Shown here: positions 1 to 64,000 of the stretch, one piece after another
How positions within the stretch are numbered: the stretch's first letter is position 1
Layout: each line of letters opens with the position of its first letter
Assembly: GCA_045658965.1 (NCBI GenBank)
Contig: JAZOVZ010000078.1
Coordinates: 1,252 to 65,251, forward strand
Reading direction: 5' to 3'
Source of the DNA: Eubacteriales bacterium
Lineage (GTDB): Bacteria; Bacillota; Clostridia; Oscillospirales; CAG-272
Length of the DNA: 64,000 nucleotides
Notes under the pieces: model-generated
Databases searched by the model: none
Told to the model about the DNA's origin: nothing
What the model saw: the letters and a program-made list of their open reading frames with translations, nothing else
Made by a program: the position numbers and the translations under genes

Positions 1-117
1 GATCTTCTCGGGCAGCGGCTTTGAGGGGTTCATAGGTCTGTCCGGCTGCTTCTGCTCGCATGAGCACGCGAAAATCGCCAGCAAGGCAAGGATCACAAGT
101 AAAAATCTCTGTTTCAT
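1..117 (-). CDS. lipoprotein, N-terminal fragment (gene continues beyond window start)
   Basis: Reverse complement reads MKQRFLLVILALLAIFACSCEQKQPDRPMNPSKPLPEKI. This is a signal peptide plus lipobox Cys resembling the SCSCGQQEQQ leaders at 3282-6812. A GAGAGG RBS-like purine run lies upstream of the ATG at 115-117. Absent from the ORF track because it is truncated. Confidence 0.5.
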   Translation of the reverse strand, partial: MKQRFLLVILALLAIFACSCEQKQPDRPMNPSKPLPEKI

Positions 118-197
118 ATATTTCCTCTCTCAATGATATGAATAAGGTAAATCTTCCGCATTCAGGTTCGTTTTTATATTTCAAATAGCCTTTGACT

Positions 198-1112
198 TTA
201 CAATTGCTGTCCAAACACGTAGAGGTAATAATCCTCCAAAGTAGGATTTGTGGGCTTGGCATCGGCAAAGGGCTGCTTGTCTGACAGGATGCGCAGCGTG
301 ACCATGTGCTCAGCCGTGTCGGATTTGGCAATGCCCGTAACCGTGAACTTGTTCTGCATTGCGGACACCTCGTCCTCGCGCACGTCTGCCGTCCAGACCT
401 TGTCCGTGATCTCTTGCAAAAGCTCCTGCTGAGGTGCCATGCAAAGCACCTCGCCCTTGCGCAGCATGATGATCTCTTTTGCGATAAACTCCACGTCGGA
501 CACCACGTGCGTGGCAATGATGACGATCTTATTCATGGCGATGCGCGAGATGTAGTTGCGCACGGCAATGCGCTGCTTGGGGTCAAGACCGGCGGTGGGC
601 TCGTCTAAAATCAAAATTTTGGAGTCACCCAGCACCGCCTGTGCAAGGGCAAGGCGTTGCTTCATGCCGCCCGAAAGTGTACTGATTCTGCGGTGAGATA
701 CGTCGGACAGCTCCACCGCCTGCAAAACGCCGTCGATCTGTGCCTTGATCAATGCTTTTCTCTCCCTTTCGCCAAGGTCGCTGCCCACGTCCTTGAGCGT
801 GGCGATATACCAAAGAAACTCTTCTAAGGTAAAGTTACCGTACATGCCGGGATACTGCGGCATAAAGCCCAGGTGCTTACGAAACCGCTTGCCCATGTCA
901 GCAATGTCCTCGGGTTCGTTTGTGCCGTCCGCAAAGGTGATGTGCCCCGCGTCTGCCTTGAGATTGCCCGTGAGAATATTCATCAGCGTGGTCTTGCCCG
1001 AGCCGTTGGGGCCAAGCAATGCGTACACGCCCTCGCTCAGCTCGACCGAAAAATGCTGCAGCGCACGGGTCTTGCCGTAGGATTTACTGATATCGTAAAA
1101 CTTCAGAACCAT
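198..1112 (-). CDS. ABC transporter ATP-binding protein (ABC-2 type)
   Basis: Walker A GPNGSGKTT, signature LSGGMKQR and Walker B ILILDEPTAGLD are present. The start ATG directly follows the stop of the upstream permease (TAAATG). Paralog of 13854-14771. Confidence 0.92.
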   Translation of the reverse strand: MVLKFYDISKSYGKTRALQHFSVELSEGVYALLGPNGSGKTTLMNILTGNLKADAGHITFADGTNEPEDIADMGKRFRKHLGFMPQYPGMYGNFTLEEFLWYIATLKDVGSDLGERERKALIKAQIDGVLQAVELSDVSHRRISTLSGGMKQRLALAQAVLGDSKILILDEPTAGLDPKQRIAVRNYISRIAMNKIVIIATHVVSDVEFIAKEIIMLRKGEVLCMAPQQELLQEITDKVWTADVREDEVSAMQNKFTVTGIAKSDTAEHMVTLRILSDKQPFADAKPTNPTLEDYYLYVFGQQL

Positions 1113-3197
1113 TTAAGCTTCCTCCTTGTTTTTTCTGATATTGATGCACGCGAATACAGCGCACAGGGTAAGGAATACAAGCATGAGCAAAATTGCCCAA
1201 ATCATGCCGCCGTCGACAAGCATGAGCACCAGCTCGTTTCCATCCAAAAGCGCGGTCAATCTGAAATATTGCAGTACATCCACACCCATGCCGTAGACCA
1301 ACTGCGGCAGCTGCACGATCACGGTCAGCAGCATCATCGAAAGGTAGGACACCTTGATCACGCCCGTCAAGCAGTACGCAAGCACGCTTGTGAGCATACA
1401 AGCAACGTAGCGAATTACCAGCATCAGCACGGCATATTGCCAGAGCTGCAAGGTCGGTGCGACGTTTTGATAGGTTTGCAGGCTGACCAACGTAGCCCCC
1501 GCGTCCTCAAAGCGGTAGGCAAGCAGGATGGGCACGATTTGCATTGTCGAAAACACCGCGAAGAATACCGTGGTGGAAATCAGGCAAAGGGAGAGCTTGG
1601 CTCGCCCGGTTTCTCTGCGCCCGCGCACCGTGGTGGGCAGGATGCCCGCAAATTTGGAGGAATACTCGACGGCTGCCGAGAATGTGGCAACCATCAGGAT
1701 CGCCAAAAACAGCAGAATATCGTCACCCGACGAGAAGAGGGTCATCCAGCCCGTGTCGTAAAGTAAGGTCAAGCCCTCCAGCCCGCGCTCACTTTGGTAT
1801 GCGCACGCCTCCCTGACCCTTGCAAAGGGATACTCGTGCAGACAAGCGTAGTAATATTCGTTCTCGACCTGCATCATATCAAGCCCTTCGGGCAGCATAT
1901 CGGGCGTTTCATTGCGATACTTGAAATAGTTTTTGTACCCTTGCGAGATCCTTTCCCCCTCGGCGTCCAAGTAAGCCCAACGCTGCGCGTCGTCCAGAGG
2001 CGAAAGATCCTGCACGTAATCGTAATAGATCTGATCCGACTTGCTTGTATACTCCTTATACGCAAGCACGCCGCTGACCGCCGCAGCGACTAAGAGCAGC
2101 ACGACCGCCAGCACCACAACGCGGTTTTTGGCAATCTTTTTCAGCTCCCAGCCAAGCAACGCAGAGCCGCCGCGCGCCATTGCACCGCCTTTGCGCGCAC
2201 GACGCTCGCGGCTGCCAAGGCGGGTGCTCACAAACCTCTGATGCAGCAGCACTATCGCGCCCATGCAGATCAACGCTAACGCCGCATAGAAAACAAGGGT
2301 GGCGGTTACCACGGGGATGGGTCTGCCCAGCACGCGCACGCACTGGTATTTGGAAAACAGCGTGGCGGCGTCGGATGCTGCGACTACATTGCAATGGTCA
2401 AAAAAGACGTCGGTATTGAGATAGGTGCGCCCGTCCAGCAGCACGTTGCCAACGTACAAAAGCACGGCAAGCAGCAGCGACACCAGGCGGTTGCCCAGCG
2501 CGTAGGTCAAAAGCCCCACCAGCGCGCTGACGAAAACTGTCATGCAGACACGTACGCAGAATAGCAGCAGCACCGCCTGCCAGGTACGCATGGCGTAGGG
2601 CGCGACCGCAAACGCGCGGAAGCTTTGCACGTACTCGCCAAGTCCCGCAAATTCGCACGCAGGCAGCATGGCGGCAAGCGTCACGCCGAAGAACAGCGCG
2701 GTGAGCACCACCGACGAAAGCAGCATGGCAAGCAGCTTATTTGTCATATACCGCATGCGCCCGCCCGCAGACGCGTAAATGATAGGCAGCATGCCGGTCT
2801 TGCTATCCACGCCGAACAGCTGCACCGACACGAACACCGCGCAGATCAAGAGCAGCGGATTTGCCGCATTGAACGATAGATACGTATCCCAGCCGTTGAC
2901 CTTTTCTTTAGCAATCGGCAGCTCCTTGATCCCCGTATAAACGTCAATGACGTCCCGGAAGTACAGCGTGGCGTAGCTGTTCTTGGAATTATACAGGCTT
3001 TGTTGATACTGCCGCTCCGCGTTGGTTATAACGGATTTGATGGTTCTCTCGTAACGTATGGATTGCCCGGACTCGGGCGTTTGCCCTGCCTGGCGATATG
3101 CAAGCCCTGCAGAGAGCAGCAGCAAGCAAAGGATGATTGCAACCGTGAGCTTTGAAAGCCCGATCTTTCTGATTTCAAAAAACAACTGTTTCATCAT
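1113..3197 (-). CDS. polytopic membrane protein, putative double-module ABC-2 permease
   Basis: 694 aa with many hydrophobic helices. Two internal modules each open with an E(I/L)(R/K)K(I/L) amphipathic start (MMKQLFFEIRKIG and GWELKKIAKN). Translationally abutted to the ATPase. Paralog of 11498-13864. Confidence 0.75.
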   Translation of the reverse strand: MMKQLFFEIRKIGLSKLTVAIILCLLLLSAGLAYRQAGQTPESGQSIRYERTIKSVITNAERQYQQSLYNSKNSYATLYFRDVIDVYTGIKELPIAKEKVNGWDTYLSFNAANPLLLICAVFVSVQLFGVDSKTGMLPIIYASAGGRMRYMTNKLLAMLLSSVVLTALFFGVTLAAMLPACEFAGLGEYVQSFRAFAVAPYAMRTWQAVLLLFCVRVCMTVFVSALVGLLTYALGNRLVSLLLAVLLYVGNVLLDGRTYLNTDVFFDHCNVVAASDAATLFSKYQCVRVLGRPIPVVTATLVFYAALALICMGAIVLLHQRFVSTRLGSRERRARKGGAMARGGSALLGWELKKIAKNRVVVLAVVLLLVAAAVSGVLAYKEYTSKSDQIYYDYVQDLSPLDDAQRWAYLDAEGERISQGYKNYFKYRNETPDMLPEGLDMMQVENEYYYACLHEYPFARVREACAYQSERGLEGLTLLYDTGWMTLFSSGDDILLFLAILMVATFSAAVEYSSKFAGILPTTVRGRRETGRAKLSLCLISTTVFFAVFSTMQIVPILLAYRFEDAGATLVSLQTYQNVAPTLQLWQYAVLMLVIRYVACMLTSVLAYCLTGVIKVSYLSMMLLTVIVQLPQLVYGMGVDVLQYFRLTALLDGNELVLMLVDGGMIWAILLMLVFLTLCAVFACINIRKNKEEA

Positions 3198-3281
3198 TCG
3201 TAAGAATTATACTTGATATACAATGCCCTTTCTATTGCATTCAAATCGTTGTAGCGGAGGTTAGCGCGGGATCATTCCGTA

Positions 3282-4415
3282 TCACTCGTAGGGATTAAAT
3301 TTGATCAGCTTATATTCACCGGTCACCACGTTGACTACGAGCATGTCGCTCGTGCAGAAAGCTGTCCCTCCCAAAGTGTTTTCATCCGAATAGTAATTCG
3401 CTGAACTTATACCAATCCAATCGCCGCATATGTATTCGTTATTTCTGCGCGATGACGTACCTGCAAAAACAAACTCATCAATACTGCATACAAGGCGATT
3501 ATCCGAACCATCAAAGTTCATAACGTATACATCTGCACCATATTGATCAATCAGCGCTTTACCTGTTTCCGTCGTCACAACCCTCCTTGGAGTATCTAAG
3601 TATTTGAGGTAAATAACCTTGTCACCGTAGAAGTAAAAAAAGGAAATATCTTCTCCAATCAGGGTCTTCTTTCCCGTAGTAAGATCCTTACACCATAGCA
3701 TGTCATACCATGCGTTGCTATCCACCTGCCAACTATAAACGTAGTTTACCCATTCACGCTGATAGGTTTGGTTATACTCACGTTCGTCTTCTCCGCTTAA
3801 ATCTGTAGAGAAATATTTATCACCTTGTTCCCAGACAATTCTTCCGACTTCGATGGCATATATTCTCGCATACGGATACCCACAATCGATCACGTCAAAC
3901 GCATCGCTTTGCGTATCCCACCTATAAATGACGGTATTGATCAAGCCTCCGTCTGATGATTCCGACTCGGAAAAGTAGAGGTAATAATTATACGTAAACA
4001 GGCGGTTGATGACGCCATCAGAGACGCGTATTTCCTCCACCTGCATGCTGTCACCGTCATAGGAGCGCAAACACCACTGACCGTCTGTTTCCTTGGCATA
4101 ATACAAAACGTTGCCCATTGCTGCATACCCGGAAGGCGACACATTGAACGGGCAGCGTATATTATGGTCACAAAACGGATCCTGGCAAACCGTGGTCGCC
4201 GTACCCGAAGGGATGTGGTATTTTATCAGCATCAGTTGGTTCATGCTGTATATATAGTCCCCCGCAACCGTGCCGGTCTCAATCTCGCCGTACTCCAATT
4301 GACTCTCGGTGATCCTTTCATACGTAGGCAACTCCGACTGCTGCTCCTGTTGCCCGCAGGAGCAGGACAAAATAGCAAGCAGGGCAAGTAATATGATCCA
4401 TATTTTGTGTTTCAT
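3282..4415 (-). CDS. lipoprotein, DUF5050-like beta-propeller repeat protein (paralog 1)
   Basis: Signal peptide plus lipobox (LAILSCSCGQQEQQ), a Cys-rich DPFCDHNIRCPF motif and recurring aromatic YY/WY repeat strands. GAAAGGA RBS. The DUF5050 assignment is from memory. Confidence 0.8.
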   Translation of the reverse strand: MKHKIWIILLALLAILSCSCGQQEQQSELPTYERITESQLEYGEIETGTVAGDYIYSMNQLMLIKYHIPSGTATTVCQDPFCDHNIRCPFNVSPSGYAAMGNVLYYAKETDGQWCLRSYDGDSMQVEEIRVSDGVINRLFTYNYYLYFSESESSDGGLINTVIYRWDTQSDAFDVIDCGYPYARIYAIEVGRIVWEQGDKYFSTDLSGEDEREYNQTYQREWVNYVYSWQVDSNAWYDMLWCKDLTTGKKTLIGEDISFFYFYGDKVIYLKYLDTPRRVVTTETGKALIDQYGADVYVMNFDGSDNRLVCSIDEFVFAGTSSRRNNEYICGDWIGISSANYYSDENTLGGTAFCTSDMLVVNVVTGEYKLIKFNPYE

Positions 4416-4477
4416 ATGATATCCTTTCTGTTGCGATTAAATCGTTGTAGCGGAGGTCGGCGCCGGATCATTCCGTA

Positions 4478-5620
4478 TCATTCGTAAGGATTAAATTTGA
4501 TCAGTCTATATTCTCCCGTAATTACGTTGACCAACAGCATATTGGTCAGTAAAAGCTCCGGAGTATTTCCGGATGACACGTGATAGCTCTCCGAGATAAA
4601 GCCGATCCAGTCACCGCAAATAAACTCGTTGTTTCTGTCCGATGATCCGCAAAGAAAAACGAAATCCTCCACGTGACACAAAAGGCGATTATCCGAGCCA
4701 TCCAGGTTTACAATATACACGTTGCCGCCGTAGTAATCTTTGACCTCCGCGCCGCTGTCATCCATCACTATTCTCACAGGGGCAAACTTAAAGTAAACCA
4801 TCTTGTCACCGTAAACGTAGAAATCCGCTACGTCCTCTGCAATCAGCACCTCTTCTCCGACAGTGAGATCCTTACAGTATATCTTCTCATATGCTTTTCC
4901 GCCCCACTCCCAACGCAGCTTGTATTTCCCCCATTCACGGCAGTAGTCTTGCTCGTATACACGGGCATCATCGCCGTCCAGATCAGTAGAAAAGTACTTT
5001 TCTCCTTCCGCCCAAACGATCCTGCCAACCTCAATCAGCTCGATCTCGGCATACGGACGTCCACAGTCAATGACTTCAAGTGCACCGCTTCGCGTATCAA
5101 CTCTGTAAACCGTGGTTTTGGTTTCGCCTTCATTTTTCGTGGGAAGTATTTCGGTAAAATAAAGATAATAATTGTATCTGAAAAGACGGGTTAAAACTCC
5201 GTCGGAAATGCGGACTTCGTCTATTGTCATAGCGTCTCCGTCGTATGCACGCAGATGGTGTTGACCATCAATTTCGATCACATAATACAAAATATTCCCA
5301 ATAGATGCAATTCGAAACGTTCTTACGGTGAACTGACAAGAGGATGCATACCTTTCATGCGTACAAAACGGATCCTGGCACACCGGGGACACTGTTCCCG
5401 TGGGAATATGGTACTTCAGCAAAAGCGTCATACCGCCTACCTCCATAGAGCGATATATGTAATCCCCCGCAACCGTGCCTGTCTCGATCTCGCCATACTC
5501 TAATTGACTCTCGGTGATCCTTTCATACGTAGGCAACTCCGACTGCTGCTCCTGTTGCCCACAGGAGCAGGTCAAAATGGCAACCAGCGCAAGTAATATG
5601 ATCCATATTTTGTGTTTCAT
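4478..5620 (-). CDS. lipoprotein, DUF5050-like (paralog 2)
   Basis: The track ORF starts at 5650, but a GGAAAGGA RBS precedes the internal Met (MKHKIWIILLAL), which matches the start of paralog 1. N- and C-termini are near-identical to paralogs 1 and 3. Confidence 0.8.
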   Translation of the reverse strand: MKHKIWIILLALVAILTCSCGQQEQQSELPTYERITESQLEYGEIETGTVAGDYIYRSMEVGGMTLLLKYHIPTGTVSPVCQDPFCTHERYASSCQFTVRTFRIASIGNILYYVIEIDGQHHLRAYDGDAMTIDEVRISDGVLTRLFRYNYYLYFTEILPTKNEGETKTTVYRVDTRSGALEVIDCGRPYAEIELIEVGRIVWAEGEKYFSTDLDGDDARVYEQDYCREWGKYKLRWEWGGKAYEKIYCKDLTVGEEVLIAEDVADFYVYGDKMVYFKFAPVRIVMDDSGAEVKDYYGGNVYIVNLDGSDNRLLCHVEDFVFLCGSSDRNNEFICGDWIGFISESYHVSSGNTPELLLTNMLLVNVITGEYRLIKFNPYE

Positions 5621-5669
5621 GCGTTGTCCTTTCCAAGCAATGCTTTTCATAACAGCCGCGGCTGTTTTG

Positions 5670-6812
5670 TCATTCGTAAGGATTAAATTTGATCAGCTTA
5701 TACTCCTCCGTCACCACGTTGACGAATAGCATGTCTGTCAGATCAAGCATCGACGAGCCATTTTCTTTCAGATAGGAATTTTGGGAATGCATGCCCACCC
5801 AGTCACCGCACACGTATTCGTTATTCCTTTCATAAGATGTATAAAAATAATAAAAATCATCCACATGACACAAAAGATGCTTGTTTGAACCATCAAAGTT
5901 CATGATGTAGACATCGCCTCCGTAGTAATCTTTAACTATCGTTCCTGCTTCCGTAGTTACCAATCTCGGCGAATCCGATCTATAAAGATACAAAATTTTA
6001 TCACCATACATATAAAACTCTTCGATGTTCTCAGCAATCAAAATTTCTTCGTTCGTTTCGAGATCCTTTCTATATATCTCACTGTAATAGTAGTCAGACG
6101 CTGTCCAAACAACCTCCCATCTGAACATATATTTTCCCCATTCACGCTGGAGTATATTTGTATATGCACGCGCATCATCGCCCGCCAGATCGGTAGAGAT
6201 CAGATGATCTGAGACCTTCCAAATAATTCTGCCAACCACGATTGAATCTATAGTGGCATACGGATGACCGCAATCAATGACATCAAACGCATCTGTTTGC
6301 GTATCCCATCTGTATATGGTGGATTTAGTCTGCCCTTCGTTTTCGGTATAATAGGTTTCTGTAAAATACAAATAATAATTGTACGAAAACAACCCGCCCA
6401 ATACTCCGTTGGAGGTTCGGATTTCCTTTACCTGCATGCTATCCCCATCATAGGAGCGCAAATGCCACTGATCTTCTTGTTCTACTGCATAGTACAATAT
6501 ATTTCCAATAGATGCTAAATTCCGTGGGCTGACCCAAAAAGGACAGCTCCTTTGACCATGCTCACAGTACGGATCCTGACAGACCGTGGCAGCAGTTCCC
6601 GTGGGGATATGATATTTTATCAAAAATCCGGTGCCAATAGAGCGATATATGTAATCCCCCGCAACCGTGCCTGTCTCGATCTCGCCGTACTCCAATTGAC
6701 TCTCGGTGATCCTTTCATGCGTAGGCAACTCCGACTGCTGCTCCTGTTGCCCACAGGAGCAGGACAAAACGGCAACCAGCGCAAGTAATATAATCAATAT
6801 TTTGCGTTTCAT
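5670..6812 (-). CDS. lipoprotein, DUF5050-like (paralog 3)
   Basis: Same architecture. The start is moved to the internal Met MKRKILIILLAL by analogy and RBS position. It ends with the conserved KLIKFNPYE C-terminus. Confidence 0.8.
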   Translation of the reverse strand: MKRKILIILLALVAVLSCSCGQQEQQSELPTHERITESQLEYGEIETGTVAGDYIYRSIGTGFLIKYHIPTGTAATVCQDPYCEHGQRSCPFWVSPRNLASIGNILYYAVEQEDQWHLRSYDGDSMQVKEIRTSNGVLGGLFSYNYYLYFTETYYTENEGQTKSTIYRWDTQTDAFDVIDCGHPYATIDSIVVGRIIWKVSDHLISTDLAGDDARAYTNILQREWGKYMFRWEVVWTASDYYYSEIYRKDLETNEEILIAENIEEFYMYGDKILYLYRSDSPRLVTTEAGTIVKDYYGGDVYIMNFDGSNKHLLCHVDDFYYFYTSYERNNEYVCGDWVGMHSQNSYLKENGSSMLDLTDMLFVNVVTEEYKLIKFNPYE

Positions 6813-6886
6813 AAGTTGTCCTTTCCAAGCAAGGCTTTTCATAACAGCCGCGGCAAGGGCGCGACTGTTTGATAATAGACAAGACG

Positions 6887-8410
6887 TTATTTTTTTGAAT
6901 AATAAAACTTAAACGGCTGCGTGACGTCCGACGTTTGCAGATAGATAAAGTCCTTCTTTCCCATCTCACCGAAGGTCATCTCGCTCTCCCACTGCTCCTG
7001 CGTGCCGGCATAATGGAAGATCACTAAATAATCGTCGAGGGACGTTACCCTTTCCCCGCCCAAAAATTGCAGGCTTGCGGGAAGATAGATATTGAGCGTC
7101 TGCTCTACGTCCACCAGATCCTCACTTGCAAAGCAGTTTTGGTTGATCTTGAGTACGCCCTCGGGAATGTGCAGCGAGGTCTCTTTGCCAAGTCTCGTCT
7201 GCAGCGTGCAGATCGAAAAAGCGTAAGACTCCAAAATGCGAATATCTGCGTCCGCAGGGAATTTGCCGTCCTCTCGCAAATACAGCTTAAGCGTCCCCGT
7301 CTCGGTGTCTACCAGACAGCCGTCGATCATCTTCAGGGCGGAATCTTGTGCAACCGTCACCGTCTCTAAGTTCGGGAAGTTCGACCACGTCCGAGGTGTG
7401 ATCGAGGTCACGGTCTCGGGAATGGTCATGCCGGTAACACTGTGCAGATCGACGTCGCGAAAAACGGTCAGGCAAAGCTCTGCCACTTCTCTGTCCCCGC
7501 TCTTTTTTGCCATCATGATAATCTCCTGCACGCTTTGCTCGTACTTTTCCTCACTCCATTCGCAATACGTGTACAAAAGCTCATAGAGTTTATTCAACTC
7601 GAATCCCGACGCTTGGGAATCCAGCATGTATACGTCGCCAAAAGCCGTAATGGGAAACGCGCCGATCAGATACTGCAAGTACTCATCCTCAAGCCCCGTA
7701 ACCGTTTTCTTGAGATAATACGCGATGAGTCTGCTGCGATCATACGCACTGATTCCGTTTTCCTCTGCGGTTTGCAGCAGGGATTCCATAGCGGCAGGGG
7801 TTAAAACGTACGGCAGAAACGTGTTTTTCCATTTAACGCTTCTGCTGACTCCGGGGAGATCGATCGCAGTCACAACGTCACCGTTGGGCGAGGTCTCGGG
7901 GATCTCGACCGTGTACTCCCCTTCAAATGCGGAATTGGTCGTAATATACTTCAAGGTGCAGGTGCCGTCACCGTTTGAAAGGAAGTACAGACGGTAAGGC
8001 TCTCCCTGGGCAAAGGCATCCAAGGGTACAAGTCCCTTGAACTGCGGCTGCGTCAGCACGTCAAGCACGGGCGTGGTCTGAAGCAGCTCCCACATGGGCG
8101 CTGGCAGGGTCTCTTCCAACTTTTCCGCGGTCTTTGCCTGCCAGTCATAAAAGCCATCAATCTTTTCAAGCTCTGCCATCAGCGCCTCGGAATCTCCCCC
8201 CAGCACCGCTCTGCCCGCAGGATTCGTAAGCATGACAAGCGGCGTGCCGGCGCAAAGCAAAATTGCCAAGCAGGCGGCAATTGCCGTCATGCGCAAAGCC
8301 ATCATTTTTTTGGCATACTTACTTGCAAGGCGGGTGTCAATATCGTGATACCGCTCCAGAATGCGGTCGTCTACCTCGCCGATACCTCTGATCAATTTGT
8401 CATGATTCAT
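6887..8410 (-). CDS. putative anti-sigma factor: N-terminal cytoplasmic segment, one TM helix, extracellular leucine-rich-repeat (BspA-like) domain
   Basis: 4-nt ATGA overlap with the upstream sigma factor gene. A TM helix is visible (MTAIAACLAILLCAGTPLV). The C-terminal part has LRR-like repeats (IPETVTSI, ILESYAFS, IPEGVLKINQNCF). Confidence 0.65.
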   Translation of the reverse strand: MNHDKLIRGIGEVDDRILERYHDIDTRLASKYAKKMMALRMTAIAACLAILLCAGTPLVMLTNPAGRAVLGGDSEALMAELEKIDGFYDWQAKTAEKLEETLPAPMWELLQTTPVLDVLTQPQFKGLVPLDAFAQGEPYRLYFLSNGDGTCTLKYITTNSAFEGEYTVEIPETSPNGDVVTAIDLPGVSRSVKWKNTFLPYVLTPAAMESLLQTAEENGISAYDRSRLIAYYLKKTVTGLEDEYLQYLIGAFPITAFGDVYMLDSQASGFELNKLYELLYTYCEWSEEKYEQSVQEIIMMAKKSGDREVAELCLTVFRDVDLHSVTGMTIPETVTSITPRTWSNFPNLETVTVAQDSALKMIDGCLVDTETGTLKLYLREDGKFPADADIRILESYAFSICTLQTRLGKETSLHIPEGVLKINQNCFASEDLVDVEQTLNIYLPASLQFLGGERVTSLDDYLVIFHYAGTQEQWESEMTFGEMGKKDFIYLQTSDVTQPFKFYYSKK

Positions 8411-8994
8411 ATAATAATTCCCTCCTTTTCCAAAAGAATGCGCAGCTCGTGCTTGATCTCGACAAGCTCCTTGCTGACCAAGGATTGGCTGCAGGAAAGA
8501 CGCTTGGCGATCTGCGGCAGCGTCAGAGCGAAGAAATAACGGGAAACAAAAATGTACAAGCGGCGGTCGGTCGTAGCGTCCAGATACGCCGTGATCACCT
8601 TGCCGATCGTCTTTGCCTGCACCTCACGGTCAAGATCGCTGCCGTCGGGCACAAACTCCTGCACCTCGTCCAGCGGCATGCAAGCCCCTGCGGGCACGCG
8701 CTTTTTTCTGTGATCTCGCTCGTAGCGATCAAGCGAGAGATTGCGCGTGATCTTTGCCAAGAAGGCGCGGAATATGCTCGGCCGCTCGGGCGGAATGGTA
8801 TTCCACGTTTTGATATACGTATCCTGCAAGCATTCCTCGGCATCCTGCTCGTTGGATAGAATACTGTAGGCTACCGTGTGCAGATATTCACAGTATTTTT
8901 TGTCTGTCTCTGCGATGGCGCGTTCTTCTCTGGCGAAGTACAGATCAATGATCTGCTCGTCCGAAAGCAGCGACTCGCGGTTTTTCTTTCCCAT
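8407..8994 (-). CDS. RNA polymerase sigma-70 family (ECF-type) sigma factor
   Basis: 195 aa with region 2-like (DAEECLQDTYIKTW) and region 4 HTH-like (LTLPQIAKRLSCSQSLVSKEL) segments. Coupled to the downstream membrane protein. Confidence 0.85.
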   Translation of the reverse strand: MGKKNRESLLSDEQIIDLYFAREERAIAETDKKYCEYLHTVAYSILSNEQDAEECLQDTYIKTWNTIPPERPSIFRAFLAKITRNLSLDRYERDHRKKRVPAGACMPLDEVQEFVPDGSDLDREVQAKTIGKVITAYLDATTDRRLYIFVSRYFFALTLPQIAKRLSCSQSLVSKELVEIKHELRILLEKEGIII

Positions 8995-9034
8995 ATGCTC
9001 CTCCTTTGGCTATGTTGTTTGGGACGCTCACTCT

Positions 9035-9066
9035 TATAGACGGCGTTTTTTGCAAACCTTGTAAAA
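9035..9066 (-). promoter_or_regulatory. left arm of a 32-bp inverted repeat; candidate sigma-dependent promoter for 8994<-
   Basis: On the minus strand it reads TTTTACAAGGTTTGCAAAAAACGCCGTCTATA. This nearly matches 9119-9150 on the plus strand. It contains a CGTC -10-like element. Confidence 0.5.
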
Positions 9067-9118
9067 AAATCCGATTTTTTTATTATACCATAGACTTTAA
9101 GAAAACACAAGAAATCCA

Positions 9119-9150
9119 TTTTACAAGATTGCAAGAAAACGCCGTCTATA
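9119..9150 (+). promoter_or_regulatory. right arm of the 32-bp inverted repeat; candidate promoter for 9187->
   Basis: TTTTACAAGATTGCAAGAAAACGCCGTCTATA lies about 37 nt upstream of the ATG at 9187. The same word faces the divergent sigma gene. Confidence 0.5.
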
Positions 9151-9186
9151 TAAATGCAGGTATATTTATGTAAAAAGGAGTTTCGT

Positions 9187-10275
9187 ATGAAGCATGAAAA
9201 AAGGCGCATTGTATTGCCTTGGTGGGTGCCGTACAGCATCCCCGTGATCATATTTGCCGTAATGATGATATTTATCATTGCAGATAAACCCGAATACACG
9301 GTCACGTTTTCTCCGGGGTACGATGGAGGCAAAGAAAAAATCGAGACGGTGGAACGAAAGGGCACGCTTGCCCTGCCCGATGATATTTACCGCCCCGGCT
9401 ACACGTTTGCAGGTTGGTGGTATGAGGACACGGATGGCTGGAGGCTGTGGGATTTTGAGCACGACAAGGTGTATGAGGATATGACGCTGACAGCACGCTG
9501 GGAGCGTATCACGTATACGATTCACCTGGATGCAAACGGTGGCGAGTGCGATATCACAGAGTATAAGGCTTACCCAAACGAGAAGTTGAAGCTACCCGTA
9601 CCCAAAAGAGAGGGCTACACCTTTGCAGGATGGTTTCTTGGTGAATACGATGCTGACGGAGGTATTTACGTTTGGCCTGGTGACGGCTATGCCAAAGCCA
9701 AATGGGTGACCTACCCGCTCGGTATGACGGTTACGATCGGTCACTTTGAGCAGGATAACAACCTCGAAAACGGACCCGAGGAGATCGAATGGTACGTCAT
9801 TGATTACAAGGACGGAAAATATTTTTTAGTCAGCAAATACGTCTTGACCTACCATCGATATGCCGAGAGTAATTATGACAGGACATGGGAAACCTCCTTG
9901 CTTCGCGCCTATCTGAACGGTGAGTTTTATGATACGGCATTCACCGAACAGGAAAAGCAATTCATCACGCCCACCGTATTGCCCGAGGGCGTGACCGACC
10001 GCGTATTCTCTCTTTCAAAAAAAGACGTGGAGGATGTCGTCATCGATTGGAAAATGGTTATGGGCATCGCGACTGACTACGCTGTTTCGCAGGGTTTGAG
10101 GGTGTATAACACTGCCTTCAACCCCATGCACGAGAACAGGGTGTCCTATGACATCGCATGGTACTCCATACGTGGAGCTTCCGTTCTGTGTGGTGCTTTT
10201 GGCAACACATTCGGCAAAAATGGAGTTCGCCCTGCTATGTGGATCGATGAGAGTTATTTGAACGGCAACCAATAA
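9187..10275 (+). CDS. membrane-anchored protein with Listeria-Bacteroides (InlB B-type) repeats and a DUF6273-like C-terminal domain
   Basis: AAAGGAG RBS 6 nt before the ATG at 9187. N-terminal TM helix. Two GYTFAGW repeats typical of the flg_new/List_Bact repeat. The C-terminal part has TWETSLLRAYLNGEFY and VFSLSKKDV motifs. Confidence 0.75.
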   Translation: MKHEKRRIVLPWWVPYSIPVIIFAVMMIFIIADKPEYTVTFSPGYDGGKEKIETVERKGTLALPDDIYRPGYTFAGWWYEDTDGWRLWDFEHDKVYEDMTLTARWERITYTIHLDANGGECDITEYKAYPNEKLKLPVPKREGYTFAGWFLGEYDADGGIYVWPGDGYAKAKWVTYPLGMTVTIGHFEQDNNLENGPEEIEWYVIDYKDGKYFLVSKYVLTYHRYAESNYDRTWETSLLRAYLNGEFYDTAFTEQEKQFITPTVLPEGVTDRVFSLSKKDVEDVVIDWKMVMGIATDYAVSQGLRVYNTAFNPMHENRVSYDIAWYSIRGASVLCGAFGNTFGKNGVRPAMWIDESYLNGNQ

Positions 10276-10301
10276 ATTTACATATGGAAAGGAATACGAC
10301 C

Positions 10302-11501
10302 ATGAAAAAAAGAATTTCAATCATAATCGCGCTTGCGCTACTGCTTTGCTCGCTATGTGCGGCCTTATCTGCGTGCGGTGACAAGGACAAGCACGAGATC
10401 AACGAGCTGCACCAAACCGCGGTTGTTAAGAACGACCTTGCCGAATACGGCAACTTCGTCTGGGCGGAATCGAGCAGAATTTATCGCTTTAACCGAAAGA
10501 CCGAGACCTTTTATACCGCCTGCATCGATCCCGAATGCGACGGCAAATGCCCTGTGGATTGCGTCTTCAGTTACTTTGCGGGCGTGCACGATCAAAAGCT
10601 GTATTTTTTAGGCTGGCAGCAGTTTACGAACATCACTATGCTTGCCTATCAGGACGTTGTGACAGGCGAGACCCACGTGCTCAAGACCATGAGCGACACC
10701 GCAGACCCCAATTCCTACCTGACCTTTATTGACGGCGATTGGTGGTACTACAAATGCATGCTGCTCAAGGAGGGTGGAGACGCGACCAAGCCCACGGATT
10801 ACGAGCCCTATATTTGCAGAATTTCACTTGACGGCTCCAAGGACGAAACCGTTTTCAAGCTTGCAGATACCGAATTTTTATATATGGCAGCGGACGGCAA
10901 GGTGGTGACCGCGCACACGGATAAGCTGTACGTAACCGACGCGGAGACCAAGCAAAAGGACGAGCTTTTCAATTTTACGCAAAACGGATATAAGTCCGTC
11001 ATGTCCAATGCGCAATATTTTGACGGCAAGATGTATTTCACCGCCTTAAGTCCCAACATGGCAACCGTGCAATATACGGGCGGACAGCAGCGCATGTCTT
11101 TCCTTATGCGCATTGACCTTGACACCCGACAGGCAGAACGAGTGGTGGAAGGACCCGTGGAAAACTTTACCGTGACCGAGCAAGGTATCTATTACGTGCC
11201 TTTCAAGATCCGTTATCATTACGTACCGGATGATTACGAAAGAAACCCCAATAAGGTGACCTACTGCTTGTTTGAAGAGTCCATCTATTTGTGTAACCAC
11301 GACGGAAGCAACGCCAAGGTCGTGTACACCAACGACAAGCTTGATTTTACGTTCTATTTCACGGTCATCGACAACACGCTGTACGGCTGGCTGTTCGATT
11401 ACAATGAGCAGGAAAAAAGATTTTCCTCCTCGGGCTATTTCGGATCGGTCAACTTTGACACGGGACGCATCGTACACGCCGAAAAGCCGGATAAGGAATG
11501 A
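10302..11501 (+). CDS. lipoprotein, DUF5050-like beta-propeller (divergent 4th paralog)
   Basis: Lipobox LSACGD and a DPECDGKCPVDC motif at the same position as DPFCxH in the other paralogs. GGAAAGGAA RBS before the ATG at 10302. Confidence 0.75.
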   Translation: MKKRISIIIALALLLCSLCAALSACGDKDKHEINELHQTAVVKNDLAEYGNFVWAESSRIYRFNRKTETFYTACIDPECDGKCPVDCVFSYFAGVHDQKLYFLGWQQFTNITMLAYQDVVTGETHVLKTMSDTADPNSYLTFIDGDWWYYKCMLLKEGGDATKPTDYEPYICRISLDGSKDETVFKLADTEFLYMAADGKVVTAHTDKLYVTDAETKQKDELFNFTQNGYKSVMSNAQYFDGKMYFTALSPNMATVQYTGGQQRMSFLMRIDLDTRQAERVVEGPVENFTVTEQGIYYVPFKIRYHYVPDDYERNPNKVTYCLFEESIYLCNHDGSNAKVVYTNDKLDFTFYFTVIDNTLYGWLFDYNEQEKRFSSSGYFGSVNFDTGRIVHAEKPDKE

Positions 11502-13864
11502 TGCGCCTATATAAATCAGAGCTGCGAAAGCTATGCAGCTCGCGGACGGTATGCATTGTTTTCATCGTGTTGCTGTGTATCAATTTTCTGCTTACGGCAT
11601 ATCTGTCAAAGCCCTTGCCCCACGAGGACGCGAAGCGCAAAGCAGTTGAGGACTATTTGACCGATCCCGAGCAGACCGCGCAATATTACAAGGAACTGCA
11701 AATGCTGGCATCCTTGAACGAGCGAGAGGAAGAACCGAATTTTCCGTACTCCTACTACGGCTCGCCCGAGTACGATGATTTTCTGATCCTGCGACTTGTG
11801 TATCAGCGTGCTGAGTATCTTGAAAGCGGGTATACCAAGCAGATCGACAGCATCATTTCGATGAGCGAGCGTAAGCTGGACGATATGTACAGCTTTTACT
11901 ATGACGACAGCGACTATGAGATCAAGGAACAAAAAGCGATCCTTGAGAGATACCGATCGATCAAGCAAAACGTGCAGCTTCCGCGCGAATACGCGCACGG
12001 CTACGATACTTATATCCAAAACAACACGGTCTCGGTCTTTGTGCTGCTTTGCATATTGGTCTTTGCGTCGTACCTGTTTTTGGACGAACGCGCCTCGGGC
12101 TTTGAGAGCATTTTACGCTGTGCCAAGCACGGACGCAGCAGGACGTTCGTTGCCAAAGCCCTTGCTCTGCTGACTTGTACGCTCTTTTGCGTGGTGGTCT
12201 TTTCGCTGACCACCTTTGCAGCCATCGGCATTATGCAAGGCTACTCGGATATCACAAGCCCCATCCAAGTCTTTGAGGACTTCGCCAAGGTGCCCTTTGA
12301 GGTGTCAATCCTTGGCTATATGCTGCTGCAAATGCTTGTGCGCGTGGTGGCGTTTGCGCTGATTGCCGCCTTTGTATCTTGCCTTGCCTGCCTGAGACTT
12401 CCCTACGTTGCATCGATCGGCGGGGGGATTGCGCTATACAGTATCAACGTGCTGATCAGTACGCGCACCTACATGGGCACAACGCCTGCGGTGCGTTATG
12501 TCAACCCCGCTGCCATGATCGAAACTTGCGCGCTGCTTGGCTTTGACCGATACCTTTCATTGTTCGGTTTGCCTGTTTCTTACGTTGTAACGGCACTATT
12601 GATTTCGGTTATGGCAACGGTAGCGCTGTTTGTGACGGGCGGTATTCTGTTCTGCAAGAACGTGCGCATACCTTCGCTCAAAAAACGCTTCAAGCTGTCA
12701 AAGCTTGCCGTGCTAAGTCTGCCTAAAGCGAAAAACAAGCCTGAAAAAGTGCACACTTTTGCTTGGTATGAGCTCAAAAAGAATCGCATTTTACTGCTTT
12801 TGGCTGCGATTGCCGTGTTGCTGCTTATCAAAAGCACGTACGTGGACAAGACCGTGGGCACAATGGAAAGCTACGATCAAGCCATTTATTACGAATACGT
12901 GACCACGATACAGCCCATGGAAATCGATGAGCGTACCGCATACATGACAGCGGAGCGGGAGCGCATTGACACAATTCTGCTTGCTGCCGAGTCCAACAGA
13001 AAAGCCTTTTCCAACGACCAAATGACGGCAGAGGAATATTTTGCCTACTGTGAGCAGCTGACCGACGCAAGGGCGCGCAATGGTGTGTTTGCCCGTGTGG
13101 AGAGCTACGTAAATTATATTGAGCGCAAGAATGCCGAAACGGGCGGTGATGCCAAGATCATTTACAGCATCGGTTATGAGCGGCTTTACGGCTTGCCCTC
13201 CGACGTCTTTGTGTGCGCTGCGCTGATACTCTTATGCGTGGGTACGTTTGCGGTGGAATACGCGTCGCAATCATCAAAAGGCGGCTTTTCGCAGATTCTG
13301 CGCGCCACCAAGCACGGCAGAAAGCGCACCTTTGCTTGCAAGATGCTGACCTTTGGCGCACTTGGTGCAGTGATTTCGATCGCCTTTCGCGCTGCAACGC
13401 TGTTGATCGTGTCTCGCAATTACGTGCTGCCCGATTTGGATGCCGCGCTGTATTCGATCCAAGCCTTTTGTGATGTGACGTCGGACGTCACGATCGGGCA
13501 ATATATGCTGCTTGACCTTGGGCTGCAGATTCTGCTTGGCGCGATCATTGCCGTGGTAGGCTGCACGCTCTCCTGCATCTGCAAGCGTCCGCTTGCCACA
13601 ATCGTCGCAAGCGTATTTGCCATCGGCTTGCCCGAGGTGCTTGCGAGCACCGTGCTGCCGCAGTTCGCGGCACTGAGCATTCTCTCGCTCTCCTCGCCGC
13701 TGCGCGTGACCGTCCTTTCTGCGCAAAAGCAGCTGTCCGGCTGTGATTTCACATATTTTTGGCGTGCTTTGACGCTGTATCTTTTGTTAAGCGCGGCACT
13801 CGTGCTGCTTGCAGGGCGCAAATTCTGCAAATCTTATTACAATGGGGGCTGCCATGAAGCTTGA
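11498..13864 (+). CDS. polytopic membrane protein, putative double-module ABC-2 permease
   Basis: 788 aa with ATGA overlap to the upstream gene. Two modules open with SELRKL and WYELKKNR. Paralog of 1113-3197. Confidence 0.75.
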   Translation: MMRLYKSELRKLCSSRTVCIVFIVLLCINFLLTAYLSKPLPHEDAKRKAVEDYLTDPEQTAQYYKELQMLASLNEREEEPNFPYSYYGSPEYDDFLILRLVYQRAEYLESGYTKQIDSIISMSERKLDDMYSFYYDDSDYEIKEQKAILERYRSIKQNVQLPREYAHGYDTYIQNNTVSVFVLLCILVFASYLFLDERASGFESILRCAKHGRSRTFVAKALALLTCTLFCVVVFSLTTFAAIGIMQGYSDITSPIQVFEDFAKVPFEVSILGYMLLQMLVRVVAFALIAAFVSCLACLRLPYVASIGGGIALYSINVLISTRTYMGTTPAVRYVNPAAMIETCALLGFDRYLSLFGLPVSYVVTALLISVMATVALFVTGGILFCKNVRIPSLKKRFKLSKLAVLSLPKAKNKPEKVHTFAWYELKKNRILLLLAAIAVLLLIKSTYVDKTVGTMESYDQAIYYEYVTTIQPMEIDERTAYMTAERERIDTILLAAESNRKAFSNDQMTAEEYFAYCEQLTDARARNGVFARVESYVNYIERKNAETGGDAKIIYSIGYERLYGLPSDVFVCAALILLCVGTFAVEYASQSSKGGFSQILRATKHGRKRTFACKMLTFGALGAVISIAFRAATLLIVSRNYVLPDLDAALYSIQAFCDVTSDVTIGQYMLLDLGLQILLGAIIAVVGCTLSCICKRPLATIVASVFAIGLPEVLASTVLPQFAALSILSLSSPLRVTVLSAQKQLSGCDFTYFWRALTLYLLLSAALVLLAGRKFCKSYYNGGCHEA

Positions 13865-14771
13865 ACTTAAACATATCAGTAAATCATACGGTGCTGTCCG
13901 TGCGCTCTCGGTTTTTTCCGCAGAGCTGACGCCCGGCATTTACGCGCTGCTGGGTCCCAACGGCTCGGGCAAAACCACGCTGATGCACATTCTGACCGAC
14001 AACTTAAAAGCGGACACAGGAGAGATCTTGTATGTGGATGATAACTGTGAAAAGCAAAACGTAAAGGCTATGGGCGAGCAATTCCGCGAAAAGATCGGCT
14101 TTATGCCGCAATACCCGGGCATGTACCCCAATTTCACAGCCAGGCAGTTTTTGCAGTACGTTGCCGCACTCAAGGGTGTTGGCGAGAAAGAGAAAAAGCG
14201 CGCCAGAGACGCGCAAATCGACAGACAAATCACCGAGATTTTGGACGAATTGGAGCTTTTGGACGTGGCAACGCGCAAGATCGGCACCTTTTCGGGCGGC
14301 ATGAAGCAGCGCCTCGCCCTTGCGCAGGCTGTGCTGGGTGATCCCAAAATCTTGATTCTTGACGAGCCCACGGCGGGGCTTGACCCCAAGCAGCGCATTG
14401 CGGTGCGCAACTACATCTCGCGCATCTCGCAGGACAAGATCGTCATCATTGCCACGCACGTGGTGTCCGATGTCGAATTTATCGCCAAGGAGATCATCAT
14501 ACTCCGTAAAGGAGAGATCGTCAACATGGCAGCTCCGCACGTGCTGCTGCAGGAGATTGACGGAAAGGTGTGGGAGATCTGCACAGAACAAAACCGGATT
14601 GCCGAGCTGCAAAGCACCTTTGCGGTCACCAATATCGCAACCTCGGAAAAGCATGCGGGCAAGGTAGTGCTGCGCGTGCTGTCCGACATACAGCCGACAG
14701 TGGATGCGACTCCTCTTCCCCCCATGCTGGAAGACTATTATTTGTACACATTCGGCAAAAAAGAGCAATAA
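13854..14771 (+). CDS. ABC transporter ATP-binding protein (ABC-2 type)
   Basis: Start is placed at MKLELKHISKSYG, overlapping the permease stop. Walker A, signature and Walker B are all present. Long blocks are identical in protein to 198-1112, with synonymous DNA differences. Confidence 0.9.
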   Translation: MKLELKHISKSYGAVRALSVFSAELTPGIYALLGPNGSGKTTLMHILTDNLKADTGEILYVDDNCEKQNVKAMGEQFREKIGFMPQYPGMYPNFTARQFLQYVAALKGVGEKEKKRARDAQIDRQITEILDELELLDVATRKIGTFSGGMKQRLALAQAVLGDPKILILDEPTAGLDPKQRIAVRNYISRISQDKIVIIATHVVSDVEFIAKEIIILRKGEIVNMAAPHVLLQEIDGKVWEICTEQNRIAELQSTFAVTNIATSEKHAGKVVLRVLSDIQPTVDATPLPPMLEDYYLYTFGKKEQ

Positions 14772-14779
14772 ATATCAAC

Positions 14780-14807
14780 GCAGGACCGCGGTACTCCGCG
14801 GTCCTGC
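14780..14807. terminator. bidirectional intrinsic terminator
   Basis: 12-bp GC-rich stem GCAGGACCGCGG/CCGCGGTCCTGC with loop TACT, between convergent genes. A T-rich tract follows. Confidence 0.8.
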
Positions 14808-14821
14808 ATCTATTTTGCATA

Positions 14822-16195
14822 TTACATCTCTTCAGCCAAGGTTCTGCGCTTTTTCCATTTTCCCGAGAGGAAATAGCAGAGGCTGGGGATGGCATATCCG
14901 TAGGGTGCAAGTCCGTAGCCCAGCACGAAGCCGAAAAAGCCCCATCCAAGCCCGATACCGAACAGCCACGAAAGCCCGATTCGCAGCACCACGCCGTCCA
15001 AAAGTGCCAGCACCATGCATAGCTTTGCGTGCCCAAGACCTTGGATGAACGCGCCGCTGCCGCGCATGATGGCAAATGCCGGGAACATCCAAAGGATCGC
15101 GCGGATAAACTCGCCCGACATGGCGTGCACGGCGGGGTTATCGGGGTCAAACAGTATAAAGAGCTGCTTGCCGAACAGCACGTATACGGTCACGAACAAC
15201 ACCGTCAGCGCAAATGAATAGATCCACGCCCAATGCACCACCTTCTCGGCGCGCTTTTGGTCACCCGCGCCGATGTTCTGACTGACCATGGGCATGGCGG
15301 CATACTGAATGCCCTGCGAGATCTTGTTGATGACGTCGTCAATACGCACGCCAACGCCAAACGCCGCGCATTCCACAACGCCGATATTATTGATCTGCGC
15401 GCTGACCACGATCATGGAAAGATTGATAAAGCCCGACTGGATCGCCATGGGCACGCCTTGCTTGGCGATCATGCCAACGTATTTGAGGTCGGGAATGAAG
15501 TTCTCCTTTGCAAAATCAAAGCCGAACGCCTCTTTTTTGCGGTAGAGGTAGAAAATCGAGAAGATAAACGACACGCCCTGCCCGATAATGGTTGCCCACG
15601 CAGCACCCGCAACGCCCCAGCCAAGCCAACCCGTAAAGAGCAGGTCAAGCACCAAATTGGTGACAGACGCAATGGCAATGAACATAAACGGACGCTTGGC
15701 ATCTCCCATGCCGCGCAGTACGGCGGAGACCATGTTATACCCTGCCGTAAAGAACAGACCAATGGCGCAAATGACCATGTATTGCACAGCCATATCGTGC
15801 GCCTCGTCGGGAATGTTGACCAAGGTCAGTATGGGCTGATGGAACAGCAAAATGACGCCGGACATTACCAGAGAAAGTGCCAGCACGAAGCCGAACAGCG
15901 TGCCCATAATGCGGCTCATTTCCTTTTTCTTGTTCGCACCCAGGGCTTGCGCGATCAGCACCTGCCCTGCGTTGGAAAAGCCAAGGCAAACCATAGTGGC
16001 AAAATTGACGATCAGCGAGGACTGCGATACGGCAGCAATGCCCGCCGTGCCGACAAACTTGCCGACAATGACCATGTCGATGGCGCTGTAAAGCACCTGC
16101 ATGGCATTGGACGCCATAAAAGGCAGCGCAAAAAGCAGCAGCTGCCGTGAAATGTTTCCTTGTGTAAAATCTTTGCGTAAGGTCTTGGTCGCCAA
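14822..16195 (-). CDS. MATE family efflux transporter
   Basis: 457 aa, about 12 TM helices, with the typical N-terminus (FTQGNISRQLLLFALPFMASNAMQVLYSAIDMVIVG). A TTG start is preceded by GAAGGGAA. Confidence 0.9.
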   Translation of the reverse strand: MATKTLRKDFTQGNISRQLLLFALPFMASNAMQVLYSAIDMVIVGKFVGTAGIAAVSQSSLIVNFATMVCLGFSNAGQVLIAQALGANKKKEMSRIMGTLFGFVLALSLVMSGVILLFHQPILTLVNIPDEAHDMAVQYMVICAIGLFFTAGYNMVSAVLRGMGDAKRPFMFIAIASVTNLVLDLLFTGWLGWGVAGAAWATIIGQGVSFIFSIFYLYRKKEAFGFDFAKENFIPDLKYVGMIAKQGVPMAIQSGFINLSMIVVSAQINNIGVVECAAFGVGVRIDDVINKISQGIQYAAMPMVSQNIGAGDQKRAEKVVHWAWIYSFALTVLFVTVYVLFGKQLFILFDPDNPAVHAMSGEFIRAILWMFPAFAIMRGSGAFIQGLGHAKLCMVLALLDGVVLRIGLSWLFGIGLGWGFFGFVLGYGLAPYGYAIPSLCYFLSGKWKKRRTLAEEM

Positions 16196-16290
16196 TATAT
16201 GTTCCCTTCTTTCAGTGGCCTATTCTATATTATAGCACGGTGGAGAAGAATTTGCAAGCGGTTGGGGGCAAGAAAAAACAAAAGGCAGCG

Positions 16291-16634
16291 GTGCTCGCTT
16301 GCTGTTTGCGCGAAGCGCAACATCGTTTACGCCGCAGGCGTAACATCATTGGGCGATAGCCCACATCATTTGCGACTTGTCGCAACATCGTTTATTTGTG
16401 CCGCGGTCAACAAGAAAAGCACCAAGCCGACTGGCGGCACTAGGGTACTCGCCTGCTGTTTGCGCGAAGCGCAACATCGTTGATGCGAAGCATCACATCA
16501 TTGCGAAGCACATCATTTGCACGAAGTGCAACCTCGTTCATTTGTGTCCGCCTGCGGTGGAATGATGTTGACCTTCGGTCAAATGATATTGCGTGCAAGC
16601 ACGCAAATGATGTTGTGTCCTGCGGACACAAATG
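16291..16634. repeat. hairpin-plus-ACATCRTT word array (two sub-arrays, the second with an inverted half)
   Basis: ACATC(G/A)TT occurs at 16320, 16343, 16363, 16385, 16474, 16495 and 16510, with a degenerate copy at 16531. AATGAT(G/A)T occurs at 16561, 16582 and 16606. Each word is separated by a different 5-6 bp stem hairpin such as TGCGCgaaGCGCA and TACGCCgcaGGCGTA. Confidence 0.85.
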
Positions 16635-16668
16635 AAAAAATCCTGAAAGCAGAGCTTTCAGGATTTTT
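16635..16668 (-). terminator. intrinsic terminator downstream of tRNA-Gln (also usable from the + strand)
   Basis: AAAAAATCCTGAAAGCagagGCTTTCAGGATTTTTT: a perfect stem flanked by A and T runs. Confidence 0.8.
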
Positions 16669-16744
16669 TGGCTGCGGCACTAGGATTCGAACCTAGGGAA
16701 TGACGGAGTCAGAGTCCGTTGCCTTACCGCTTGGCGATGCCGCA
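16669..16744 (-). tRNA. tRNA-Gln (anticodon CTG)
   Basis: Reverse complement is TGCGGCATCGCCAAGCGGTAAGGCAACGGACTCTGACTCCGTCATTCCCTAGGTTCGAATCCTAGTGCCGCAGCCA. It has a 7-bp acceptor stem, anticodon loop CUCUGAC, a GTTCGAATC T-loop and an encoded CCA. Confidence 0.9.
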
Positions 16745-16762
16745 ATATTTTCAACATCGGTT

Positions 16763-16791
16763 ATTATAACAGAAACATATCCGTTTGTCAA
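16763..16791 (-). promoter_or_regulatory. sigma-A type promoter for tRNA-Gln
   Basis: Minus strand reads TTGACA, 17 nt (ending TGT), then TATAAT, 18 nt upstream of the tRNA 5' end. Confidence 0.7.
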
Positions 16792-16914
16792 TACCAAAAT
16801 GAAAAATTTTCTAAAAAGTTTTTCCTTTTTTCAGTATGCTGCAAAAGTCTTGCATTTATACGGCAAATCGGATGTTTTGCGGGATTTTGGCGAAGAATTT
16901 TTGCATGCGAGGGG

Positions 16915-16943
16915 TTGCAAATCGGATTTGAATATGATATAAT
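16915..16943 (+). promoter_or_regulatory. sigma-A type promoter for tRNA-Arg
   Basis: TTGCAA, 17 nt (ending TGA), then TATAAT, 10 nt upstream of the tRNA 5' end. Confidence 0.7.
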
Positions 16944-16953
16944 AACACGGTAC

Positions 16954-17030
16954 GCACCGGTAGCTCAGCTGGATAGAGCACAAGCCTCCGACGCTTGGTG
17001 CCGCAGGTTCAAATCCTGTTCGGTGCGCCA
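16954..17030 (+). tRNA. tRNA-Arg (anticodon CCG)
   Basis: GCACCGGTAGCTCAGCTGGATAGAGCACAAGCCTCCGACGCTTGGTGCCGCAGGTTCAAATCCTGTTCGGTGCGCCA. It has a cloverleaf with anticodon loop CUCCGAC and an encoded CCA. Confidence 0.9.
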
Positions 17031-17032
17031 AA

Positions 17033-17075
17033 AATAAGCAGATTGTCCCTTCAGGGGCAGTCTGCTTATTTTTTG
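17033..17075 (+). terminator. intrinsic terminator after tRNA-Arg
   Basis: AATAAGCAGAtTGtCCCttcaGGGgCAgTCTGCTTATT followed by TTTTT. Confidence 0.8.
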
Positions 17076-17166
17076 TTCACTTTGATCGATTTGAACCTCG
17101 CGCTCGTAAGAGCGCTACATTTGCGCTGGGCAACTGAATGCCTTATACGACTATTCGCGCAAATAT

Positions 17167-17190
17167 AGGTTCTAAATCCTGTTCGGTGCC
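17167..17190 (+). repeat. partial duplicate of the tRNA-Arg 3' end (att-like scar)
   Basis: AGGTTCTAAATCCTGTTCGGTGCC versus tRNA 17005-17027 AGGTTCAAATCCTGTTCGGTGCG: 22 of 23 tRNA positions match, with one 1-nt insertion in the copy. Confidence 0.6.
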
Positions 17191-17195
17191 CTCAC

Positions 17196-17286
17196 CCATA
17201 CAATCCTCTTTTCTCTCTTTGATTCTATCTTTACATTTCGCCCTATCCGTGGTATAATATAGAAAACCCTGAAAGGCGGTACACCC
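17196..17286 (+). repeat. promoter/5'UTR module, copy 1 (TTTACA-N17-TGGTATAAT at 17230-17258)
   Basis: A segment of about 90 bp recurs at 17853-17942 with roughly 90 percent identity by eye. It ends at the ATG of the downstream gene in both copies. Confidence 0.85.
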
Positions 17287-17736
17287 ATGAATTGGCAAGA
17301 GTTTTATGATGCTGTCCAAGAATCTTATCACATAGAAGATGAAAAAACGGTCATTAAAATTCCTTTTGAAAACATCATTGAAGTAAATAGCGAATGCCTG
17401 ATTTTCAAGAATCTCAATGGGGCTGTCGAAAAAATCAATCTTGACGAATGTGTTCGGAATTTCAACTTGGCTTGGGGAGAAACAGCACAAAACCGCTCCG
17501 AAAAAATCATAAGAGTTGTAGGAGGCAGGTGCTTTTTAAGATCAAGAGCAGAAGCCTTTTATGAGTTTTTTACATCCGAGCATCATACAAGATTCTGTAT
17601 GCCCTTGAAGCAAACCATTTTTCACAAGTTTTTGAGAAAGATTGGTTGGGACCCGGATCCCAAAGCCTTTTCGAAGTTTTATTCTTTGCAGAAAAAACTC
17701 AATGCATTTGAATATTCCGCTATTGATTTGACTTAA
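17287..17736 (+). CDS. hypothetical protein (149 aa)
   Basis: ORF with its own consensus promoter and GAAAGG RBS. Visibly AT-richer than its surroundings. No motif recognised. Confidence 0.6.
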   Translation: MNWQEFYDAVQESYHIEDEKTVIKIPFENIIEVNSECLIFKNLNGAVEKINLDECVRNFNLAWGETAQNRSEKIIRVVGGRCFLRSRAEAFYEFFTSEHHTRFCMPLKQTIFHKFLRKIGWDPDPKAFSKFYSLQKKLNAFEYSAIDLT

Positions 17737-17773
17737 ATCAACATCATTTAAAACGGTCACCAAACAAACCGCG

Positions 17774-17802
17774 AAGGACATCCAACAGAGGGTGTCCTTT
17801 TT
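17774..17802 (+). terminator. intrinsic terminator
   Basis: AGGACA...TGTCCT stem followed by TTTTT. Confidence 0.6.
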
Positions 17803-17852
17803 GCGTTGGTTGTACCGCTCAGGATGACACGTGCGGCAGGAGCAAGCCCCAA

Positions 17853-17942
17853 CCATACAATCCCCACTTTCCTCTTTGATTCTATCTTTACATTTCGTCC
17901 TATCCGTGGTATAATATAAAAAACCCTGAAAGGCGGTACACC
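17853..17942 (+). repeat. promoter/5'UTR module, copy 2 (TTTACA-N17-TGGTATAAT at 17887-17915)
   Basis: Direct repeat of 17196-17286, immediately upstream of the ATG at 17943. Confidence 0.85.
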
Positions 17943-18638
17943 ATGAAGCTCGGCATTTTTACAGATGCGCACTATTCGTCCGCGCCTCTAACGTGCGAAC
18001 GCAGATACAACAATCAATCCCTGCGCAAGAACAAGGAGGCTTACGCCTATTTTGCCGCCGAGGGATGCGATCTGATCGTGTGCTTAGGTGACCTGACCGG
18101 CTCGGAAGCTACCATGGAGCAGGAGATCAACAATCTTGCAAACATTGCCGCCGTCATGCACAGCACCCCCATTCCCACGGTCTGCTTGATGGGAAATCAC
18201 GACGCCTACGCCTTTGAGCGCGACAAATTCTTTGACATCCTCGGCATTCCCCAAACCGATGAGCTACACATGCAAGACCGCCGACTGCTGTTTTTGGATG
18301 CCTGCTACTCCAAGGACGGCAACCCTTACACCCCCGGCCGCGTGGATTGGAAGGACACGTTCTTCCCCGACGAGGACGGTTTGCGCCAAAAGCTGACCGA
18401 CGCCACCGAGGACACGTACGTCTTTGTACACCAGAACATCGACCCCGCAGCAGATCCCGCTCACAGAATCCATAACGCGGACGCGCTTTTCGCCATGATC
18501 CATCAAAGCGGCTGTGTTAAAACCGTGTTCCAAGGGCACTACCACCCCGGCTGCCGCTCGGAATACCATGGCATTGGCTACATCACCCTTCCTGCCATGT
18601 GCGAAAATGAATTTGCTTATTGGGTGTTTGAGATCTAA
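17943..18638 (+). CDS. metallophosphoesterase family protein
   Basis: Calcineurin-like motifs: DAH (FTDAHY), GDLTG, GNHD and a late GHYH. Confidence 0.85.
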   Translation: MKLGIFTDAHYSSAPLTCERRYNNQSLRKNKEAYAYFAAEGCDLIVCLGDLTGSEATMEQEINNLANIAAVMHSTPIPTVCLMGNHDAYAFERDKFFDILGIPQTDELHMQDRRLLFLDACYSKDGNPYTPGRVDWKDTFFPDEDGLRQKLTDATEDTYVFVHQNIDPAADPAHRIHNADALFAMIHQSGCVKTVFQGHYHPGCRSEYHGIGYITLPAMCENEFAYWVFEI

Positions 18639-18662
18639 ATCCAATCAAAAAGAGGTATCAAT

Positions 18663-19472
18663 ATGCGCCATACGTACACCAAAACCGAAATTCTCGCACA
18701 GCTTGCTGCGCTGAATCTTCCCCGCGACCGCGTCGTTCTCATGCACTCCTCTCTGCGCCTTATCGGGCAGATCGAGGGCGGTGCTAAGACGCTGCTTGAC
18801 GCGCTGATCGAGCATTTCACCGCAGACGGCGGTCTTTTCTGCGTGCCCACGCACACTTGGGCAAATCTTTCCAAAGATATTGTGCTGGACGTTTCCGATC
18901 CGCACACCTGCCTTGGTGCGTTCTCCGATTTTACGCTTTCCGACGGGCGCGGCATCCGCACCGAGAACCCCACCCATTCCATGGTGGTGTTTGGCGAGCG
19001 CGAAAAAGCCGAGGCGTTTGTGGCGGGCGAGATCGACGTGATCTCGGGTACTGCGCCCGAAAGCTGCTACGGCAAGATATACGAGATGGGCGGCTTCGTG
19101 CTGCTGGTGGGCACGTCGCACGCGCGCAACACCTATTTGCACGCGGTGGACGAGATGCTGCAGATCCCCAACCGCATCACCGACGACACGACCGAGGTCA
19201 AGATCAAGCGCGCATCGGGCGAGGTAGTCACGAGATGCGTCAAGCGTCACAGTTGCACCTTTACCAATGACATTTCGGCACGTTTTCCCCAATTTGAGAC
19301 CGCATTCCGTTACCACGGTGCCATCACCGACGGTCGTATCGGCGACGCGCCCGTGCAGGCGTGCGACGCGCGCATCATGAAGCAGGTCATGGAAACGATT
19401 TTCGCCCGCGCGGACCGCGATCCCCTTTCGGACGAGGCGGCATTGTCGCCCGTTTGGTACGTAAATCAATAA
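18663..19472 (+). CDS. aminoglycoside N(3)-acetyltransferase family (AAC(3)-like) protein
   Basis: 269 aa. N-terminal LMHSSLRLIG...GGAKTLLDAL and PTHTW motifs are typical of the Antibiotic_NAT fold. The substrate is not inferable. Confidence 0.8.
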   Translation: MRHTYTKTEILAQLAALNLPRDRVVLMHSSLRLIGQIEGGAKTLLDALIEHFTADGGLFCVPTHTWANLSKDIVLDVSDPHTCLGAFSDFTLSDGRGIRTENPTHSMVVFGEREKAEAFVAGEIDVISGTAPESCYGKIYEMGGFVLLVGTSHARNTYLHAVDEMLQIPNRITDDTTEVKIKRASGEVVTRCVKRHSCTFTNDISARFPQFETAFRYHGAITDGRIGDAPVQACDARIMKQVMETIFARADRDPLSDEAALSPVWYVNQ

Positions 19473-19476
19473 TGCA

Positions 19477-19525
19477 AATAAACAGCTCCCGATGGATTTC
19501 GAATCTATCGGGAGCGTTGTTTATT
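19477..19525. terminator. bidirectional terminator between convergent genes
   Basis: AAACAGCTCCCGAT...ATCGGGAGCgTTGTTT long stem flanked by A and T runs. Confidence 0.75.
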
Positions 19526-19970
19526 TAATTTTTCTCACACGCACATCATTCAATATATCATTGTGCTGCTTGCAGAACAATTCGGGCACATTGTCCAATC
19601 CGAAATATTTGAGCTCCATCGTTTCTTGTTGATCGCAAAAGAGTTCTCCTCCTGTTGCTGTAAGCTCATATGCAATCAATATGCTTTGGAATTTGTCTCC
19701 ATTGCGGCATTCCACGTCAAAATCCGTGTATATCCCGATCAATTCTCCGACCTCAACGTCCAAACCGGTTTCTTCCTTGACCTCGCGCACGGCTGCCATT
19801 TGCGGCGTCTCGCCCAATTCGACAGTGCCACCGGGAAAGCCCCATTGATCACAATCGCCACGACGCTGCAGCAGCACCTCTCCATCACTGTTGAAAATGC
19901 AACCACCCGCGTGCACCAACATGATTTTCTCATGTCCGACTTTACTTCTAATCCACTGAATGTAATTCAT
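19521..19970 (-). CDS. NUDIX hydrolase
   Basis: Nudix box [27 protein letters not shown]. Confidence 0.9.
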
Positions 19971-19973
19971 ATT

Positions 19974-20792
19974 TTACCTCATTTCATCATCCGCCGTATA
20001 AAAGCAATCAAATTGCCATCTGATCGGGTTTTCGTAAATGTATTTGGCGATTTGTTCATAATCCTCGCGGTTGCGGATAATGTGGTCGTGGAATCCACGT
20101 TGCCATATGGTTGAATCTCCAAATCGTTTGTGAATCTCTTTCGAGGCATTCATTTTGATATATCCAACCATTTTCGAAATCACTGATCGACCACGTAGGG
20201 GCGATTCACGAATCGCCCGCGCATCCATGGTATCCGTAATCACAATAATCAAATGAATATGATTGGGCATAATTACATAACTATCCACAAAAGCAGAATA
20301 ATTATCGGGAATATGGCTTATTACCCCGGCAATAATTTTCCCGTATTCGGTTAATTGAATGGGGGATTCTTGTGTTGTCCCAACAACATGAAGGGCGACA
20401 TTCTCCGCGGGCGATTCGTGAATCGCCCCTACGGCGTTGTGGGGATTGGTTTCGGCGGGCGATTCGTGAATCGCCCCTACGGTGTTGCGAGGATTGGTTT
20501 CCGCGGGCGATTCGTGAATCGCCCCTACGGCGTTGCGGGGATTGGTTTCGGCGGGCGATTCGTGAATCGCCCCTACGGTGTTGTGGGGATTGGTTTCGGC
20601 GGGCGATTCGTGAATCGCCCCTACGGTGTTGCGGGGATTGGTTTCCGCGGGCGATTCGTGAATCGCCCCTACAACACGCGATAGGGTGCATTTTTTTCGA
20701 TGCGTACATATGGTAATGAAATACGCTCCCGGGCTGCTATAATCGAAATCCTTAAGACGTAATCTTTTACGGATCGGCAATTTGTTCTCCAT
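19974..20792 (-). CDS. REP-associated tyrosine transposase-like (IS200/Y1 HUH family) protein with an internal 6x16-aa tandem insertion
   Basis: N-terminal FDYSSPGAYFITICT, HUH motif MPNHIHLII and C-terminal YIYENP tyrosine motif. VGAIHESPAETNP(R/H)N(T/A) is repeated six times in frame. Confidence 0.8.
   Translation of the reverse strand: MENKLPIRKRLRLKDFDYSSPGAYFITICTHRKKCTLSRVVGAIHESPAETNPRNTVGAIHESPAETNPHNTVGAIHESPAETNPRNAVGAIHESPAETNPRNTVGAIHESPAETNPHNAVGAIHESPAENVALHVVGTTQESPIQLTEYGKIIAGVISHIPDNYSAFVDSYVIMPNHIHLIIVITDTMDARAIRESPLRGRSVISKMVGYIKMNASKEIHKRFGDSTIWQRGFHDHIIRNREDYEQIAKYIYENPIRWQFDCFYTADDEMR
20195..20220. repeat. REP-like palindrome inside the RAYT-like gene
   Basis: GTAGGGGCGATTCacGAATCGCCCGC, with 8-bp arms GGCGATTC/GAATCGCC. 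It encodes AIRESPL on the minus strand. Confidence 0.8.
20404..20671. repeat. 48-bp tandem repeat, 6 copies, each containing a REP-like palindrome GGGCGATTCgtGAATCGCCCCTAC
   Basis: Palindromes start at about 20409, 20457, 20505, 20553, 20601 and 20649, an exact 48-nt period. They lie in frame within the CDS. Confidence 0.95.
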
Positions 20793-20796
20793 TTGC

Positions 20797-22062
20797 TCAC
20801 CCTTTAATCAACCGATACTCCACCGTAAACGCCTCGTCGTTGGCGTTCTGGATGCGGTACAGGACGGCGTCGCCCTTATCAAGGGTGACCTCGATGCGGT
20901 CGGTGCTATCGGCTACGACGTACTGGCAGCCGTCCACTTTAGACACCTCGTACAGGCGGTAACTGCCATTCAGGGGCAGACTAAACGATTGCGCGAGCTC
21001 ATAATCGCGGTTGAGGATCATGATATAGCCGTTGCCGTAATCGTCCTCAAACTCGGCAACCGATACGCGCTTGGGCAATTTATCCGCCAGGTACGCGCTG
21101 TCCTTCTCGGTCTGATGCATTTCTGTAAACGCCGCAAAACCCGTGTCAAGGGTTTGGTCGTGTATGACGCGCCTCGACGAGAGTGCCATCAGCGTGCCGC
21201 CCAGGTTGCGGAACTCCTCGTGGATGACCTTCTGATCCTCAAACGACCATTCCTTATTGCCGTCCTGATCGATGATCGAGCCCACCGCCGAGAAATGCTG
21301 CAACGCCTTGCATCCGTACAGGGTGGCGGCATACATCATGCTGCGGATCATGGGGAAGGTGAAATACCCCGCCTTATGCAGATCCACGCCCTGATAGTAA
21401 AACCACAAGGGCAGCCCGTACTTCTCGCCTAAGAACTTCATACAGCCAAGGTCAAGCCACATTTTGGAGTCGTCCAACTGCTTTTCAAGTGTGTAGCCCG
21501 GCAAGCCCACGGGATAATAATCCAGCGACAGAATGGGCGGGTTGATGGTGGTTACGTACCGCTCGAGGTAAGCGGCAAACGTGCCGCTCTCCCATGTGTC
21601 GTCGGGGTTATAGCTGGGAATCGCTACCGTAAAGGGCAACAGATCGGGGGCTTCGCGCTCGCACTCATCGGTCAAGGCCCGCGCCGCCTCCAGCTGGTCA
21701 TCCTTCCACGGCTCATCCCAAATGTAATAGCCGATCAATCTCTTATACGCGCGCTTTTCGCGAATGACCTCGGACAAGGCATCGCTCTCGCAACGGCGAT
21801 ACTGCTGCATGCCGCCGTAGCGCGAAAGGTCTTGGAAAATGAGATCCAGCCCCTCCTGCTCGCAGTAAATGACCGCCTCGTCCGCCTGCTCGTGCGTTGC
21901 CCAGCCTATCTCAACCGTATTAAAGCCCGCGTCCTTGCAGTTGCGCAGGCACTTGCGCATATCACCCGCACGCGCAGAGAAATTAGAAAGGATGAAATGA
22001 TCCTGCTTCCATGCGCGGCTCTTGTTTCCAAGCGGATATCTTGCAAAAATTTTATGTTCCAT
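20797..22062 (-). CDS. TIM-barrel glycoside-hydrolase-like protein (clan GH-A-like, family uncertain)
   Basis: 421 aa with NTVEIGW and YYIWDEPW (candidate acid/base Glu in a DEP/NEP-type motif). Last gene of the GRE operon. Confidence 0.55.
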   Translation of the reverse strand: MEHKIFARYPLGNKSRAWKQDHFILSNFSARAGDMRKCLRNCKDAGFNTVEIGWATHEQADEAVIYCEQEGLDLIFQDLSRYGGMQQYRRCESDALSEVIREKRAYKRLIGYYIWDEPWKDDQLEAARALTDECEREAPDLLPFTVAIPSYNPDDTWESGTFAAYLERYVTTINPPILSLDYYPVGLPGYTLEKQLDDSKMWLDLGCMKFLGEKYGLPLWFYYQGVDLHKAGYFTFPMIRSMMYAATLYGCKALQHFSAVGSIIDQDGNKEWSFEDQKVIHEEFRNLGGTLMALSSRRVIHDQTLDTGFAAFTEMHQTEKDSAYLADKLPKRVSVAEFEDDYGNGYIMILNRDYELAQSFSLPLNGSYRLYEVSKVDGCQYVVADSTDRIEVTLDKGDAVLYRIQNANDEAFTVEYRLIKG

Positions 22063-22071
22063 AAATCCCCT

Positions 22072-23169
22072 TTACTCCTTGACCAACAGCGTTTTGACGT
22101 TGTTGCCCGACATGGCGTCCTCAATTGCCTTGTTGACGTCCGCTACCGCATAGCGGCTGCCAAGAGATACAATGGTCTCGTGGCACTCGGGGTGCGCGCA
22201 AAGGAACTGCAAATAATCCTTGACGTCTACCATGGAATACTGCGACGAGCCAATGATGTGCAACGCCTTGAAGGTGATGATCTGCGGCTGGATCTCGATG
22301 CCGCCGCTGTTGCTGTACTGTCCGGGGATGAGATATACACCGCGATTGCGCAGAATATCCATGCCCTGTGCTACCGCTGCGGGCGCACCGGATGCTTCAA
22401 AGCAAAGGTCTACCCCAAGACCGTTATTTTCAGATTGCAGCTTCTTTGTAACGGCATCCTTGCCGTCACGCGTGATGTTGAGCACCTCATCCGCACCCAG
22501 CGCAAGTGCAAGCGCTTCTCTTTGCGCGTTCTCTCCTGCCGTGATGGCATATACCTTTTTCACGCCCATCGCCTTGAGATACAGCACGGCAAAGCAGCCC
22601 ACGGGTCCAAGACCCTGCACTACGGCTACCGTGTTACCATGCAGCTTGACGCCTGCTTGACCGGCAAGACGGAAGGCATGAATGGCGGTAGGTCCGGGGC
22701 AAGCAAAGGTGGCAACCATGGCGGGATCCAGCTCCGCGGGGATCTTGACCAGATTGGAAAGAGGCGTGTAATTGACCTCGGTATAGCCACCGTACATGTA
22801 AGGCGCAACCTCAACGCTGCCGCCGTTGGTCACCTGCATATTCACGCAGTTGGCGTCATCGCCCTCGCGGCACAAAAGGCACTCACCGCAGGGCACGGCA
22901 ATATCCGCGATGACGTTGTCGCCCGCGCAAAGTCCGTACGCCGCTGCCTCGGCTGCGTCACAATCCACCAGTCTGCCCACAAATTCGTGCCCGACAATGG
23001 TCATGGGGTCAACGTAAAGCGTACCGCGGCAAAAATGCAGGTCGGTACCGCAAATGCCGCTGGCGATCAACGAGCATCTGCCATAGCCCGAGGGCGTTTC
23101 GGTCACTTCAAATTCTCTTACCTCAAAGGGCTTGTGCGGGCCCATAAATACTGCTGCTTTGACTTTCAT
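22072..23169 (-). CDS. zinc-dependent alcohol dehydrogenase (MDR family)
   Basis: GICGTDLH zinc motif, structural CGECLLCREGDDANC, and GLGPVG Rossmann motif. GAGGTG RBS before MKVKAAV. Confidence 0.9.
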   Translation of the reverse strand: MKVKAAVFMGPHKPFEVREFEVTETPSGYGRCSLIASGICGTDLHFCRGTLYVDPMTIVGHEFVGRLVDCDAAEAAAYGLCAGDNVIADIAVPCGECLLCREGDDANCVNMQVTNGGSVEVAPYMYGGYTEVNYTPLSNLVKIPAELDPAMVATFACPGPTAIHAFRLAGQAGVKLHGNTVAVVQGLGPVGCFAVLYLKAMGVKKVYAITAGENAQREALALALGADEVLNITRDGKDAVTKKLQSENNGLGVDLCFEASGAPAAVAQGMDILRNRGVYLIPGQYSNSGGIEIQPQIITFKALHIIGSSQYSMVDVKDYLQFLCAHPECHETIVSLGSRYAVADVNKAIEDAMSGNNVKTLLVKE

Positions 23170-23180
23170 AATACACCTCA

Positions 23181-23951
23181 TTAACGTTCAATTTTGACTG
23201 CAAAATACTGCTTATACATGCTTTCAATACGGGCAATTTCCTCCTGCGAGAGCGGCTGCACGTCGGCATACGCGTAAGACAGCCCCATTGCCTCGTATTT
23301 GCCTATCCCCATGCGGTGAAAGGGCAAAAGATCGACTGTTTCCACGCTCGCCGCACGCAGCTGCGCGCACATGTCCGTGCATTGCTCATTTGACGTATTG
23401 ACGCCGGGGATGAGCGGAATTCTGACGCGCACGCGCGCGCCACTTTTGATCAGGCGGCACAAATTATCATAGATCAGCTCGGCATTGCCGCCAAACTGCG
23501 CATATGCCGCGCCATCGGGGATCTTATAATCAAAGTAAAAGGCGTCTGCCGCGTCCATAACGGCGGCAAAGCTCTCCCACGGCACGCTTCCCGCCGTGTC
23601 TATGACGGTCGGCACACCCCGCTTGCCAAGCTCCCTTGCAAGCTCTGCAACACCGTGCGCCTGCAACAGCGGCTCACCGCCGCTGATTGTGACACCGCCA
23701 CCGCTTGCGCGGTAAAAATCCTCGTCCTCCATCAGCTCCCGGGTCAACTGCTCCACACTCATACGCGTGCCGTACTTGCGCACCTGATCTGCGCCCTTGA
23801 AGTACAGAGTCTGTGGCAGGGGCGAGACGGTTTCGGGGTTATGACACCACGGACAGCGCAGATTGCACCCCTTTAAGAACACCGTGGTGCGGATGCCGGG
23901 GCCGTCCCCCGTTGAAAAATGTTGCACGTTGGATACGATCAGCTCTGCCAT
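23181..23951 (-). CDS. glycyl-radical enzyme activating protein (radical SAM, PflA-like, no ferredoxin insert)
   Basis: CNLRCPWCHN (CxxxCxxC) near the N-terminus, GGVTISGGEPLL, 256 aa. No additional Cys-rich cluster motifs were seen. Confidence 0.9.
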   Translation of the reverse strand: MAELIVSNVQHFSTGDGPGIRTTVFLKGCNLRCPWCHNPETVSPLPQTLYFKGADQVRKYGTRMSVEQLTRELMEDEDFYRASGGGVTISGGEPLLQAHGVAELARELGKRGVPTVIDTAGSVPWESFAAVMDAADAFYFDYKIPDGAAYAQFGGNAELIYDNLCRLIKSGARVRVRIPLIPGVNTSNEQCTDMCAQLRAASVETVDLLPFHRMGIGKYEAMGLSYAYADVQPLSQEEIARIESMYKQYFAVKIER

Positions 23952-23954
23952 ACC

Positions 23955-26084
23955 TTACCCCTGCTGCGTTCTGCGCAGAATATCCTCTTGCACTTCCCTG
24001 CCGAGCGTAACGTAAAACGCGGAAAAGCCCGAAACGCGCACCACCAGCGAGGCATACTGCTCGGGGTGCTCCATTGCGTCACGCAGCACCTCGGCAGAGG
24101 TGGCGTTGATCTGAATCTCCTGCCCGCCCTTGGCAAAATATACGCGGATCAGCTGCAACAGCTTTTCTCTGTTGCCGTCCTCAAACATGGCGGGCGAATA
24201 TTTTTGGTTGACCACCGTGCCGCAGGCACAGCGCGTATAATCCGGCTTGGCAACGCTTTGCAGCGTGGAGGTCGCGCCCTTGATATCGCGTCCGTAGGTG
24301 GGAGATGCCGCATCCGACAAAGGCTCGCCCGCGCGTCTGCCGTCGGGCGTTGCACCGATCTGCATGCCTGCCCAGATATTGCTGGTATTTGCCGCCATAG
24401 CGGTATAGATACCGCCGCCGTCACGCGTGCTATACTGATCAAACTGATCGGGCAGATACGAGGTGAACCACACCGCGTACTTATCTACAAAGGAATCATT
24501 GTTGCCGTATTTGGGTGCTGCCAGCAGCAGCGCGCGCAGCTGCTCGTACCCTTCAAAATTACATTTCAACGCCTCTGCCAGCTCTTCAAGCGTTGCGCTC
24601 TTGTCGCAAAATACCACCTTTTCAATAGCGGCAAGCGAATCGCTCATAGTGCCAACGCCCATCAGTGCCGCACCGTGCACCGACGGATAGCGGCTGCCGC
24701 CCATGTTGATATCGCGTCCACGCGCGATGCAATCGCGGCAGAAGCAGGATAAGAAGGGCGAGGTGTAATGCTCGGGGTCGGCAATGTCGTTATAGGCGCG
24801 GAAGCCCTGCACGTATTCCTTGACGCCGTGCGCAAGCTGCACCTCGAGATTTTGCATGAACTGCTCCATGGTCGCAATCTCGCCAAGCGGTGCTGTCACA
24901 AGTCCCTTGCGACCCTTATCGTAGCCCTCACCGTCAAAGAGCACGTACTCCAAAAAGCGCGGGGTATCAAAGCGGCCGTCGCTCCAAGGCGGCTGCATGC
25001 CCGTGATAAAATTCTCAATGCAGCCCACCATGCTGTAATTGCGCACGTCGATCTCGTCATATCCATAGCGACGCAGCGCCGCCATATTGACCGTATCGTT
25101 CATCAGCGCGGGATATCCAAGCCCCGTGCCGATGACCTTCAAGCACTCGTCAAGAAAGGCGTCTGGCGTGTCGGGCGTGATGCGTGCCGAGAGGTTGGGA
25201 CCCGGCATATTGATATCTCTGACGGCATACAGAGTCGCGTAGCTCAGCGCATTGACCGCGCATTTTCCGCTCTCATCACAGCCGCCGATACAGATATTGA
25301 CCACGTCGTCGCCGCCAAAATAATAGCGATTCTCACAAATCTTGACCAGCGCGTTTGAGAGCAGTTCTGTTGCGCCCGCTTGGTCGATGACCCCTGCCGC
25401 AGCGTCGCGCAGGTACAGCGGATACAGGTACTGATCGATCCTGCCAAGTGCCATGGCGTACCGCCCCTCGTACAAAAAGCAGGAATGGATCATCCATACC
25501 AGCTGCAGCCCTTGGGCAAAGCTCTCGGGCACACCATCTGCAACCTGCTCGCAGTTTTTGGCGATCTCTGCAAGGCGCGCGTCGTCATAGCCCTGCGTGC
25601 CCAAAAGTGCTCTTGCCTGCCTTGCATACGCGCGCAAACGCTGTTGCAGCGCGTGCAAAGCATGACGCATGCTTGCAAGAAAATCAAGCGCATCGGCATC
25701 GTTTGCGTGCTCTTTCTCGGATGCCTCGATCTGCGCAAGCAGACCGACAATACCTACGCCCAGCACAGTCTCGTAATCGGGCGCAAAATGGTCCTTATTG
25801 GTGCCAAACCAACGCTCGGGATACGCCGCCACCGCCTCGGACGCCTGCGCGATTTGCTCCTCGGTCAGAGGAGTGAACAGCGAGCGTTGACTGCCGACGA
25901 TCAGATCGTTTTGATAGATGTAGGGCGTGGGCTGGGTAAAAAGCGCATAGATCCCGTCGGCGCGTTTGCCTGCGGGCGAGGTACTTGTACCCGTGCGGTA
26001 GCCGATACCGCGGAAATGATCGGGGCAAAATACCCCCAAGGGCCTATTTTGCATCTCTTGCTTGAGTGCTTCGGTCAATCGCAT
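23955..26084 (-). CDS. glycyl radical enzyme (PFL-like fold, eliminase-type Cys loop GCIE)
   Basis: C-terminal glycine-radical motif VVRVSGFSAFYV and catalytic loop MVGCIENF. Start is placed at MRLTEALK behind a GGAGGTG RBS; the track ORF extends to 26162. Confidence 0.9.
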   Translation of the reverse strand: MRLTEALKQEMQNRPLGVFCPDHFRGIGYRTGTSTSPAGKRADGIYALFTQPTPYIYQNDLIVGSQRSLFTPLTEEQIAQASEAVAAYPERWFGTNKDHFAPDYETVLGVGIVGLLAQIEASEKEHANDADALDFLASMRHALHALQQRLRAYARQARALLGTQGYDDARLAEIAKNCEQVADGVPESFAQGLQLVWMIHSCFLYEGRYAMALGRIDQYLYPLYLRDAAAGVIDQAGATELLSNALVKICENRYYFGGDDVVNICIGGCDESGKCAVNALSYATLYAVRDINMPGPNLSARITPDTPDAFLDECLKVIGTGLGYPALMNDTVNMAALRRYGYDEIDVRNYSMVGCIENFITGMQPPWSDGRFDTPRFLEYVLFDGEGYDKGRKGLVTAPLGEIATMEQFMQNLEVQLAHGVKEYVQGFRAYNDIADPEHYTSPFLSCFCRDCIARGRDINMGGSRYPSVHGAALMGVGTMSDSLAAIEKVVFCDKSATLEELAEALKCNFEGYEQLRALLLAAPKYGNNDSFVDKYAVWFTSYLPDQFDQYSTRDGGGIYTAMAANTSNIWAGMQIGATPDGRRAGEPLSDAASPTYGRDIKGATSTLQSVAKPDYTRCACGTVVNQKYSPAMFEDGNREKLLQLIRVYFAKGGQEIQINATSAEVLRDAMEHPEQYASLVVRVSGFSAFYVTLGREVQEDILRRTQQG

Positions 26085-26133
26085 ACGGTCACCTCCGAAT
26101 GCCGCCAATGCTATATGGCGGTGATTTACTTTC

Positions 26134-26162
26134 ATTATATCACAAGGAAATCTGTTTGTCAA
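26134..26162 (-). promoter_or_regulatory. promoter of the GRE operon
   Basis: Minus strand reads TTGACA, 17 nt ending TGA, then TATAAT. Confidence 0.7.
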
Positions 26163-26170
26163 TTTGACTC

Positions 26171-26199
26171 TTTACATTCTTATGCCGCTGTGATATAAT
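26171..26199 (+). promoter_or_regulatory. promoter of 26237->
   Basis: TTTACA, 17 nt ending TGA, then TATAAT. Confidence 0.7.
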
Positions 26200-26236
26200 G
26201 GAAGTAACAAATCTTCACGTGCCATAAGGAGTTTGT

Positions 26237-27382
26237 ATGAATATCACGCCCTTTTATGCTGCATACGCCGAGCTGCGCGCACGCGTAGCCCCCTTTCGTC
26301 TGCGCACCGATTTTGAAACTCGCAAAACCGTTGCCAATATTGACGCGCTGATGGGGCGCGCACAGGATATTGACGCGGGCATCCATCCAAGCGCACGCTT
26401 TGGCTGGGCTGTCGGGCACACTGTACAAAACTTTATGGAGCGTGCCGAGCGTTACGTATGTGCGCTTGAGCGGGGCGAATACCCCTTGCGCGGCATGTTC
26501 TGTGAGCCGGGCATGAGCTTTATCGACCACTCGTTTGTCGAAAAGGACGGCATCATGCACGTGTTTTACATTCGCGGCAACGTGGGATATGAGTGGGACA
26601 CCCGCTTTTGCGACACCTTTGGGCACGCGACCTCGACCGACCTTGTGCATTGGGATATTCATCCGCCCTGCCTTTGTACCACACGCGGCGGCGTGGACAG
26701 CTATCAGGTCTGGGCACCCGGTGTGACCGAGAAGGACGGCGTTTACTACATGTACTACACGGGCGTCAACCTTGACGTGGCGCAATCCATCTGCCTTGCG
26801 ACCTCGCGCGATCTTTTTGCATGGGAGAAATACCAGGGCAACCCCGTGGTGCTGCCCGGAGAATGGGGCGCGTGGCGAGAGGACGCGTGGTCGGATTGCC
26901 GCGATTCCATGGTGTTCCTTGACGATGACGGAACGGCTTACATGTACTACTGCACCGCCAAAAAGACCGAGGACGGCGGCATGCGCACCGCGCTTGGCAT
27001 CTCGTCCTCGCGCGATATGATCCACTGGCAGGACGAGGGTGCTTACACCTTTGACATTTGCGATATTACGCTGGAGTCGCCCTTTGTACTCAAAAAGGAC
27101 GGCAAATATTACCTCTTTTACACCAATTGCTCTCGCGGCACGTCCTATGCCGTGTCGGATAATCCCATATCGGGCTGGCAATCGCTCGGCATGCTGCTTG
27201 AGCCCAAGGTGCCCCCGCTCTGCCCTGCCAACGTGCCCTCCTGCGCGGAGGTATTCTGCTACAAGGGCAGATGGTACATCTCCTGCGCCGAGCGTCAGCC
27301 GGGCTGCGAGCAGTACCTTGAGATCTTTGAGCTGTATTGGCAAGAGGATGGCACCGTCAAGGTGGGAAAGAGATTAGAATAA
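26237..27382 (+). CDS. five-bladed beta-propeller glycoside hydrolase-like protein (GH32/GH43/GH68 clan; family uncertain)
   Basis: Repeated blade motifs: DGIMHVFY, VWAPGVTEKDGVYYMYYTG, CRDSMVFLDDDGTAYMYY and ESPFVLKKDGKYYLFYT. Confidence 0.65.
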   Translation: MNITPFYAAYAELRARVAPFRLRTDFETRKTVANIDALMGRAQDIDAGIHPSARFGWAVGHTVQNFMERAERYVCALERGEYPLRGMFCEPGMSFIDHSFVEKDGIMHVFYIRGNVGYEWDTRFCDTFGHATSTDLVHWDIHPPCLCTTRGGVDSYQVWAPGVTEKDGVYYMYYTGVNLDVAQSICLATSRDLFAWEKYQGNPVVLPGEWGAWREDAWSDCRDSMVFLDDDGTAYMYYCTAKKTEDGGMRTALGISSSRDMIHWQDEGAYTFDICDITLESPFVLKKDGKYYLFYTNCSRGTSYAVSDNPISGWQSLGMLLEPKVPPLCPANVPSCAEVFCYKGRWYISCAERQPGCEQYLEIFELYWQEDGTVKVGKRLE

Positions 27383-27393
27383 GGAGACAAGAT

Positions 27394-27945
27394 ATGTACG
27401 AAAAAGAAGAAAAAAGAAAAGTCAAGCGACGCGCAGAGGTGATCAAGGAACAAAAGCATATGGCGTTGACGAGCGTTTTGCTGGCGGTTGTGCTCCTTGC
27501 TATTTTGTACGTGATGCTGTTAACCTTTGGAATCGTCTGCATCGTGGCGGCAGTCACGCAGACAAACGGCATGATCGTGCTGATCCTGCTGTTCTCGTTT
27601 GTAGCCCTGCTCTGCTTTGCGGGCTGCGTGATTGCAACCTTCTCTCTTGGCAAGGGGCTCGGACAATATCTGGCGATACTGCTCGACCGCTATACCTTGG
27701 AGCTTGACCGCATTGAGCTTTTGGAGCTTAAGACCGAGGTAGAATGGGTTCACAATACCCTTGGCAAGGGATATCATCGCGAATACGTGACCAACCAGTA
27801 CGCGCATTTTGCCAAGCACGGCAAATTCCAAACCAAGCAGACGCTTGAGCAGGGCGAGGAATGCTACGTGTTTGTCGCGCTGACAAAAAAGCCCCGTATC
27901 ATTTGCGTGTATCAGGCTGACGAATACTTGATTGTGGAGAGATAA
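27394..27945 (+). CDS. membrane protein, unknown function (tandem paralog A)
   Basis: AAGGAGA RBS, two TM helices, then a soluble tail (LELKTEVEW...VTNQYAHFAKHGKF...GEECYVFVALTKKP). Confidence 0.7.
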   Translation: MYEKEEKRKVKRRAEVIKEQKHMALTSVLLAVVLLAILYVMLLTFGIVCIVAAVTQTNGMIVLILLFSFVALLCFAGCVIATFSLGKGLGQYLAILLDRYTLELDRIELLELKTEVEWVHNTLGKGYHREYVTNQYAHFAKHGKFQTKQTLEQGEECYVFVALTKKPRIICVYQADEYLIVER

Positions 27946-27946
27946 C

Positions 27947-28486
27947 ATGTACGAACAGGATAAAAAAGTCATACTGACGCGCGAGGACATCGTGCAGCAG
28001 CATCAGCACGATTTGTTGATCGAGCTTTTGAAAACCATTGTTGCCGAAGTTTTTTTCATTGCCTTTTGCGTGCTTGTCACATGGAATACGGTTGCCAAAT
28101 GGCACAGCCGCACGTGGTTTGCCTGCGCGGTGATGATACTGATCGCGGTGATTTTGTGGGCGGTGGCTGTGATGGTCGTGGACGCCATCCGGCAGCAATG
28201 CATTCGCTTGCTTTATCTGCGCCAAGGCAAGTTCACCATTGAGATCGACCGCGTGGGTCTTTTGGAGCTCAAGACCGAGGAGGAATACGTATCCTCCCCC
28301 GGATCTCGCGGCGGTCATACCGAGATCGTGACCAACCAATACGTCCATTTTCAAAAATACGGCAAAGTGAAATCGAATCGCCCCCTTAAAAACGGACAGG
28401 AATGCTACCTTCTTGTAGTGCTGACCAAAAAACCGCACGTGCTTAAATTTTGGGAATGTGACATTCATGAAATAAAAGGAGTGTAG
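27947..28486 (+). CDS. membrane protein, unknown function (tandem paralog B)
   Basis: Starts 1 nt after the stop of paralog A. Same architecture (LELKTEEEY...VTNQYVHFQKYGKV...GQECYLLVVLTKKP). Confidence 0.7.
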   Translation: MYEQDKKVILTREDIVQQHQHDLLIELLKTIVAEVFFIAFCVLVTWNTVAKWHSRTWFACAVMILIAVILWAVAVMVVDAIRQQCIRLLYLRQGKFTIEIDRVGLLELKTEEEYVSSPGSRGGHTEIVTNQYVHFQKYGKVKSNRPLKNGQECYLLVVLTKKPHVLKFWECDIHEIKGV

Positions 28487-28516
28487 CAAGGAATAGCTAC
28501 CATATCCGGGTATCGC

Positions 28517-28624
28517 CCGAATTTTTGTCTGTCATCCTCGAGCAAGCATTTCGGGCCAGATTCTTCGCTTCGCTCGAGAATGACAGCCCGAAATGCGCCG
28601 CGAAGGATCTCGACAAAAATTCGG
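28517..28624. repeat. structured intergenic element with interleaved inverted repeats
   Basis: A (28517-29)/A' (28612-24) is a 13/13 match. B (28530-43)/B' (28572-85) is 13/14. C (28546-56)/C' (28586-96) is 11/11. The order is A-B-C-B'-C'-A'. Confidence 0.7.
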
Positions 28625-28687
28625 TTTGAACCGAAACTCCCCATGCCATTTGACATCCAAGATAAATACATCAGAACGGAGATCATT

Positions 28688-29800
28688 ATGAAAAAATACG
28701 ACATTGCAGCATACGTTTGGCCGTCCTACACGGGTGACGAGCCTCGCTCCCGCATTTTTTGGCCCGAGGGCTACGGTGAATGGCAGACCGTTAAAGCCAT
28801 GACCGCGCGCTTTCCCGGTCACCAGTGGCCGCGCAAGCCCCGTTGGGGATACGTGAATGAAGCTGACCCCTACGTCATGGAAATGCAGATCGAGGCGGCA
28901 GTATCGCACGGCGTCAACGTATTCATTTACGACTGGTACTGGTATGACAACCGCCCGTTCCTTGAAAATTGCCTCAACGACGGTTTCCTCGCGGCGCGCA
29001 ACAACCACAAAATGAAGTTCTATCTGATGTGGGCAAACCACACCGCCGAGAGCCTTTGGGACAAGCGCACCTCCGAGTGCAAGGTGCCGATCTGGGACGG
29101 TGCGGTCAACCGCGAAACCTTTAACGGCATTGTGCACCGCACCATTGAGAAGTACTTCTCGCATCCCTCTTACTACAAGATCGACGGCAAGCCTGTCTAT
29201 ATGCTCTTCGACCTTGAAAATTTGGTGCGCGGCTTTGGCGGCGTGCAGCAGACCTTGGATGCCATCGAATATTTCCGCGAGGAAACAATCAAGGCGGGCT
29301 ATCCCGGTCTTTGCCTGCACCTGACCATTCGTTCCCGCCAGTACATGCAGCGCATGCTGGATGCCGAGACCGACATTTTCACCTTTATTAACAAGGTGGG
29401 CTTTGACGGTGTGACGCACTATCAGTTCGTGGACTTTGCCTACATGGGCAGACCCTACCCTGTCATCCTGGAGGACGTCAAGCGCGAGTGGGAGTACATT
29501 GACGCAAACATCAACGCGCCCTACTATCCACAGGTATCGGTTGGTTGGGATGCAACGCCTCGCTTTATCACCAAGGAAATTTACCAGATCTGCACCGAAA
29601 ACACGCCCGAAAACGTGCAAAAGGGCTTTGAGCTGGCAAAGCAGTACCTTGACGAAAAGCACCCCGACAGACACCCCTTGCTCACGGTCAACAGCTGGAA
29701 CGAATGGACCGAGAGCAGCTACCTTGAGCCCGACGATCTTTACGGCTACGGGTACTTGGAAACAATAAAGAAGGTATTCCTCGATGAAAACGATCAATAG
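28688..29800 (+). CDS. GH99-like / WbsX-family domain protein
   Basis: Start at MKKYDIAAYVWPSY behind ACGGAGA. It has the GEWQTV and HGVNVFIYDWYWY motifs typical of the WbsX/GH99-like family (from memory). Confidence 0.65.
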   Translation: MKKYDIAAYVWPSYTGDEPRSRIFWPEGYGEWQTVKAMTARFPGHQWPRKPRWGYVNEADPYVMEMQIEAAVSHGVNVFIYDWYWYDNRPFLENCLNDGFLAARNNHKMKFYLMWANHTAESLWDKRTSECKVPIWDGAVNRETFNGIVHRTIEKYFSHPSYYKIDGKPVYMLFDLENLVRGFGGVQQTLDAIEYFREETIKAGYPGLCLHLTIRSRQYMQRMLDAETDIFTFINKVGFDGVTHYQFVDFAYMGRPYPVILEDVKREWEYIDANINAPYYPQVSVGWDATPRFITKEIYQICTENTPENVQKGFELAKQYLDEKHPDRHPLLTVNSWNEWTESSYLEPDDLYGYGYLETIKKVFLDENDQ

Positions 29801-30197
29801 TCATCAGATCAGGCTGGGCATGTGTCTGTCCATTGGCGGCACCATACTCTCAGCCTGGGCTGCCGCGCTGACGCTGCGCAATCTTGGCGGCATTCTCGCG
29901 CTGTTTTTGGAAAGCGGCGGCGAGCTTGACTTTATTGCCATTTTCTCGCAGTTAGAGGGCGCACGCATCAGCCCGCATTGGCTGCTGCCGCTGCTCTTGT
30001 TTGCCGCCTTTGCCGCGCTTTTGCTGTTTTTCCCGCCCAAGGGAAGCAAAAAGCCCTTATGGATCGCACTTTACGCCTGCGGCGGCGTTGCGCTGCTGCT
30101 TGTCAGCTTTGTGCTCTCACTGCTGCTTTGCCGCGTCAATGACGTGCGTTTTCTCGATCTTTTGCGTGCGCTGATCCCCGTGATCGGCTCACTGTAA
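29784..30197 (+). CDS. small membrane protein, unknown function
   Basis: 137 aa, 3-4 hydrophobic helices, with a 17-nt overlap to the upstream gene. Confidence 0.55.
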   Translation: MKTINSHQIRLGMCLSIGGTILSAWAAALTLRNLGGILALFLESGGELDFIAIFSQLEGARISPHWLLPLLLFAAFAALLLFFPPKGSKKPLWIALYACGGVALLLVSFVLSLLLCRVNDVRFLDLLRALIPVIGSL

Positions 30198-30209
30198 GGG
30201 GGTGGCAGC

Positions 30210-31586
30210 ATGAAAAAGATACTCATTTTTCTGCTTGCGCTTTGCCTTTTGATCCCCGCACTTGCCGCGTGCGCGCAGGATAAGGACACATATCAATCCG
30301 AGGGCGACGCTTGGTGCATGGGCTTTGGCTCGGTGGAAATTTCTCTACCAGAAAGCACCGATCAGCCGCTCTATATCGCGGGCTACCACTCCGGACGCGA
30401 GATCACGGGCGTGCTGGATCTGCAGCGCGCAAGTGCTGCTTGGATCGACACGGGCGCGGGCGGCGTTTTGCTGATCGGCATTGATTGCGTGGGGCTTGGC
30501 AACGACACGGTGACCGCCATTCGCAACCGCCTCAAGGATTTTTGCAAGCAGATAGGCTGCATTTCAATCAACGTATACGCCACGCATACGCATGCCGGCA
30601 TTGATACGCTGGGACTTTGGGGGCCTGCTGCGCAGGACGGCAAGAACGACGCTTTTATGCAAAACCTGATCGATGCGGCTGTGCTGGCGGCACAAGCGGC
30701 TTATGACGACCGCACCGAGGGCACGCTATACTTTGGCTCTACCCTGCCCCAAGACCTGCTTTATGACTCGCGCGAGCCGCACGAATACGATCCCAATCTC
30801 TATCAACTGCGCTTTGTACCGCATGACGATGCGCAAAACGGCATTCGTCTGCTCTCGTACGCCTCGCATGCCGAATCCCTGCGCGGTGCAAACACGCTGC
30901 TCAGCCGCGATTTTCCGGGTGCTGTAGCGGATGCGATCAAGGCAGCCACGGGCGACGACGCCATGTTTATGCCGGGTGCTGTTGGTGGATTGATTATGAC
31001 GCGCGAGCTGACAGAGCCCTTTGACGCGGTAGAAAACATGCGCAAGACCGCCGAGATTCTGACCGACGCGATTCTTTCCATTGATAACGAAGCCGCGCTC
31101 TCGCCTGCGCTTGCATACGCGCGCGTAGACGTGGAGATCCCGCTTGACAACACCCTGTTCTTTTACTACAAATTCCTCGGTATCCTTGGCAACGAGGTCA
31201 GCCGCGGTGAGAGTATGACGGGCTACAACCTGCATAGTGAGCTGGGCGTACTGCAGCTGGGCGAGGTCGCGCTTTGCCTGATGCCGGGCGAGATCTTCCC
31301 CGAGCTGGTCAGCGGCAAGGGGCTTGGCGAAGGCGATCCCACGCCGCTATCCGAGATTGCACAAAAATACGGCGTGCAAAATTTGCTGATCGTGGGGCTT
31401 TGCAACGACGAGCTTGGCTATATCATTCCCCCGAGCAACTATCTGCTCAACGAGGACGCGCCCTATATAGACACCGTGACCGATGCCACGGGCGAAAACC
31501 ACTACGAGGAAACCAACTCCACAGGTATTGCCACGGCGCGCATCATTGCGGATGCATTTGCAGCTGCGCTTGAAAAGCTGGGGTAA
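30210..31586 (+). CDS. lipoprotein, neutral/alkaline ceramidase N-terminal-domain-like hydrolase
   Basis: Lipobox LAACAQ. The pattern PLYIAGY...LLIGIDCVG...VYATHTHAG resembles the ceramidase N-terminal domain family (from memory). Confidence 0.55.
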   Translation: MKKILIFLLALCLLIPALAACAQDKDTYQSEGDAWCMGFGSVEISLPESTDQPLYIAGYHSGREITGVLDLQRASAAWIDTGAGGVLLIGIDCVGLGNDTVTAIRNRLKDFCKQIGCISINVYATHTHAGIDTLGLWGPAAQDGKNDAFMQNLIDAAVLAAQAAYDDRTEGTLYFGSTLPQDLLYDSREPHEYDPNLYQLRFVPHDDAQNGIRLLSYASHAESLRGANTLLSRDFPGAVADAIKAATGDDAMFMPGAVGGLIMTRELTEPFDAVENMRKTAEILTDAILSIDNEAALSPALAYARVDVEIPLDNTLFFYYKFLGILGNEVSRGESMTGYNLHSELGVLQLGEVALCLMPGEIFPELVSGKGLGEGDPTPLSEIAQKYGVQNLLIVGLCNDELGYIIPPSNYLLNEDAPYIDTVTDATGENHYEETNSTGIATARIIADAFAAALEKLG

Positions 31587-31633
31587 AAATGCATTTGCCC
31601 GCAAATTCAACGAAAAACCAAACTGAAAAATAT

Positions 31634-31673
31634 AAGCAGGGGTCTGTTGTCAAGTATCAGACTCCTGCTTTTT
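31634..31673 (+). terminator. intrinsic terminator
   Basis: AAGCAGGgGTCTG...CAGACtCCTGCTT followed by TTT. Confidence 0.75.
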
Positions 31674-31859
31674 AGCGGTCACAGGGCATGAAAAAGCGCG
31701 ATGGCTAATATGCACTTACCGCTTATTTTGCGTGCAGATTCCACTAACGGTAGATTTTATCAACCGAAATTGAACGCAGCGGTTCTTGCTTTTCCTGACA
31801 AATGTGCTATACTGTAATCAGAGCAAACGTTTGTTACTTTCGCAATAAAGGAGTATTAT

Positions 31860-32915
31860 ATGGAAATCAGCTTTTCTACGATAATCAAGGAGCTGCGCAA
31901 AGAACGCGGTATCACACAAGAGGATCTTGCCACCTATCTTGGCATCTCGGTGCAATCGGTTTCCAAATGGGAACGCGGAGACGGTATGCCCGATATTTCT
32001 CTGCTGCCCCACATTGCTGCGTTTTACGACACCACCGTGGACTACCTGCTCGGCTGTGACGCTGCGCGTCAGCAAAAGGAGATCGAAGCATTCAAAACGA
32101 AAGCGCAGGCGTTGGTCAACAAGGGCAAACGCCGCGAATCCTTGGAGCTGTGCAGAGAGTATCAAAAGAAATACCCACACAACGAGACTGTGCTCAATCA
32201 TCTGATGCACGACCTTTACATCGTGGACCGCACGGGCAACAGCAGCGAGATCATCAGCATTGCCGACAAGCTTTTGGGCAGCAAAAATTCGGAGATACAT
32301 TTTTCCGCACTGACAATGCTTACACTGACACATGCATCCATCGGCAACGATCAGATTGCCGTTGAATATGCTAAGCAGGTGCCTACCAACAAGGATCTGT
32401 TGCGCCTGGTGCTCAAGGGCGACGAGCTTGTGGAGCACTGCAAGTGGTATTTCTGGAAGGTATGCGATGAACTGAATATGGCAGAAAGTCAGTTGACTAC
32501 CTGCCCCGAAGCAAATTATTCTCCCGAGGAACGCCACGCCATCCGAAAAGGCATCTACGATATCTTCCATATCGTATTTTCGGACGGTGATTTCGGCTTT
32601 TGGGAAAACAGACTTGCAAGCATTTGCCGCGGCTTAGCACTGAGCTCGATCGAGGCAGGACAGATTGATCGGGCGTTTGCAGAGCTTGCGGAAATGTGCG
32701 ATCACCTGGAACTCTACGCGCAATTTACCTGCATTGACCATACCTCCCCCATGGTCAAGGGGCTGCATTACGAGGACGCGCAGGTTGGCAGAAGCAGCGA
32801 ACGCAGCTTGGCAAGCATTTATCTCAATCACTTGGACGTCAATCCTATTTTCCAAAAGCTTGAAGAAAACGAAAAGTTGCTTACCATCAAAAACAGATTG
32901 CAGGCGCTGGGATAA
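31860..32915 (+). CDS. XRE-family helix-turn-helix regulator with helical (TPR-like) C-terminal domain
   Basis: N-terminus IKELRKERGITQEDLATYLGISVQSVSKWERG. Confidence 0.85.
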   Translation: MEISFSTIIKELRKERGITQEDLATYLGISVQSVSKWERGDGMPDISLLPHIAAFYDTTVDYLLGCDAARQQKEIEAFKTKAQALVNKGKRRESLELCREYQKKYPHNETVLNHLMHDLYIVDRTGNSSEIISIADKLLGSKNSEIHFSALTMLTLTHASIGNDQIAVEYAKQVPTNKDLLRLVLKGDELVEHCKWYFWKVCDELNMAESQLTTCPEANYSPEERHAIRKGIYDIFHIVFSDGDFGFWENRLASICRGLALSSIEAGQIDRAFAELAEMCDHLELYAQFTCIDHTSPMVKGLHYEDAQVGRSSERSLASIYLNHLDVNPIFQKLEENEKLLTIKNRLQALG

Positions 32916-33031
32916 TGCTTAACCTCAAATATTTTTGATTATTTTTGCATTCCCTATTGACAATCTGATTGTTTCGTGTTATAATTTGATTACAGTACAC
33001 GTTCACGTGACCGTTTTCAAGGAGGTTGACC

Positions 33032-33937
33032 ATGAAATCGTATCCCCCGCGCTCACTCAAGGATGACAAACTGGAAAAGTTAATATGGTTCTTGCCCGGG
33101 CTTGCATCGACCCTGCTGGTCATTTTCATCGGCATTCTGTATATCGCGCCGTTCGCCTTTATCGGTGCTGCGCTGTTTAAGATGCACGGCTGGATCGCGC
33201 TGCTCGTGCCCGTTATAGGCGTGCTGATTGCCGCCGTTGCGGTACTTTGCATCATTGCGAGCTACCGCAGCAAATCGCGCCGCCTGATCAAAAAGGCGTG
33301 CAAGCGCAACGGCTATCAGCTCAAAATATGCCACAGCCTTTTGACCACGGTCATCAGTGCGCGCCAAGGTCCCGACATGATCATTGACGCGGGCGAGGAG
33401 GTCTTTGCCATCAAGTACATGCCCATCCTTTTGCGCCAGCTGCAGGTTACCTTCAACCGCACGCACGCGACCATGCAAAACACCCTGCGATTTTTAACCA
33501 AGCCCATGTTCCCTATCCCTGTGAAAAAGAAGCTGAAATTTGACACCGACGGCATTTTCGTGCGTCCCGATCAGAAATTGGTCAAGGTCATTCTGTTCTC
33601 CCCCACCCCCGTACGTGTATACGGATATAAGGAAAAGGAAGAAGGCGGCAGCGGTGCACCGCAAAGCGATTACAATCCCGACGTAACGGGCATGACCATG
33701 GTGGTGCAGGCATCCAAATACGGCAACAAGATGCGCATGGCAACGCTCAAGCCGCTTGAGACCGAGTACAACGAATTTGAAATGGACAACGGCATGCAGG
33801 ACGTTTGGGGCACTTACACCTTTGGCGGCTTTGCGTTTGCGAGGTATTTGGAAAGACTTGATTTTGAGCGCAAGGTCAGCAAGGAGAAAGCGCACAGACA
33901 GAGCAAAAACGCGTGGGAGAAATACCGACTCGGCTAA
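33032..33937 (+). CDS. membrane protein, unknown function
   Basis: GGAGG RBS 6 nt before the ATG at 33032; two N-terminal TM helices. The upstream promoter is TTGACA-N17-TGTTATAAT. Confidence 0.65.
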   Translation: MKSYPPRSLKDDKLEKLIWFLPGLASTLLVIFIGILYIAPFAFIGAALFKMHGWIALLVPVIGVLIAAVAVLCIIASYRSKSRRLIKKACKRNGYQLKICHSLLTTVISARQGPDMIIDAGEEVFAIKYMPILLRQLQVTFNRTHATMQNTLRFLTKPMFPIPVKKKLKFDTDGIFVRPDQKLVKVILFSPTPVRVYGYKEKEEGGSGAPQSDYNPDVTGMTMVVQASKYGNKMRMATLKPLETEYNEFEMDNGMQDVWGTYTFGGFAFARYLERLDFERKVSKEKAHRQSKNAWEKYRLG

Positions 33938-33955
33938 CCCTCACCACACGGACGA

Positions 33956-34103
33956 CCCCACTCTTGAGAGTTTTTGCGTCGCTTTTTTCAAAAAGCGACC
34001 GCCCATCCAAGGGCGCGCAGCCCTTGGTCGCGCCCGCAGGCGCGAAAGATCCAAAACGCCGTTTTTGGTTCTTTTTGCGGCAATTTTGCCAAAAAGAACG
34101 GAA
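33956..34103 (+). repeat. multi-hairpin intergenic element, copy L
   Basis: A chain of five different hairpins (GCGTCGCTTTTTtcAAAAAGCGAC, CCAAGGGCgcgcaGCCCTTGG, TCGCGCCcgcaGGCGCGA, CCAAAACGccGTTTTTGG, TTCTTTTTGcggcaattttgcCAAAAAGAA). An inverted copy lies at 34311-34468. Confidence 0.85.
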
Positions 34104-34128
34104 ACAATTTCATCACATAAACAAACAA

Positions 34129-34158
34129 GGGAGTTACCTACGTAGGTAGCTCCCTTTT
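34129..34158. terminator. bidirectional terminator
   Basis: GGGAGttACCTACGTAGGTagCTCCC followed by TTTT, preceded by an A-rich tract. Confidence 0.7.
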
Positions 34159-34190
34159 GTTATGGGGTTATATGTGTAAAATGGCGAATC

Positions 34191-34288
34191 TGTAGGGGAG
34201 GGGTTTCCCCTCCCGCGAATTTGGATTCCGACACCCAAACGGATAAGCAATGCCGGTACCAACAGGAGGCGAAACGCCTCCCCTACAG
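34191..34288. repeat. inverted pair of GTAGGGG-type REP palindromes
   Basis: CTGTAGGGGAGGGGTTTCCCCTCC at 34190-34213 and GGAGGCGAAACGCCTCCCCTACAG at 34265-34288. Confidence 0.85.
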
Positions 34289-34310
34289 AATCAGGGCATT
34301 GCGTTGCGCA

Positions 34311-34468
34311 AAGCCTTTCCGTTCTTTCTTTGAGCAAGTAGGCACAAAGAAAGAACCAAAGAAATGCCGTTTAAGAGATTTCGCGCCTGCGGGCGCGACT
34401 TGGGGCGCCGCCCCAAGTCCCCGGTCGCTTTTTGAAAAAAGCGACGCAAAAACTTTCGTGAGTGGGGT
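34311..34468 (-). repeat. multi-hairpin intergenic element, copy R (inverted)
   Basis: Its reverse complement aligns with 33956-34103 along its length. Shared blocks include TTTTTGCGTCGCTTTTTTCAAAAAGCGACCG and TCGCGCCCGCAGGCGCGAAA. Confidence 0.85.
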
Positions 34469-34480
34469 GATATGAGCTGT

Positions 34481-35224
34481 TTAGAGCACCTTCGCCAAGA
34501 AGTTCTTGAGTCTTTCACTCTTGGGGTGATCGAAGATCTCCGTGGGTGTGCCCTCTTCCACAATCACGCCGCCGTCCATGAAGATCACGCGGGTTGCAAC
34601 CTCGCGCGCAAAGCCCATTTCGTGCGTGACCGTCAGCATGGTCATACCCTTGCGTGCCAGATCCTTCATAACCTCCAGTACCTCTCCAACCATTTCGGGG
34701 TCAAGCGCAGAGGTCGGCTCGTCAAACAGCATGACCTCGGGCTCCATGCAAAGCGCGCGTACAATGGCAATTCTCTGCTTCTGTCCGCCCGACAGCTGGC
34801 TGGGATATGCTCCCGCTCTGTCCGCAAGTCCTACCGTTTGCAAAAGCTCCTTGGCTCTTGCCTCGGCTTCCATCTTGGTCTTGCCCAACAGCTTTGTGGG
34901 AGCAAGCGTCATGTTTTTCAGTACCGTCATGTGCGGGAACAGATTGAAATGCTGGAACACCATGCCCATCTTCTGACGGTGCAGGTTGATGTTGGTCTTT
35001 TTGTCCATCAGATCCACGCCGCCAACCAAAATCTGTCCCGAGGTCGGCTGCTCAAGCAAATTCAGCGAGCGCAAAAGCGTAGACTTACCGCTGCCCGAAG
35101 GTCCGATAATAACCACGACCTCGCCGCGCTCCACGTCCATATCCACGCCGTCCAGCGCGTGCACGCCACCCTCGTAATACTTTTTGAGGTCCTTGACGCT
35201 GATAATGCAATCCTTAGCGTTCAC
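34481..35224 (-). CDS. amino acid ABC transporter ATP-binding protein (GlnQ/polar amino acid type)
   Basis: [27 protein letters not shown]-like ([15 protein letters not shown]), [13 protein letters not shown]. Confidence 0.93.
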
Positions 35225-36620
35225 TCTTACGCAGCCTCCTTTCCAAAATGCCTACCAGCTTGGTCAGACCAAGCACCAGCACGAAATAAATGATTGCAAC
35301 CGCCAAAAGCGGCATAAAGTTACTGTAGGTTTGCGAACGGATCTTGATACCGCCCTGCGTCAGGTCGGCAACGCCGATGTAGAATGCAACCGAGGTTTCC
35401 TTGAGCAGCGTGATAAACTCGTTGCAAAGGCTGGGCAGCACCACCTTGAACGCCTGCGGAATGACGATATGCCACATGGTAGGCCAGAAGCCAAAGCCCA
35501 GCGATCTGCCTGCCTCGGTTTGTCCTGCATCGATCGACATAATACCGCCGCGAATGATCTCGGATACGTACGCGCCCGAGTTCAGACCAAAGCACAGCAC
35601 CGCTGCGGGGAATTTTTCAATGCCTATGGGCAAAAGCAGCACGAAATAAATGATCAGCAGCTGCACCATAACGGGCGTGCCGCGAATGACCGCGATATAC
35701 GCCTTGACAAGCTTATCAAGATAATACAGCTTATCGGTCTTGTCATGTACGATACGGATCAGCGAGGTGATCACACCAAGTCCGATACCCAAAAGCAGCG
35801 CAAGCGCAGTAATGGCAAGCGTGTTGCCAAGGCCCTGCACAAGATACTTCCAATGGTCGTCCTCAATAAAGTTGCGATAAAATTCATCCTTGATCTCATT
35901 GATCTTCTGATGCAGAAGCGATGCCGTATCGGGCTTTGCATCGTCATAGTTGGTGGTTCCGAAGAACTGATCCAAGCCTTTGCGGATGGTATTGTTATTG
36001 ACGATGGATACGACCTTGCCATCCACCGTGATCTCATTTGTGCTCTTGATGTCCTTGGAGATAGCAGCAACGTCACCAAGCAGCGCGTCAACGGCTGCAT
36101 CAGACAGGTGCATGACGTAATCGCCCTGCAGCGTGCTGTACAAGTAAATATCCGCCTCGCCGCTCACGCTTGCCGCCTGCTCGATCAGCCCGGTTGCTTT
36201 CGTGTAATCGGAAAGTGCTTTTTGAATGTTGGAAGCGTTGGAGCTGCCCTGCAAGGTCGTTTGGTATGCAATAGCAAACAGCTCGCCTTTATGCTCCTTG
36301 TACAGCGTGCCAAGATCGGGGCGCGTATATTTGACGTGCACCACGTACTCGCGCTCAGCTCCCTGCTCGATCGAAACAATTTCGATCTCGGTGCTTTGCT
36401 GCGCGGTATAGGTAGCGCACCAGCTCGTCTTAAACAGCGGCAGCTCGGCAAGTGTGCTTTCAATGGTCTGCTGCGCTTGCTCTTTTGTGGGGGCTGCGTC
36501 GGTGACGTTGTTGGTCACGGCATCCGCAACCAGCACGCCGACAATGACCAGCACGCACGCAAAAACCAGGCACAAATTGATTATCAGTCTTTTTTTGCTC
36601 TTAGGCAAAGGTTTTTTCAT
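35214..36620 (-). CDS. amino acid ABC transporter permease with long N-terminal extracytoplasmic extension
   Basis: The C-terminal half carries the polar-amino-acid permease signature (TSLIRIVHD...IRGTP...EAGRSLGF). Start is placed at MKKPLPK behind AAGGA. Confidence 0.85.
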
Positions 36621-36707
36621 GTAAACGAATCCTTTCAAAGCGTTTCTAATACCTCAAAAAGGTGGGATGGCAATGCCATCCCACACTTTTTCGGGGCTTA
36701 TTACTTA

Positions 36708-37463
36708 TTACTTAATGTAGCTGTCGATAATGCTCTTGATGGTGCCGTCCTCGGTCAGCTCCATGATCGCGTTGTTGATCTTTTCCAGCAGCTCGGCGTT
36801 GCCCTTCTTTACGCAGATTGCGTAGTCCTCGTTTGCATAAGCGGTCTCCAGAATGGTCAGACCTGCGTTTGCAGCTACCAGAGCCTCTGCGGGCTGGTTG
36901 TCGATGATGACGCAGTCAATGCTGCCGCCCAGCAGTGCAAGAACTGCCTCGTTACCGTTGGAATAGGTGGTTACGTTCTCGGAACCGAAATCATCGGTTG
37001 CGTAGATGTCACCGGTGGTACCCAGCTGAACGCCTACCTTGTAGTTTGCGCCCTCTGCGTAGAGGTCGTCAGCGCAGGTGATGGGAGAGCCTTCCTTAAC
37101 GATGATCGCCTGAACACCGTTTGCGTAGGAGATAGAGAAGTCAACCTCAAGCAGACGCTTTTCGGTAACGGTCATGCCTGCCATACCAAAGTCAACGGAG
37201 CCTTCGTTAACAGCGGTGATGATGGAGTTGAATTCCATATCCACGATCTCAAGCTCCATACCGAGCTTTTCAGCGATAGCAGCAGCGATCTCAGCGTCGA
37301 TACCGACGATCTTATCACCGTCATAATATTCATAGGGCTTGAAGTATGCGTTGGTAGCCATCTTGAGTACGGGCTTTTCCTCTTCCTTGTCGCAGGAAGC
37401 GAATACGGCGATACAGGACATAGCAAGCATCAGAGCCATCAGCATAGCAATAATCTTTTTCAT
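36708..37463 (-). CDS. amino acid ABC transporter substrate-binding lipoprotein
   Basis: Start at MKKIIAMLMALMLAMSCIAVFASC (lipobox) behind AAAGGAGAA. It has the family-3 SBP motifs YFKPYEY and GIDAEIA. Confidence 0.9.
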   Translation of the reverse strand: MKKIIAMLMALMLAMSCIAVFASCDKEEEKPVLKMATNAYFKPYEYYDGDKIVGIDAEIAAAIAEKLGMELEIVDMEFNSIITAVNEGSVDFGMAGMTVTEKRLLEVDFSISYANGVQAIIVKEGSPITCADDLYAEGANYKVGVQLGTTGDIYATDDFGSENVTTYSNGNEAVLALLGGSIDCVIIDNQPAEALVAANAGLTILETAYANEDYAICVKKGNAELLEKINNAIMELTEDGTIKSIIDSYIK

Positions 37464-37515
37464 GGTAGTTTCTCCTTTGGAACTCGGTGCATCGTGCACG
37501 TTTATTATGTGCATA

Positions 37516-37544
37516 ATTATACACCGATATGCAAGGTTTGTCAA
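37516..37544 (-). promoter_or_regulatory. promoter of the amino-acid ABC operon
   Basis: Minus strand reads TTGACA, 17 nt ending TGT, then TATAAT. Confidence 0.7.
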
Positions 37545-37711
37545 CCCCCTTTTTGTAAAATTTATGCACAAATATCGCGATATTCTTGCGCATTCTTTAT
37601 AGCATTTTCACCAACAAGGGCGTTTTCGTCGAAATTATGCAATTTTCTGCATGCATTTCATGCATTTATTTATTCACGTTTTTGTGCATATATGCAATTA
37701 TGTGTGCATAT

Positions 37712-37745
37712 AACAAGAAAAGCGGCTTGCCTTTCGGCAAGCCGC
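37712..37745 (-). terminator. intrinsic terminator of rubrerythrin gene
   Basis: GCGGCTTGCCtttcGGCAAGCCGC followed on the minus strand by TTTTCTTGTT. Confidence 0.85.
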
Positions 37746-37760
37746 AAATGATACTTTCAA

Positions 37761-38300
37761 TTAATAGTTGTCAGCCTTGATCTCAAAGTAAGCCTGGGGA
37801 TGTGCGCAAACGGGGCACATAACGGGAGCAGCCTTACCAACTACAACGTGACCGCAGTTACGGCAGATCCAGATAGCCTCGCCGTCCTTGGAGAACACGA
37901 TCTTGTTCTCGATGTTGCCCAGCAGCTTCTTATATCTCTCCTCATGCTCCTTCTCGATCTTAGCAACAGCCTCGAACAGGTAAGCAATGCGGGTAAAGCC
38001 TTCCTCGCGAGCGGTCTTTGCAAAGCCTGCGTACATATCGGTCCACTCGTAGTTCTCGCCCTCTGCAGCGTCCTTGAGGTTGGTCATGGTGTCCGGAACC
38101 TCACCGTCGTGCAGCAGCTTGAACCACAGCTTTGCGTGCTCTTTTTCGTTGTTAGCGGTTTCCTCGAAAATAGCTGCGATCTGCTCGTAGCCTTCTTTTC
38201 TTGCCTTGGATGCATAGTAGGTGTACTTGTTTCTTGCCTGAGATTCACCTGCAAATGCAGCCATCAAATTCTTTTCGGTTTGAGAGCCTCTGAGTTCCAT
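37761..38300 (-). CDS. rbr: rubrerythrin
   Basis: N-terminal ferritin-like di-iron motifs ([22 protein letters not shown]) and C-terminal rubredoxin CRNCGH...CPVCAHP. Confidence 0.93.
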
Positions 38301-38328
38301 AATAAAAATTCTCCTTTAATATAAAAAA

Positions 38329-38727
38329 TTATTGATTTTGGTGGGAATGTTCCCTATTGCATTCGGGGCACAGCCCGAAAAATTGTACGTGGCACGCGTC
38401 TATCCGACCGCCCGGCACCGCCACGGCACCGTTCTCGATCACCGCGGTGTCCGGAATTTCAACGTCGCTGATCGCACCGCACCTGCTGCACACCATATGT
38501 GCGTGCTTACCGAGCGTGATGTCAAAGCAATCCGAGCTGCCTGCCAGCACCAGTCGCTGCACCTCCCCGTTCTCGGCAGCTTCTGCCAGTACGCGGAACA
38601 CGGTGGCTCTGGAAACGGTGGGGTCAAGCTCGCTTACTGCCTTCAGGACGTTATTCGCCGTCGGATGATCCAGCGCATGCACAGCTTGCATGACAAGCTC
38701 TGTCTGATGCGTTTTTCTCGTTCTCAT
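38329..38727 (-). CDS. Fur family transcriptional regulator (PerR-like by context)
   Basis: Winged-helix N-terminus (TVSRATVFRVL), CSRCG and CPEC zinc motifs. Directly upstream of rbr in the same orientation. Confidence 0.85.
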   Translation of the reverse strand: MRTRKTHQTELVMQAVHALDHPTANNVLKAVSELDPTVSRATVFRVLAEAAENGEVQRLVLAGSSDCFDITLGKHAHMVCSRCGAISDVEIPDTAVIENGAVAVPGGRIDACHVQFFGLCPECNREHSHQNQ

Positions 38728-38746
38728 TTCCGTCGGTGAGCTCCTT

Positions 38747-38765
38747 ATTAAGACTGTGTCTTAAT
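38747..38765. promoter_or_regulatory. 19-bp perfect palindrome overlapping the -10/TSS of the Fur-family gene (candidate autoregulatory operator)
   Basis: ATTAAGACtgtGTCTTAAT. It abuts a promoter at 38764-38791 (minus strand TTGACA, 16 nt ending TGA, TATAAT). Confidence 0.55.
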
Positions 38766-38811
38766 TATATCACAAACCACGAAAATGTCAATAGGTTTTC
38801 GAAAATTTCTT

Positions 38812-39486
38812 TTAAGAATTTTTGGTTTCCTTGTCACTCTCTACCCAATCCACGTCGGGCAGGTCGTCCGAAAGCTCGTCCTCGGGGATCTCATCGTCCT
38901 CGTCCCCGTCGCGCAGCTTTTTATATCTCGCCCCTTGGTATGCACCGACCACGGCAATACCCAGCGCAGCCTTTGCGGTCCACTTAACGGTTCTTTCCAT
39001 CTCCTTGGTCACGTCTGCAAGCTTGGGCGCAGTTTCGGGATAGACAAAATCCTCCTCGTCCTCCACACGCTGCTCAAGATCCTCGCAAAACTTTCGCTGG
39101 TCGTTCAGTTCCTTGATCTGCATAGGGCAGAACACGCCAAATATGATGACAGCCGCGCCCGCGATGATCAATCCCTTAAGCAGGTGCTTACGTTGCGCAT
39201 CCCTGTTGCTGCCCAAGCAAGCCAGCATCGGCACGGTGGCTGCAAGGATCAGCGGCACGGTATATCCCACCGTGATCACGATCCAGCCAAAGTCCTTTTT
39301 GCTGTCCTCAATCAGCTCATCCTGCTTGGTCACAAACTGATCGTTGAGCACGTCCAACGACACGCCCAGCAGCACGCACAGCACCACAATACCGATCAGC
39401 ACGCGCACAACGTCCACGATCACAGACTTTTTTATGCGCAGCACCTTTCTATTTTGCATCGAGCTTGCTTTTTGATTCTTTGCCAT
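38812..39486 (-). CDS. membrane protein, unknown function
   Basis: Start at MAKNQKASS behind AAGGAG. Four TM helices and an acidic C-terminal tail. Confidence 0.65.
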   Translation of the reverse strand: MAKNQKASSMQNRKVLRIKKSVIVDVVRVLIGIVVLCVLLGVSLDVLNDQFVTKQDELIEDSKKDFGWIVITVGYTVPLILAATVPMLACLGSNRDAQRKHLLKGLIIAGAAVIIFGVFCPMQIKELNDQRKFCEDLEQRVEDEEDFVYPETAPKLADVTKEMERTVKWTAKAALGIAVVGAYQGARYKKLRDGDEDDEIPEDELSDDLPDVDWVESDKETKNS

Positions 39487-39581
39487 ACCAAACTCGCTCC
39501 TTACCTTACAATTTATTTTATTTATTATATCATACATCACCGCGCTTGTCCAGTACCGCATGCAAAATTCTCTGCCTGCAG

Positions 39582-39610
39582 TTGACACTTTTATGCACTT
39601 ATGCTATAAT
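39582..39610 (+). promoter_or_regulatory. promoter of 39636->
   Basis: TTGACA, 17 nt ending TGC, then TATAAT. Confidence 0.7.
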
Positions 39611-39635
39611 AAATGCAGAAAGTGAGGCGATATGC

Positions 39636-39833
39636 ATGGCAGCCCTGCAAAACAAAAAGCCCGCAAACTGCGAGAGCTGTGAATTTTACGACTACGACGA
39701 GGAATACGACGCATACGTATGCTTAGTATCTCTTGACGAGGACGATATGTGCGATTTTCTTTCGCACAACACGGGACATTGCCCGTATTATCGGTTCTAC
39801 GACGAATATAAGAGCGTGCGGAAGCAAAATTAG
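39636..39833 (+). CDS. small Cys-rich protein (65 aa), unknown function
   Basis: MAALQNKKPANCESCEFYDYDEEYDAYVCLV...HCPYY. It has its own promoter, RBS (GTGAGG) and terminator. Confidence 0.6.
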   Translation: MAALQNKKPANCESCEFYDYDEEYDAYVCLVSLDEDDMCDFLSHNTGHCPYYRFYDEYKSVRKQN

Positions 39834-39850
39834 CGTGATGCGCTAATTTT
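39826..39850 (+). terminator. intrinsic terminator overlapping the stop codon
   Basis: AAAATTAGCGtgaTGCGCTAATTTT. Confidence 0.7.
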
Positions 39851-40062
39851 GCAGTTATATTCGCCTTTGGCGAGTGATATGCACAAGTGCGTGGTATTGC
39901 CTTCGGCAGTGATATGCGCTTCGCGCGTTAAGCATACAAGGCGAATATAATATCACTGCAACCGGCGGGAGCAATATCACTACGAGCGATGCGAGTAATA
40001 TCACGCCGAGCTGTGCAAGGCATATCACCTTGATTGCATATGTGACCACAAATGCAGAGCTT
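39851..40062. repeat. hairpin-plus-GTGATAT/ATATCAC word array with two-fold symmetry
   Basis: GTGATAT at 39873 and 39908, with degenerate GTGGTAT at 39890. ATATCAC at 39949, 39973, 39997 and 40021. Variable short hairpins lie between words. The outer/central inverted repeat is TATATTCGCC/GGCGAATATA. Confidence 0.85.
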
Positions 40063-40071
40063 GTAAAGAAA

Positions 40072-40103
40072 AGAGGACAGAGAACGTAAAAATTCTCTGT
40101 CCT
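40072..40103. terminator. bidirectional terminator
   Basis: GAGGACAGAGAA...TTCTCTGTCCTT flanked by A and T runs. Confidence 0.75.
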
Positions 40104-40180
40104 TTTCCTGTCGATAGGCATTTCCTTAATTCATACTGCTCCGGGGCAGACACACCTTGTCAGGTGCTTTTTTCACGGAC

Positions 40181-40651
40181 TTATCCGTTTGCCTTTTCTT
40201 TTTCAATCCTCTGCCTTTTCGCAGCCTCGATCCAGCGCACGGCACCCGTGACCACAATGATCGCCAATGCAATACCCGTACAGATCTTGACCGCTGCCAG
40301 CATGTTTTCCATAAACAAAGCCTGCTCGCCGCTGAACAGATAGAACATGGTATAATACAATCTGCTTCCCGGCACAAGCGGCAAAAGCGTGGGGATCATA
40401 AAAATGGTCGTAGGCGTTTTGAGCACGCGTGCCATGATCTCGCAATATACGCACGGCACCGCGGTCGCAGCCATGTTGGTGATCAGCGGATCAAGCCCGA
40501 TCGCATCCCCGATCAGCATGATGACGCAGGAAATGGTGCTGCCAAGCATTGCCCACGGCAGCTTTTTGGGCGGCACGTCAAAGATCACGGCAATGCCCAA
40601 GAGCGCAACAAAGCACGCAACCGTGCCGTATATGATCTGTCCCCAGTTCAT
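40181..40651 (-). CDS. threonine/serine exporter family protein (ThrE C-terminal-type subunit, DUF3815-like)
   Basis: Five TM helices. Start at MNWGQIIYG behind AGGAGGTG, with ATGA overlap to the upstream subunit. Confidence 0.75.
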   Translation of the reverse strand: MNWGQIIYGTVACFVALLGIAVIFDVPPKKLPWAMLGSTISCVIMLIGDAIGLDPLITNMAATAVPCVYCEIMARVLKTPTTIFMIPTLLPLVPGSRLYYTMFYLFSGEQALFMENMLAAVKICTGIALAIIVVTGAVRWIEAAKRQRIEKEKANG

Positions 40652-41436
40652 AGCACACCTCCTAAGGTCAGCCATGCAAGACCGTAGCCCGCCGCAATGA
40701 TTGCAGCCGTGAACAACGCTTGCACAAAGCGCAAAAGTCCCGAAACCATGTCGCCGCCAAACAAATCACGCAGCGAAGTACCCAGCGCAAGACCGGGGAT
40801 CATGAGCATGATCGTGCCGATCATAATTTCACCGGGATTGGTATGTGGCACGAACCTGCACGCGCCCAGCGCGGCAACGCCCGCCACAAAGGCTGTAATG
40901 AAGGTTTTAAGCGTGCCGTTGACCTTGGCGGGGGTGTACAGTGTAAACACCATGATCAGCACGCCAATGACAGCCGCCACCAAGCCGTCTGTCCAGCTGC
41001 CGCCAAAAAACACGGCAAAGCCGCCTGCGGCAATTGCCGCGCTGAGCAGCATCAGAAAATTCGAGTACGTCTTCTTTTGGCAAATGCGCTTGACCTCCTC
41101 CTTGACCTCCCACGGGTCCTCCGGGCAGGCGCAAAGTCTGCGCGAGAGCGCATTCAGCTTTTCAATGCGGACAAGGCTATTGCCGATATTTCCCACCTTA
41201 CGGATCTGGGTATAGTGGTCGCCGTTAGGCCCCTCCACGGTCACGCCCACCAGCACCACGATGGAAAACACGTCCACGTCGTGCGCGCCGTAGGCAAGGC
41301 AAAGCCTTTCCACCGTGTCCTCTACGCGACGCACCTCAGCCCCCGCCTCCAACAGGCGACAGCCAATGTCCAGTATGGTATCCAACACGTCGTCGTAGTC
41401 ATACGGGAGGATCGTGCTCATTGCTTGCTCTGTCAT
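40648..41436 (-). CDS. threonine/serine exporter family protein (ThrE N-terminal-type subunit, DUF1212-like)
   Basis: 262 aa with a soluble N-terminal domain (LDIGCRLLEAGAEVRRVEDTV) followed by TM helices. Confidence 0.75.
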   Translation of the reverse strand: MTEQAMSTILPYDYDDVLDTILDIGCRLLEAGAEVRRVEDTVERLCLAYGAHDVDVFSIVVLVGVTVEGPNGDHYTQIRKVGNIGNSLVRIEKLNALSRRLCACPEDPWEVKEEVKRICQKKTYSNFLMLLSAAIAAGGFAVFFGGSWTDGLVAAVIGVLIMVFTLYTPAKVNGTLKTFITAFVAGVAALGACRFVPHTNPGEIMIGTIMLMIPGLALGTSLRDLFGGDMVSGLLRFVQALFTAAIIAAGYGLAWLTLGGVL

Positions 41437-41575
41437 ACGTATATCACCTTCAAAAAATCAGATTTCAACAACAAAAGTATAGCACATTCCCGCGCGCTTG
41501 TCAAACACAACTTTACAGAATGTTCACCAATATTTTGCGGAAATTCGCTATAATATAATAAATAGGTAAATTTAA

Positions 41576-43138
41576 GTGAGGTGTTTTGGAAAATTGTTTG
41601 AAAAGACGGTATTGCTTGAGAAGATCAAGGAGTCTTTTGCCGCCGTCATGCCCGTCACGCTGATCACCATCCTGCTGGTTGCGACCATCTCGCCCGTCCA
41701 CACGGGCACGTTGCTCTCCTTTTTGCTGGGTGCCGTACTGCTGATCATCGGCATGGGTCTGTTCTCACTGGGGTCGGATATGTCCATGATCCCTATGGGT
41801 GAGTACATAGGCGCACAAATGACCAAGTCACGCAAGATCTGGCTTGTGGTCTTTCTCTCCTTCTTCGTGGGTTTTTTAGCAACGATTTGTGAGCCCGACC
41901 TGCAGGTGCTCGCCACCTACGTGCCCAACATCAAGCCCTTTATTCTGACCGCATCGGTCGGCTTGGGTGTGGGCATCTTCCTGGTCGTAGCCATGCTGCG
42001 CATTCTGTTCAAGGTCAAGCTTTCGCTGCTCTTGTGGATCTGCTATATCGGCGTGTTTGTCATGGCATTTTTCGTGCCCACCAACTTCTGGGCTGTTGCC
42101 TTTGACTCGGGCGGCGTCACCACAGGCCCCATGACCGTGCCCTTTATCATGGCACTTGGCGTGGGTGTTGCCTCCAGCCGTTCGGACGGTGCAGCCGATA
42201 ACGACTGCTTCGGCCTTGTAGCGCTTTCCTCTGTCGGTCCTATCTCGGCTGTCATGATCCTCGGTTTGATCGTGGGCGGTGAGATCGACCCCGGTGACCT
42301 TGGTGCGACCGAGATCATTACGGAATCCAACAAGATCCTGCTCCCCTTTTTGCGCCAGCTGCCGCATCAGCTCTGGGAAGTGCTCATGGCGCTGGGCCCC
42401 ATTTCGGGAGGCTTCTTCTTATTCCATCATCTGTGCGCCAAAAAGCCGGGCAACGCGCTGACCAAGCGTGCCCTGCATAAGATCCTGGTTGGCCTTGGCT
42501 ACACGTACCTGGGGCTTGTGCTGTTCTTGCTGGGCGCAAACATCGGTTTCTCTCCCTGCGGCTATCAGCTCGGCTCCGGTCTTGCTGACCCGAGCAAGGG
42601 GATCGCACACCTCATTATCATTCCTATAGGTGCTGTCGTCGGTTACTTCATCGTGCAGGCAGAGCCTGCCGTGCACGTGCTGACAAAGCAGGTCAATACC
42701 GTGACCGCAGGTGCTATCTCCCGCAAGGTGGTGCTGCGCTGTCTCTCCATCGGCGTTGCATGCTCGATCGCACTCGCCATGCTGCGCGTGCTGACCGGTA
42801 TCAGCATCATGTGGTTTTTGATCCCCGGCTATGCCATCGCGCTGCTGCTGACCGTCATCGTTCCCGCCCCCTTCCCCTCCATCGCGTTTGACGCGGGCGG
42901 CGTGGCATCGGGTCCCATGACCGCAGCGTTCCTGCTCCCCTTCGCCATGGGTGCTTGCAAAGCGGTTGGCGGTAACGCCGCGACCGACGCTTTCGGTGTG
43001 GTTGCATTCGTTGCCATGACGCCGCTGATTGCAGTACAGATCCCCGGCTTTATCTGGTACGTCAAGAGCTTTGCGCTCAAGAAGCACCTGCCGGATGCCA
43101 AGTTCGTTCCCATCGACGAAGATATCATCGACCTGTAA
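41576..43138 (+). CDS. DUF1538-family membrane protein
   Basis: 520 aa polytopic protein with two repeated halves containing AFDSGGVTTGPMTVPF and AFDAGGVASGPMTAAF. The start codon is uncertain (GTG at 41576 or a downstream TTG). Confidence 0.8.
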   Translation: MRCFGKLFEKTVLLEKIKESFAAVMPVTLITILLVATISPVHTGTLLSFLLGAVLLIIGMGLFSLGSDMSMIPMGEYIGAQMTKSRKIWLVVFLSFFVGFLATICEPDLQVLATYVPNIKPFILTASVGLGVGIFLVVAMLRILFKVKLSLLLWICYIGVFVMAFFVPTNFWAVAFDSGGVTTGPMTVPFIMALGVGVASSRSDGAADNDCFGLVALSSVGPISAVMILGLIVGGEIDPGDLGATEIITESNKILLPFLRQLPHQLWEVLMALGPISGGFFLFHHLCAKKPGNALTKRALHKILVGLGYTYLGLVLFLLGANIGFSPCGYQLGSGLADPSKGIAHLIIIPIGAVVGYFIVQAEPAVHVLTKQVNTVTAGAISRKVVLRCLSIGVACSIALAMLRVLTGISIMWFLIPGYAIALLLTVIVPAPFPSIAFDAGGVASGPMTAAFLLPFAMGACKAVGGNAATDAFGVVAFVAMTPLIAVQIPGFIWYVKSFALKKHLPDAKFVPIDEDIIDL

Positions 43139-43150
43139 GGAGGTCCCCCT

Positions 43151-43840
43151 ATGAAAGAACTGAATTTACTTTTGATTATCGCGCGCGAAAAGGATCGCAC
43201 CGCGTATGAAAAATATTTTTCGCGCCACGCGCTGGCATCGTACACCACCCTGCCCTGCCGCGGTACGGCACAGAACAAGGTGCTGGATCTGCTTGGCATT
43301 GAACAGACCGAAAAGACCATATTCCTATCGGTCATTGGCAAGCAGCAAACAAAGGACGTACTGAACACGCTGCCCGACCAGATGGAGATCGATCTGCCGG
43401 GCCGCGGCATCGGTCTGATCATTCCCGTAAACAGCATGGGCGGCGTGCGCTCCATGCAGGCACTCACGGGCAGCACAGACGCAGAGGAAAGAGAGGTTGT
43501 TAAAATGGAATATAACGCACATCTGATCATTGCAATACTCAACAAAGGCTTTTCCGACGTTGCCATGGAGGCAGCTCGCGCCGCAGGCGCGGGCGGCGGC
43601 ACGGTCGTGCGTGCCAAGGGCACTTACGGCAAGGGCGACGAGCACTTCTTTGGCATGACGCTTGCCGAGGAAAAGGACACCGTGCTCATCGTTGCCACCG
43701 AGGCACAGCGCAAGCCCATCATGCAGGCGCTGATGCACCAGGCAAGCGAAAAGCCCGAGCTTGGCACCATCACCTTCTCGGTGCCCGTATCCGATACCAT
43801 GGGTCTGCGCCTTGACCGCAACTTCAATCCGCAGAAATAA
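43151..43840 (+). CDS. tandem P-II-like signal-transduction family protein
   Basis: Two PII-like halves (LLLIIAREKD...LSVIG and HLIIAILNKGFSDVAMEAARAAGAGGGTVVRAKG). This is the classic partner gene of DUF1538. Confidence 0.75.
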   Translation: MKELNLLLIIAREKDRTAYEKYFSRHALASYTTLPCRGTAQNKVLDLLGIEQTEKTIFLSVIGKQQTKDVLNTLPDQMEIDLPGRGIGLIIPVNSMGGVRSMQALTGSTDAEEREVVKMEYNAHLIIAILNKGFSDVAMEAARAAGAGGGTVVRAKGTYGKGDEHFFGMTLAEEKDTVLIVATEAQRKPIMQALMHQASEKPELGTITFSVPVSDTMGLRLDRNFNPQK

Positions 43841-43858
43841 TACACACGGAGGAAATTT

Positions 43859-44563
43859 ATGAAAAGAATCATTGTTTTTCTGCTGGCTTTATCCTCGATT
43901 TTGACGCTGATTTCCTTCACAGGTTGCGCCAACGGAGAGCAGCCCCCTGCAGAAGATTCCGAGAACACTGATCTCGCACCCGAAAACGTCATCGTATATC
44001 CCGAGTGCAACGAGATCACCATGCAAAAATTCCAAGCCATCTATCAGGAAACGGGATACAACCCCGTCATAGAGTCCACGTATGACGAACAGACCAAGAC
44101 CTATATCAACGTCAAGGTAAACGCGCATTATGCCGAGGGTTTTGGCTATTACTCTATATTGAGTGAGCAAGAATACAAGGCGATTCAAGAATATCAGAAC
44201 ACGACCGGTATTCAGGTCATATATCCGACCGTAAGCATGCATGACAGACCCACGCATCAGAAAAACAAGTTTAACGCCGACATCTACTATCAAACGGAAA
44301 ATCCCGGTGCAATCACCGTCCACCCCAAGCTTGATCAAAACGGGAACTTCATTCCCAACTATTGGGCATATGCCGTTGGCTCCGAAAGCCCTTATATGAT
44401 AGCAGATTACAACTCCCTGCGCATTGAAGGCGAGAGCGGCGTGAACATCGACGGGGAGAATTACTACTACGTTTACGGCAGACTCCTGCCCGACGGCGTT
44501 GAGGTGCGTTTGTTCAAATACGCGTACAGCGAATACCGCAAGCAAGCGGGAACCAATTCATAA
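43859..44563 (+). CDS. lipoprotein, unknown function
   Basis: Lipobox ISFTGCANGEQ; GGAGGAAA RBS. Confidence 0.7.
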   Translation: MKRIIVFLLALSSILTLISFTGCANGEQPPAEDSENTDLAPENVIVYPECNEITMQKFQAIYQETGYNPVIESTYDEQTKTYINVKVNAHYAEGFGYYSILSEQEYKAIQEYQNTTGIQVIYPTVSMHDRPTHQKNKFNADIYYQTENPGAITVHPKLDQNGNFIPNYWAYAVGSESPYMIADYNSLRIEGESGVNIDGENYYYVYGRLLPDGVEVRLFKYAYSEYRKQAGTNS

Positions 44564-44639
44564 ACGAAAAGAAACAGCCCCATCGGGCAGCGAAATAAGC
44601 GGTAAAATAATCAAAAACCAATGCTTTCAAAAAGTAATT

Positions 44640-44757
44640 GCCGTAGGTGCTGGCGATCAATGATCGCCCCTACGGCTGTTTTTGTTTGGGTTTTACGTAT
44701 TAAAACCTCAACATAGACACTTGGAGGGGGGGTCAGTGATCGCCAGCGCCTACGACA
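44640..44757. repeat. two GTAGG-type REP-like palindromes
   Basis: CCGTAGGTGCTGGCGATCAaTGATCGCCCCTACGG at 44642-44676 and a half-related GGGGGGTCAgTGATCGCCAGCGCCTAC at about 44728-44754. Confidence 0.75.
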
Positions 44758-44775
44758 ACTATCTATAAAAACAAC

Positions 44776-44812
44776 TAAGGACTGCATCCAAGTGATACAG
44801 TCCTTAATTTTT
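44776..44812 (+). terminator. intrinsic terminator
   Basis: TAAGGACTG...CAGTCCTTA followed by ATTTTT. Confidence 0.75.
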
Positions 44813-44864
44813 GCCCCTATTTGCCGCTAATTCCGCAGCCCGATCGGGCAGTTCCTTTTATCGT

Positions 44865-45851
44865 TTATTCAAGAATCCCCGCGTGCTTAAGCAGCGCAAG
44901 GATCTCCTTTTCGTATTCCTCTTTGTGGTCGAGGTAGCTGAGTCCGTGGGGTGAGCCCTCGAAGATGCACAGACGCTTATATGCGCTCGTGCAGGCGGCA
45001 TAGTTGCGCTCGGAGTTATAGGGGCGCACGAAATCATCGCCTGCACCGTGGGCAAACAGCGTGGGAATCTTGGCTTTTTTCAGCTCCCTTTCCACGTCTG
45101 CCTCACCAAGATATGCGCCGCCGTGCAGCTTGCAAAGCAGCGTTGTCACGGGATATACCAAACCCGCGGGCATGTGCATATCCTCCTTGATGACCTGCAT
45201 GATCTGCCCCTTGGCAGAAGCATAGCCGCAATCACCGATGACCGCCTTGACCTGCGGCGGAATATCGGGCAGGCAGGAAGCCAACAGCACCGTAGCGCAT
45301 CCCATGGACACACCGTCCAGAATGATGCTATGCTGCTCGCCGTAGCGTTCCACCAAATATTTGCACCAATCGCGCACGTCAAACCGCTCTTTGGCACCAA
45401 ACGTCAGATACTTTCCCGCACTCTCCCCGTGCGCACGCTGATACACGATCAGCATGGCAATGCCGCGTTGCTCGTAAAAATCGAACACGCTGCCGAAATC
45501 CATATCCCCCTTGCTGTGGTAACCGTGCACCAAAACAACGGTTGCTTTGGGATGCTCGGGCGCAAACAGCTTGGCGCACAGGCGATGTCCGTCGTGCGAG
45601 GTAATGTAAACCTTTTCATGCGTGGCATTTGCCAGCCTGTCCCAACCGTGCTTGACGATCTCGACCTGCTTGTCATAGCCCTTTGCACGCAAGCCGTCCA
45701 AAAACGCATTTTGCCCACCGGGCGCAGGATCCGAGCGTCCGAACGAGTGCTTGAAAAGCTTATGAATGTACGGTGCGGAAATGCCCACACCCAGGGCGGC
45801 AGCGGCAATCACCGCGCCTGCACCGATCAAGGTATAGTGCAACGCGTTCAC
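44865..45851 (-). CDS. membrane-anchored alpha/beta hydrolase
   Basis: N-terminal TM helix, HGYHS, nucleophile elbow GVSMG, and a late HG..D. Confidence 0.85.
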   Translation of the reverse strand: MNALHYTLIGAGAVIAAAALGVGISAPYIHKLFKHSFGRSDPAPGGQNAFLDGLRAKGYDKQVEIVKHGWDRLANATHEKVYITSHDGHRLCAKLFAPEHPKATVVLVHGYHSKGDMDFGSVFDFYEQRGIAMLIVYQRAHGESAGKYLTFGAKERFDVRDWCKYLVERYGEQHSIILDGVSMGCATVLLASCLPDIPPQVKAVIGDCGYASAKGQIMQVIKEDMHMPAGLVYPVTTLLCKLHGGAYLGEADVERELKKAKIPTLFAHGAGDDFVRPYNSERNYAACTSAYKRLCIFEGSPHGLSYLDHKEEYEKEILALLKHAGILE

Positions 45852-45865
45852 TTACGTTCACTCCT

Positions 45866-47350
45866 TTAACACAAACTGATATTGTATGCATGCGCACCGA
45901 TCACGAAATTGGCTTTCTCTGCGTCGGTTACACGCTCGCCGTTGAAATACAAGCCCTCCACGCGCACGTCCTTGACGCAGTGCGTCTCGTCAAGACCCGC
46001 AAAGATCGACGTCGGCATGGGCAGGGGCGCGTCGGTCAGCACAAAGATATCCTTGAACAGAATATCGTGTGCGCAGCCGTGCAAGCCGTCCTTGGAAAAC
46101 AGCCCCATATCGTAAAGCGCGACGTTGAGCAGAATGGGCTGCTGCGCGGGCACGGTGCTGCGGTATTCCTGCGCATCACTCTGCTGGTGCACGTCTGTTT
46201 GCTGATACTGCGAATACTCCACGCGGATATTCTCAAAGGTCACGTGGTGGATCTCGGCACGGTTATGATGCTGGATATCCAGCTGCATGGTCGAGCCGTG
46301 AATGACGTCGCAATCCGTAAACACGATATTGTAAAACGCGGGCGCGTTGGTTTCCGCACCGATCTCAAGTGCTCTGCCCCAGTCGCACCACAACACGCAG
46401 CCTTCTACGATGATATTGCGGTTGCACATATCGTCCCAGCCGCAGATGCCCTTGATGACCATGCAGTCGTCAAAGTTGCGCAAGAAGCAATTTCTGACGC
46501 TGACACCCGTGCAGTTGAACAGATCAATGCCGTCGGAATTATATCGCCACATGCCAACAGCCTTGACGTTGTCGATCGACACGTTCTCACATCCCGCCGC
46601 AATGATGGCAAAGGACGCGCTGTCACGGCAGATAACGCCCTCGACATGCACGTTTCTGCAGCGATAGAAGCGCAAATTGCCGCGCAGGACGCGATGTGCA
46701 TGCGTAAAGGCGCGGATGCCCTGCTTGTCGCGCGGCATGGGCGCATCGTAATCGTAAGCCAAAAGTGAGGTCTCGCTCGTGCGCTCCTCGCGGCTGCCGT
46801 CAATAATGCCGTGACCCAAAATGCGGATATTCTCGGCACAAATGGCATAGAAAGAGCCGTACACCACCGCTCCCGCGTCGATATACACGGTGTCGTTATC
46901 GGTCAGCTCGATCGACCCGATATGGTGCTCACCTCCCGCAAAGCGATAGGTGGTGCGCAAGCCGTCCACATCCTTGATGGGGTTGACAAACACATGCAAA
47001 GCCCCGTGCGGTCCGTCTGCCTCTACCGTGTACTGACCGCAGCCGGGCAGCGTAAAGGTTGCGGTGCACCCGTCAAGCTTCACCTTGACACCGCGCGAAA
47101 GCGGACGCACCAGCACCTCGGTGGGCGGCGTCTGCCAGGTCACGGTCACGGTTGCAGCCTCGTCCGCCTCAAAGGATACAAAGCCCGCAAGCTCGGTCTG
47201 CTCCAAGGGGCGTTGCTGCCCCGGCCAGCCTCGGTTAAACGGCATGGCGGATACGCGCGCAAGGTACGGCTTTGCCTTTCTTTGATTGACGGTCACGGTG
47301 CAACCCTCAAATATCTCTTGTCCTACGGGAAACACGGGAATTCTGATCAT
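45866..47350 (-). CDS. glycoside hydrolase family 28-like (polygalacturonase/rhamnogalacturonase-type beta-helix)
   Basis: NSDGIDL (NTD motif), NFDDCMVIK (DD motif), ENIRVE (RIK-like). Confidence 0.8.
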   Translation of the reverse strand: MIRIPVFPVGQEIFEGCTVTVNQRKAKPYLARVSAMPFNRGWPGQQRPLEQTELAGFVSFEADEAATVTVTWQTPPTEVLVRPLSRGVKVKLDGCTATFTLPGCGQYTVEADGPHGALHVFVNPIKDVDGLRTTYRFAGGEHHIGSIELTDNDTVYIDAGAVVYGSFYAICAENIRILGHGIIDGSREERTSETSLLAYDYDAPMPRDKQGIRAFTHAHRVLRGNLRFYRCRNVHVEGVICRDSASFAIIAAGCENVSIDNVKAVGMWRYNSDGIDLFNCTGVSVRNCFLRNFDDCMVIKGICGWDDMCNRNIIVEGCVLWCDWGRALEIGAETNAPAFYNIVFTDCDVIHGSTMQLDIQHHNRAEIHHVTFENIRVEYSQYQQTDVHQQSDAQEYRSTVPAQQPILLNVALYDMGLFSKDGLHGCAHDILFKDIFVLTDAPLPMPTSIFAGLDETHCVKDVRVEGLYFNGERVTDAEKANFVIGAHAYNISLC

Positions 47351-47481
47351 GGGAGATACCTCTCTTTTTTCAAATTCGCGGCTTTAATCGAACAGTATAT
47401 TTATATTATAGCACGAATTTTTGCGTTTTGCAACAAATCTTTTAGAATTTGCAAAAAGGAAGCATAAAAAAGCCCGCATCT

Positions 47482-47712
47482 GCGTACCTGCTCTATGGCA
47501 GGTACGCAACGAAATTTGCCCTTTCGGGCAAGTGAAATCGCTTCGCGGTGAATTATTTGCTTCGCAAATGTGAAATGTCCGCTTACGCGGACGTGGGCAA
47601 TTTTCATTTCACATCGAGCAGAGCGAGATATTTCACAATGTGCGTTAGCACATTATTTCACGTTTTGCAAAAGCAAAACATTTCACTATATGCTTTTGTG
47701 CCCGCAAAAGCA
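47482..47712. repeat. hairpin-plus-GTGAAAT/ATTTCAC word array with two-fold symmetry
   Basis: GTGAAAT at 47532 and 47570, with degenerate GTGAATT at 47548. ATTTCAC at 47606, 47630, 47655 and 47690. Intervening hairpins include AATGTGCgttaGCACATT and GTTTTGCaaaaGCAAAAC. Confidence 0.85.
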
Positions 47713-47728
47713 ATGCTTGTCAAGAAAT

Positions 47729-47764
47729 AAGGACGAGGAATTTTTGCAATTCTTCGTCCTTTTC
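47729..47764. terminator. hairpin terminator between the two arrays
   Basis: AAGGACGAgGAAT...ATTCtTCGTCCTT with flanking T-rich tracts on both strands. Confidence 0.65.
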
Positions 47765-47821
47765 CTGTTGGTAGCTATTTTTGATTTTTATACTGCCCTA
47801 TCGCAAGTCTCCTTCACACGC

Positions 47822-48009
47822 GCTTTTGAGGGTGATATTTTTGCTTTGCAAAAGTGATATTCTTATCCTTGTAGGGACAGGCGTCCTCGACTGTCCGCAC
47901 GGCAAAGTGATATTGCCTACGGCAGTGATATTTTTGCTTTGCAAAAGTGATATTTGCGCGATGCGCAAGTGATATTGCGGCTTTGCCGCAGTTTGACGCT
48001 GCGCGTCAA
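47822..48009. repeat. unidirectional hairpin-plus-GTGATAT array (6 words) with an embedded GTAGGG REP
   Basis: GTGATAT at 47832, 47854, 47907, 47925, 47947 and 47969. Hairpins include TTTTGCtttGCAAAA (twice), TTGCGCgatGCGCAA and TGCGGCtttGCCGCA. The REP GTAGGGACAGGCGTCCTCGACTGTCC lies at about 47871-47896. The last hairpin covers the stop codon of the trpB-like gene. Confidence 0.85.
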
Positions 48010-49382
48010 GGCTGAGGCGGGAAGTTTACGAATGCGGCATCAAGCTCTGCGTCGGTGGGGATGTAGTCGCCCATCAGCCCATCGTTGAACTTCTGATACG
48101 CCACCATATCAAAGTAACCCGTGCCGGTAAGACCGAACACGATGGTCTTTTGCTCGCCCGTCTGCTTGCAGATCATTGCCTCGTCGATAGCCGCCTTGAT
48201 GGCGTGTGCCGACTCGGGTGCGGGCAGAATGCCCTCAATGCGCGCAAACTGCTGGGCTGCGGCAAACACCGCGGTCTGCTCAACGCTCTTGGCTTCCATC
48301 AGCCCCTGATCGTACAGCTCGGAGAGCACGGTGCTCATGCCGTGGTAGCGGAGCCCGCCCGAATGGCTGGAGGACGGGATAAAGCCCGAGCCCAGCGTGT
48401 ACATCTTTGCCATGGGGCAAATTCTGCCCGTGTCACAGTAATCGTAAATATAACGTCCGCGCGTCAGGCTAGGGCAGGATGCGGGCTCAACCGCGATAAT
48501 GCGGTAATCTGCCTCGCCGCGCAGCTTTTCACCCATAAAGGGAGAGATCAAGCCGCCCAGGTTGGATCCACCGCCCGCGCAACCGATAATGATGTCGGGC
48601 TTGATGCCGTACTTATCCAGCGCGGTCTTGGTTTCAAGACCGATGATGGTCTGGTGCAGCAGCACCTGATTGAGCACGCTGCCAAGCACGTAACGGTATG
48701 CACCGCCCGATGCGCCCGCAGCTTCCACCGCCTCGGAAATCGCGCAGCCAAGGCTGCCCGTAGTGCCGGGATGCTCCTCCAAGATCTTGCGACCCACCGC
48801 GGTGGTGGTGGAGGGCGAGGGGGTGACGTTTGCGCCGTAGGTACGCATGACCTCGCGGCGGAACGGCTTTTGCTCATAGCTGACCTTGACCATGTACACG
48901 TTGCAATCCAGCCCAAAGTAAGAGCACGCCATGCTCAGCGCAGTGCCCCACTGACCGGCACCGGTCTCGGTGGTCACGCCCTTAAGCCCCTGCATCTTTG
49001 CATAGTACGCCTGCGCGATAGCGGAATTGAGCTTATGGCTGCCGCTGGTATTGTTGCCCTCGAACTTATAATAAATATGCGCGGGGGTGTCCAGCTGCTT
49101 TTCAAGGCAGTACGCGCGCACCAAGGGCGCAGGACGGTACATTTTATAAAAGTCGATCAGCGGCTCGGGAATATCGATATAAGGCGTGGTATCGTCCAGC
49201 TCCTGTCTTGCCAGCTCCTCGCAGAACACCTCGCTCATCGCCTCAAGGGTAATGGGCTTCATGGTGCGGGGATCGATAAGCGGCGCGGGCTTTTTCTTCA
49301 TGTCCGCGCGGACGTTATACCACTGTCTGGGAATTTCATTTTCGGATAAATAAATCTTGTAAGGAATTTCTACGTTTGCCAT
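48006..49382 (-). CDS. trpB: TrpB2-type tryptophan synthase beta-like PLP enzyme
   Basis: Start at MANVEIPYKIYL behind GGAGAAAGG. It has the PLP-lysine motif SGSHKLNSA and GGGSN. The track ORF extends into the leader. Confidence 0.85.
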   Translation of the reverse strand: MANVEIPYKIYLSENEIPRQWYNVRADMKKKPAPLIDPRTMKPITLEAMSEVFCEELARQELDDTTPYIDIPEPLIDFYKMYRPAPLVRAYCLEKQLDTPAHIYYKFEGNNTSGSHKLNSAIAQAYYAKMQGLKGVTTETGAGQWGTALSMACSYFGLDCNVYMVKVSYEQKPFRREVMRTYGANVTPSPSTTTAVGRKILEEHPGTTGSLGCAISEAVEAAGASGGAYRYVLGSVLNQVLLHQTIIGLETKTALDKYGIKPDIIIGCAGGGSNLGGLISPFMGEKLRGEADYRIIAVEPASCPSLTRGRYIYDYCDTGRICPMAKMYTLGSGFIPSSSHSGGLRYHGMSTVLSELYDQGLMEAKSVEQTAVFAAAQQFARIEGILPAPESAHAIKAAIDEAMICKQTGEQKTIVFGLTGTGYFDMVAYQKFNDGLMGDYIPTDAELDAAFVNFPPQP

Positions 49383-49740
49383 TTGGTTGCCTTTCTCCCC
49401 TGCTCTGTCCCGGTCCGTCGGGGAAACGGATCGGGTGCGGAAAAGAAAAAATCCTCCCATCCCGCAATTCAAGATCTGAATGCCGGGACAAGAGAAAACT
49501 CTTGCGGTGCCACCCTGCTTGATAGCCCATGCTATCCGCTCAATCATACGAAACCAGTGCGTTTCATACGCCGATCCCTGTAACGGAGGATCACGCCGTC
49601 GCCTATACATACGATCCCCAAGGGATCATACTTCCCGTTGCCCTCGAAAGTCCATTCGCGCACGCACACTCCGCCGCATCTCACCGCCGCGGCTCTCTGT
49701 CGGGGTGCTCCCCGCACGCTACTCCTCTTTCTCATCGGTT
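49383..49740 (-). promoter_or_regulatory. T-box riboswitch leader, probable Trp (UGG) specifier
   Basis: The minus strand contains AGAGAG and the conserved T-box AGCAGGGTGGCACCGCAAG (plus strand 49501-49519). GAATGGAC is a candidate specifier loop (UGG = plus strand 49652-49654). A terminator hairpin plus U-run lies at plus strand 49441-49493. Confidence 0.8.
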
Positions 49741-49746
49741 TACACT

Positions 49747-49775
49747 ATTGTAGCACTATGTGAAATATTTGTCAA
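49747..49775 (-). promoter_or_regulatory. promoter of the T-box/trpB-like unit
   Basis: Minus strand reads TTGACA, 17 nt ending TGC, then TACAAT. Confidence 0.7.
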
Positions 49776-49875
49776 TAGGTTTTACAGAGATTTCTGCATA
49801 GAATTAACGGAATACTCGTAGGGGACGAGATTTTATATCCGCCCAAACCTGTTGGGAGATTATGTGAGCAAATTC

Positions 49876-50113
49876 TCTCCGTTCTTTTTGGGCAAGGAGC
49901 CGCAAAGAAGAACATATTTGCTTCGCAAATCAAACGGCGTTAAAGAGATTTCGCGCCTGCGGGCGCGACTTGGGACTCTGCCCCGGTTGAGTATTGGATG
50001 CTGAATTGAGAATTCAGCATCAGCTGGCGTCGACTACACTCGCAACTAAAAACAATCTTCACACGCCAGCATCCTTTTCTGAAAAAAGGTCGATCAAAAA
50101 CTTTCGTGAGAGG
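49876..50113 (-). repeat. multi-hairpin intergenic element, third copy with internal insertion
   Basis: Shares AAAGAGATTTCGCGCCTGCGGGCGCGACTTGGG and AAAAACTTTCGTGAGAGG with 34311-34468. It carries an extra palindrome GATGCTGAATTgagAATTCAGCATC. Confidence 0.8.
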
Positions 50114-50158
50114 TTATCGGGGGTGCCGCGTGTTCTCCCCGGCAGCAGAGCAAAATGC

Positions 50159-50176
50159 CCCGCCCTTTCGGGCGGG
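50159..50176 (-). terminator. probable terminator of the large glycosidase gene
   Basis: CCCGCCCtttcGGGCGGG; a short T-run follows on the minus strand. Confidence 0.55.
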
Positions 50177-50191
50177 ACATATATATCGGTT

Positions 50192-52915
50192 TTAGATCAA
50201 ACCGGTTTCCACGAAGCTATACTTGGGCGTATAATAACCGCCTGCGTAGTTGTTCCAGATGCAGCCCTCGTCAAAGAAGTGAGGAGGTGCAACTGCAAGC
50301 AGCTCGCCTGCTACGTGGTGGTGGGGACCCATAAGGTTACGCAGGTTGTTGACCAAGGTCAGCTCGATCTCGTTCTCGCCTGCAACCACGTACTCGGAGA
50401 TATCCACCTCGAAGGGCGTCCACATCACGGTGCGTACGTCCTTGCCGTTGACCTTGACGCGAATGGCGTTAATGCCCTTCTTGTCAAACTTGAGGCAGCA
50501 GGGTGCGCCGTCAAGCGTTACGGTCTTCTTGAGCGTTACCTCACCCGAGAAGAACAGAAGTCCCTGCTTCTCGATCTCCTTGAGAGTCAAGGTCTTGGGT
50601 GCTTCCACCAGCGCAAAGCCGCCCTCGTAGAAGTACGCCTTATTGGGGATAGGCTCAAACTTGCCGTCTGCCTTGACGCCAAAGTCGCCAACGAGATACA
50701 TAGGCTCGATCTCGGTATCAAAGGTCAGCTTGTTCTTTTCAGACTCAAAAATTCTGGACTTCTTGAGGTTCTCATAAGTCTCGTCGGTCTCCTTGAGGTA
50801 AACCTGCAGCTCCAGTACGTTCTCACCCTTGGTGACCAGATCCGCAATGTTGAGCATACGGAAGGAGTGATCGCGGAAGTAGCCGCAATCGGTCTTATCC
50901 ACAGGCTTGCCGTTGAGCGTCATGGTAAAGATCTCGGGCGTTTCGCATGCCAAGAACAGACGCGCGGGTACAACCTCTGCGTTAAAGGTGAATTGGCACT
51001 TGATATCCACGCCTCTGCCAAGCTCGTAAGCTCTCTGCGCTACGTTGAGCACGCAAGCGTTCTCCTGCTGCAGCACGCCGTCAAACCAGTAGGTGCAGGT
51101 ATCCAGCGTCAGCGCGTTATCGGTCATGGATGCAACCTGCCAATCGCCGCACAGGCAAACTTCCTTGAGCGCGCGGGGAGCGGGAGCCTCTGCGTGTGCA
51201 GTACCGTCGTCCACAATGACAAGGCTGCCGTATGCGGGGAAATTATAGGTGCCGTAGAACTCAACCTTCTCACCGGTCTCGATATCGATGCCGTAGCTGC
51301 CAACCTTGAAGTTGGTGGGCTGAGGCTGATCGGTGCTGTTGACGAAGTAATACAGATCAAAGCCGTCATAGTAACGCTTGGTGTAGGTGATGTTGGGATT
51401 ATCGATCAGATCGCAGCCTTCCACCTCGTCCACGGTAACGACCTTGCCGCCCTGTGCCTTGAACTCTGCAAGCAGCTTTTCGGTGTGCGGGAAGTATGCG
51501 ATGTGCTTGGTCAGCACCACGGTGGAGTAGGACTGCTCGCCGATAATGAACTTGCCGTTCTCAACCTTACCGTGACGCTCGATCATGATCTCGTCGCCCA
51601 GGTGATACAGCACGTGCTTTGCATCCAGCTCGTTCATGACGCGGATGATATCGTTGTTATAGTCGCCAAGACCGGTATTGGAGCCGCAGTTGAAGCTGAT
51701 CCATGCGGAGGTCTGGGGATGCATGACAAGGGTATCGTAACGGATCTCGCCCTCTGCAAGCATCATGCCGATGCGGGACATGGCATCGTTGAACACCTTG
51801 TAATCAGCCCACCAAGGCTGCTGGCAGTACATTGCGGGCGGATAGTCTCTCTTACGGATACCGCGCAGCGAATAGCCCTCCAGGTGCTGGCACATCAGAT
51901 TGACACCGCGTACCATCATCCACTCGTAGTTTCTCTTGAGCTCCTCGTGACCAACGTTGTGGCCGCACAGTGCAAAGGTCTCGGAAAGGATCTGCTTCTT
52001 GCCGGTCTGCGCTGCGGTGGAGCAAAGCTGCGCCATGGTCAGGCAGGGGAAAATGGGACGGCACAGCCAGTCCATACCCGGAATGTGATAGTATTCATAG
52101 TGGGGCATACAAGCACCGTTACTGGTCAGCTGCGCCTCTAAGGTTTCCTCCAGTACCAGGTGACCGGTATAGAGCAGACCGTGGGCTTCGCACCAATCGT
52201 AGATCTGCTTATTATAGTTCTTGGAGAACAGCTCGGTGACCAGCTTCCAGAAGTTCATTCTGGTCTGCTGCCACTCGCCTCTTTCGATAAAGAGCTCGAT
52301 CAGGTGATCGTAAATGGGCTCGCCGTACGCCTTTTCGTACTCCTCGGGCAGAATAAAGCTCCACGGAATACCGTTACGGGAGATCTGCGGCTCGTCGGTA
52401 AAGAAGCCGTCAAAGGTGGTGCCGTACTTTGCGTAGTAGGGCTCGTAAATTTCATTGATAAAGTCTGCAATGACCTCACCGTCAAGCGTGTCTACGTAGA
52501 AGGGGTTGACCTCGTAGTAGAAGCAGTAATTTTCAAAGCAGTAAATAACCTCGGGACCTCTGGGATCTTCGAGATCGGGCGTGAACTTTTTCACGCGCAG
52601 ATACTTCTGCTGATACTTAAGACCCTTGCCGTTGACGATACCGCCGCCAAAGCCGGAGGGCCAGCCGTTCTCGTCGTACGCCCATGCGTGCATGCCTCTC
52701 TTGCCTGCCTCGTCGATGGATGCAGATACGTTCTCGAACCATTCTTCACCCATGTACTCGGTCTGCAAGCCGCCGCGTGCGTGCATAAAGAAGCCGCCGA
52801 TGCCCACGTCATCCATCATGCCGATCTGTCTGCGCGTTTCCTCGGTGCGAAGACGCTCGTTCCAGGACCAGAACGGTACGGGACGGTACTTTTTGTCCAC
52901 AAACTTAAAATCCAT
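50192..52915 (-). CDS. large glycoside hydrolase (GH106-like / jelly-roll glycosidase; family uncertain)
   Basis: 907 aa. The N-terminal RPVPFWSWNERL and AWAYDENGWPSG motifs are recalled from alpha-L-rhamnosidase-type GH106-like proteins. It sits near a GH28-like gene. Confidence 0.6.
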   Translation of the reverse strand: MDFKFVDKKYRPVPFWSWNERLRTEETRRQIGMMDDVGIGGFFMHARGGLQTEYMGEEWFENVSASIDEAGKRGMHAWAYDENGWPSGFGGGIVNGKGLKYQQKYLRVKKFTPDLEDPRGPEVIYCFENYCFYYEVNPFYVDTLDGEVIADFINEIYEPYYAKYGTTFDGFFTDEPQISRNGIPWSFILPEEYEKAYGEPIYDHLIELFIERGEWQQTRMNFWKLVTELFSKNYNKQIYDWCEAHGLLYTGHLVLEETLEAQLTSNGACMPHYEYYHIPGMDWLCRPIFPCLTMAQLCSTAAQTGKKQILSETFALCGHNVGHEELKRNYEWMMVRGVNLMCQHLEGYSLRGIRKRDYPPAMYCQQPWWADYKVFNDAMSRIGMMLAEGEIRYDTLVMHPQTSAWISFNCGSNTGLGDYNNDIIRVMNELDAKHVLYHLGDEIMIERHGKVENGKFIIGEQSYSTVVLTKHIAYFPHTEKLLAEFKAQGGKVVTVDEVEGCDLIDNPNITYTKRYYDGFDLYYFVNSTDQPQPTNFKVGSYGIDIETGEKVEFYGTYNFPAYGSLVIVDDGTAHAEAPAPRALKEVCLCGDWQVASMTDNALTLDTCTYWFDGVLQQENACVLNVAQRAYELGRGVDIKCQFTFNAEVVPARLFLACETPEIFTMTLNGKPVDKTDCGYFRDHSFRMLNIADLVTKGENVLELQVYLKETDETYENLKKSRIFESEKNKLTFDTEIEPMYLVGDFGVKADGKFEPIPNKAYFYEGGFALVEAPKTLTLKEIEKQGLLFFSGEVTLKKTVTLDGAPCCLKFDKKGINAIRVKVNGKDVRTVMWTPFEVDISEYVVAGENEIELTLVNNLRNLMGPHHHVAGELLAVAPPHFFDEGCIWNNYAGGYYTPKYSFVETGLI

Positions 52916-52966
52916 TTGAACCTCCCTTGCTATCGGACTCGGTCGCCCGATGCAGATTTATAAAAT

Positions 52967-54439
52967 TTAATGATTTTCAACTAAATATTGACGCAGGATC
53001 TCTACGTCGCGTGCGTCCACCGCACCGCTGTCGTCAAGGTCGGCAGCCCCCGTGTGACACGAAGCAGACAGCCCTTGCAAGTATCTGAGCATGGCGGTAA
53101 CGTCTCTGCCGTCCACCGTGCCGTTCTGATCGGCATCTCCCCACAGATAATCCGCAAGGTCCGCAATATTGGCGGATAGCGTTTGCATGCTGCCGTCGGG
53201 CGCATCCGACACGCTGTAATACACGGTATCTCCGTCTACCCACAGCCCCCAGATCTGCATGCCGCGCGGCAACTCGGCTTGTATTTCCACCACAACACCG
53301 CTCTGCAGATTTTGGGAATATATCTTTTTGGGGGTATTATAGATCAGATTGCCGCGAAAGGTTCCCACGCCCATAAATGCATCCAGATAATACGAGCCGC
53401 CGTCGGGCGTCAGCCATTTTTCATCGGTTTGCAAAACGCTCTGCGCGCGCATGGTGGTAAAATCCGCAGCGTAGACGGCACGCCCCTCCCCATCTGCATA
53501 AAACCATTGCCCTGCCGTATAAGAAAACGGCATGGAGACCTGTGCAAGAAAGGTGCGCTCGTATGCTTCGGAGGTACAGACGTGATCGCTCTCCCAAGCG
53601 TAATGACCAGTTTCGGCAATGCCCGCGTCGCTGCGCAAAAAGTTTGCATGCAACGCCTGCCCTGCCACATCGGGGATAGGATCATCCCAAGTCACGTCCA
53701 CGTGATAGTACTGACCGCCCAGCGTGATGACGTTCCAGATGTGATTCATCTTTGCGCTGACTGCCACGTCGGACGCAATGCCGTACCGCGAAAGCAACGC
53801 CATATAGGTCAGCGTATAGGCTTGGCAAACGCCTCGCCCCTCGGTCAGAAACGAATACATATCATAAATCTGATAGGTCGTATCGTAAGAAAAATGCAGG
53901 CAAAGATAGTCGTGCAGATACAGCGCGATCTCAAAATCGCTCCAATTTTCATCTACACCGACACAAATCCCGTCCAAGCGTTGCTCCACAAGTGCCCTTG
54001 CAGCCTCAAGCTCCTTGCCCGTCATACGGTACGAGGGCTTGAGCGTGACGACCTGCCCTGCCGAGGTGTAGGTGTAGGAAATGCCCGATTCCACGAAAAA
54101 GAGATCGGGATGACGGTTCATCACGTCGGTAAAGACCTCGGTGATATGATCGGTGGGAATTTGGAAATCCGAGAGATCGATCTCAGCTTCCTGCGCCAGC
54201 AGCGCAAGGTATATGTACTGTCTTGCGTCCTGCGCGCTTGCAAGATACCGATCGGCAGCTGCTGTGCCCTCTTGCAACTCGCAAGAGACAAGCTCGCCTT
54301 GCAACGTGTAAACCAACGGTGCGCAAGACACGGGGTTTTGCGCTTCCCTTTGATACGCGACCGGTGCAGGCGCGGCACACGCAGACAGGATCAGCACCAG
54401 CAGCAATGCCGCCGCGCTGACAAATCTTTTGTATCTCAC
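52967..54439 (-). CDS. secreted transglutaminase-like protein with C-terminal type-I dockerin
   Basis: Lipobox-like LILSACAAP. Transglutaminase core GRGVCQAYT...HIWNVI...HVDVTWDD. Dockerin repeats DADQNGTVDGRDV and DLDDSGAVDARDV. Confidence 0.85.
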   Translation of the reverse strand: MRYKRFVSAAALLLVLILSACAAPAPVAYQREAQNPVSCAPLVYTLQGELVSCELQEGTAAADRYLASAQDARQYIYLALLAQEAEIDLSDFQIPTDHITEVFTDVMNRHPDLFFVESGISYTYTSAGQVVTLKPSYRMTGKELEAARALVEQRLDGICVGVDENWSDFEIALYLHDYLCLHFSYDTTYQIYDMYSFLTEGRGVCQAYTLTYMALLSRYGIASDVAVSAKMNHIWNVITLGGQYYHVDVTWDDPIPDVAGQALHANFLRSDAGIAETGHYAWESDHVCTSEAYERTFLAQVSMPFSYTAGQWFYADGEGRAVYAADFTTMRAQSVLQTDEKWLTPDGGSYYLDAFMGVGTFRGNLIYNTPKKIYSQNLQSGVVVEIQAELPRGMQIWGLWVDGDTVYYSVSDAPDGSMQTLSANIADLADYLWGDADQNGTVDGRDVTAMLRYLQGLSASCHTGAADLDDSGAVDARDVEILRQYLVENH

Positions 54440-54478
54440 ACTCTCACCGTCCTCTCTGATTCAATGTATTCGATACGC

Positions 54479-55105
54479 TTATACGGTATGCAGCCCCGTC
54501 TGCTTGCAGATGCATTGCACGATCATTTCAAGGGCTACAGGATTATTACCGCCACCGGGGACGATGACGTCCGCATAACGCTTGAAGGGCTCGACAAACG
54601 CTTCGTGCATGGGCTTGACAGTCGTTAAATACTGCGAAATGACAGAATCCAGGCTGCGCGCTCTCTCCTTGGTGTCGCGCAGAATACGGCGCAGGATGCG
54701 TTCGTCCGCATCGGTATCCACAAATACGCGCAGATCCATCATATCTCGCAAGGCGGCATCCGAAAAGATGAGAATGCCCTCCAGCACGATCAGCGGTGTG
54801 GGATGCACCGTCACTACCTTGTCACTTCTGTTATGTATGGTGTAATCGTAGACCGGCACGTCCACGCTCGCACCGCGGCAAAGCGCATCCAGATGTGCGC
54901 GCAAAAGGTCGGTCTCAAACGCGTCGGGGTGATCGTAATTGGTCAGGCAACGCTCTTCATACGTCTTGCCCACCTGCAAATGATAATAGCTGTCGTGCGC
55001 AATGACGGTCACGTTTTCGCCAAACGCCTTGGCAATATGCTCGGCAAGCGTGGTCTTTCCCGAGCCCGTACCGCCCGCAACGCCAACGATCATGGGCTTA
55101 TTCAT
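54479..55105 (-). CDS. udk: uridine kinase
   Basis: Start at MNKPMIVGVAGGTGSGKTT, followed by DSYY. 8-nt overlap with the tdk stop. Confidence 0.9.
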   Translation of the reverse strand: MNKPMIVGVAGGTGSGKTTLAEHIAKAFGENVTVIAHDSYYHLQVGKTYEERCLTNYDHPDAFETDLLRAHLDALCRGASVDVPVYDYTIHNRSDKVVTVHPTPLIVLEGILIFSDAALRDMMDLRVFVDTDADERILRRILRDTKERARSLDSVISQYLTTVKPMHEAFVEPFKRYADVIVPGGGNNPVALEMIVQCICKQTGLHTV

Positions 55106-55691
55106 GCACACTCTCGCTTTCCTGCGCGGCAATCGCCTGCTTCCAGCAGCTGTGGCACATGGCAACGTAGGAATCGTTACCGCCAAGCAGGATCTGTCCG
55201 CCCGTGGTCACCACTCTGCCCGCACCGTCAATGCGTGCGTTGACAATGGCCTTTTTGCCGCAGGTGCAGATGGTCTTGATCTCGGTGATGGAATCCGCCA
55301 CCTCAAAAAGTCTGCAGCTGCCCGAGAACTGGCGCGTCATAAAGTCGGTGCGCAGCCCAAAGCACAAAACGGGAATATCCAGCTCGTCCACGATGCGGCG
55401 CAGCTGGTCGATCTGCCCCTCGGTAAAGAACTGGCACTCGTCCGCAATGATGACGTGGCATTCCTTGCGCAGGGCAAACTCGGCATAAATATCGGTCTCG
55501 GCACCGATGATCTGCGCCTCTGCCTCCAGACCAATGCGCGAACGGATGACGCCCGCGCCGTCGCGCGTGTCAATGGCGGGCTTGATCAGCCATACGCGCA
55601 TGCCGCGCTCTTCATAATTAAACTTGGTGATCAGCGCGTTTGCGGTCTTGCTCGACCCCATTGCGCCGTACTTGAAATACAGCTTTGCCAT
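55098..55691 (-). CDS. tdk: thymidine kinase
   Basis: GAMGSSKT P-loop, DECQFF, and C-terminal zinc motif CTCG...CHSC. Confidence 0.93.
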   Translation of the reverse strand: MAKLYFKYGAMGSSKTANALITKFNYEERGMRVWLIKPAIDTRDGAGVIRSRIGLEAEAQIIGAETDIYAEFALRKECHVIIADECQFFTEGQIDQLRRIVDELDIPVLCFGLRTDFMTRQFSGSCRLFEVADSITEIKTICTCGKKAIVNARIDGAGRVVTTGGQILLGGNDSYVAMCHSCWKQAIAAQESESVHE

Positions 55692-55694
55692 GCT

Positions 55695-56912
55695 TTACTC
55701 CTTTACTGCGTTGTACAGAATGCGCTCAACGATGTCCACGACACCGTCCAAGGACTCAATCGACAAAAATTCAAATCTGGAGTGGAAGTTCTCACCGCCC
55801 GTGCACAGATTGGGGCAAGGCAGACCCATAAAGGAAAGTCTTGCACCGTCCGTACCGCCACGGATCGGCACCACGATGGGTGTAATGCCAAGCTGCTCCA
55901 TGGCAACCTTGGCGCGCTCCACGATATACATGTGGTTATCAATGATCTCCTTCATGTTGTAGTAGGAGTCCTTCATGGAAAGCGTGCAGCTGCCTGCACC
56001 AAAGCGCGCGTTGATCTCGTCGGCAGCCGCCTGCATGACCTGCTTTTTCTCTTCAAACAGCGCACGGTCATGATCGCGGATGATGTAGACAAGCTGTGCG
56101 TGCTCGCAGTCGCCCTGCATATCGCACAAATGGAAGAATCCCTCATATCCCTCGGTCTTAGCGGGGATCTGCTCTGCGGGCAGAAGAGCATTGAACGCCA
56201 TTGCCATGAGCTGCGCGTTCTTCATCTTATCCTTGGCAGAACCGGGATGGATGGACACGCCAGCAAACTTGACCACAGCGCCTGCCGCGTTGAAGTTTTC
56301 GTATTCCAGCTCGCCAAGAGGTCCGCCGTCAACGGTGTAAGCATAATCCGCACCGAATTTCTCCACGTCAAAGTGGTCGGCACCTCTGCCGATCTCCTCG
56401 TCGGGCGTAAAGCAGATCTTGACCGTACCGTGCTCTGCATCACTTGCCAAGAGTCTTTCCACCACCGAAACGATAGCGGCAACGCCCGCCTTATCATCCG
56501 CGCCCAGCAGCGTGGTGCCGTCGGTGACGATCAGATGCTGCCCTACGTAATGCTGCAGGTTGGGATAATCCGCAACCGTCATATAAATGCCCTTTTCCTC
56601 GTTCAGGCAAATATCACCGCCCTTGTACTCGACGATGCGTGCTGCGATGGGCGCGTCCGCGCAAGCGTCCGAGGTATCCACGTGCGCCACAAGTCCGATC
56701 ACGGGACATGCCTTATCGGTATTTGCGGGCAGCGTTGCGTACAGGTATCCTTTATCGTCAAGCTCCACGTCACTAAGACCCAGCGACATCAGCTCTGCCG
56801 CCAGCGCAAGGCTGAGCACGATCTGCTTTTCCGAGCTGGGCACGGTCTCGGAGCTCTCGTCCGACATGGTGGGGTATGCGACGTATTTCAAAAATCTTTC
56901 ATAGGGTTTCAT
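55695..56912 (-). CDS. pepT: peptidase T (tripeptide aminopeptidase, M20B)
   Basis: MKPYERFLKYVAYPTMSDE N-terminus, HVDT, GADDKAG, DEEIG. Confidence 0.92.
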   Translation of the reverse strand: MKPYERFLKYVAYPTMSDESSETVPSSEKQIVLSLALAAELMSLGLSDVELDDKGYLYATLPANTDKACPVIGLVAHVDTSDACADAPIAARIVEYKGGDICLNEEKGIYMTVADYPNLQHYVGQHLIVTDGTTLLGADDKAGVAAIVSVVERLLASDAEHGTVKICFTPDEEIGRGADHFDVEKFGADYAYTVDGGPLGELEYENFNAAGAVVKFAGVSIHPGSAKDKMKNAQLMAMAFNALLPAEQIPAKTEGYEGFFHLCDMQGDCEHAQLVYIIRDHDRALFEEKKQVMQAAADEINARFGAGSCTLSMKDSYYNMKEIIDNHMYIVERAKVAMEQLGITPIVVPIRGGTDGARLSFMGLPCPNLCTGGENFHSRFEFLSIESLDGVVDIVERILYNAVKE

Positions 56913-56937
56913 ATATTACGTTCTCCTTGGAATTTCT

Positions 56938-56965
56938 CCGTAGGGGCGTGCATCGCACGTCCGCT
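56938..56965. repeat. GTAGGGG-type REP-like palindrome between the pepT RBS and its promoter region
   Basis: CCGTAGGGGCGTGCAtcGCACGTCCGC. Confidence 0.7.
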
Positions 56966-57099
56966 GTCAATCACCTACAGTATACCATAATTTTCTGCTT
57001 CTATCAAGGCATTTATCCAAAAAAGTCCGCAATTCCCCTTTTCTTTTTTGTCGGAATGTGATATAATGGATGCATCAAACGAAAGGAAGTCTTCCTGCA

Positions 57100-57567
57100 A
57101 TGAAACAAATCACCAGCTTTACCGTGGATCACGATACCATCACCCCGGGGTTCTATATCTCGCGTATTGACGGCGACGTGACCACCTTTGATCTGCGCAC
57201 CCGTACCCCCAACGCGGGTGACTATATGGACAACTTGACCATGCACTCGGTTGAGCATATGCTCGCAACGCTTTTGCGCAATTCCGAGGACAGCGAGCGC
57301 GTCATCTACTTTGGCCCCATGGGCTGCCAGACAGGCTTTTACCTACTCATGCGCGACACCTCTCCCGCAGACGCTTTTGCGCTTTTGTGCAAGTGCCTTG
57401 CCGACGCCATCGCATATGAAGGCGAAATGCCCGGCAACAAGAGAAAGGAATGCGGCAACTATCTAAATCTTGATATGACCGCCGCAAAGGTCGAGTGCGA
57501 GCGTTACCTGAACGCCCTGATCGGCAACGAAAAATTCAGCGAAAGAAAGGATTTCTCCTATGAATAA
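57100..57567 (+). CDS. luxS: S-ribosylhomocysteine lyase
   Basis: Start at MKQITSFTVDH behind GAAAGGAAG. It has the HSVEH metal motif and GCQTGFY. Confidence 0.93.
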   Translation: MKQITSFTVDHDTITPGFYISRIDGDVTTFDLRTRTPNAGDYMDNLTMHSVEHMLATLLRNSEDSERVIYFGPMGCQTGFYLLMRDTSPADAFALLCKCLADAIAYEGEMPGNKRKECGNYLNLDMTAAKVECERYLNALIGNEKFSERKDFSYE

Positions 57568-58255
57568 GCGTATTGGTATTATCGGTGCGATGGCTTGCGA
57601 GGTCGATCCGCTGATCGCGCAAATGCAAGACGCACAAGAGCTCACGGTTGGCTCTATCAAATTCACGCATGGCATGCTTTGCGGCAAGGATACCGTCATT
57701 GCGCAGTGCGGCATCGGCAAGGTGTTTGCCGCCATGTGCGCACAGACCATGATCCTGCATTTCGGTGTCAGTGCCATCGTCAACGTAGGCGTGGCAGGCT
57801 CGCTTTGCGACGCGCTGCGCATCGGTGACATTGCCGTGGCAACCAAGACGGTGCAGCACGACATGGACACCTCGCCCATCGGTGACCCCGTGGGCTTGAT
57901 CTCGGGCATCAATCTGGTCTATCTCCCCTGCTCCGACCGCCTTGCCGATCTGCTTGCATCCTGCATTGAGGCGCAGGGCGTGCACTACGTGCGCGGCACG
58001 GTGGCATCGGGTGACGTATTTGTTGCCTCCCCCGCGCAAAGAGCCCGTATTACCTCCAATTTTGACGCTGTAGCCTGCGAAATGGAGGGCGCAGCCATCT
58101 GCCAGGTCTGCTACGCAAACGGCGTGGAGGTAGGCATTCTGCGCGCCATTTCGGATAACTGCAACGACCCCTCCACCATGGATTACCAAACCTTCCGCGA
58201 TTCCTCCGCTAAGGTCGGCTGCAAAATTCTTTTGGATTTCATGAGTAGGGTGTAA
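57560..58255 (+). CDS. mtnN: 5'-methylthioadenosine/S-adenosylhomocysteine nucleosidase
   Basis: IGIIGAMACEV, GIGKV, EMEGAAI. 8-nt overlap with luxS. Confidence 0.92.
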   Translation: MNKRIGIIGAMACEVDPLIAQMQDAQELTVGSIKFTHGMLCGKDTVIAQCGIGKVFAAMCAQTMILHFGVSAIVNVGVAGSLCDALRIGDIAVATKTVQHDMDTSPIGDPVGLISGINLVYLPCSDRLADLLASCIEAQGVHYVRGTVASGDVFVASPAQRARITSNFDAVACEMEGAAICQVCYANGVEVGILRAISDNCNDPSTMDYQTFRDSSAKVGCKILLDFMSRV

Positions 58256-58302
58256 ACACAATGACATAATCAAAGGGAGAGCCGAGATGGCTCTCCCTTA
58301 TT

Positions 58303-58632
58303 TCATACGTGTATGATCGACAATACCTTTTGCATTTTCTCCGCATAACGAATCGTACTCATTGTTCCGCGAGATTTGCCATCCCAAACCACAAGAACCG
58401 CATCGGCAATCTCTACCATTTTTTGATTGCGCACGATAGGAGCAGCCCTTCCATACAATGCATATTGCGGGCGAAGAATCAATTTTGATATTTTACGTGC
58501 ATCCGCGTATTGTTCCGCCAACGCATCCACGCCCTGTGCCCCTCCGCTGATAATCAACTCCGTATTTTCGGGAATGTATGCAGACAAATCAAAATCTTGA
58601 ATACTGCGAGAACCCACGACCAACAGCTTCAT
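58303..58632 (-). CDS. SLOG-fold (DUF2493-like) protein
   Basis: 109 aa Rossmannoid: LLVVGSR...ISGGAQGVDALAE...VVWDGKSRGT. Confidence 0.7.
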   Translation of the reverse strand: MKLLVVGSRSIQDFDLSAYIPENTELIISGGAQGVDALAEQYADARKISKLILRPQYALYGRAAPIVRNQKMVEIADAVLVVWDGKSRGTMSTIRYAEKMQKVLSIIHV

Positions 58633-58754
58633 ATTTCCTCCATATGCTTTCTTTTGTTTCCTATATTTCCCCTATAGTTTCCTATATTATAGCATATAAC
58701 CTTTTCTTTGTAAATAGACTATAATAAGACTATACAAATGATTGGGAGAAAAAT

Positions 58755-58991
58755 ATGCTGGAAAGTCAATATAAAATGAACTTAATAAAAATCGGGCTGA
58801 ATATTGCTTATTACAGAAAGCTGCAAGGCATGACGCAAGAGGAATTGGCGGAAGCATGTGATCTGTCCGCAGGATATATCTCTCAGTTGGAGGGTCCGGG
58901 CAGTTATTTCTGTCCCTCTTTGAAAACGTTATTCAAAATCGCAGAGGTGCTTGGCACGACCGTTTCCAAGCTCACTGACGTAGAGGATTAA
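58755..58991 (+). CDS. XRE-family helix-turn-helix protein (78 aa)
   Basis: YRKLQGMTQEELAEACDLSAGYISQLE. Confidence 0.85.
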   Translation: MLESQYKMNLIKIGLNIAYYRKLQGMTQEELAEACDLSAGYISQLEGPGSYFCPSLKTLFKIAEVLGTTVSKLTDVED

Positions 58992-59002
58992 ACCGATATT
59001 TT

Positions 59003-59030
59003 GAGAACCCTTTGCGGGTTCTCTTTTTTT
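59003..59030 (+). terminator. intrinsic terminator
   Basis: GAGAACCCtttgCGGGTTCTC followed by TTTTTTT. Confidence 0.85.
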
Positions 59031-59044
59031 GCGCGTTTATTCTC

Positions 59045-59073
59045 TTGACATTTAGGGAACAATTTGATATAAT
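59045..59073 (+). promoter_or_regulatory. promoter of the Fic/Doc-like gene, bracketed by a 9-bp inverted repeat
   Basis: TTGACA, 17 nt ending TGA, then TATAAT. TTAGGGAAC (59052-60) pairs with GTTCCCTAA (59086-94); the latter abuts the AAGGAG RBS. Confidence 0.7.
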
Positions 59074-59106
59074 ATCATTAATAAAGTTCCCTAAGGAGTG
59101 TGTACA

Positions 59107-60033
59107 ATGGATAACAGAACCAAACAACTGTTGCGTCAAAGGGCAGATCTGACAGCGCGGCTCAGATTGCTTCCGTATGACGGTTCTCCCGAAATCAAAG
59201 AATTATCAAACCAAAAGTATTTATACGTTCGCAAACGCAAAATGGGTAAATTGACCAGCACGTATGTTGGAGCTTATACCGATGATCTATATGCCGCTCT
59301 TCTGCGTTACGCCAAAGAAGCCCGTGAGTTGCGAAAAAATATCCGAAAAATCGAAAAAGAATTGGCATTACTTGGTTATGAGGACGGCGCACTGACTCCC
59401 GAGATTTTATTAAATCTTGATTTTGCGCGTGCCAATATGAAAGCCAATATCTACGATCAGGCAGTACTGGAGGGTGTCGCCACCACGTTCCCGCAAACCG
59501 AGGACATTATTGACGGTGGCATAGTCAACGGTGTCACCGCCACCGATGTGCAGAAGATACTCAATCTCAAGCACGCTTGGGAATTTATTCTTGACAAGGA
59601 CGTTTTGCGCTCGGCATCCGATCTTTACGTGCTCTGCCATATTGCACAGCTTGTCAATGAGGGCTTTTACATGGAGGGCGGCAGACTGCGCGGTGTACCT
59701 GTCAATATTGGCGGCACCACCTATACGCCGCCTCTGCCGATCGAGGTGGACGTTAAGGAAACAATCAAACAGCTGACCGATGCCGACCATGAGCCCGAAG
59801 ACGTTGCCATTTCTCTTTGTCTTTATTGCATGAAGGCACAGCTGTTCAATGACGGAAACAAACGAGCTGCTGTGATCTTTGCCAATCACTATCTGATCTC
59901 CCACGGTGGTGGGTTGTTGGTCATTCCCGAAAAATTCGTGCCTGAATTTAAGCGTTTGCTTGTGCTTTACTATGAGGGTAAGGATAGCGGCGAGATCATA
60001 GAATTTATGAAGCGCGAGTGCATCAAAAAATAG
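59107..60033 (+). CDS. Fic/Doc family protein with degenerate Doc-type motif (QLFNDGNKR)
   Basis: The C-terminal KAQLFNDGNKRAAVIFANHYL aligns with the Doc motif HxFx(D/N)(A/G)NKR, but Gln replaces the catalytic His. Confidence 0.75.
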   Translation: MDNRTKQLLRQRADLTARLRLLPYDGSPEIKELSNQKYLYVRKRKMGKLTSTYVGAYTDDLYAALLRYAKEARELRKNIRKIEKELALLGYEDGALTPEILLNLDFARANMKANIYDQAVLEGVATTFPQTEDIIDGGIVNGVTATDVQKILNLKHAWEFILDKDVLRSASDLYVLCHIAQLVNEGFYMEGGRLRGVPVNIGGTTYTPPLPIEVDVKETIKQLTDADHEPEDVAISLCLYCMKAQLFNDGNKRAAVIFANHYLISHGGGLLVIPEKFVPEFKRLLVLYYEGKDSGEIIEFMKRECIKK

Positions 60034-60125
60034 CCCCACACAGGGACGCAAAATCCCCCGATCTATGCTATAATAAGCTCACGGTGAGAGCCGAATTTAC
60101 ATAGACAAAGGAGCGGATAAAGCGC

Positions 60126-60464
60126 ATGACCATCAAGGAATTGATCGATTACGTGGGTGAGATCCGCCCCAACTCCTATGGCTACCCAACCATGGCAATC
60201 TGGATCAACGAGATCGAGGGCGCAGTGCAGACCGAGATCAGGGGAATTCATCCCGACGACGCGGTCTCCTACGACGGCAATACCGACCCCGAAACCGTGC
60301 TGCTGGTGGGCAGCCCGCACGCCAAGCTGTACGCTTGGTACGTGGTTGCCATGATCGACCTTGTCACCATGGGAGATGCGGCGTATGAGAACTCCTATCG
60401 GATATTCAACAATTTCTGGAACGAATACGCGCGCTGGTACTTGCGTACGCATCGCACGGTTTGA
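60126..60464 (+). CDS. phage-like small protein (112 aa), unknown function
   Basis: IRPNSY...IWINEIEGAV...FWNEYARWYLRTHR resembles a small protein family recalled from Firmicute siphophage structural modules. This is a recollection only. Confidence 0.55.
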   Translation: MTIKELIDYVGEIRPNSYGYPTMAIWINEIEGAVQTEIRGIHPDDAVSYDGNTDPETVLLVGSPHAKLYAWYVVAMIDLVTMGDAAYENSYRIFNNFWNEYARWYLRTHRTV

Positions 60465-60484
60465 CACTCATTCGAAAAAACGAA

Positions 60485-60511
60485 GAAACCCCTTATTCTG
60501 TAAGGGGTTTC
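60485..60511. terminator. bidirectional terminator
   Basis: GAAACCCCTTAttctgTAAGGGGTTTC. Confidence 0.8.
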
Positions 60512-60518
60512 TCTGCTT

Positions 60519-61136
60519 TTATTCACTTTTCGCCGCACACCGCTCGACTCTCTTTTGATTGCGCAAATACACGCTCATGAGCTGCGGACGCACGTACCTT
60601 TGCACCATAACGGGCAGCACCTGCAGCACGAAATTGACCAAGGCAACGGGCAGCGACATACGCACAAGCCATGCCCACCCCGGCACAAGCAGGCACAAGA
60701 CCGGGAACACAAATCCCGCAACGGCGGAAATGACGTGCATGATCTCGGCATACACCGACTCGCGCATAAAGGTCATCAAATACTCGCTATCGTGAAAATC
60801 CAGCACCTTTTTCTTTTGGAACTTTGCCAAAAGCCCGCCCGCCTCGGGAATTTTGTCCTTCCACTTGACAATGCCCAGCTTGCGATACACCTTTTTCTCC
60901 CACCTTGCCACGCGGTATACGCGCTTGAAGGGATCCACCGCACGTGCCGGCAGCATGCGCGTCAGCCACGCGATCAGCGCGTCCAGCCCAAACTCCAGCG
61001 CGGTAAACAGCACCGACAATCCAAAGCAGATCAGCATTGCCGCGGGCAGCGTGCGCCCGGGCAGACCGATCAAGCCGCCCACAGCACCGATGAGCACGTT
61101 CCCTGCCGCGATTGCAATAATATAATACCGAAACAT
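60519..61136 (-). CDS. membrane protein, glycosyl-4,4'-diaponeurosporenoate acyltransferase-like
   Basis: Four TM helices plus a loop with WEKKVYRKLGIVKWKDKIPE and RESVYAEIMH, recalled from the CrtO-like acyltransferase family. Confidence 0.5.
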   Translation of the reverse strand: MFRYYIIAIAAGNVLIGAVGGLIGLPGRTLPAAMLICFGLSVLFTALEFGLDALIAWLTRMLPARAVDPFKRVYRVARWEKKVYRKLGIVKWKDKIPEAGGLLAKFQKKKVLDFHDSEYLMTFMRESVYAEIMHVISAVAGFVFPVLCLLVPGWAWLVRMSLPVALVNFVLQVLPVMVQRYVRPQLMSVYLRNQKRVERCAAKSE

Positions 61137-61189
61137 ACTTCCTCCCTACATCCGGACCACCAACTTAAAGTGATTGATACAATGAAATT

Positions 61190-61353
61190 TTGAAAATTTG
61201 CTTGTGCAAATTTTTCCCTTCATATTCCGCAGAAAGCGGAATATTTCACTCGCGCCTTGCGCGAATTTCACTTTTGCGAAAGCAAAAATTTCACATTTCG
61301 CCTATGGCGAAATATTTCATTGCAATGCGGTCAACTTCAGTTGGCTGCATTGC
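61190..61353. repeat. unidirectional hairpin-plus-ATTTCAC array (4 words)
   Basis: ATTTCAC at 61243, 61265 and 61288, and ATTTCAT at 61313. Hairpins are ATTCCGCagaaaGCGGAAT, TCGCGCcttGCGCGA, TTTTGCgaaaGCAAAA and ATTTCGCCtatGGCGAAAT. A terminal longer hairpin abuts the stop codon at 61356. Confidence 0.85.
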
Positions 61354-61355
61354 CA

Positions 61356-62204
61356 TTACCCCAATGCGATCTTATCGGGTGCTTTTTCGGGGTCTGCCGT
61401 CGTGTAGGTCAGCGCCTCTCCGTACACCTCTTCGTACTTTGCCTTGCAAAGCGCAAAGTTTTGCTTTTTCATCTGCGCAACGTTATCGTGACGGCGCAGT
61501 GCAGGATCGGGATAAATGGGCTGCATGACGTGCACGGTCAGATACATCTCCTCAATGCCCTGCTCGCTGACCTTGCCGCTGGGGCGATAGGTGATAAAAG
61601 CGGGAATAATGGGCACGTTGTTCTTGACCGCAAAGGTATATGCACCGTCCTTGTACACGCGCGGCTTTTTGTAGTTCCACCACATTGCCTGCTCGGGATA
61701 AATGACCACGAAATTATCGTGCTGCAAATACCAATCCACCGCCTTGGTAAAATGGCGCATGACGGCAGGATCGTCCGAAAGCGGCAGCATACCGCCCGCG
61801 CGCATGCCCTCACCAAACGCACCCTTCATGTTGTTAAAGGGAGCGGCAACCGTATAGATCTTGCGCTTTTGCTTGCGGAATGCGTGCTGCAGCGCAAGGC
61901 AATCAAACTTATTGACGTGATTGCAGGTAATGACCGCACTTTTGATGCCCTTGGCATTCTCAATGCCGTAAACCTCGGGCTTGATCTCGTCGCGCATTGC
62001 CTTACGGCGGAAGGGCTTGACCACGAAATTGTAGCGAAGCGCGGTCACGATCTTGCCAAATCCCTTGCGCACGTAGGGGAAATCCTTGGTCACGGGCAGC
62101 ACGATGCTGTAGTCCACGGGGTCTACGTGGCGGTCAAATTCGCCAAGCGCCTCATATTTTTCTATGTCCGAGAGCACCTGCGCTCTGGTATCTGCATCCA
62201 TCAT
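61356..62204 (-). CDS. lysophospholipid (1-acyl-sn-glycerol-3-phosphate-type) acyltransferase
   Basis: HX4D motif NHVNKFD and a later PEQAMWW-type block. ATGA-type overlap with the upstream GT2 gene. Confidence 0.8.
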   Translation of the reverse strand: MMDADTRAQVLSDIEKYEALGEFDRHVDPVDYSIVLPVTKDFPYVRKGFGKIVTALRYNFVVKPFRRKAMRDEIKPEVYGIENAKGIKSAVITCNHVNKFDCLALQHAFRKQKRKIYTVAAPFNNMKGAFGEGMRAGGMLPLSDDPAVMRHFTKAVDWYLQHDNFVVIYPEQAMWWNYKKPRVYKDGAYTFAVKNNVPIIPAFITYRPSGKVSEQGIEEMYLTVHVMQPIYPDPALRRHDNVAQMKKQNFALCKAKYEEVYGEALTYTTADPEKAPDKIALG

Positions 62205-63499
62205 AGTCCGTTTCTCTCTTTCTCCGAAAAGTCAGCGCGGTCAATCGCCTCCCACGTGTGTCTGCCCTTCTTAGAGAACAGCGCGCGGCGCATGACCGGA
62301 ATATACCCCATATAAAATACGGGATGTGCCAAAATCAGCACGATTTTTTTGTAAAACGGCAGCCCGATCACCTTCCAATCCGACAGCACCGCAAACAGCG
62401 TAGGCACTAAGAAATACAAATAGATCGCGCCAATGCCCACGGGAACGCCCAGCAACGCCTGCCAGCCCACGGGGTTACCAAGCAGCAAAAGTCCCAAGCC
62501 GATCACGGCAGAGGCTGCCGCATAGATCAATGCCGTGCCCACAAGGCAATACACCACGTTCAAGCTGCCCGCGTGATAGCGTTGCATGCGCTGCTGCTTT
62601 GTTGCGCCCTTGCGCTGCTTTGCCGTAATGCGCGGCATATACAGCCTGTCGCTGTCCACCACGCCCGTCATCCAACGCTGTCTGCGCTTGTTGGTCACGC
62701 GCAGCTCGGTCGCTTCCTCCATATACACGATCGCGTGCTCGTAATACAGCGTGCGATAGCCCGAAAGCACGGTATCCATCATGAGCTCCACGTCCTCGGT
62801 CAGCGTGCTTTGATACGGCCAGCCGCCGTTCTTGCGCACAAGGTCTGCGCACATCATAAAGCCCGTACCCACGATAAAGCAGGGATATCCCTTTTTGGAC
62901 TTATGCAAATTACCCATGTTGTCCATCAGCGTCCAGATCACGCCGTTGCAGCAGGCAGAGAGCGTTCTCGTGCTCTTATCGCCGAAAAAGTAATTCTTGA
63001 CGCGCTTTTTGGAAACAATGATCTCCGCGCCCGTCACCATGGCGTTGTTCATCTCTGCAAGGTACGCGTCGTCAAGCACGGTGTCCGCGTCAATGACGAT
63101 ATACGCGTCGTACTTGCTTGCATCCTCGTGCAGGATCTTTTGCAGGCAACCGTCCAACGCGTCTCCCTTTTTGGTCTGTCCCGTCACGACCACGGGGATA
63201 TGCCCGCGCTGCTCGGTCATGCTGACGGTGGGGTCGCTTGCATCGTCCACCACGACGTACACGTCAAAGCAATCGCGCTCGTAGGTCTGACGCGCAAGGC
63301 TGTCAAAGAGCGGAGTGATCGACGCACTCTCGTTCTTGGCGGGCACAATGACTGCCAGGCGGTTTTTCTTTTCATTATGCAGCTTTTCCTGATGCGAAAA
63401 CGCAAACAGCCAGCACCATATTCTCGGTATATATAAGGCAATGCAAATCAACGAAACGCCCACGAATAACGCAAACAAGCTATACACGATCTTATCCAT
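62201..63499 (-). CDS. membrane glycosyltransferase family 2
   Basis: N-terminal TM helix, VIVPAKNE, DDASD, IDADT, and C-terminal TM helices. Confidence 0.85.
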   Translation of the reverse strand: MDKIVYSLFALFVGVSLICIALYIPRIWCWLFAFSHQEKLHNEKKNRLAVIVPAKNESASITPLFDSLARQTYERDCFDVYVVVDDASDPTVSMTEQRGHIPVVVTGQTKKGDALDGCLQKILHEDASKYDAYIVIDADTVLDDAYLAEMNNAMVTGAEIIVSKKRVKNYFFGDKSTRTLSACCNGVIWTLMDNMGNLHKSKKGYPCFIVGTGFMMCADLVRKNGGWPYQSTLTEDVELMMDTVLSGYRTLYYEHAIVYMEEATELRVTNKRRQRWMTGVVDSDRLYMPRITAKQRKGATKQQRMQRYHAGSLNVVYCLVGTALIYAAASAVIGLGLLLLGNPVGWQALLGVPVGIGAIYLYFLVPTLFAVLSDWKVIGLPFYKKIVLILAHPVFYMGYIPVMRRALFSKKGRHTWEAIDRADFSEKERNGL

Positions 63500-63640
63500 A
63501 TCGTTTCCCCCAATCTTAAATGTGGTTTTCTAAACCATTTTATCACGCTTTGCCAACTTTGTCAATAGTTTTTGCCAATTTCATTGCTTTGCACAACATA
63601 CACGGTATAGTATATCCTCTAAAATATCGGTTTAAGCATA

Positions 63641-63672
63641 AAAAACCCAACGAGAGGGGCACGCATCTCTCG
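63641..63672 (-). terminator. intrinsic terminator of 63697-63984
   Basis: Minus strand reads CGAGAG...CTCTCG followed by TTGGGTTTTTT. Confidence 0.7.
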
Positions 63673-63696
63673 GCGGGGGATTGTACCACTGTCGCC

Positions 63697-63984
63697 TTAT
63701 GATCTTACAATCAATTCATATTCTTCCTCGACTTGTTTTAGCAACTCAGAGAAAGCATCATCACAAAGCAAGTATTTATAAACACCTCCACCGCCGGATT
63801 GTTGAATCGCAATCACATAATCGTTGTCAATTTTCATTATCTGTCCTACCCAAAGCAGATTTTCATATCCCGTCAAGCGAAACTCAATCCACAAGCAACC
63901 ACCCGTATTATTATTGTTCAGAGGATTAAAGTAAAGTCGATCCGGACTACTCTGCTCATAAGCATCCAGTTGTTTTTTCGTCAA
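63697..63984 (-). CDS. small hypothetical protein, or the C-terminus of a longer one
   Basis: The 95-aa ORF starts at TTG, but the frame stays open upstream to the window end (64000), so the true start may lie outside. AT-rich. Confidence 0.45.
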   Translation of the reverse strand: MTKKQLDAYEQSSPDRLYFNPLNNNNTGGCLWIEFRLTGYENLLWVGQIMKIDNDYVIAIQQSGGGGVYKYLLCDDAFSELLKQVEEEYELIVRS

Positions 63985-64000
63985 GTACCGTCTGTTCTCT

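Follow-up and report, generated by a model that had tools for sequence, protein, structure and literature searches.

The question raised by this locus is what kind of element forms the 344-nt array of short hairpins found next to a tRNA-Gln gene (positions 16291-16634 of the window, the window being the whole 64-kb stretch of DNA that was analysed), and whether it belongs to any named family. The array contains 11 copies of the word ACATCRTT, eight forward and three inverted. Exact matches were identified on the + strand at 16320, 16343, 16363, 16385, 16474, 16495 and 16510 and on the - strand at 16561 and 16606; the two remaining words, at 16531 (ACCTCGTT) and at 16582 (ATATCATT, - strand), carry one mismatch. 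The whole window has 15 exact matches versus 4.6 expected, a number reached by none of 100 shuffles, and 9 of the 15 fall within the array; outside it the word is not enriched (6 matches in the window versus approximately 4.6 expected). All 11 segments adjoining a word are end-anchored perfect hairpins, with stems of 4 to 7 bp besides a single 2-bp one, GCGAAGC. The loops are GAA (five), GCA, GATA and CTTG in the forward part and TTC, CAAG and TGC in the inverted part. Shuffle p values range from 0.0004 to 0.06 per hairpin, with a summed log10 p of -30.4, and only 0.6% of random window segments of matched lengths perform as well. The preliminary description of this DNA, which had claimed at least 11 hairpin units with a fixed word, the last three of them inverted, was thus correct on these points.

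The same description had set the array apart from simple tandem repeats and ordinary terminators, and this distinction holds. Tandem Repeats Finder returned 0 rows on the array at a minimum score of 30, and a simple tandem repeat was rejected on that result. A series of intrinsic terminators was rejected as well, the units having no U tract; what comes after each unit is ACATCRTT or AAYGATGT, two of the units pass a terminator scan in its lax setting only, and 16635-16669 is the only segment that qualifies. A coding repeat was discarded from the unit lengths (23, 20, 22, 21, 15, 21, 21 and 24 nt), which are not multiples of 3. Likeness of the word to the 16S rRNA 3' end or to a Shine-Dalgarno sequence, judged by eye, is too weak.

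The array is formed by two adjacent copies of an element of approximately 215 nt, one truncated (16307-16431) and the other complete (16459-16672). The canonical order of this element is H1, a long arm of units (a hairpin plus ACATCRTT each), a centre, an inverted short arm and a bidirectional terminator, the short arm being closed by a long-range helix. Before the first copy lies the outward-facing promoter of the MATE gene (16229..16257, - strand, TTGCAA-17-TGcTATAAT), the counterpart of the promoter designated P_X, which in most loci lies next to the end of the element that bears H1. The leader of copy 1 (16290..16306, + strand, GGTGCTCGCTTGCTGTT) is locus-specific and falls outside the homology block between genomes; on the - strand it reads as a small hairpin followed by TTTTGTTTTTT. 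Copy 1 has only the long arm (16307..16392, + strand), comprising H1 TGCGCgaaGCGCA, TACGCCgcaGGCGTA, GGGCgataGCCC and TGCGActtgTCGCA with ACATCRTT after each. This arm is matched by model R1 on the - strand (34.8 bits), shares 93% identity over 70 nt with the second array of locus L081, and its modules and their order match locus L044. A degenerate centre follows (16393..16431, + strand, TATTTGTGCCGCGG...), without short arm and with a weak terminator-like hairpin at 16420-16436 on the - strand.

Between the copies there is a remnant of the tRNA-Gln 3' end (16432..16444, - strand, CCTAGTGCCGC-CA), already reported as a near copy of that end. Its sequence GCGGCACTAGG is found at 16434-16444 and again at 16674-16684, the copy being 3 nt shorter than the real tRNA end, and it marks the local duplication or insertion from which copy 2 arose. 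The leader of copy 2 (16444..16460, + strand, GGTACTCGCCTGCTGTT) is a duplicate of 16290-16306, and the leader region common to both copies, as had been claimed for the two sub-arrays, covers 43 nt at 91% identity (16290-16332 versus 16444-16486).

The long arm of copy 2 (16459..16538, + strand) comprises H1 TGCGCgaaGCGCA, GATGCgaaGCATC, GCgaaGC and TGCACgaaGTGCA, with the words ACATCGTT, ACATCATT, ACATCATT and the terminal variant ACCTCGTT. The centre (16539..16560, + strand) is CATTTGTGTCCGC, the 5' strand of the long-range helix, followed by a small hairpin of the CCGCctgcGG type; its TGTCC/TGCC and CATTTG/TTG variants change in step with the 3' strand of the helix. The inverted short arm (16561..16613, + strand) reads AATGATGT-TGACCttcGGTCA-AATGATAT-TGCGTGcaagCACGCA-AATGATGT and is followed by a terminal hairpin with AAATG (16614..16636, + strand, TGTGTCCtgcGGACACA). 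The reported bracketing of the inverted half is a pair of 15-nt sequences, TTCATTTGTGTCCGC (16537-16551) and GCGGACACAAATGAA (16622-16636), 100% complementary; GCGGACACAAATGAA supplies the 3' strand of the long-range helix, and this helix and the local terminal hairpin are alternative structures. Last comes the intrinsic terminator (16635..16669, both strands), formed by A6, a 10-bp GC stem and T6, which abuts the CCA end of tRNA-Gln(CTG) (16669..16744, - strand, 3' end towards the element). The terminator belongs to the element, since it lies inside the homology block shared with loci L011, L081 and L060 although the neighbouring genes differ.

A pattern scan of species genomes identified at least 119 loci. 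Among the matches listed, approximately 80 of 146 word chains have hairpin spacers, these being from Clostridia, Oscillospiraceae, Acutalibacteraceae and Ruminococcus MAGs, and the matches in other phyla are ordinary tandem repeats. Model R1 gave 97 matches, all in Clostridia loci or in the window array, and none in 18 control loci. Over the block that starts with H1 (16459) and takes in the full terminator, identity is 95% with L011 and 80-93% with L007, L118, L081, L086 and L053, and the flanks do not align; the homologous elements come from gut and rumen Clostridia MAGs. The element is a discrete unit, dispersed to different loci. At least 2-3 copies were counted per MAG or contig among those seen: two loci came from one MAG in five cases, and L053, L060, L081, L094 and the window each have two elements on a single contig. 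Copies within a genome (copy 1 versus copy 2 of the window) are more diverged than copies of the same type between genomes (the window versus L011).

The hairpin modules recur in other genomes in a fairly fixed order, with individual units present or absent, a pattern that would be expected from loss or gain at identical words. The earlier statement that stems differ from unit to unit therefore stands as regards compensatory variation but not as free variation, each stem being a recurring module. Other word classes with the same grammar were identified in the same genomes, among them GTGAAAT, GTGATATT, AATGAAGT and GATGATATAC, and the core TCA/TGA is common to all the word classes seen. The idea that the 15-nt inverted repeat delimits an invertible segment was rejected, the flipped state being found in none of 28 elements, and a phage element was rejected with true hairpin arrays in only 2 of approximately 120 viral-contig matches.

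Compensatory changes maintain the stems. Across 25 homologous elements, pairing is found in 95.4% of cells versus 77.9% in shuffles and 28-48% in slid controls, and the covariation score is 0.411 versus 0.099, a value reached by none of 500 shuffles. With the long-range helix counted as helix 1, double changes number 6 in helix 2 and 15 or more in helix 3, both of the short arm. The word is nearly invariant, and the earlier reading of compensatory stem variation around a fixed word is supported. Only one G.U pair was found in 500 cells, the pairing being otherwise strictly Watson-Crick. Covariation by itself does not prove RNA; G.U pairs are nearly absent, and perfect palindromes can also be maintained by DNA-level processes. 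Loop polarity tracks word orientation in both arms (GAA 23, TTC 0), and the tandem G.A pairs of the conserved TCGAGCGAAGCGAGA module are present on the word-forward strand only. Loops are often GNRA (GTAA, GCAA). Unit length ranges from 15 to 29 nt across elements, without strict phasing. In the nested pairing of long-arm with short-arm words, G-T outnumbers A-C by 30 to 2 (p approximately 0.004, from few independent events). As RNA the two strands fold with equal energies, -91.7 and -91.6 kcal/mol, so that folding favours neither of them. The GCGAAGC unit is an exceptionally stable mini-hairpin as DNA and has only two base pairs as RNA.

The element always lies 3' of a gene: of a convergent tRNA in 11 cases, of a convergent ORF in 10 and of a co-directional ORF in 2, with no tRNA turning its 5' end towards it. 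A tRNA 3' end faces 21 of 58 elements, from at least 10 tRNA species. The strong promoter of the next gene usually lies just downstream; in other loci these are strong, outward-facing extended -10 promoters at 33-76 nt from H1, and in short variants H1 is 4-15 nt from the -35 box of the outward promoter or overlaps it. No consistent sigma-70-type promoter directed into the element was identified upstream of H1 in 23 loci. A PF05635 gene is a neighbour in about a third of the loci; no integrase, partition or Nop-domain Tas gene was seen among the scanned neighbours. The array as 5' leader of the MATE gene was rejected, the MATE promoter standing between the two, and so was a syntenic feature of the MATE locus: the element is absent from all 26 MATE homologues with inspected upstream flank, up to 83% identity.

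As for a named family, the Rfam search suggested beforehand gave only the tRNA and sub-threshold noise on the array, whether gathering thresholds or an E limit of 10 were applied. The sub-threshold matches are Clostridiales-1 (18.9 bits), CRISPR-DR20 (17.6) and Gut-1 (14.1, E 8.4, 16539-16618, against a gathering threshold of 50). The statement that the array matches no named family is correct for the array itself and incomplete for its grammar, which is shared by Gut-1, a family with three matches in this same window (62.6, 55.5 and 41.1 bits), including inverted arms at 47507-47581 (+) and 47601-47688 (-). The Gut-1 RNA motif (RF01706; Weinberg et al. 2010, PMC2864571) was judged likely RNA by its discoverers; Rfam labels it an sRNA and has held since 2010 a three-hairpin model known from gut metagenomes only. 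The model built for the family of the array, here called class A, does not match the Gut-1 arrays of the window. From its words, grammar and setting, class A is an uncurated sister family, a divergent relative of Gut-1. Both have short hairpins with differing, covarying stems, a conserved word of 7-9 nt between them, inverted arms, and gut Clostridia as hosts, often within the same genomes. The Gut-1 seed alignment runs from a tRNA 3' end or stop codon through an annotated terminator to the array and the inverted arm, and class-A elements likewise lie 3' of gene or tRNA terminators in gut Clostridia. The Gut-1 defining word is GUGAAAU or GUGAUAUU; the class-A word AAYGAUGU/ACAUCRUU, as AAUGAUGU, matches the seed word AGUGAUAU at 6 of 8 positions and has the UGA core in common with it. 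Differences are the word orientation of the terminator-side arm, opposite to that of Gut-1 in the main class-A subtype, and the extent of the element, three hairpins in the Rfam model versus approximately 215 nt in class A, where 8-10 hairpins are combined with a long-range helix and a terminator. The literature on Gut-1, on RAYT in Clostridia and on PF05635 gave no functional information.

The explanation tentatively preferred, with a probability put somewhat short of even, is a conserved modular extragenic repeat, a tagged palindrome of the REP/BIME kind that acts single-stranded. Each unit is a small, very stable mini-palindrome tagged by ACATCRTT, and the units form two inverted arms. The element sits immediately behind the 3' end of a gene, in very many cases a tRNA gene, and ahead of the following promoter; it would act in single-stranded form, both as DNA of either strand and as RNA made by read-through. 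Tag and hairpin may be the recognition or crossover site of a Y1/HUH-type single-strand enzyme, for instance a RAYT relative; this enzyme, or simple word-mediated recombination, could add, delete and invert units and move the element. Once placed, the terminator and hairpins would punctuate the upstream gene at its 3' end and insulate the downstream promoter. This explanation agrees with the loop polarity that follows word orientation in both arms, the scarcity of G.U, the GCGAAGC unit, the outward promoter found where a forward one upstream of H1 is missing, the constant position 3' of a gene, the several copies at variable loci with absence from orthologous MATE loci, the gain and loss of units in conserved order, and the other word classes in the same genomes. 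The lineage also has Y1/HUH machinery, a RAYT-like gene being present in the window (19974-20792, NF047646, 73 bits), but no enzyme is linked to the word and this gene has its own REPs. Within-genome copies are diverged like conserved paralogous genes and not like a recently active repeat, and the frequent GNRA loops fit RNA.

The main rival, possible and on the unlikely side, is a trans-acting structured sRNA running from H1 to the terminator. Its many stable hairpins would display single-stranded ACAUCRUU words and so form a multivalent sponge or scaffold like CsrB/RsmZ, to be bound by an RNA-binding protein or by another RNA; pairing with the inverted arm would mask or organise the words. 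Several observations that weigh against the tagged palindrome count here in favour: the GNRA and GNA loops on the + strand of the long arm; the symmetric A/T terminator, which places a T tract at the 3' end on the + strand and suits a transcript antisense to the flanking genes; the excess of G-T over A-C in word-word pairing on the + strand, a hint of one folded strand; and the judgement of Gut-1 by its discoverers and by the Rfam curators. Strong covariation, identity of 86-95% between genomes with unrelated flanks and within-genome copies resembling diverged paralogues also suit an sRNA. It would have its terminator, but a sigma-70-type promoter upstream of H1 is found in 0 of 23 loci and the short variants leave only the few nucleotides before the -35 box; whichever arm would be antisense in a single transcript still has polar features of its own, G...A loops and tandem G.A, read from the opposite strand; hardly any G.U pairs occur; and the word is at background frequency elsewhere in the window.

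An array of binding sites in double-stranded DNA (iteron, centromere-like or integrase arm-type), acting in promoter control, as a roadblock or in recombination at tRNA 3' ends, is improbable. It would account for 8-bp words in direct and inverted orientation, for units that mostly measure 20-24 bp (about two helical turns), for the location directly upstream of a strong promoter whose -35 box H1 overlaps in short variants, and for the adjoining tRNA 3' ends and the tRNA fragment. It leaves unexplained the hairpin spacers with strand-biased stable loops and covarying stems, and the spacing is not strictly phased and the neighbour genes are neither integrases nor partition genes. Also improbable is a functionless by-product of repeated local duplication at words, its palindromes kept by template-switch "quasipalindrome" correction and tolerated in the gaps between terminator and promoter. 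The duplication in the window, which took in 13 nt of the tRNA end along with the leader, the strictly Watson-Crick pairing and the varying unit number would follow from it; the 86-95% conservation of a whole element whose flanking DNA does not align, the fixed order of modules, the G...A loop types retained across orthologues and the fixed architecture, including long-range helix and terminator, would not.

A wider proposal, speculative and of low probability, is that the hairpin-word arrays (class A, Gut-1 and further classes) serve in gut Clostridia as the cis sites of a single-strand recombination system not described before. A Y1/HUH or attC-style enzyme would cut and rejoin the tag with its mini-hairpin, the terminator-array-promoter modules would punctuate and shuffle small accessory-gene cassettes beside tRNA genes, and the PF05635 four-helix-bundle (Avd-like) protein would be the dedicated partner. 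Four hairpin-word array sites are present in the 64-kb window, and the comparison suggests that Gut-1 represents a single word class within a far wider design of modular tagged mini-hairpin arrays, with two inverted arms and their own terminator, which in many gut and rumen Clostridia are inserted just behind tRNA or other genes and just ahead of the following promoter. Annotators gain a pattern for a common and currently unannotated feature of gut Firmicutes genomes. Testable points are now RNA versus REP-like DNA repeat, the reader of the word, transcript ends and promoter insulation, and the adjacency of PF05635.

A CRISPR array has identical repeats of 23-50 nt with unique spacers of similar size, and the array described here has a conserved part of 8 nt, variable parts of 7-17 nt that are self-complementary and a CRISPR-DR match of 17.6 bits against a threshold of 42. 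TIGR-Tas arrays, like this one, have tandem units with short conserved motifs and stems described as "variable but consistently palindromic" (PMC12045711). The TIGR unit holds two 8-12-nt spacers and box C/D motifs in the loop, and the array adjoins a Nop-domain Tas gene (PMC12045711); a TIGR stem-loop array was rejected here, the loops of 3-4 nt leaving no room for such spacers.

Sponge sRNAs of the CsrB/RsmZ type have many hairpins, a repeated short motif, several paralogues per genome and a terminator. The array shares with them the many hairpins of differing stems that present a repeated motif, the several paralogues per genome and the end terminator, and differs in having the motif between hairpins and not in loops, an inverted arm and no promoter found.

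REP/BIME and REPIN elements, which go with RAYT transposases, are likewise extragenic and palindromic, their units flanked by a tag that is short and conserved; they too are clustered in two orientations, 3' of genes, dispersed, lineage-specific and polar. REPs are defined by a GTAG or GTGG tetranucleotide 0-2 nt 5' of the hairpin (PMC6006769), and the array units are flanked by ACATCRTT instead. REPs tagged GTAGGG with differing stems do occur in the lineage, and GTAG-tagged REPs are present in the window at 20199-20668, on the RAYT-like gene, and at 34195, 34282, 44669 and 47874, with sequences that differ from the array units. No RAYT is linked to the class-A elements, none being identified near those of other loci by tblastn. 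Placement agrees, class-A elements being extragenic, 3' of genes and of mixed orientation. The hairpins of the array are far smaller than those of REP/BIME (7-17 nt), each one differs within the array, and the whole architecture is conserved between genomes; common to both is the polarity, the asymmetric features keeping to the tag whichever strand it is on.

The array of hairpins punctuated by the word ACATCRTT is real and statistically overwhelming, and what the preliminary description observed in it was confirmed in every detail. The word occurs at seven sites on the + strand and two on the - strand within 16320-16613, with one-mismatch words at 16531 (ACCTCGTT) and 16582 (ATATCATT, - strand), which bears out the claimed punctuation. 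The window contains 15 exact matches, 9 of them inside the 344 nt of the array, against 4.6 expected in the whole 64 kb; 15 was attained by no shuffle. The pairing stem described for every unit was recovered in full, the 11 word-adjoining segments all being end-anchored perfect hairpins (p per segment from segment shuffles 0.0004 to 0.06; summed log10 p -30.4), a quality matched by 0.6% of random window segments of equal lengths. Unit lengths are 15-24 nt, not multiples of three, and Tandem Repeats Finder reported no repeat on the array, as expected if it is not a simple tandem repeat. The analysis likewise recovered the 15-nt repeat bracketing the inverted part, the leader common to both copies (43 nt, specific to this locus) and the copied 3' end of tRNA-Gln.

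The array occupies the terminator-to-promoter gap of two co-directional genes. It comes after tRNA-Gln (16744-16669, - strand), which has its own promoter and a perfect A6/stem/T6 terminator (16669-16635, - strand), and is followed by a promoter, TTGCAA-17-TATAAT (16257-16229, - strand), located between the array and the MATE transporter gene. A MATE leader was ruled out because the array sits between that terminator and the MATE promoter; the element is also absent upstream of MATE homologues, whose identity reaches 83%. The complete copy 2 is a blastn homology block at 16459-16672, from the first hairpin (H1) through the terminator end, with 95% identity to L011 and 80-93% to L007, L118, L081, L086 and L053 (loci of other genomes); outside this block blastn found no alignable sequence in those loci. 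Copy 1 is truncated to the long arm (16307-16392; 93% match to a second array in L081); beyond it lie a degenerate centre and then 13 nt left over from the 3' end of tRNA-Gln. Given the locus-specific leader in both copies and this remnant, the pair arose by local duplication or insertion at the tRNA-Gln end.

A search for three words at spacings of 9-20 nt, with one genome per species, yielded at least 119 loci, with hairpin spacers in about 80 of 146 word chains among the matches listed. The hosts of hairpin spacers are MAGs of gut and rumen Clostridia, including Oscillospiraceae, Acutalibacteraceae, Ruminococcus, Anaerotruncus and Faecousia. Matches in other phyla and giant viruses were tandem repeats of the ordinary sort, whose spacers are identical and form no hairpin. 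The loci inspected have one architecture in common: H1, (T)TTGCGCGAAGCGCA; 2-5 further hairpin plus ACATCRTT units, often with ACCTCGTT last (the long arm); a centre (CA)TTTGTG(T)CC...; 2 or 3 inverted units of AAYGATGT plus hairpin (the short arm); a terminal hairpin TGTG(T)CC-loop-GG(A)CACAAA; and an A-tract/stem/T-tract terminator. In 33 of the 37 elements with two arms, these converge. Recognisable hairpin modules (TACRCC, GGGC, GATGC, GCGAAGC, TGCRAC-CTTG, TGACC, TGCGTG and TCTCGC..GCTCGA) keep a roughly fixed order between loci, single modules being present or absent, with compensatory differences between genomes such as TGCGACTTGTCGCA, TGCAACTTGTTGCA and TGCAGCTTGCTGCA. Several MAGs supply two loci and several contigs hold two elements. 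A covariance model built on 25 short-arm segments gave 97 matches, all of them in Clostridia loci or in the array (16531-16634 with 99 bits; long arms matched on the opposite strand), and none in 18 control loci or on the Gut-1 (RF01706) arrays of the window.

For the 25-sequence alignment, the RNAalifold prediction consists of the two hairpins of the short arm plus a long-range helix from the centre to the 3' end. Standard pairs fill 95.4% of cells (77.9% in shuffles) and the covariation score is 0.411 (0.099 in shuffles), neither reached in any of 500 shuffles, in agreement with the compensatory stem variation described earlier; sliding the 3' partners by 1-3 columns left 28-48% paired. The changes TGTCC to TGCC and CATTTG to TTG affect the centre jointly with the 3' strand and the local terminal hairpin, so that local and long-range pairing both stay possible. 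Loops on the ACATCRTT strand of 114 distinct hairpins comprise GAA (23), GCA (8), GTAA (5), GCAA (4) and TTC (0), a strong polarity relative to the word that is the same in both arms. Mismatches on that strand are G.T in 7 cases versus A.C in 3, and the conserved module TCGAGCGAAGCGAGA forms tandem G.A pairs solely there. As polar features track the word in both arms, the favoured strand switches between them. Word pairing between long and short arms in nested order gave G-C 16, A-T 29, G-T 30 and A-C 2; an A-C count so low occurred in 19 of 5000 shuffles. From few independent events, this suggests that the two arms pair with each other on the strand that runs antisense to the flanking genes. 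Folding energies are equal for both strands.

In 21 of 58 cases (at least 10 tRNA species) a tRNA gene lies 31-63 nt away with its 3' end towards the element; in none of the 58 is a tRNA 5' end turned towards it. Read in canonical orientation, the terminator faces a convergent gene, either a tRNA (11) or an ORF (10), or is followed by a co-directional ORF (2). The terminator type goes with the element subtype, regardless of the upstream gene. Most loci have a strong extended -10 promoter 33-76 nt from H1 and directed away; the short variants have H1 overlapping the -35 box of this promoter. A PF05635 gene ('23S rRNA intervening sequence', Avd-like four-helix bundle) was identified in 19 loci of class A, the ACATCRTT elements (L015, L019, L021, L022, L028, L034, L035, L046, L060, L062, L064, L071, L074, L075, L086, L102, L104, L117 and L118), adjoining at least 7 different tRNA species. 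In most of them it is driven by the outward promoter beside H1, and it often heads a two-gene operon whose second member varies; tblastn identified none in the window. In L053, L060, L081 and L094 successive class-A elements divide small accessory genes (lipoproteins, small membrane proteins and immunity-like proteins), and in L060 a gene-plus-element unit is duplicated. This layout looks cassette-like.

The element is thus conserved, dispersed and modular, with maintained hairpins, polar features that track the word on either strand, its own terminator and a site 3' of genes. A REP/BIME-like reading, with tagged palindromic repeats, is tentatively preferred: the element would act in single-stranded form, the word plus hairpin serving as a recognition or crossover site, and units or elements could be copied, lost or inverted; once placed, it would punctuate transcript ends and insulate the next promoter. 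A genuine trans-acting sRNA is rather unlikely. In its favour are the terminator, the GNRA loops and the high identity between genomes; against it stand a missing promoter (no consistent inward one was found at the H1 side across loci), an arm-specific strand polarity and near absence of G.U pairs (1 in 500 cells). A double-stranded protein-binding array is improbable; a functionless by-product is slightly more so, and a cassette-recombination system takes the remaining probability.

Rfam places Gut-1 matches (word GUGAAAU) at 47507-47581 (+), 47601-47688 (-) and 61238-61322 (-), and their grammar is identical to that of the array. The published Gut-1 seed alignment also holds the word GUGAUAUU, and its context (tRNA end or stop codon, annotated terminator, array, inverted arm) is the same as that of class A; AAUGAUGU and AGUGAUAU agree at 6 of 8 bases. 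As the Gut-1 model reaches only 14.1 bits at best on the array, the latter is an uncurated sister family of Gut-1. The preliminary description had recognised no named family in it; the array is a new, uncatalogued variant of the Gut-1-type hairpin-word array, not a new kind. No description of the larger architecture and context was found in Rfam or the literature searched, and the discoverers of Gut-1 offered no function (PMC2864571). Of the Gut-1 arrays (GTGAAAT), the one at 47507-47700 has a pair of inverted arms and a terminator of its own (~47725-47760), and the other spans 61193-61322; each is set between co-directional genes of the - strand (GH28, PLP enzyme, acyltransferases), in a position of the same type as that of the class-A element. 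A third array at 47822-47990 has the word (A)GTGATATT, which occurs in the Gut-1 seed alignment, and hairpins TTTGCtttGCAAA, GCCtacGGC, TGCGCgatGCGCA and GCGGCtttGCCGC. Further word classes in the loci inspected include AATGAAGT, GATGATATAC and ATGAAGCA, all with TGA/TCA; this core also runs through the CATTTCAAG, AGTGAAGT/ACTTCATT and ATTTCAT found with GATGATATAC and ATGAAGCA in the same genomes (other-word arrays in L026, L029, L037, L039, L043, L055, L060, L066 and L118).

The window also encodes a 272-aa RAYT-like (REP-associated tyrosine transposase) Y1/HUH protein at 19974-20792 (-), with 32.9 bits to PF01797 and 73.4 bits to NF047646 'REP-associated tyrosine transposase', narrowly missing the cut-off of 80. 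Its gene holds six tandem 48-nt repeats, each with a GTAG-tagged REP (GTAGGGGCGATTCACGAATCGCCC) and translating to VGAIHESPAETNPRNT, and another, inverted REP copy within the conserved part. Canonical-looking REPs (GTAGGG plus hairpin, stem differing per site) lie at 34195 and 34282 (an inverted, REPIN-like pair), 44669 and 47874, the last within the GTGATATT array; in L207 a GTAGGG REP is immediately behind a class-A array. The pair is flanked by two clusters (34007-34068 and 34381-34445) of longer GC-rich hairpins (CCAAGGGCgcgcaGCCCTTGG, TCGCGCCcgcaGGCGCGA, GACTTGGGGCgccGCCCCAAGTC) with a common stem TCGCGCC/GGCGCGA and opposite loop orientation. TIGR stem-loop arrays, CRISPR arrays and serial terminators each fail on defining features, the last as the preliminary description had held in setting ordinary terminators aside. 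The array differs from REP/BIME elements in having neither a GTAG tag nor an associated RAYT, and resembles them in its tagged palindromes, mixed orientation, site 3' of genes and tag-following polarity.

Follow-up and report, generated by a model that had tools for sequence, protein, structure and literature searches.

A RAYT-like gene and its product

The minus strand of the window (the whole stretch of DNA analysed, 64 kb) carries an intact open reading frame at 19974-20792 that encodes a protein of 272 amino acids resembling the RAYT/TnpAREP HUH-Y1 enzymes. A later start, giving 268 amino acids (P0127), is apparently used in the public annotation; neither the exact 272-aa nor the exact 268-aa product was found in the contig index, and P0127 appears only as a cluster member. 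The neighbouring genes begin 3-4 bp from the RAYT gene and no extragenic REPs flank it. Within the gene lie a head-to-tail array of six REP-bearing units, a decayed REP adjoining the array, and a REP of the opposite orientation in the core.

The hallmark motifs NHIH, WQ and YIYENP are all present, in keeping with the RAYT/IS200-like HUH gene of the earlier note. The HUH motif N177-H178-I179-H180 is encoded at 20253-20264 (minus strand), between the two REP sites, and its two histidines, H178 and H180, are invariant in an alignment of 65 sequences and lie on strand 178-185 of the AlphaFold model. The presumed catalytic tyrosine, Y251 (codon at 20040-20042, minus strand), opens the YIYENP motif (residues 251-256), occupies an invariant column and aligns with Y115 of 4ER8, the E. 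coli TnpAREP structure. YIYENP fits Y-x3-NP, the class 2 signature (PMC6006769). The GTAG-contacting residues W94, Q95, H101 and R104 of 4ER8 are kept in the aligned protein, and E100 is replaced by D, a substitution reported for some TnpAREP subclasses (PMC6006769). A Foldseek search gave as its best match 4er8_A, which is TnpAREP bound to a REP (E = 1.4e-4, TM(target) 0.50, rmsd 3.1 Å over 111 columns), followed by the TnpA proteins of IS200, IS608 and ISDra2. Outside the array, dN/dS against the syntenic ortholog L081 is 0.12, indicating purifying selection on the protein.

The 272-aa protein matched Pfam Y1_Tnp with 32.9 bits. It scored 73.4 bits against the NCBIfam equivalog model REP_Tyr_transpos (NF047646), under the cut-off of 80, and 74.0 bits once the repeats were collapsed; P0021 scored 70.8 bits. 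Since three REP-bearing loci from a broad group spanning many phyla likewise scored under the cut-off, at 59-70 bits, the model is narrow for this branch. The NCBIfam model transpos_IS200 gave 20.7 bits against a cut-off of 55, which leaves the protein outside the IS200/IS605 family. The IS200/IS605 TnpA enzymes are also HUH-Y1 enzymes that recognize DNA hairpins near their own gene, but they have the class 1 motif Y-x3-Q in place of Y-x3-NP and belong to multicopy insertion sequences with subterminal hairpins outside the ORF, whereas here there is one gene copy in the window. Matches to Pfam Bflower_2 (22 bits, cut-off 38) and TIGR rad3 were under threshold and driven by the repeats.

Taken on sequence and fold, the gene is well supported as one for a RAYT-like HUH-Y1 enzyme from a gut Clostridia bacterium, probably closest to subclass 2.4 (group 4 of Bertels). 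Genes for tnpAREP of subclass 2.4 with in-frame REP insertions and short repeats have been described (Quentin, Siguier, Chandler & Fichant 2018, PMC6006769). In general terms the phenomenon is thus known already, and what is new here is the REP pair straddling the HUH motif together with the array after β1. The likeness to that subclass (PMC6006769) extends to the NH[IFV]H HuH and WQ motifs, the GT[AG]G foot, a stem opening with three G-C pairs, an in-frame REP in the loop that joins the HuH strand to the following helix (here 20195-20218), a length that varies through short DNA repeats, and an insertion predicted to lie on the periphery of the active site. The differences are a Y motif with E in place of N (YIYENP against the consensus YIxNNP), the second REP after β1, which this gene has in common with 64 of 73 gut Clostridia homologues so that an inverted pair brackets the HuH-coding segment, the location of the expanded array at that post-β1 site, and the lack of extragenic REPs flanking the gene. 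E. coli TnpAREP (PDB 4ER8) shares the HUH-Y1 fold, the GTAG-recognition residues, the catalytic tyrosine and GTAG-footed hairpins, but its REPs are extragenic and flank the gene (REPtron), and its subclass is 2.2, marked by DHLH and YIHYNP motifs and by REPs that are long and bulged (PMC6006769).

The REPs embedded in the gene

The array occupies 20385-20672 on the minus strand (residues 41-136) and consists of six 48-bp units, each made up of a 24-nt GTAG-hairpin REP and a 24-nt spacer. Tandem Repeats Finder reported 20407-20672 with a period of 48 bp, 5.5 copies, 94% matches and 0 indels. The six in-frame repeats of the earlier note are thus borne out, with coordinates right to within a few bases. 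Every unit opens with the identical coding-strand 24-mer GTAGGGGCGATTCACGAATCGCCC, and the six REP copies lie, in coding order, at 20649-20672, 20601-20624, 20553-20576, 20505-20528, 20457-20480 and 20409-20432 (all minus strand). Each forms a perfect hairpin of GTAG plus a 9-bp stem. The REP of this gene can be written GTAG-GGGCGATTCACGAATCGCCC, with stem arms GGGCGATTC/GAATCGCCC that open with three G-C pairs, and as single-stranded DNA it folds with -8.7 kcal/mol (z = -3.0). In the HH/TT/HT nomenclature for REP dimers (PMC3733652), the array counts as a head-to-tail (HT) cluster. Where 0.05 occurrences of the palindrome GGGCGATTCnnGAATCGCCC would be expected in the window there are 7, all of them inside the RAYT gene.

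Translation of the units gives VGAIHESPAETNP(R/H)N(T/A), with VGAIHESPAENVALHV for the sixth. The spacer of this last unit, AENVALHV, identifies it as orthologous to the last unit of the three-unit relative L081. Among the six units, none of the 24 REP positions varies, as against 4 of the 24 spacer positions; these numbers are too small for significance, and the difference is suggestive at most. A comparison of the 24-nt spacer with the ancestral downstream codons revealed no clear homology.

Directly after the array, at 20361-20384 (minus strand), is the sequence GTTGGGACAACACAAGAATCCCCC (VGTTQESP), in which 7 of the 24 positions depart from the REP and no hairpin forms (z = -0.1). Its counterpart in the alignment with 175-aa homologues is their single VGAIHESP copy, and the distance from it to the end of the core copy is 190 nt, compared with a mode of 193 nt in relatives. 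It had been proposed that this degenerate seventh copy was the ancestral template, and it does sit at the ancestral position. The core REP, the eighth palindrome of the earlier note, was found at 20195-20218, where its codons for AIRESPLR fall in the loop that follows the HUH strand, 10 residues after the HuH motif. With its GTAG on the plus strand, it is inverted relative to the array.

In the AlphaFold model, residues 46-143 have a pLDDT of about 33 and lack secondary structure, while the core is at 85-95; residues 191-198, encoded by the core REP, are also below 50. The array is thus predicted to encode a disordered, exposed loop. The RNA of this region is highly structured (z = -8.5). In the minimum free energy structure, a prediction from one sequence, one array copy pairs with the core copy in a long-range duplex. 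A search of Rfam over 19500-21300 produced no family at E <= 1, and a reading of the hairpins as intrinsic terminators was discarded because no unit is followed by a T-run.

Paired REPs in homologues and REPs outside the gene

The usual homologue is about 175 aa long and has a single copy at the post-β1 site, which agrees with the earlier proposal that the repeats expanded in frame. Among 73 full-length, species-level homologues from gut Clostridia, 64 have one GTAG-hairpin on the coding strand ahead of the HUH motif and another on the opposite strand behind it. The modal span is 193 nt, and the two positions are occupied down to 41% protein identity. The 64 paired genes fall into 14 REP types. 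Within a gene the two copies share 93% identity, as against 57% between genes; 27 of the 64 pairs are perfect, and switches of REP type hit both sites of a gene together. The post-β1 site is therefore no fresh insertion point, and the pair is conserved and co-varies across the Clostridia clade. Exceptions do exist: the copy after β1 is missing in L013 and L016, the core peptide is missing in P0102, and L027 has precisely lost the segment between the REPs, leaving a double-foot palindrome.

A codon comparison over 18 genes with a mean amino acid identity of 56% found hairpin codons to be identical in 93.5% of same-residue comparisons, as opposed to 46% elsewhere, or 37% for the same set of amino acids. 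Compensatory changes in the hairpins (GCAATTC/GAATTGC) and concerted changes were also seen. The pair is kept at the DNA level and not as protein. This bears on whether the repeats have a role in the protein, for example as a hypervariable or multivalent loop that serves as a spacer or interaction module. Such a role might be suggested by the in-frame repeat, its variable copy number and the purifying selection on the gene overall. However, disorder is predicted for the loop, most of the family has a single copy, the Bflower_2 match is under threshold and repeat-driven, and the peptides at the site are wholly different between REP types, the only common residues being those dictated by GTAGG and CCC. 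We give this explanation hardly any weight, and the array presumably has no required protein function.

Conservation at the DNA level may instead mean selection for a function in cis, such as autoregulation or a seeding copy, in place of passive homogenization. The embedded REPs would then be selected elements for RAYT autoregulation or gene marking, or master copies through which enzyme and REP type are inherited together, and the array would add more such sites and tune that function. The filling of both positions in 64 of 73 species with conserved span and orientation, the frozen synonymous sites and compensatory changes, the joint switching across 14 types, and the structured RNA with its array-core duplex are all in keeping with this possibility. 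On the other hand, loss of one copy is tolerated in L013, L016 and P0102, the present gene's own ancestral copy is decayed, and the wider family has both REPs after the HUH motif, so that no single geometry is required. We consider selection for such cis elements unlikely as the explanation of the embedded REPs.

The broad group was retrieved with an approximate consensus probe, and only the real loci retrieved count as evidence. Pairwise BLASTP alignments with this group gave 33-37% identity with E about 1e-35. In 59 of its 73 loci, from many phyla, REPs occur only after HuH, reproducing the in-frame insertions of PMC6006769. Two apparent straddling cases in this set, L114 and L134, proved to be upstream REPs caught by over-extended ORFs and have no true post-β1 sites.

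Five GTAG-hairpins occur between ORFs elsewhere in the window. At 34192-34214 (plus strand) is GTAGGGGAGGGGTTTCCCCTCCC, identical to the intragenic REP of the RAYT homologue L065, and its inverted partner GTAGGGGAGGCGTTTCGCCTCC is at 34265-34286 (minus strand). The element at 44652-44673 (minus strand; GTAGGGGCGATCATTGATCGCC) has the stem type of the L061 intragenic REP, and that at 47871-47896 (plus strand; GTAGGGACAGGCGTCCTCGACTGTCC) matches the intragenic REPs of L048 and L064 letter for letter. A weaker hairpin with one stem mismatch (GTAGGGGCGTGCATCGCACGTCC) lies at about 56940-56962 (plus strand), upstream of the start of a minus-strand gene at 55695-56912. The earlier note had seen in these intergenic elements the same palindrome grammar as in the gene; they are present, but their stems differ from those of the RAYT gene, and they are therefore other REP types. 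Further RAYT paralogues that might explain these types were sought in the 64-kb window and none was found, the gene being single-copy there.

Outside the gene, the 64-kb window contains no further copy of its REP, and the matching of REP and enzyme in this genome is thus extrapolated from other genomes. There, the exact 24-mer was found in at least 146 copies in 119 sampled genome stretches, 132 of the 146 without RAYT context, and hairpins the same as the intragenic ones flank related RAYT genes (20 of 63 flanking elements match). Judged by its 5' GTAG foot, GC-rich hairpin and dispersal in many genomes, the repeated element is a genuine REP. The description of it as the enzyme's own REP therefore stands as to its grammar and its dispersal, while the ownership is presumed from these matches.

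Copy number and expansion of the array

Members of the same 90% cluster have 2, 3, 4 or 6 units, and the 2-, 3- and 4-unit assemblies have their own spacer variants. Since close relatives differ in unit number, the array behaves like a VNTR. The three-unit relative L081 is syntenic, with flanks of 83-88% nucleotide identity. In a second lineage, with a 42-bp unit, the proteins range from 204 to 238 aa and the shortest member has three repeat units. Independent duplications at the post-β1 site have units of 18, 42, 48, 54, 57, 60 and 63 bp with differing boundaries, and that of P0015 begins inside the hairpin.

The six-unit form is present in one assembly only, and at 288 bp the array exceeds a typical short read. 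Since near-identical units over such a length are hard to assemble, six units could be an artefact of a short-read MAG. This is highly improbable, as the substitutions that set the units apart follow no periodic order, close relatives assembled independently have 2, 3 and 4 units with spacer variants peculiar to them, and arrays exist in other lineages as well.

We favor, as a fairly probable account, a functional RAYT with an embedded REP pair whose post-β1 copy expanded by slippage or unequal recombination into a tolerated VNTR loop. The post-β1 REP with a 24-nt spacer would have been duplicated head-to-tail in this lineage, after which the 24-nt direct repeats would allow unit number to shift through replication slippage or unequal recombination. 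Intact genes would survive only where the length is a multiple of three, and the enzyme would tolerate the disordered surface loop that the array is predicted to encode. The original copy at the ancestral position would have decayed while newer upstream copies keep perfect hairpins. The embedded REPs are probably handled like the other REPs of the genome, being bound by the RAYT and/or homogenized with dispersed REPs, and the enzyme may act on the embedded hairpins. The earlier note had offered a hypervariable loop, a self-regulatory structure or REP amplification by slippage, and the last of these, in a tolerant loop, fits best.

The enzyme itself might alternatively have built the array through HUH cleavage and strand transfer at adjacent REPs, giving head-to-tail arrays as proposed for REP/BIME clusters. 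E. coli TnpAREP cleaves and rejoins single-stranded DNA beside REPs (cited in PMC6006769), clustered REPs exist inside other RAYT genes (e.g., L094, L132 and L149), and the precise inter-REP loss in L027, with its double-foot palindrome, is what such an activity might leave. The L027 deletion can, however, also be explained by slippage between direct-repeat half-sites of the two palindromes, and slippage suffices once two 24-nt direct repeats exist. The lineage-specific unit lengths (18-63 bp) and boundaries, including the start of the P0015 duplication within the hairpin, favor slippage over site-specific cleavage. We regard construction by the enzyme as very unlikely and slippage as the probable mechanism of expansion.

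The inverted pair, with its GTAG feet outward, resembles the HH dimers of REPINs (Bertels & Rainey 2011) and REP dimers (Di Nocera et al. 2013, PMC3733652), and REPs in frame inside other genes are known, as here. It differs from a REPIN in that its two REPs are separated by about 145 nt of essential coding sequence and that it is known here as an intragenic doublet, not as a dispersed or mobile unit. It is conceivable, if distinctly unlikely, that the RAYT gene is itself REPIN-like and that the enzyme acts on the inverted pair bracketing the HUH-coding segment. If so, the catalytic cassette could be excised or converted, making it a self-limiting switch or a master copy that seeds the genome's REP type and keeps it in step with the enzyme; the tandem array would provide many more entry sites; and L027 would be an excision product, showing a natural way in which RAYT genes could give rise to double-foot REPs.

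These results touch on the questions of how RAYTs and REPs stay matched and how REPs are copied. The gut Clostridia clade, which is large and easy to sample, is a natural covariation data set, with two REP copies per enzyme gene at fixed positions, 14 types and concerted change. It permits determinants of protein specificity to be mapped against REP sequence and the cis action of the hairpins to be tested by synonymous recoding. The copy-number-variable array is a practical strain marker and a warning for gene callers and short-read assemblies. Even if the embedded REPs are passive passengers, they would still be a clear example of mobile palindromes creating in-frame disordered protein loops.

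The enzyme and its in-frame REP array

The window gene (19974..20792, minus strand) codes for a protein of 272 aa that carries the motifs NHIH, WQ and YIYENP. It scores 32.9 bits against Pfam Y1_Tnp and 73-74 bits against the NCBIfam model REP_Tyr_transpos, slightly under the cut-off of 80. The cut-off is likewise missed by three REP-bearing relatives in other phyla (59-70 bits), so the model is narrow for this branch. E. coli TnpAREP (4ER8) is the sole solved structure related by sequence, and alignment to it shows that W94, Q95, H101, R104 and the tyrosine Y115 are kept. An AlphaFold2 model made from 65 sequences has a confident core (pLDDT 85-95), for which Foldseek returned 4ER8 as the best match, followed by the IS200, IS608 and ISDra2 transposases. 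Another Clostridia MAG has a syntenic ortholog (locus L081), with a common RAYT-NUDIX-acetyltransferase neighbourhood and flank identity of 83-88%. The dN/dS between the two genes is 0.12 outside the array, so the protein is under purifying selection. A NUDIX gene and a 421-aa ORF closely adjoin the gene on its two sides, as they do in L081. The intervals are just 3-4 bp (19970-19974, 20792-20797), which leaves no space for flanking REPs like those of a classical REPtron.

The six in-frame 48-bp repeats reported from the sequence alone were confirmed. Tandem Repeats Finder gave a 48-bp period at 20407-20672 (5.5 copies, 94% matches, 0 indels), and the in-frame reading yields six units (20385-20672), each opening on the coding strand with the identical 24-mer GTAGGGGCGATTCACGAATCGCCC. 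Variation is confined to the 24-nt spacers, and the substitutions among the six units fit a history in which a block of three units was duplicated. Within the 64-kb window there are seven copies of the palindrome GGGCGATTCnnGAATCGCCC, where 0.05 would be expected, and every one of them is in this gene. The seventh (20195-20218), already noticed as an extra palindrome in the core, is an exact copy whose GTAG foot is on the other strand, and is therefore inverted relative to the array. A decayed copy at 20361-20384 has 7 mismatches to the 24-nt REP and has lost its hairpin (ssDNA folding, z = -0.1, versus z = -3.0, -8.7 kcal/mol, for an intact unit). It aligns with the single ancestral copy of relatives, 190 nt from the core REP end where the mode is 193 nt, in agreement with the proposal that a degenerate copy was the ancestral template. 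Structure prediction with AlphaFold, suggested as a check for an exposed loop, returned disorder for the repeat region (residues 46-143, pLDDT ~33, no secondary structure), and the core-REP peptide (residues 191-198) has pLDDT <50. The finding of the earlier note is real and its interpretation is correct in outline.

An inverted REP pair in gut Clostridia homologues

A homologue search in which 8000 word-sharing candidates were scored returned 4736 proteins at E <= 0.001. The best matches, from MAGs of gut Clostridia, Oscillospiraceae and Acutalibacteraceae, are ~175 aa long, and all have a single VGAIHESP after β1 and a single RAIRESPL after the HUH strand. These homologues, whose alignment the earlier note proposed as a check on the insertion point and the usual length, changed the picture: the REP pair is clade-wide. 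Among 80 species-level relatives sampled at the DNA level (41-78% identity), 73 had full-length genes, and 64 of the 73 carry a GTAG-hairpin on the coding strand upstream of the HUH motif and one on the opposite strand downstream of it, with a modal span of 193 nt and stems of 14 types. Identity between the two copies of one gene is 93%, with 27 of 64 pairs perfect, versus 57% between genes. Both copies changed in parallel in three homologous loci (L003, L011 and L022), and compensatory stem changes (GCAATTC/GAATTGC) were found in L008, L010 and L015. In 18 genes that have the REP type of the window gene and a mean protein identity of 56%, identical residues have identical codons in 93.5% of cases inside the hairpins, versus 46% elsewhere and 37% elsewhere for the same amino-acid set. 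Because the peptides at the REP sites are wholly unlike across REP types (VGAIHESP, VGEGSPLP, VGRGLAPA, VGTGVLDCP and others), the conserved object is the DNA hairpin pair, not the peptide.

The pair may, with lower probability, be under positive selection as a cis element, and the evidence points both ways: it has persisted long at fixed positions with frozen synonymous sites, but losses are tolerated (loci L013 and L016, protein P0102), the wider family has a different geometry, and the ancestral copy has decayed in the window gene itself. The core-REP-encoded peptide is missing from P0102, and proteins P0003, P0011 and P0013 have, in the loop of this peptide, an extra insertion of ~25 aa (RAIEFRLRRNISPL...). 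In L004, L024 and L069 an early stop breaks the RAYT frame, yet both intragenic REPs are perfect and at the usual spacing. The 120-aa RAYT homologue L027 (2723-3085) has lost exactly the inter-REP segment, HUH motif included, and keeps an in-frame double-foot palindrome, GTAGGGGCGATTCACGAATCGCCCCTAC, which fits a route to double-foot REPs suggested previously (PMC6006769). This locus keeps open the idea that the HuH cassette might be a REPIN-like unit, which we consider improbable.

Copy-number variation and dispersed REPs

Repeat number in other strains, another check proposed earlier, varies among members of one 90%-identity protein cluster, each of which also has a decayed copy. There are two units in P0125, three in P0001, P0121, P0126 and P0128, four in P0124, and six in P0127 (the window gene read from a later start). 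The six-unit allele is known from one assembly. The array is an unstable expansion specific to this lineage. Its last unit (AENVALHV) is orthologous in the window gene and L081, while the other spacers read ETNP[RH]N[TA] in the former versus ETD[SL]RN[VI] in the latter. The same site was duplicated independently elsewhere, with units of 18, 42, 54, 57, 60 and 63 bp, and the 42-bp lineage is also length-variable (204 to 238 aa). Since the unit boundaries differ by lineage, these sequences point to probable slippage or template switching at the hairpin rather than site-specific cleavage.

The flanks of homologous genes contain 63 further GTAGGG-hairpins, and 20 of these share their stem with the internal copies of the gene alongside, often at a distance of under 250 nt. 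The window gene's exact 24-mer was found at least 146 times across 119 genome stretches sampled from species representatives. Of those 146 copies, 132 lack a RAYT coding context in the surrounding 450 nt and have unrelated flanks, and other phyla account for some of them. Long open frames are under-represented at the copies (49% are spanned by a frame of >=150 aa, versus 96% of random positions). By this distribution the repeated element appears to be a genuine REP.

Intergenic elements of the same grammar do exist in the window, with a GTAG foot plus hairpin between ORFs (34192, 34265, 44652, 47871 and ~56940), but their stems are unlike that of the window gene's REP. The element at 34192 is identical to the intragenic REP of L065, that at 47871 to those of L048 and L064, and that at 44652 shares its stem type with the L061 REP. 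One intergenic region (34192-34286) has an inverted pair made up of two different REP types, ~50 nt apart with GTAG feet outward, and a separate 16-nt palindrome (34127-34156) lies shortly upstream. The 9-mer AGTGATATT has seven copies, versus 0.28 expected, in two clusters that look like a putative iteron or operator array: one (39949-39981, minus strand) is inside a 24-bp tandem repeat (39948-40011), and the other (47853-47976, plus strand) has five copies that surround the REP at 47871, mostly at intervals of ~20 bp, and overlaps a 22-bp tandem repeat (47924-47976).

Published precedent and a proposed mechanism

REPs in frame within tnpAREP genes are a general phenomenon that is known already. 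Quentin, Siguier, Chandler and Fichant (2018) defined TnpAREP subclass 2.4, equivalent to Bertels group 4, by the motifs NH[IFV]H, WQ and YIxNNP and by REPs with a GTAG foot and a GGG/CCC stem base, 'double-foot' forms included, and called the in-frame REPs inside these genes 'a remarkable and unique feature' (PMC6006769). The insertions, mostly between HuH and Y, were modelled as peripheral to the active site and contain short DNA repeats that lead to variable length (PMC6006769). GTAG REPs in frame within unrelated genes were described by Di Nocera et al. 2013 (PMC3733652). In a set of 73 loci drawn from many phyla, to which the window protein is 33-37% identical, our counts agree with the 2018 description. 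Both hairpin orientations follow HuH in 45 of the 73 and a single copy does so in 14, several loci have in-frame REP clusters (L094, L132, L149), and true HuH-straddling pairs were found in none of the 73. REPs lie only after HuH in 59 of these 73 loci, whereas in the window gene and 64 of its 73 gut Clostridia relatives the HuH-coding segment is bracketed by an inverted pair. The RAYT ORF of L110 (a Nitrospirae MAG) has four copies of RGDSHC, ending in RGDSRIAPT, in its C-terminal region, and at the gene's 3' end this in-frame repeat adjoins a REP. Not described in the literature searched are a clade-wide inverted pair around the HuH-coding segment, figures showing that the two copies are conserved as DNA and change in concert, and a VNTR-like array at the site after β1.

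In the best-supported reading of these sequence comparisons, the embedded REPs would be handled as the genome's other REPs, bound by RAYT and/or homogenised with the REP pool, and would persist because the two host loops tolerate any peptide. The array would then be a slippage-driven expansion of one embedded REP, filtered for multiples of three.

Follow-up and report, generated by a model that had tools for sequence, protein, structure and literature searches.

The hairpin array at positions 39851-40062 of the window (the whole 64-kb stretch of DNA analyzed) is a relative of the Rfam family Gut-1 (RF01706) that scores below the family's threshold, and it is one of ~85 copies in its genome. 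Very probably, it is a gene-less orphan of a family of cassettes that encode an Avd-like protein (PF05635). The best overall explanation, which we consider reasonably probable, is a gene-less Gut-1-type element of the GTGATAT/ATATCAC class, derived from an Avd-like cassette, whose 7-nt words are proposed to form a protein docking array. Five points are directly supported: the array belongs to this family, its insertion is polymorphic, it is collinear with gene-bearing cassettes, intermediates that have lost the ORF exist, and arrays and PF05635 occur together.

In Rfam, Gut-1 has stood since 2010 as an orphan “RNA” known from human gut samples, and its entry names no organism, partner, or function. 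PF05635 is itself unexplained outside diversity-generating retroelements (DGRs) and rRNA intervening sequences (IVSs). Here, we describe Gut-1 as one arm of a two-armed, dispersed repeat that occupies a visible share of intergenic DNA in uncultured gut Oscillospiraceae-like Clostridia. The repeat moves or is lost between species, and its full form carries a stand-alone Avd-like gene. Two orphans, Gut-1 and PF05635, thus gain a testable partner.

Architecture of the array

The array consists of three hairpin-plus-GTGATAT units, one of them degenerate, followed by four ATATCAC-plus-hairpin units (Table 1). Two opposed arms of this composition (GTGATAT x3, ATATCAC x4) had been described in an earlier note made from the sequence letters, and they are real: the words can be located, and both word counts and folds exceed those of shuffled sequences. 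The words are present as that note reported, with coordinates that were one base low, consistent with counting of the 8-mer AGTGATAT/AATATCAC. ATATCAC recurs with a period of exactly 24 nt, a value with which Tandem Repeats Finder agrees. Within the window, GTGATAT occurs 24 times, compared with 5.9 ± 2.7 in shuffled sequences, and six of the occurrences fall within 155 nt at the array.

Table 1. Features of the array and its flanks, in window coordinates
Feature	Position	Strand	Description	Basis
DUF6472 gene, upstream flank	39636-39833	+	65 aa; stop codon TAG at 39831-39833	Pfam PF20076, E 3e-23
Junction hairpin T1	39826-39850	+	AAAATTAGCG-tgatg-CGCTAATTTT	Read from sequence
Distal arm	39854-39926	+	Portion modeled by Rfam Gut-1. 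Order: W0 GTTATAT (39854); hp1 TCGCC-ttt-GGCGA; W1 GTGATAT (39874-39880, right-pointing); hp2 GCAC-aa-GTGC; W2 GTGGTAT (39891-39897, degenerate); hp3 TGCC-ttc-GGCA; W3 GTGATAT (39909-39915, right-pointing); hp4 GCGC-ttc-GCGC	cmscan; collinear with arrays upstream of Avd-like genes in L029-L037
Long-range helix P1, 5' strand	39856-39867	+	TATATTCGCCTT	Complement to 39938-39949
Center	39927-39949	+	GTTAAGCATACAAGGCGAATATA: degenerate word GTTAAGC, linker, P1 3' strand AAGGCGAATATA (39938-39949)	
Proximal arm	39950-40028	+	Four ATATCAC words (39950, 39974, 39998, 40022) with three 17-nt hairpins between them	Collinear with arrays of gene-bearing cassettes
Tail	40029-40055	+	CTTGATT at the position of the cassette -35 box TTGACT, then hairpin GCATATGTG-acca-CAAATGC	
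T2, bidirectional terminator-like hairpin	40074-40106	.	AGGACAGAGAA...TTCTCTGTCCT plus T-run	Repeated module
Decayed ancestral terminator common to both convergent genes	40147-40175	-	Relatives read AAAAGCACCTC..GAGGTGCTTTT	Comparison with L014, L009, L002, and the 40-nt filler of X4
ThrE_2 family gene (ThrE_2/ThrE), downstream convergent flank	40181-40675	-		Pfam PF12821, E 6e-27

The pairing between the left boundary and the center, also put forward in the earlier note, exists as the long-range helix P1. Its strands, TATATTCGCC(TT) and (AA)GGCGAATATA, are perfectly complementary over 12 nt, compared with ~5 nt for shuffled centers. P1 closes the distal arm and covaries between copies (TCTATTCGCC/GGCGAATAGA, TTTATTCGCC/GGCGAATAAA, TATATTTGCC/GGCAAATATA). 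Its 5' strand shares bases with W0 and with the 5' arm of hp1, so that only one of P1 and hp1 can form at a time. The proximal arm has no counterpart of P1, meaning that the two-fold symmetry of the array is imperfect. Folding of both strands gave structures far better than those of shuffled sequences (z = -7.55 and -7.40). Pairing of words across the arms was considered as the main fold and rejected, since the minimum free energy structure consists of P1 and local hairpins. A second rejected candidate was a pair of divergent promoters in the center: TATAAT at 39946-39951 lacks a -35 box and does not occur in the other word classes.

In the proximal arm, hairpin HP6 contains a canonical tandem sheared-type G·A/A·G internal loop (tac-GA-gc gat gc-GA-gta). 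Degenerate versions of this motif are found in HP5 (A·A, A·G) and HP7 (G·A, A·A), and the tandem GA is kept in homologous hairpins of other array copies. Genome-wide, the spacers between words are end-to-end perfect palindromes, with stems of at least 4 bp in 239/324 spacers vs 14/324 random segments. Spacer length varies from 9 to 20 nt, and hence, on duplex DNA, the words do not share a helical phase. On the sense strand, loops in the proximal arm are of the GNA/GNRA type (17 vs 0), and those in the distal arm are TNC (18 vs 0). Even in their loops, the two arms mirror each other, the GNA loops lying on opposite strands. Mismatches in the stems are almost all tandem GA located on the GNA strand, and G·T wobble pairs are nearly absent (8 in the stems of 216 hairpins). 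Counts of words per arm peak sharply at four (65/110); a stoichiometry of five words per pentamer was considered, and with a modal count of four no match is claimed.

A below-threshold relative of Gut-1

The distal arm matches the full Gut-1 model (1-77) at 39852-39920 on the + strand (cmscan, 42.5 bits, E 4.4e-7), and the proximal arm matches at 39945-40030 on the - strand with 22.3 bits. The Gut-1 gathering threshold is 50 bits, so the copy at 39851-40062 lies below the cut-off; sister copies within the window score above it (62.6 and 55.5 bits). The defining features of the family are present, i.e., four words and three hairpins (W0-W3, hp1-hp3) whose stems vary and stay paired between homologous copies. 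Four U/GUGAAAU-type words, three short hairpins with variable, compensating stems, and an origin in gut Clostridia are common to Gut-1 and the array. In contrast to the Rfam entry, the word here is GUGAUAU. Furthermore, Rfam has one arm only, as an sRNA gene “from human gut only,” whereas here the repeat is two-armed, with many hits per genome and full copies tied to a PF05635 gene. Finally, the loop and mismatch asymmetry of the distal arm, i.e., the structure-favoring GNA loops and tandem GA, favors the strand opposite to the Rfam orientation. The Rfam match was not recognized in the earlier note, and the Avd-like gene link was not visible from its sequence window alone.

The 2.7-Mb genome contains 86 Gut-1 hits, 36 of which pass the gathering score, commonly as convergent pairs. 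Searching by word and hairpin yields ~85 arrays, each homogeneous for one RTGAWRT-type word. Thus, the words and hairpins recur at other loci, and the grammar that the earlier note had found to be common to this array and another at 16291 is that of a single family. The arrays are intergenic in 79/82 cases, depleted in divergent spacers, and enriched downstream of genes; one-armed arrays are co-oriented with neighboring genes 20 to 8. No recurrent gene family was found among 127 array-flanking ORFs. All array carriers found are metagenome-assembled genomes (MAGs). In practical terms, the arrays break MAG assemblies, and below-threshold Rfam hits should be annotated as repeats.

Insertion between convergent genes

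As the earlier note had read them, the flanking genes are convergent. A block of 347 nt (39833-40179) lies between the DUF6472 stop codon and ThrE_2, compared with just a 40-nt terminator in one related contig. The orthologous spacer is a bare short terminator in at least five related species, and metagenome contigs join 39832 to 40180 and 39829 to 40066. Since relatives carry only a short terminator at this site, the element is an insertion; related genomes have an empty site here, not the decayed coding sequence that the earlier note had named as an alternative. An exact protein look-up of ThrE_2 for other strains returned no record.

At the left junction, the host flank is repeated in inverted form. 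The 5' arm of T1 corresponds to the DUF6472 gene's own end, stop codon included, and the 3' arm is an inverted copy located directly before the element. This 3' arm is missing from all empty sites (L014, L016, L009, L003, L004, and the X4 contig), and the DUF6472 C terminus (KSVRKQN*) is conserved in relatives without the array. A cassette on contig C27 of the same genome has the same junction construction, and the corresponding empty site (L088) likewise has no 3' arm. No direct target-site duplication is visible at 39830/40065 or 39832/40180 in comparisons with empty sites that are only ~88-90% identical. With neither a target-site duplication nor a transposase found, we infer mobility only from presence and absence.

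The proposal that two terminators flank the array holds in part. A hairpin is present on either side (T1 and T2), of which only T2 meets the definition of an intrinsic terminator (a G+C-rich hairpin plus a U-tract); T1 has a run of four Ts, mostly inside the stem. T2 travels with other copies, namely on C103 (84.7% identity over 262 nt including T2) and C56, and is present without an array in the X2 contig and L002. Termination does not explain the array itself, in agreement with the earlier reading: none of the seven unit hairpins is followed by a U-tract, and a word, not a T-run, follows each.

The Avd-like cassette

In sister species, an array matching this one unit for unit precedes a promoter with its -35 box touching the last word; next comes an Avd-like gene of 118 aa (PF05635/TIGR02436). 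Cassettes of the ATATCAC class align unit for unit with the orphan, and collinear gene-bearing copies are found in six genomes (G001, G006, G008, G011, G013, G024). At the locus itself there is no PF05635 gene, the nearest ORFs being DUF6472 and ThrE_2. An array lies directly upstream of 6/6 PF05635 genes in the source genome and 36/46 in 25 genomes. When bipartite elements were sought by DNA pattern alone, 10/13 were followed by the gene at a distance of 31-61 nt. In the remaining three (L063, L067, L072), the array and the -35 box are retained and there is no ORF; L067 and L072 keep parts of the cassette 3' tail, and L067 keeps the whole promoter.

Judging by sequence, the copy at 39851-40062 looks like a further-decayed version of these three. 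No -10 box is left in its tail. The tail hairpin matches the 3'-end hairpin of gene-bearing cassettes (GCGTTTGTG-cca-CAAACGC in L067; GCATTTGT-aata-ACAAATGC in L034/L042), and the compared hairpins sit downstream of the Avd-like ORF or its deletion scar. With moderate confidence, given that the tail likeness concerns a 20-nt hairpin, this copy appears to have kept the 5' array and the 3' tail hairpin, the two ends of the cassette, after ORF loss. A genome-wide search with the tail motif GCTTGTCAAGAAA was discarded; it returned mostly noise, the motif being the reverse of ordinary TTGACA -35 boxes.

Gene and array also co-occur across genomes. Among 41 genomes, PF05635 is associated with Gut-1 abundance (23/23 vs 6/18 genomes; Fisher p = 2e-6), and the association extends outside the genus (p = 0.005, rho = 0.82). 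Within the genus, genomes with a cognate ATATCAC-clade gene have more GTGATAT arrays (Mann-Whitney p = 0.007). The source genome has 57 GTGATAT triple-word matches and no ATATCAC-clade gene in a 96%-complete assembly, where the best paralogue is 57% identical; orphans thus persist without their cognate. The Avd-like protein tree clusters by word (14 changes vs 33 for shuffled labels). Such clustering could be mere linkage.

The Avd-like protein matches PDB 2RLD (phmmer, E 3e-22; five chains in the entry), not 4DWL. There was no PADLOC hit that would place it in a defense system, and no reverse transcriptase, template repeat, or variable repeat was found beside the cassettes. Literature searches covering the word, clostridial hairpin-array repeats, and PF05635/TIGR02436 turned up no connection between Gut-1 and Avd-like genes.

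Possible mechanisms and alternatives

From these comparisons, a full cassette comprises, in order, the junction hairpin, a distal arm of four to five words, P1, a proximal arm of four words, a sigma-70 promoter, the ~118-aa Avd-like gene, and a 3' hairpin. Orphans would arise through loss of the ORF with both ends retained, as MITEs do from transposons. The 7-nt words may be displayed single-stranded and in register between snap-back mini-hairpins. Each arm could then dock an Avd-like oligomer, and the arms would be read on opposite strands. Where the gene is present, docking would couple the Avd-like protein to its own promoter region; orphans would be non-autonomous sites for binding or propagation in trans. 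That the putative binding of the words by the Avd-like protein takes place, with an oligomeric state assumed from relatives, is a tentative proposal, and we would put it somewhat below even chances. Hints at docking are the -35 box next to the last word, the sharp mode in word number, the variable spacer length, and the asymmetry of loops and mismatches between strands. Counting against it are that this mode is four and not five, that orphans persist in a genome with no cognate gene, and that the proximal arm has no P1. If binding does occur, recognition of the word as DNA is slightly favored over recognition as RNA. No host benefit or function has been demonstrated for the copy at 39851-40062, a decayed, gene-less member.

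The strongest rival is a structured non-coding RNA, in which the array is transcribed (as part of the DUF6472 3' UTR or by read-through) and acts as an sRNA, a protein sponge, or an arm-paired processing substrate. We consider this unlikely, although several observations point toward it. Gut-1, whose covariance model the array matches, was rated a likely RNA by Weinberg et al. 2010 (Genome Biol 11:R31, PMC2864571). The fold is very stable, P1 covaries, the element directly follows a co-directional gene, and the orientation of one-armed arrays leans the same way. Two of the genome's own cassettes, C27 and C62, have no promoter between the array and the ribosome-binding site, so the array would sit in the mRNA leader, which fits an RNA role; RNA binding by Avd in DGRs does as well. 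Array sequences are also abundant in metatranscriptome assemblies, covered at high summed depth, but the contigs (Logan) are unstranded, without ends or single-copy normalization, and the sequence is multi-copy. Several features argue against the RNA interpretation. First, the near absence of G·U pairs is unusual for an RNA under structural selection. Second, because the arms are reverse complements down to their loops, any transcript has one GNA-loop arm and one UNC-loop arm. Third, a recognizable promoter lies downstream of the array in 28/46 cassettes, with the -35 box abutting the last word in most of these. Fourth, 86 copies per genome and presence/absence polymorphism are the behavior of a repeat element.

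A bolder extension of the docking-array explanation, which we regard as unlikely, is that the arrays and the stand-alone Avd-like protein constitute an undescribed minimal selfish element that has no transposase and whose arms are read as folded single-stranded DNA. Folded arms on opposite strands would yield mirror-image GNA loops, tandem G·A pairs, and nearly no G·T wobble. Were the hairpins regenerated by fold-back (self-templated) synthesis at each propagation, stems would diverge freely yet remain perfectly paired. The left junction hairpin would then consist of the host stop-codon region plus an inverted copy, absent from empty sites. Orphans such as the 39851-40062 copy would be non-autonomous relatives of that element.

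Alternatively, the array could be a series of hairpins useful to the host, one that shields the 3' ends of mRNAs, prevents read-through, or insulates convergent genes from each other, and that has spread for this reason rather than through mobility. The hairpins are stable, arrays lie preferentially downstream of genes and seldom in divergent promoter regions, and the present copy, flanked by terminator hairpins, brings T2 along. However, the mini-hairpins have no U-tracts, and a single 30-nt terminator suffices at the same site in relatives. The constant word, the word number of ~4, the mirror-image arms, and the PF05635 link are left unexplained. We therefore think this quite improbable.

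The earlier note had compared the layout to the BIME-type clusters of enterobacterial REPs. REPs have a conserved palindrome with a 5' GTAG, alternate in orientation, and depend on RAYT, a Y1 HUH transposase (Nunvar et al. 2010, PMC2817692). Like REPs and BIMEs, the arrays are high-copy, hairpin-rich, extragenic palindromes clustered in both orientations near gene ends; the genome encodes a Y1_Tnp-like protein (G000:C37:1916-2248, 63 bits), and it contains separate REPs of the GTAGGG type. The likeness does not amount to membership, and mobilization by RAYT is largely refuted and very unlikely. None of the three REP hallmarks holds here. Variable stems with a constant 7-nt linker word are the reverse of a REP, and the orientation pattern (>>>><<<<) has a single switch, alternation never having been seen. 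Across the 41 genomes, Y1_Tnp does not track the arrays (outside the genus, Fisher p = 0.38, rho = 0.29): G027 (34 Gut-1 hits) and G036 (29) have no Y1_Tnp, whereas a strong one is present in G016 (0 hits).

For practical purposes, the reading of the array as degenerate coding DNA or as a small repeat protein (88-aa ORF, 39855-40121, - strand) is refuted. In its favor, the frame stays open throughout the array, and the 24-nt period is divisible by 3. Against it, the ORF gives no Pfam match, relatives with intact flanking genes do not have the region, spacings not divisible by 3 occur in other copies, and the same sequence lies upstream of promoters in cassettes.

Comparison with known elements

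Like the arrays, MITEs, pneumococcal BOX elements, and Neisseria NIMEs are short, gene-less, modular repeats with two inverted arms, dispersed between genes and present or absent between relatives. Such repeats are internal-deletion derivatives of longer, gene-bearing forms. The arrays differ from MITEs in that the parent cassette encodes only the Avd-like protein and no transposase. They differ from all three in that no clear terminal inverted repeats with a target-site duplication were found here, and in that the arms are arrays of a word and variable palindromes rather than conserved sequence.

ORF-bearing IVSs of 23S rRNA (Coxiella, Leptospira; S23p) have been described (PMC4990558). By description, an IVS is likewise a small selfish insertion in a hairpin context that encodes only a PF05635-family protein and exists in ORF-less versions. 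The host site here is a gene 3' end or terminator, in contrast to an rRNA helix, and word-hairpin arrays are not described for IVSs. Avd of DGRs (bAvd, PDB 4DWL) belongs to the same superfamily and forms a pentameric, basic, four-helix-bundle barrel with an RNA-binding surface that contacts structured cis RNA beside its own gene (bioRxiv 10.1101/2023.10.23.563531). The cassettes differ in the absence of DGR components, in the link of their protein to 2RLD, and in the proposed nucleic-acid partner, a repeated word array. A CRISPR search gave no hit above noise, and the architecture is the inverse of a CRISPR array: a constant 7-nt word, variable palindromes, and four units per arm.

An array of words and hairpins between convergent genes

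The spacer between the DUF6472 and ThrE_2 genes contains a real and non-random array of 7-nt words separated by small hairpins. GTGATAT occurs 24 times in the window versus 5.9 times in shuffles, a fourfold excess, and each strand of the array folds far better than shuffled sequence (z ~ −7.5). An earlier note had described three right-pointing words, a centre and four reverse-complement words; this layout can be read directly in the sequence, although each coordinate was one base low. The pairing it proposed between the left boundary and the centre is a long-range helix in which TATATTCGCCTT (39856-39867) complements 39938-39949 perfectly over 12 nt.

Features of the array, its neighbors and other arrays in the window
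Feature	Position	Strand	Description
DUF6472 gene		+	65 aa; convergent with ThrE_2
T1 hairpin	39826-39850		Left end; overlaps DUF6472 stop codon; read from sequence
First arm	GTGATAT 39874, GTGGTAT 39891, GTGATAT 39909		GTTATAT, hairpin 1, GTGATAT, hairpin 2, GTGGTAT, hairpin 3, GTGATAT, hairpin 4
Centre	between arms		GTTAAGCATACAAGGCGAATATA
Second arm	39950, 39974, 39998, 40022		ATATCAC x4; exact 24-nt spacing; three 17-nt hairpins between words
Tail hairpin	40036-40055		At the element's end, before T2
T2 hairpin	40074-40106		Right end of the element; terminator-like, bidirectional
ThrE_2/ThrE gene		−	Convergent with DUF6472
ACATCATT/AATGATGT arrays	16291-16640		Adjoin two tRNA genes
Two-armed GTGAAAT gene-less copy	47507-47700		Gut-1, 62.6 bits; same tail as array at 39851; T2-like terminator
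One-armed GTGATAT array	47822-48009		Six units
Gut-1 match	61238-61322		55.5 bits

Membership in the Gut-1 repeat family

The array belongs to the Gut-1 repeat family (Rfam RF01706, which models one arm); it lacks a gene and has a variant word class. In cmscan, the first arm aligns along the full length of the model and scores 42.5 bits (E 4e-7), against a gathering score of 50 bits; the second arm scores 22 bits, on the opposite strand. Two matches in the window exceed the threshold. Of Gut-1, Weinberg et al. 2010 (PMC2864571) report only its presence in human gut sequences and its absence from sequenced organisms. Of 86 matches in the source genome (2.73 Mb searched, in 110 contigs), 36 exceed the threshold, and many of the 86 form convergent +/− pairs. 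An independent census that dispensed with the Gut-1 model and collected chains of regularly spaced 7-mers returned almost exclusively words of type RTGAWRT (GTGATAT, 33 chains; GTGAAAT, 22; ATGAAAT, 18; AATGATG, 11; GTGATG, 6). We count ~85 credible arrays. Each uses one word, common to both arms; adjacent arms converge (>>>> <<<<) nearly without exception, and 79/82 arrays are intergenic, avoiding divergent promoter spacers. The arrays break the assembly, as many sit at contig ends (among them those of C9, C75, C10, C48 and C72). Some are amplified (C32:10502-10837; C93:29916-30218): one repeats an ACATCAT-tgggcgcaagccc unit seven times without change, and a second has a three-unit higher-order repeat.

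Unit anatomy

Spacers between words are mostly 9–20 nt long, and 234/285 of those with a stem of ≥3 bp are end-to-end perfect palindromes, with a modal stem of 6 bp. Loop sequences in the RTGAWRT sense are TTC, TGC, TTT, TTGC, TAC and TTAC, whose complements GAA, GCA, AAA, GCAA, GUA and GUAA are GNA triloops and GNRA tetraloops. Among 216 hairpins, stem mismatches are almost exclusively tandem T·C/C·T (tandem 5'-GA/3'-AG on the complement), and G·T wobble is nearly absent (2 in the RTGAWRT sense versus 6 on the other strand). In 21 gene-linked elements of known sense strand, that strand carries 17 GNA/GNRA loops and 0 TNC loops in the gene-proximal arm, against 18 TNC and 0 GNA in the distal arm; the arms therefore mirror each other even in their loops. 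Word counts per arm peak sharply at 4 (65/110). In most two-armed copies, a helix pairs the outer flank of the short-hairpin arm with the centre. One strand of this helix varies by family (TATATTCGCC, TCTATTCGCC, TTTATTCGCC, TATATTTGCC, CAAATCCGTCTTC, TAAATCCGTCCT), and the partner strand changes to match each version.

Insertion into the spacer

Comparison of orthologous spacers, which the earlier note had proposed, indicates that the array is an insertion. Among spacers retrieved from 16 related species (protein identity, 80–96%), a short terminator is all that five contain (L014, L016, L009, L003 and L004), and others carry different repeats, one (L010) being an array of another word class. 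The spacer of another species (L008) holds AGTTATGA/TCATAACT word-hairpin arrays. In metagenome contigs of related strains, 39832 is joined to 40180 via a 40-nt simple terminator, or 39829 to 40066. Metagenome depth rises 10–20-fold from the flanks to the array, in line with a multi-copy sequence. The closest copy in the source genome (C103:61-321) shares 84.7% identity over 262 nt, including T2.

The native end of the DUF6472 gene supplies the 5' arm of T1, and empty-site relatives keep the protein's C-terminal KSVRKQN* and most of the arm's bases; the 3' arm, CGCTAATTTT, is missing at every empty site. A cassette elsewhere in the genome (C27, about 18537-18567) is constructed alike: TGCAAATAATC-gca-GATTATTTGCA incorporates the stop region of the gene upstream of it, and the 3' arm is missing from the 98%-identical relative L088. 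These two verified cases resemble inverted target duplications arising at insertion, which we regard as a lead rather than a result. Further junction hairpins enclosing stop codons of long ORFs (C8, C28, C56, C62, C80, C90) are candidates only.

A terminator, AAAAGGACAGAGAA..TTCTCTGTCCTTTT preceded by GCTTGTCAAGAAA, recurs beside several gene-less copies (window 40056-40106; C103, C56, C61, C25:3667 and C78:48965). It also occurs array-free at the orthologous site in one relative (L002) and a metagenome contig (X2), and may be a separate repeat module.

Probable derivation from an Avd-like gene cassette

All six PF05635 genes in the source genome have a word-hairpin array directly upstream. 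Across 25 genomes, at least three regularly spaced words lie in the 420 nt ahead of 36/46 PF05635 genes, and 28/46 have a promoter (TTGNNN-17-TANNNT) 45–53 nt ahead of the start codon. In most of those 28, the −35 box touches or overlaps the last word (e.g., ATATCAC|TTGACT, ATTTCAC|TTGAAA). Cassettes of the ATATCAC class (G001, G006, G008, G011, G013, G024) are collinear with our gene-less copy in every unit, from CAGTT(A/C/T)TATTCGCC to the fourth ATATCAC. Beyond this word, the cassettes continue with a promoter, RBS and 118-aa ORF, and our copy with CTTGATT and the tail hairpin.

A second, independent set was chosen by DNA pattern alone (three ATATCAC words, then TTGAC), giving 13 two-armed elements. 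Ten have the Avd-like gene 31–61 nt downstream; the other three keep the array and −35 box but have no ORF. One of these (L067) has the whole promoter and RBS start joined to the cassette 3' tail (GGGT...CCC, GCGTTTGTG-cca-CAAACGC, GAAAC..GCGATAAA); another (L072) retains the −35 region and the beginning of this tail; the third is L063. The tail hairpin of our copy, GCATATGTG-acca-CAAATGC, is similar to the 3' hairpin of L067. Because of these ORF-less intermediates and this likeness, we read our copy as a further-decayed, ORF-deleted cassette with both ends; its most likely origin is an Avd-like gene cassette. It shows no sign of host function.

Co-occurrence with the Avd-like protein

PF05635 is found in 23/23 genomes with seven or more Gut-1 hits versus 6/18 others (41 genomes; Fisher p = 2e-6). 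Outside the genus, the figures are 7/7 versus 6/18 (p = 0.005; Spearman rho 0.82). Within it, genomes with an ATATCAC-clade gene have 29–68 GTGATAT triple-word matches, and those lacking one have 0–28, save the source genome with 57 (Mann-Whitney p = 0.007). The protein tree groups by word class (14 label changes versus 33 for shuffled labels), a pattern that could stem from linkage alone. The protein, a member of TIGR02436, has a match in PDB 2RLD (E 3e-22), an entry with five chains; a PADLOC search gave no match.

The earlier note likened the array to BIME-type REP clusters. It is not a BIME: outside the genus, Gut-1 abundance is not associated with Y1_Tnp, the REP-associated (RAYT) transposase domain (p = 0.38, rho = 0.29). 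A RAYT-like domain (63 bits) does occur in a 257-aa ORF of the source genome (C37:1916-2248), and this protein is probably the partner of GTAGGG-type REPs, not of word-hairpin arrays. A 48-nt tandem repeat at window 20407-20672 (5.5 copies, 94% matches) has a GTAGGGGCGATTCACGAATCGCCC-type REP palindrome in its unit, a class distinct from the word-hairpin arrays.

Possible mechanism

Because spacer lengths differ by over a helical turn, duplex DNA cannot present all the words on the same face. Hairpin formation would align them in register whatever the stem length, which points to recognition as a folded single strand. For the mirror-image loops, the confinement of tandem GA to one strand in each arm and the lack of wobble pairs, DNA that is read on opposite strands, or stems of self-templated origin, would be a better match than a single functional transcript. 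That the last word sits at a fixed position relative to the −35 box suggests that the array is tied to the cassette promoter. Avd, the characterized member of the family, forms a pentameric basic barrel that has an RNA-binding surface (bioRxiv 10.1101/2023.10.23.563531). On these grounds, we propose that each arm may be a docking array for an Avd-like oligomer, and that gene-less copies may be non-autonomous sites; both ideas are unproven. Against the docking proposal, the modal word count is 4, not 5; two cassettes of the source genome have no promoter between array and gene; arrays are well represented in metatranscriptome assemblies; and the cognate ATATCAC-clade gene is absent from the source genome. 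In four gut/bovine metatranscriptome assemblies, summed contig depth over the C56 cassette array (L081:590-765) reaches about 1300, 10–40 times that of the adjacent Avd-like gene, a ratio confounded by multi-copy mapping.

Other arrangements of array and gene

One locus (C25:50100-52573) shares a GTGATAT array at an orthologous site with a relative (G008:C116; L031 and L087). Behind the array, 1226 nt in the relative comprise a promoter and genes for an Avd-like and a HAD-like protein; in the source genome, this place is taken by an unrelated 1041-nt sequence that includes an HTH-methyltransferase gene. Since both flanks are syntenic (about 85% identity), the cargo has been swapped. Avd-like genes with TCATAAC arrays (L053, L061) form their own subclade within the ATATCAC clade. 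A divergent Avd-like clade (L023, L027 and L039, from G017 and G008) has plain tandem heptamers, ATGCAAA/ATGCAGA, upstream, with hairpins absent. Two one-armed ATATCAC arrays have, by appearance, other neighbors: one, in an Acutalibacteraceae MAG (L070:1620-1668), lies between a gene end and a putative tmRNA 5' end, and the other (L069:6995-7046) is directly upstream of a putative ECF-type sigma factor ORF.
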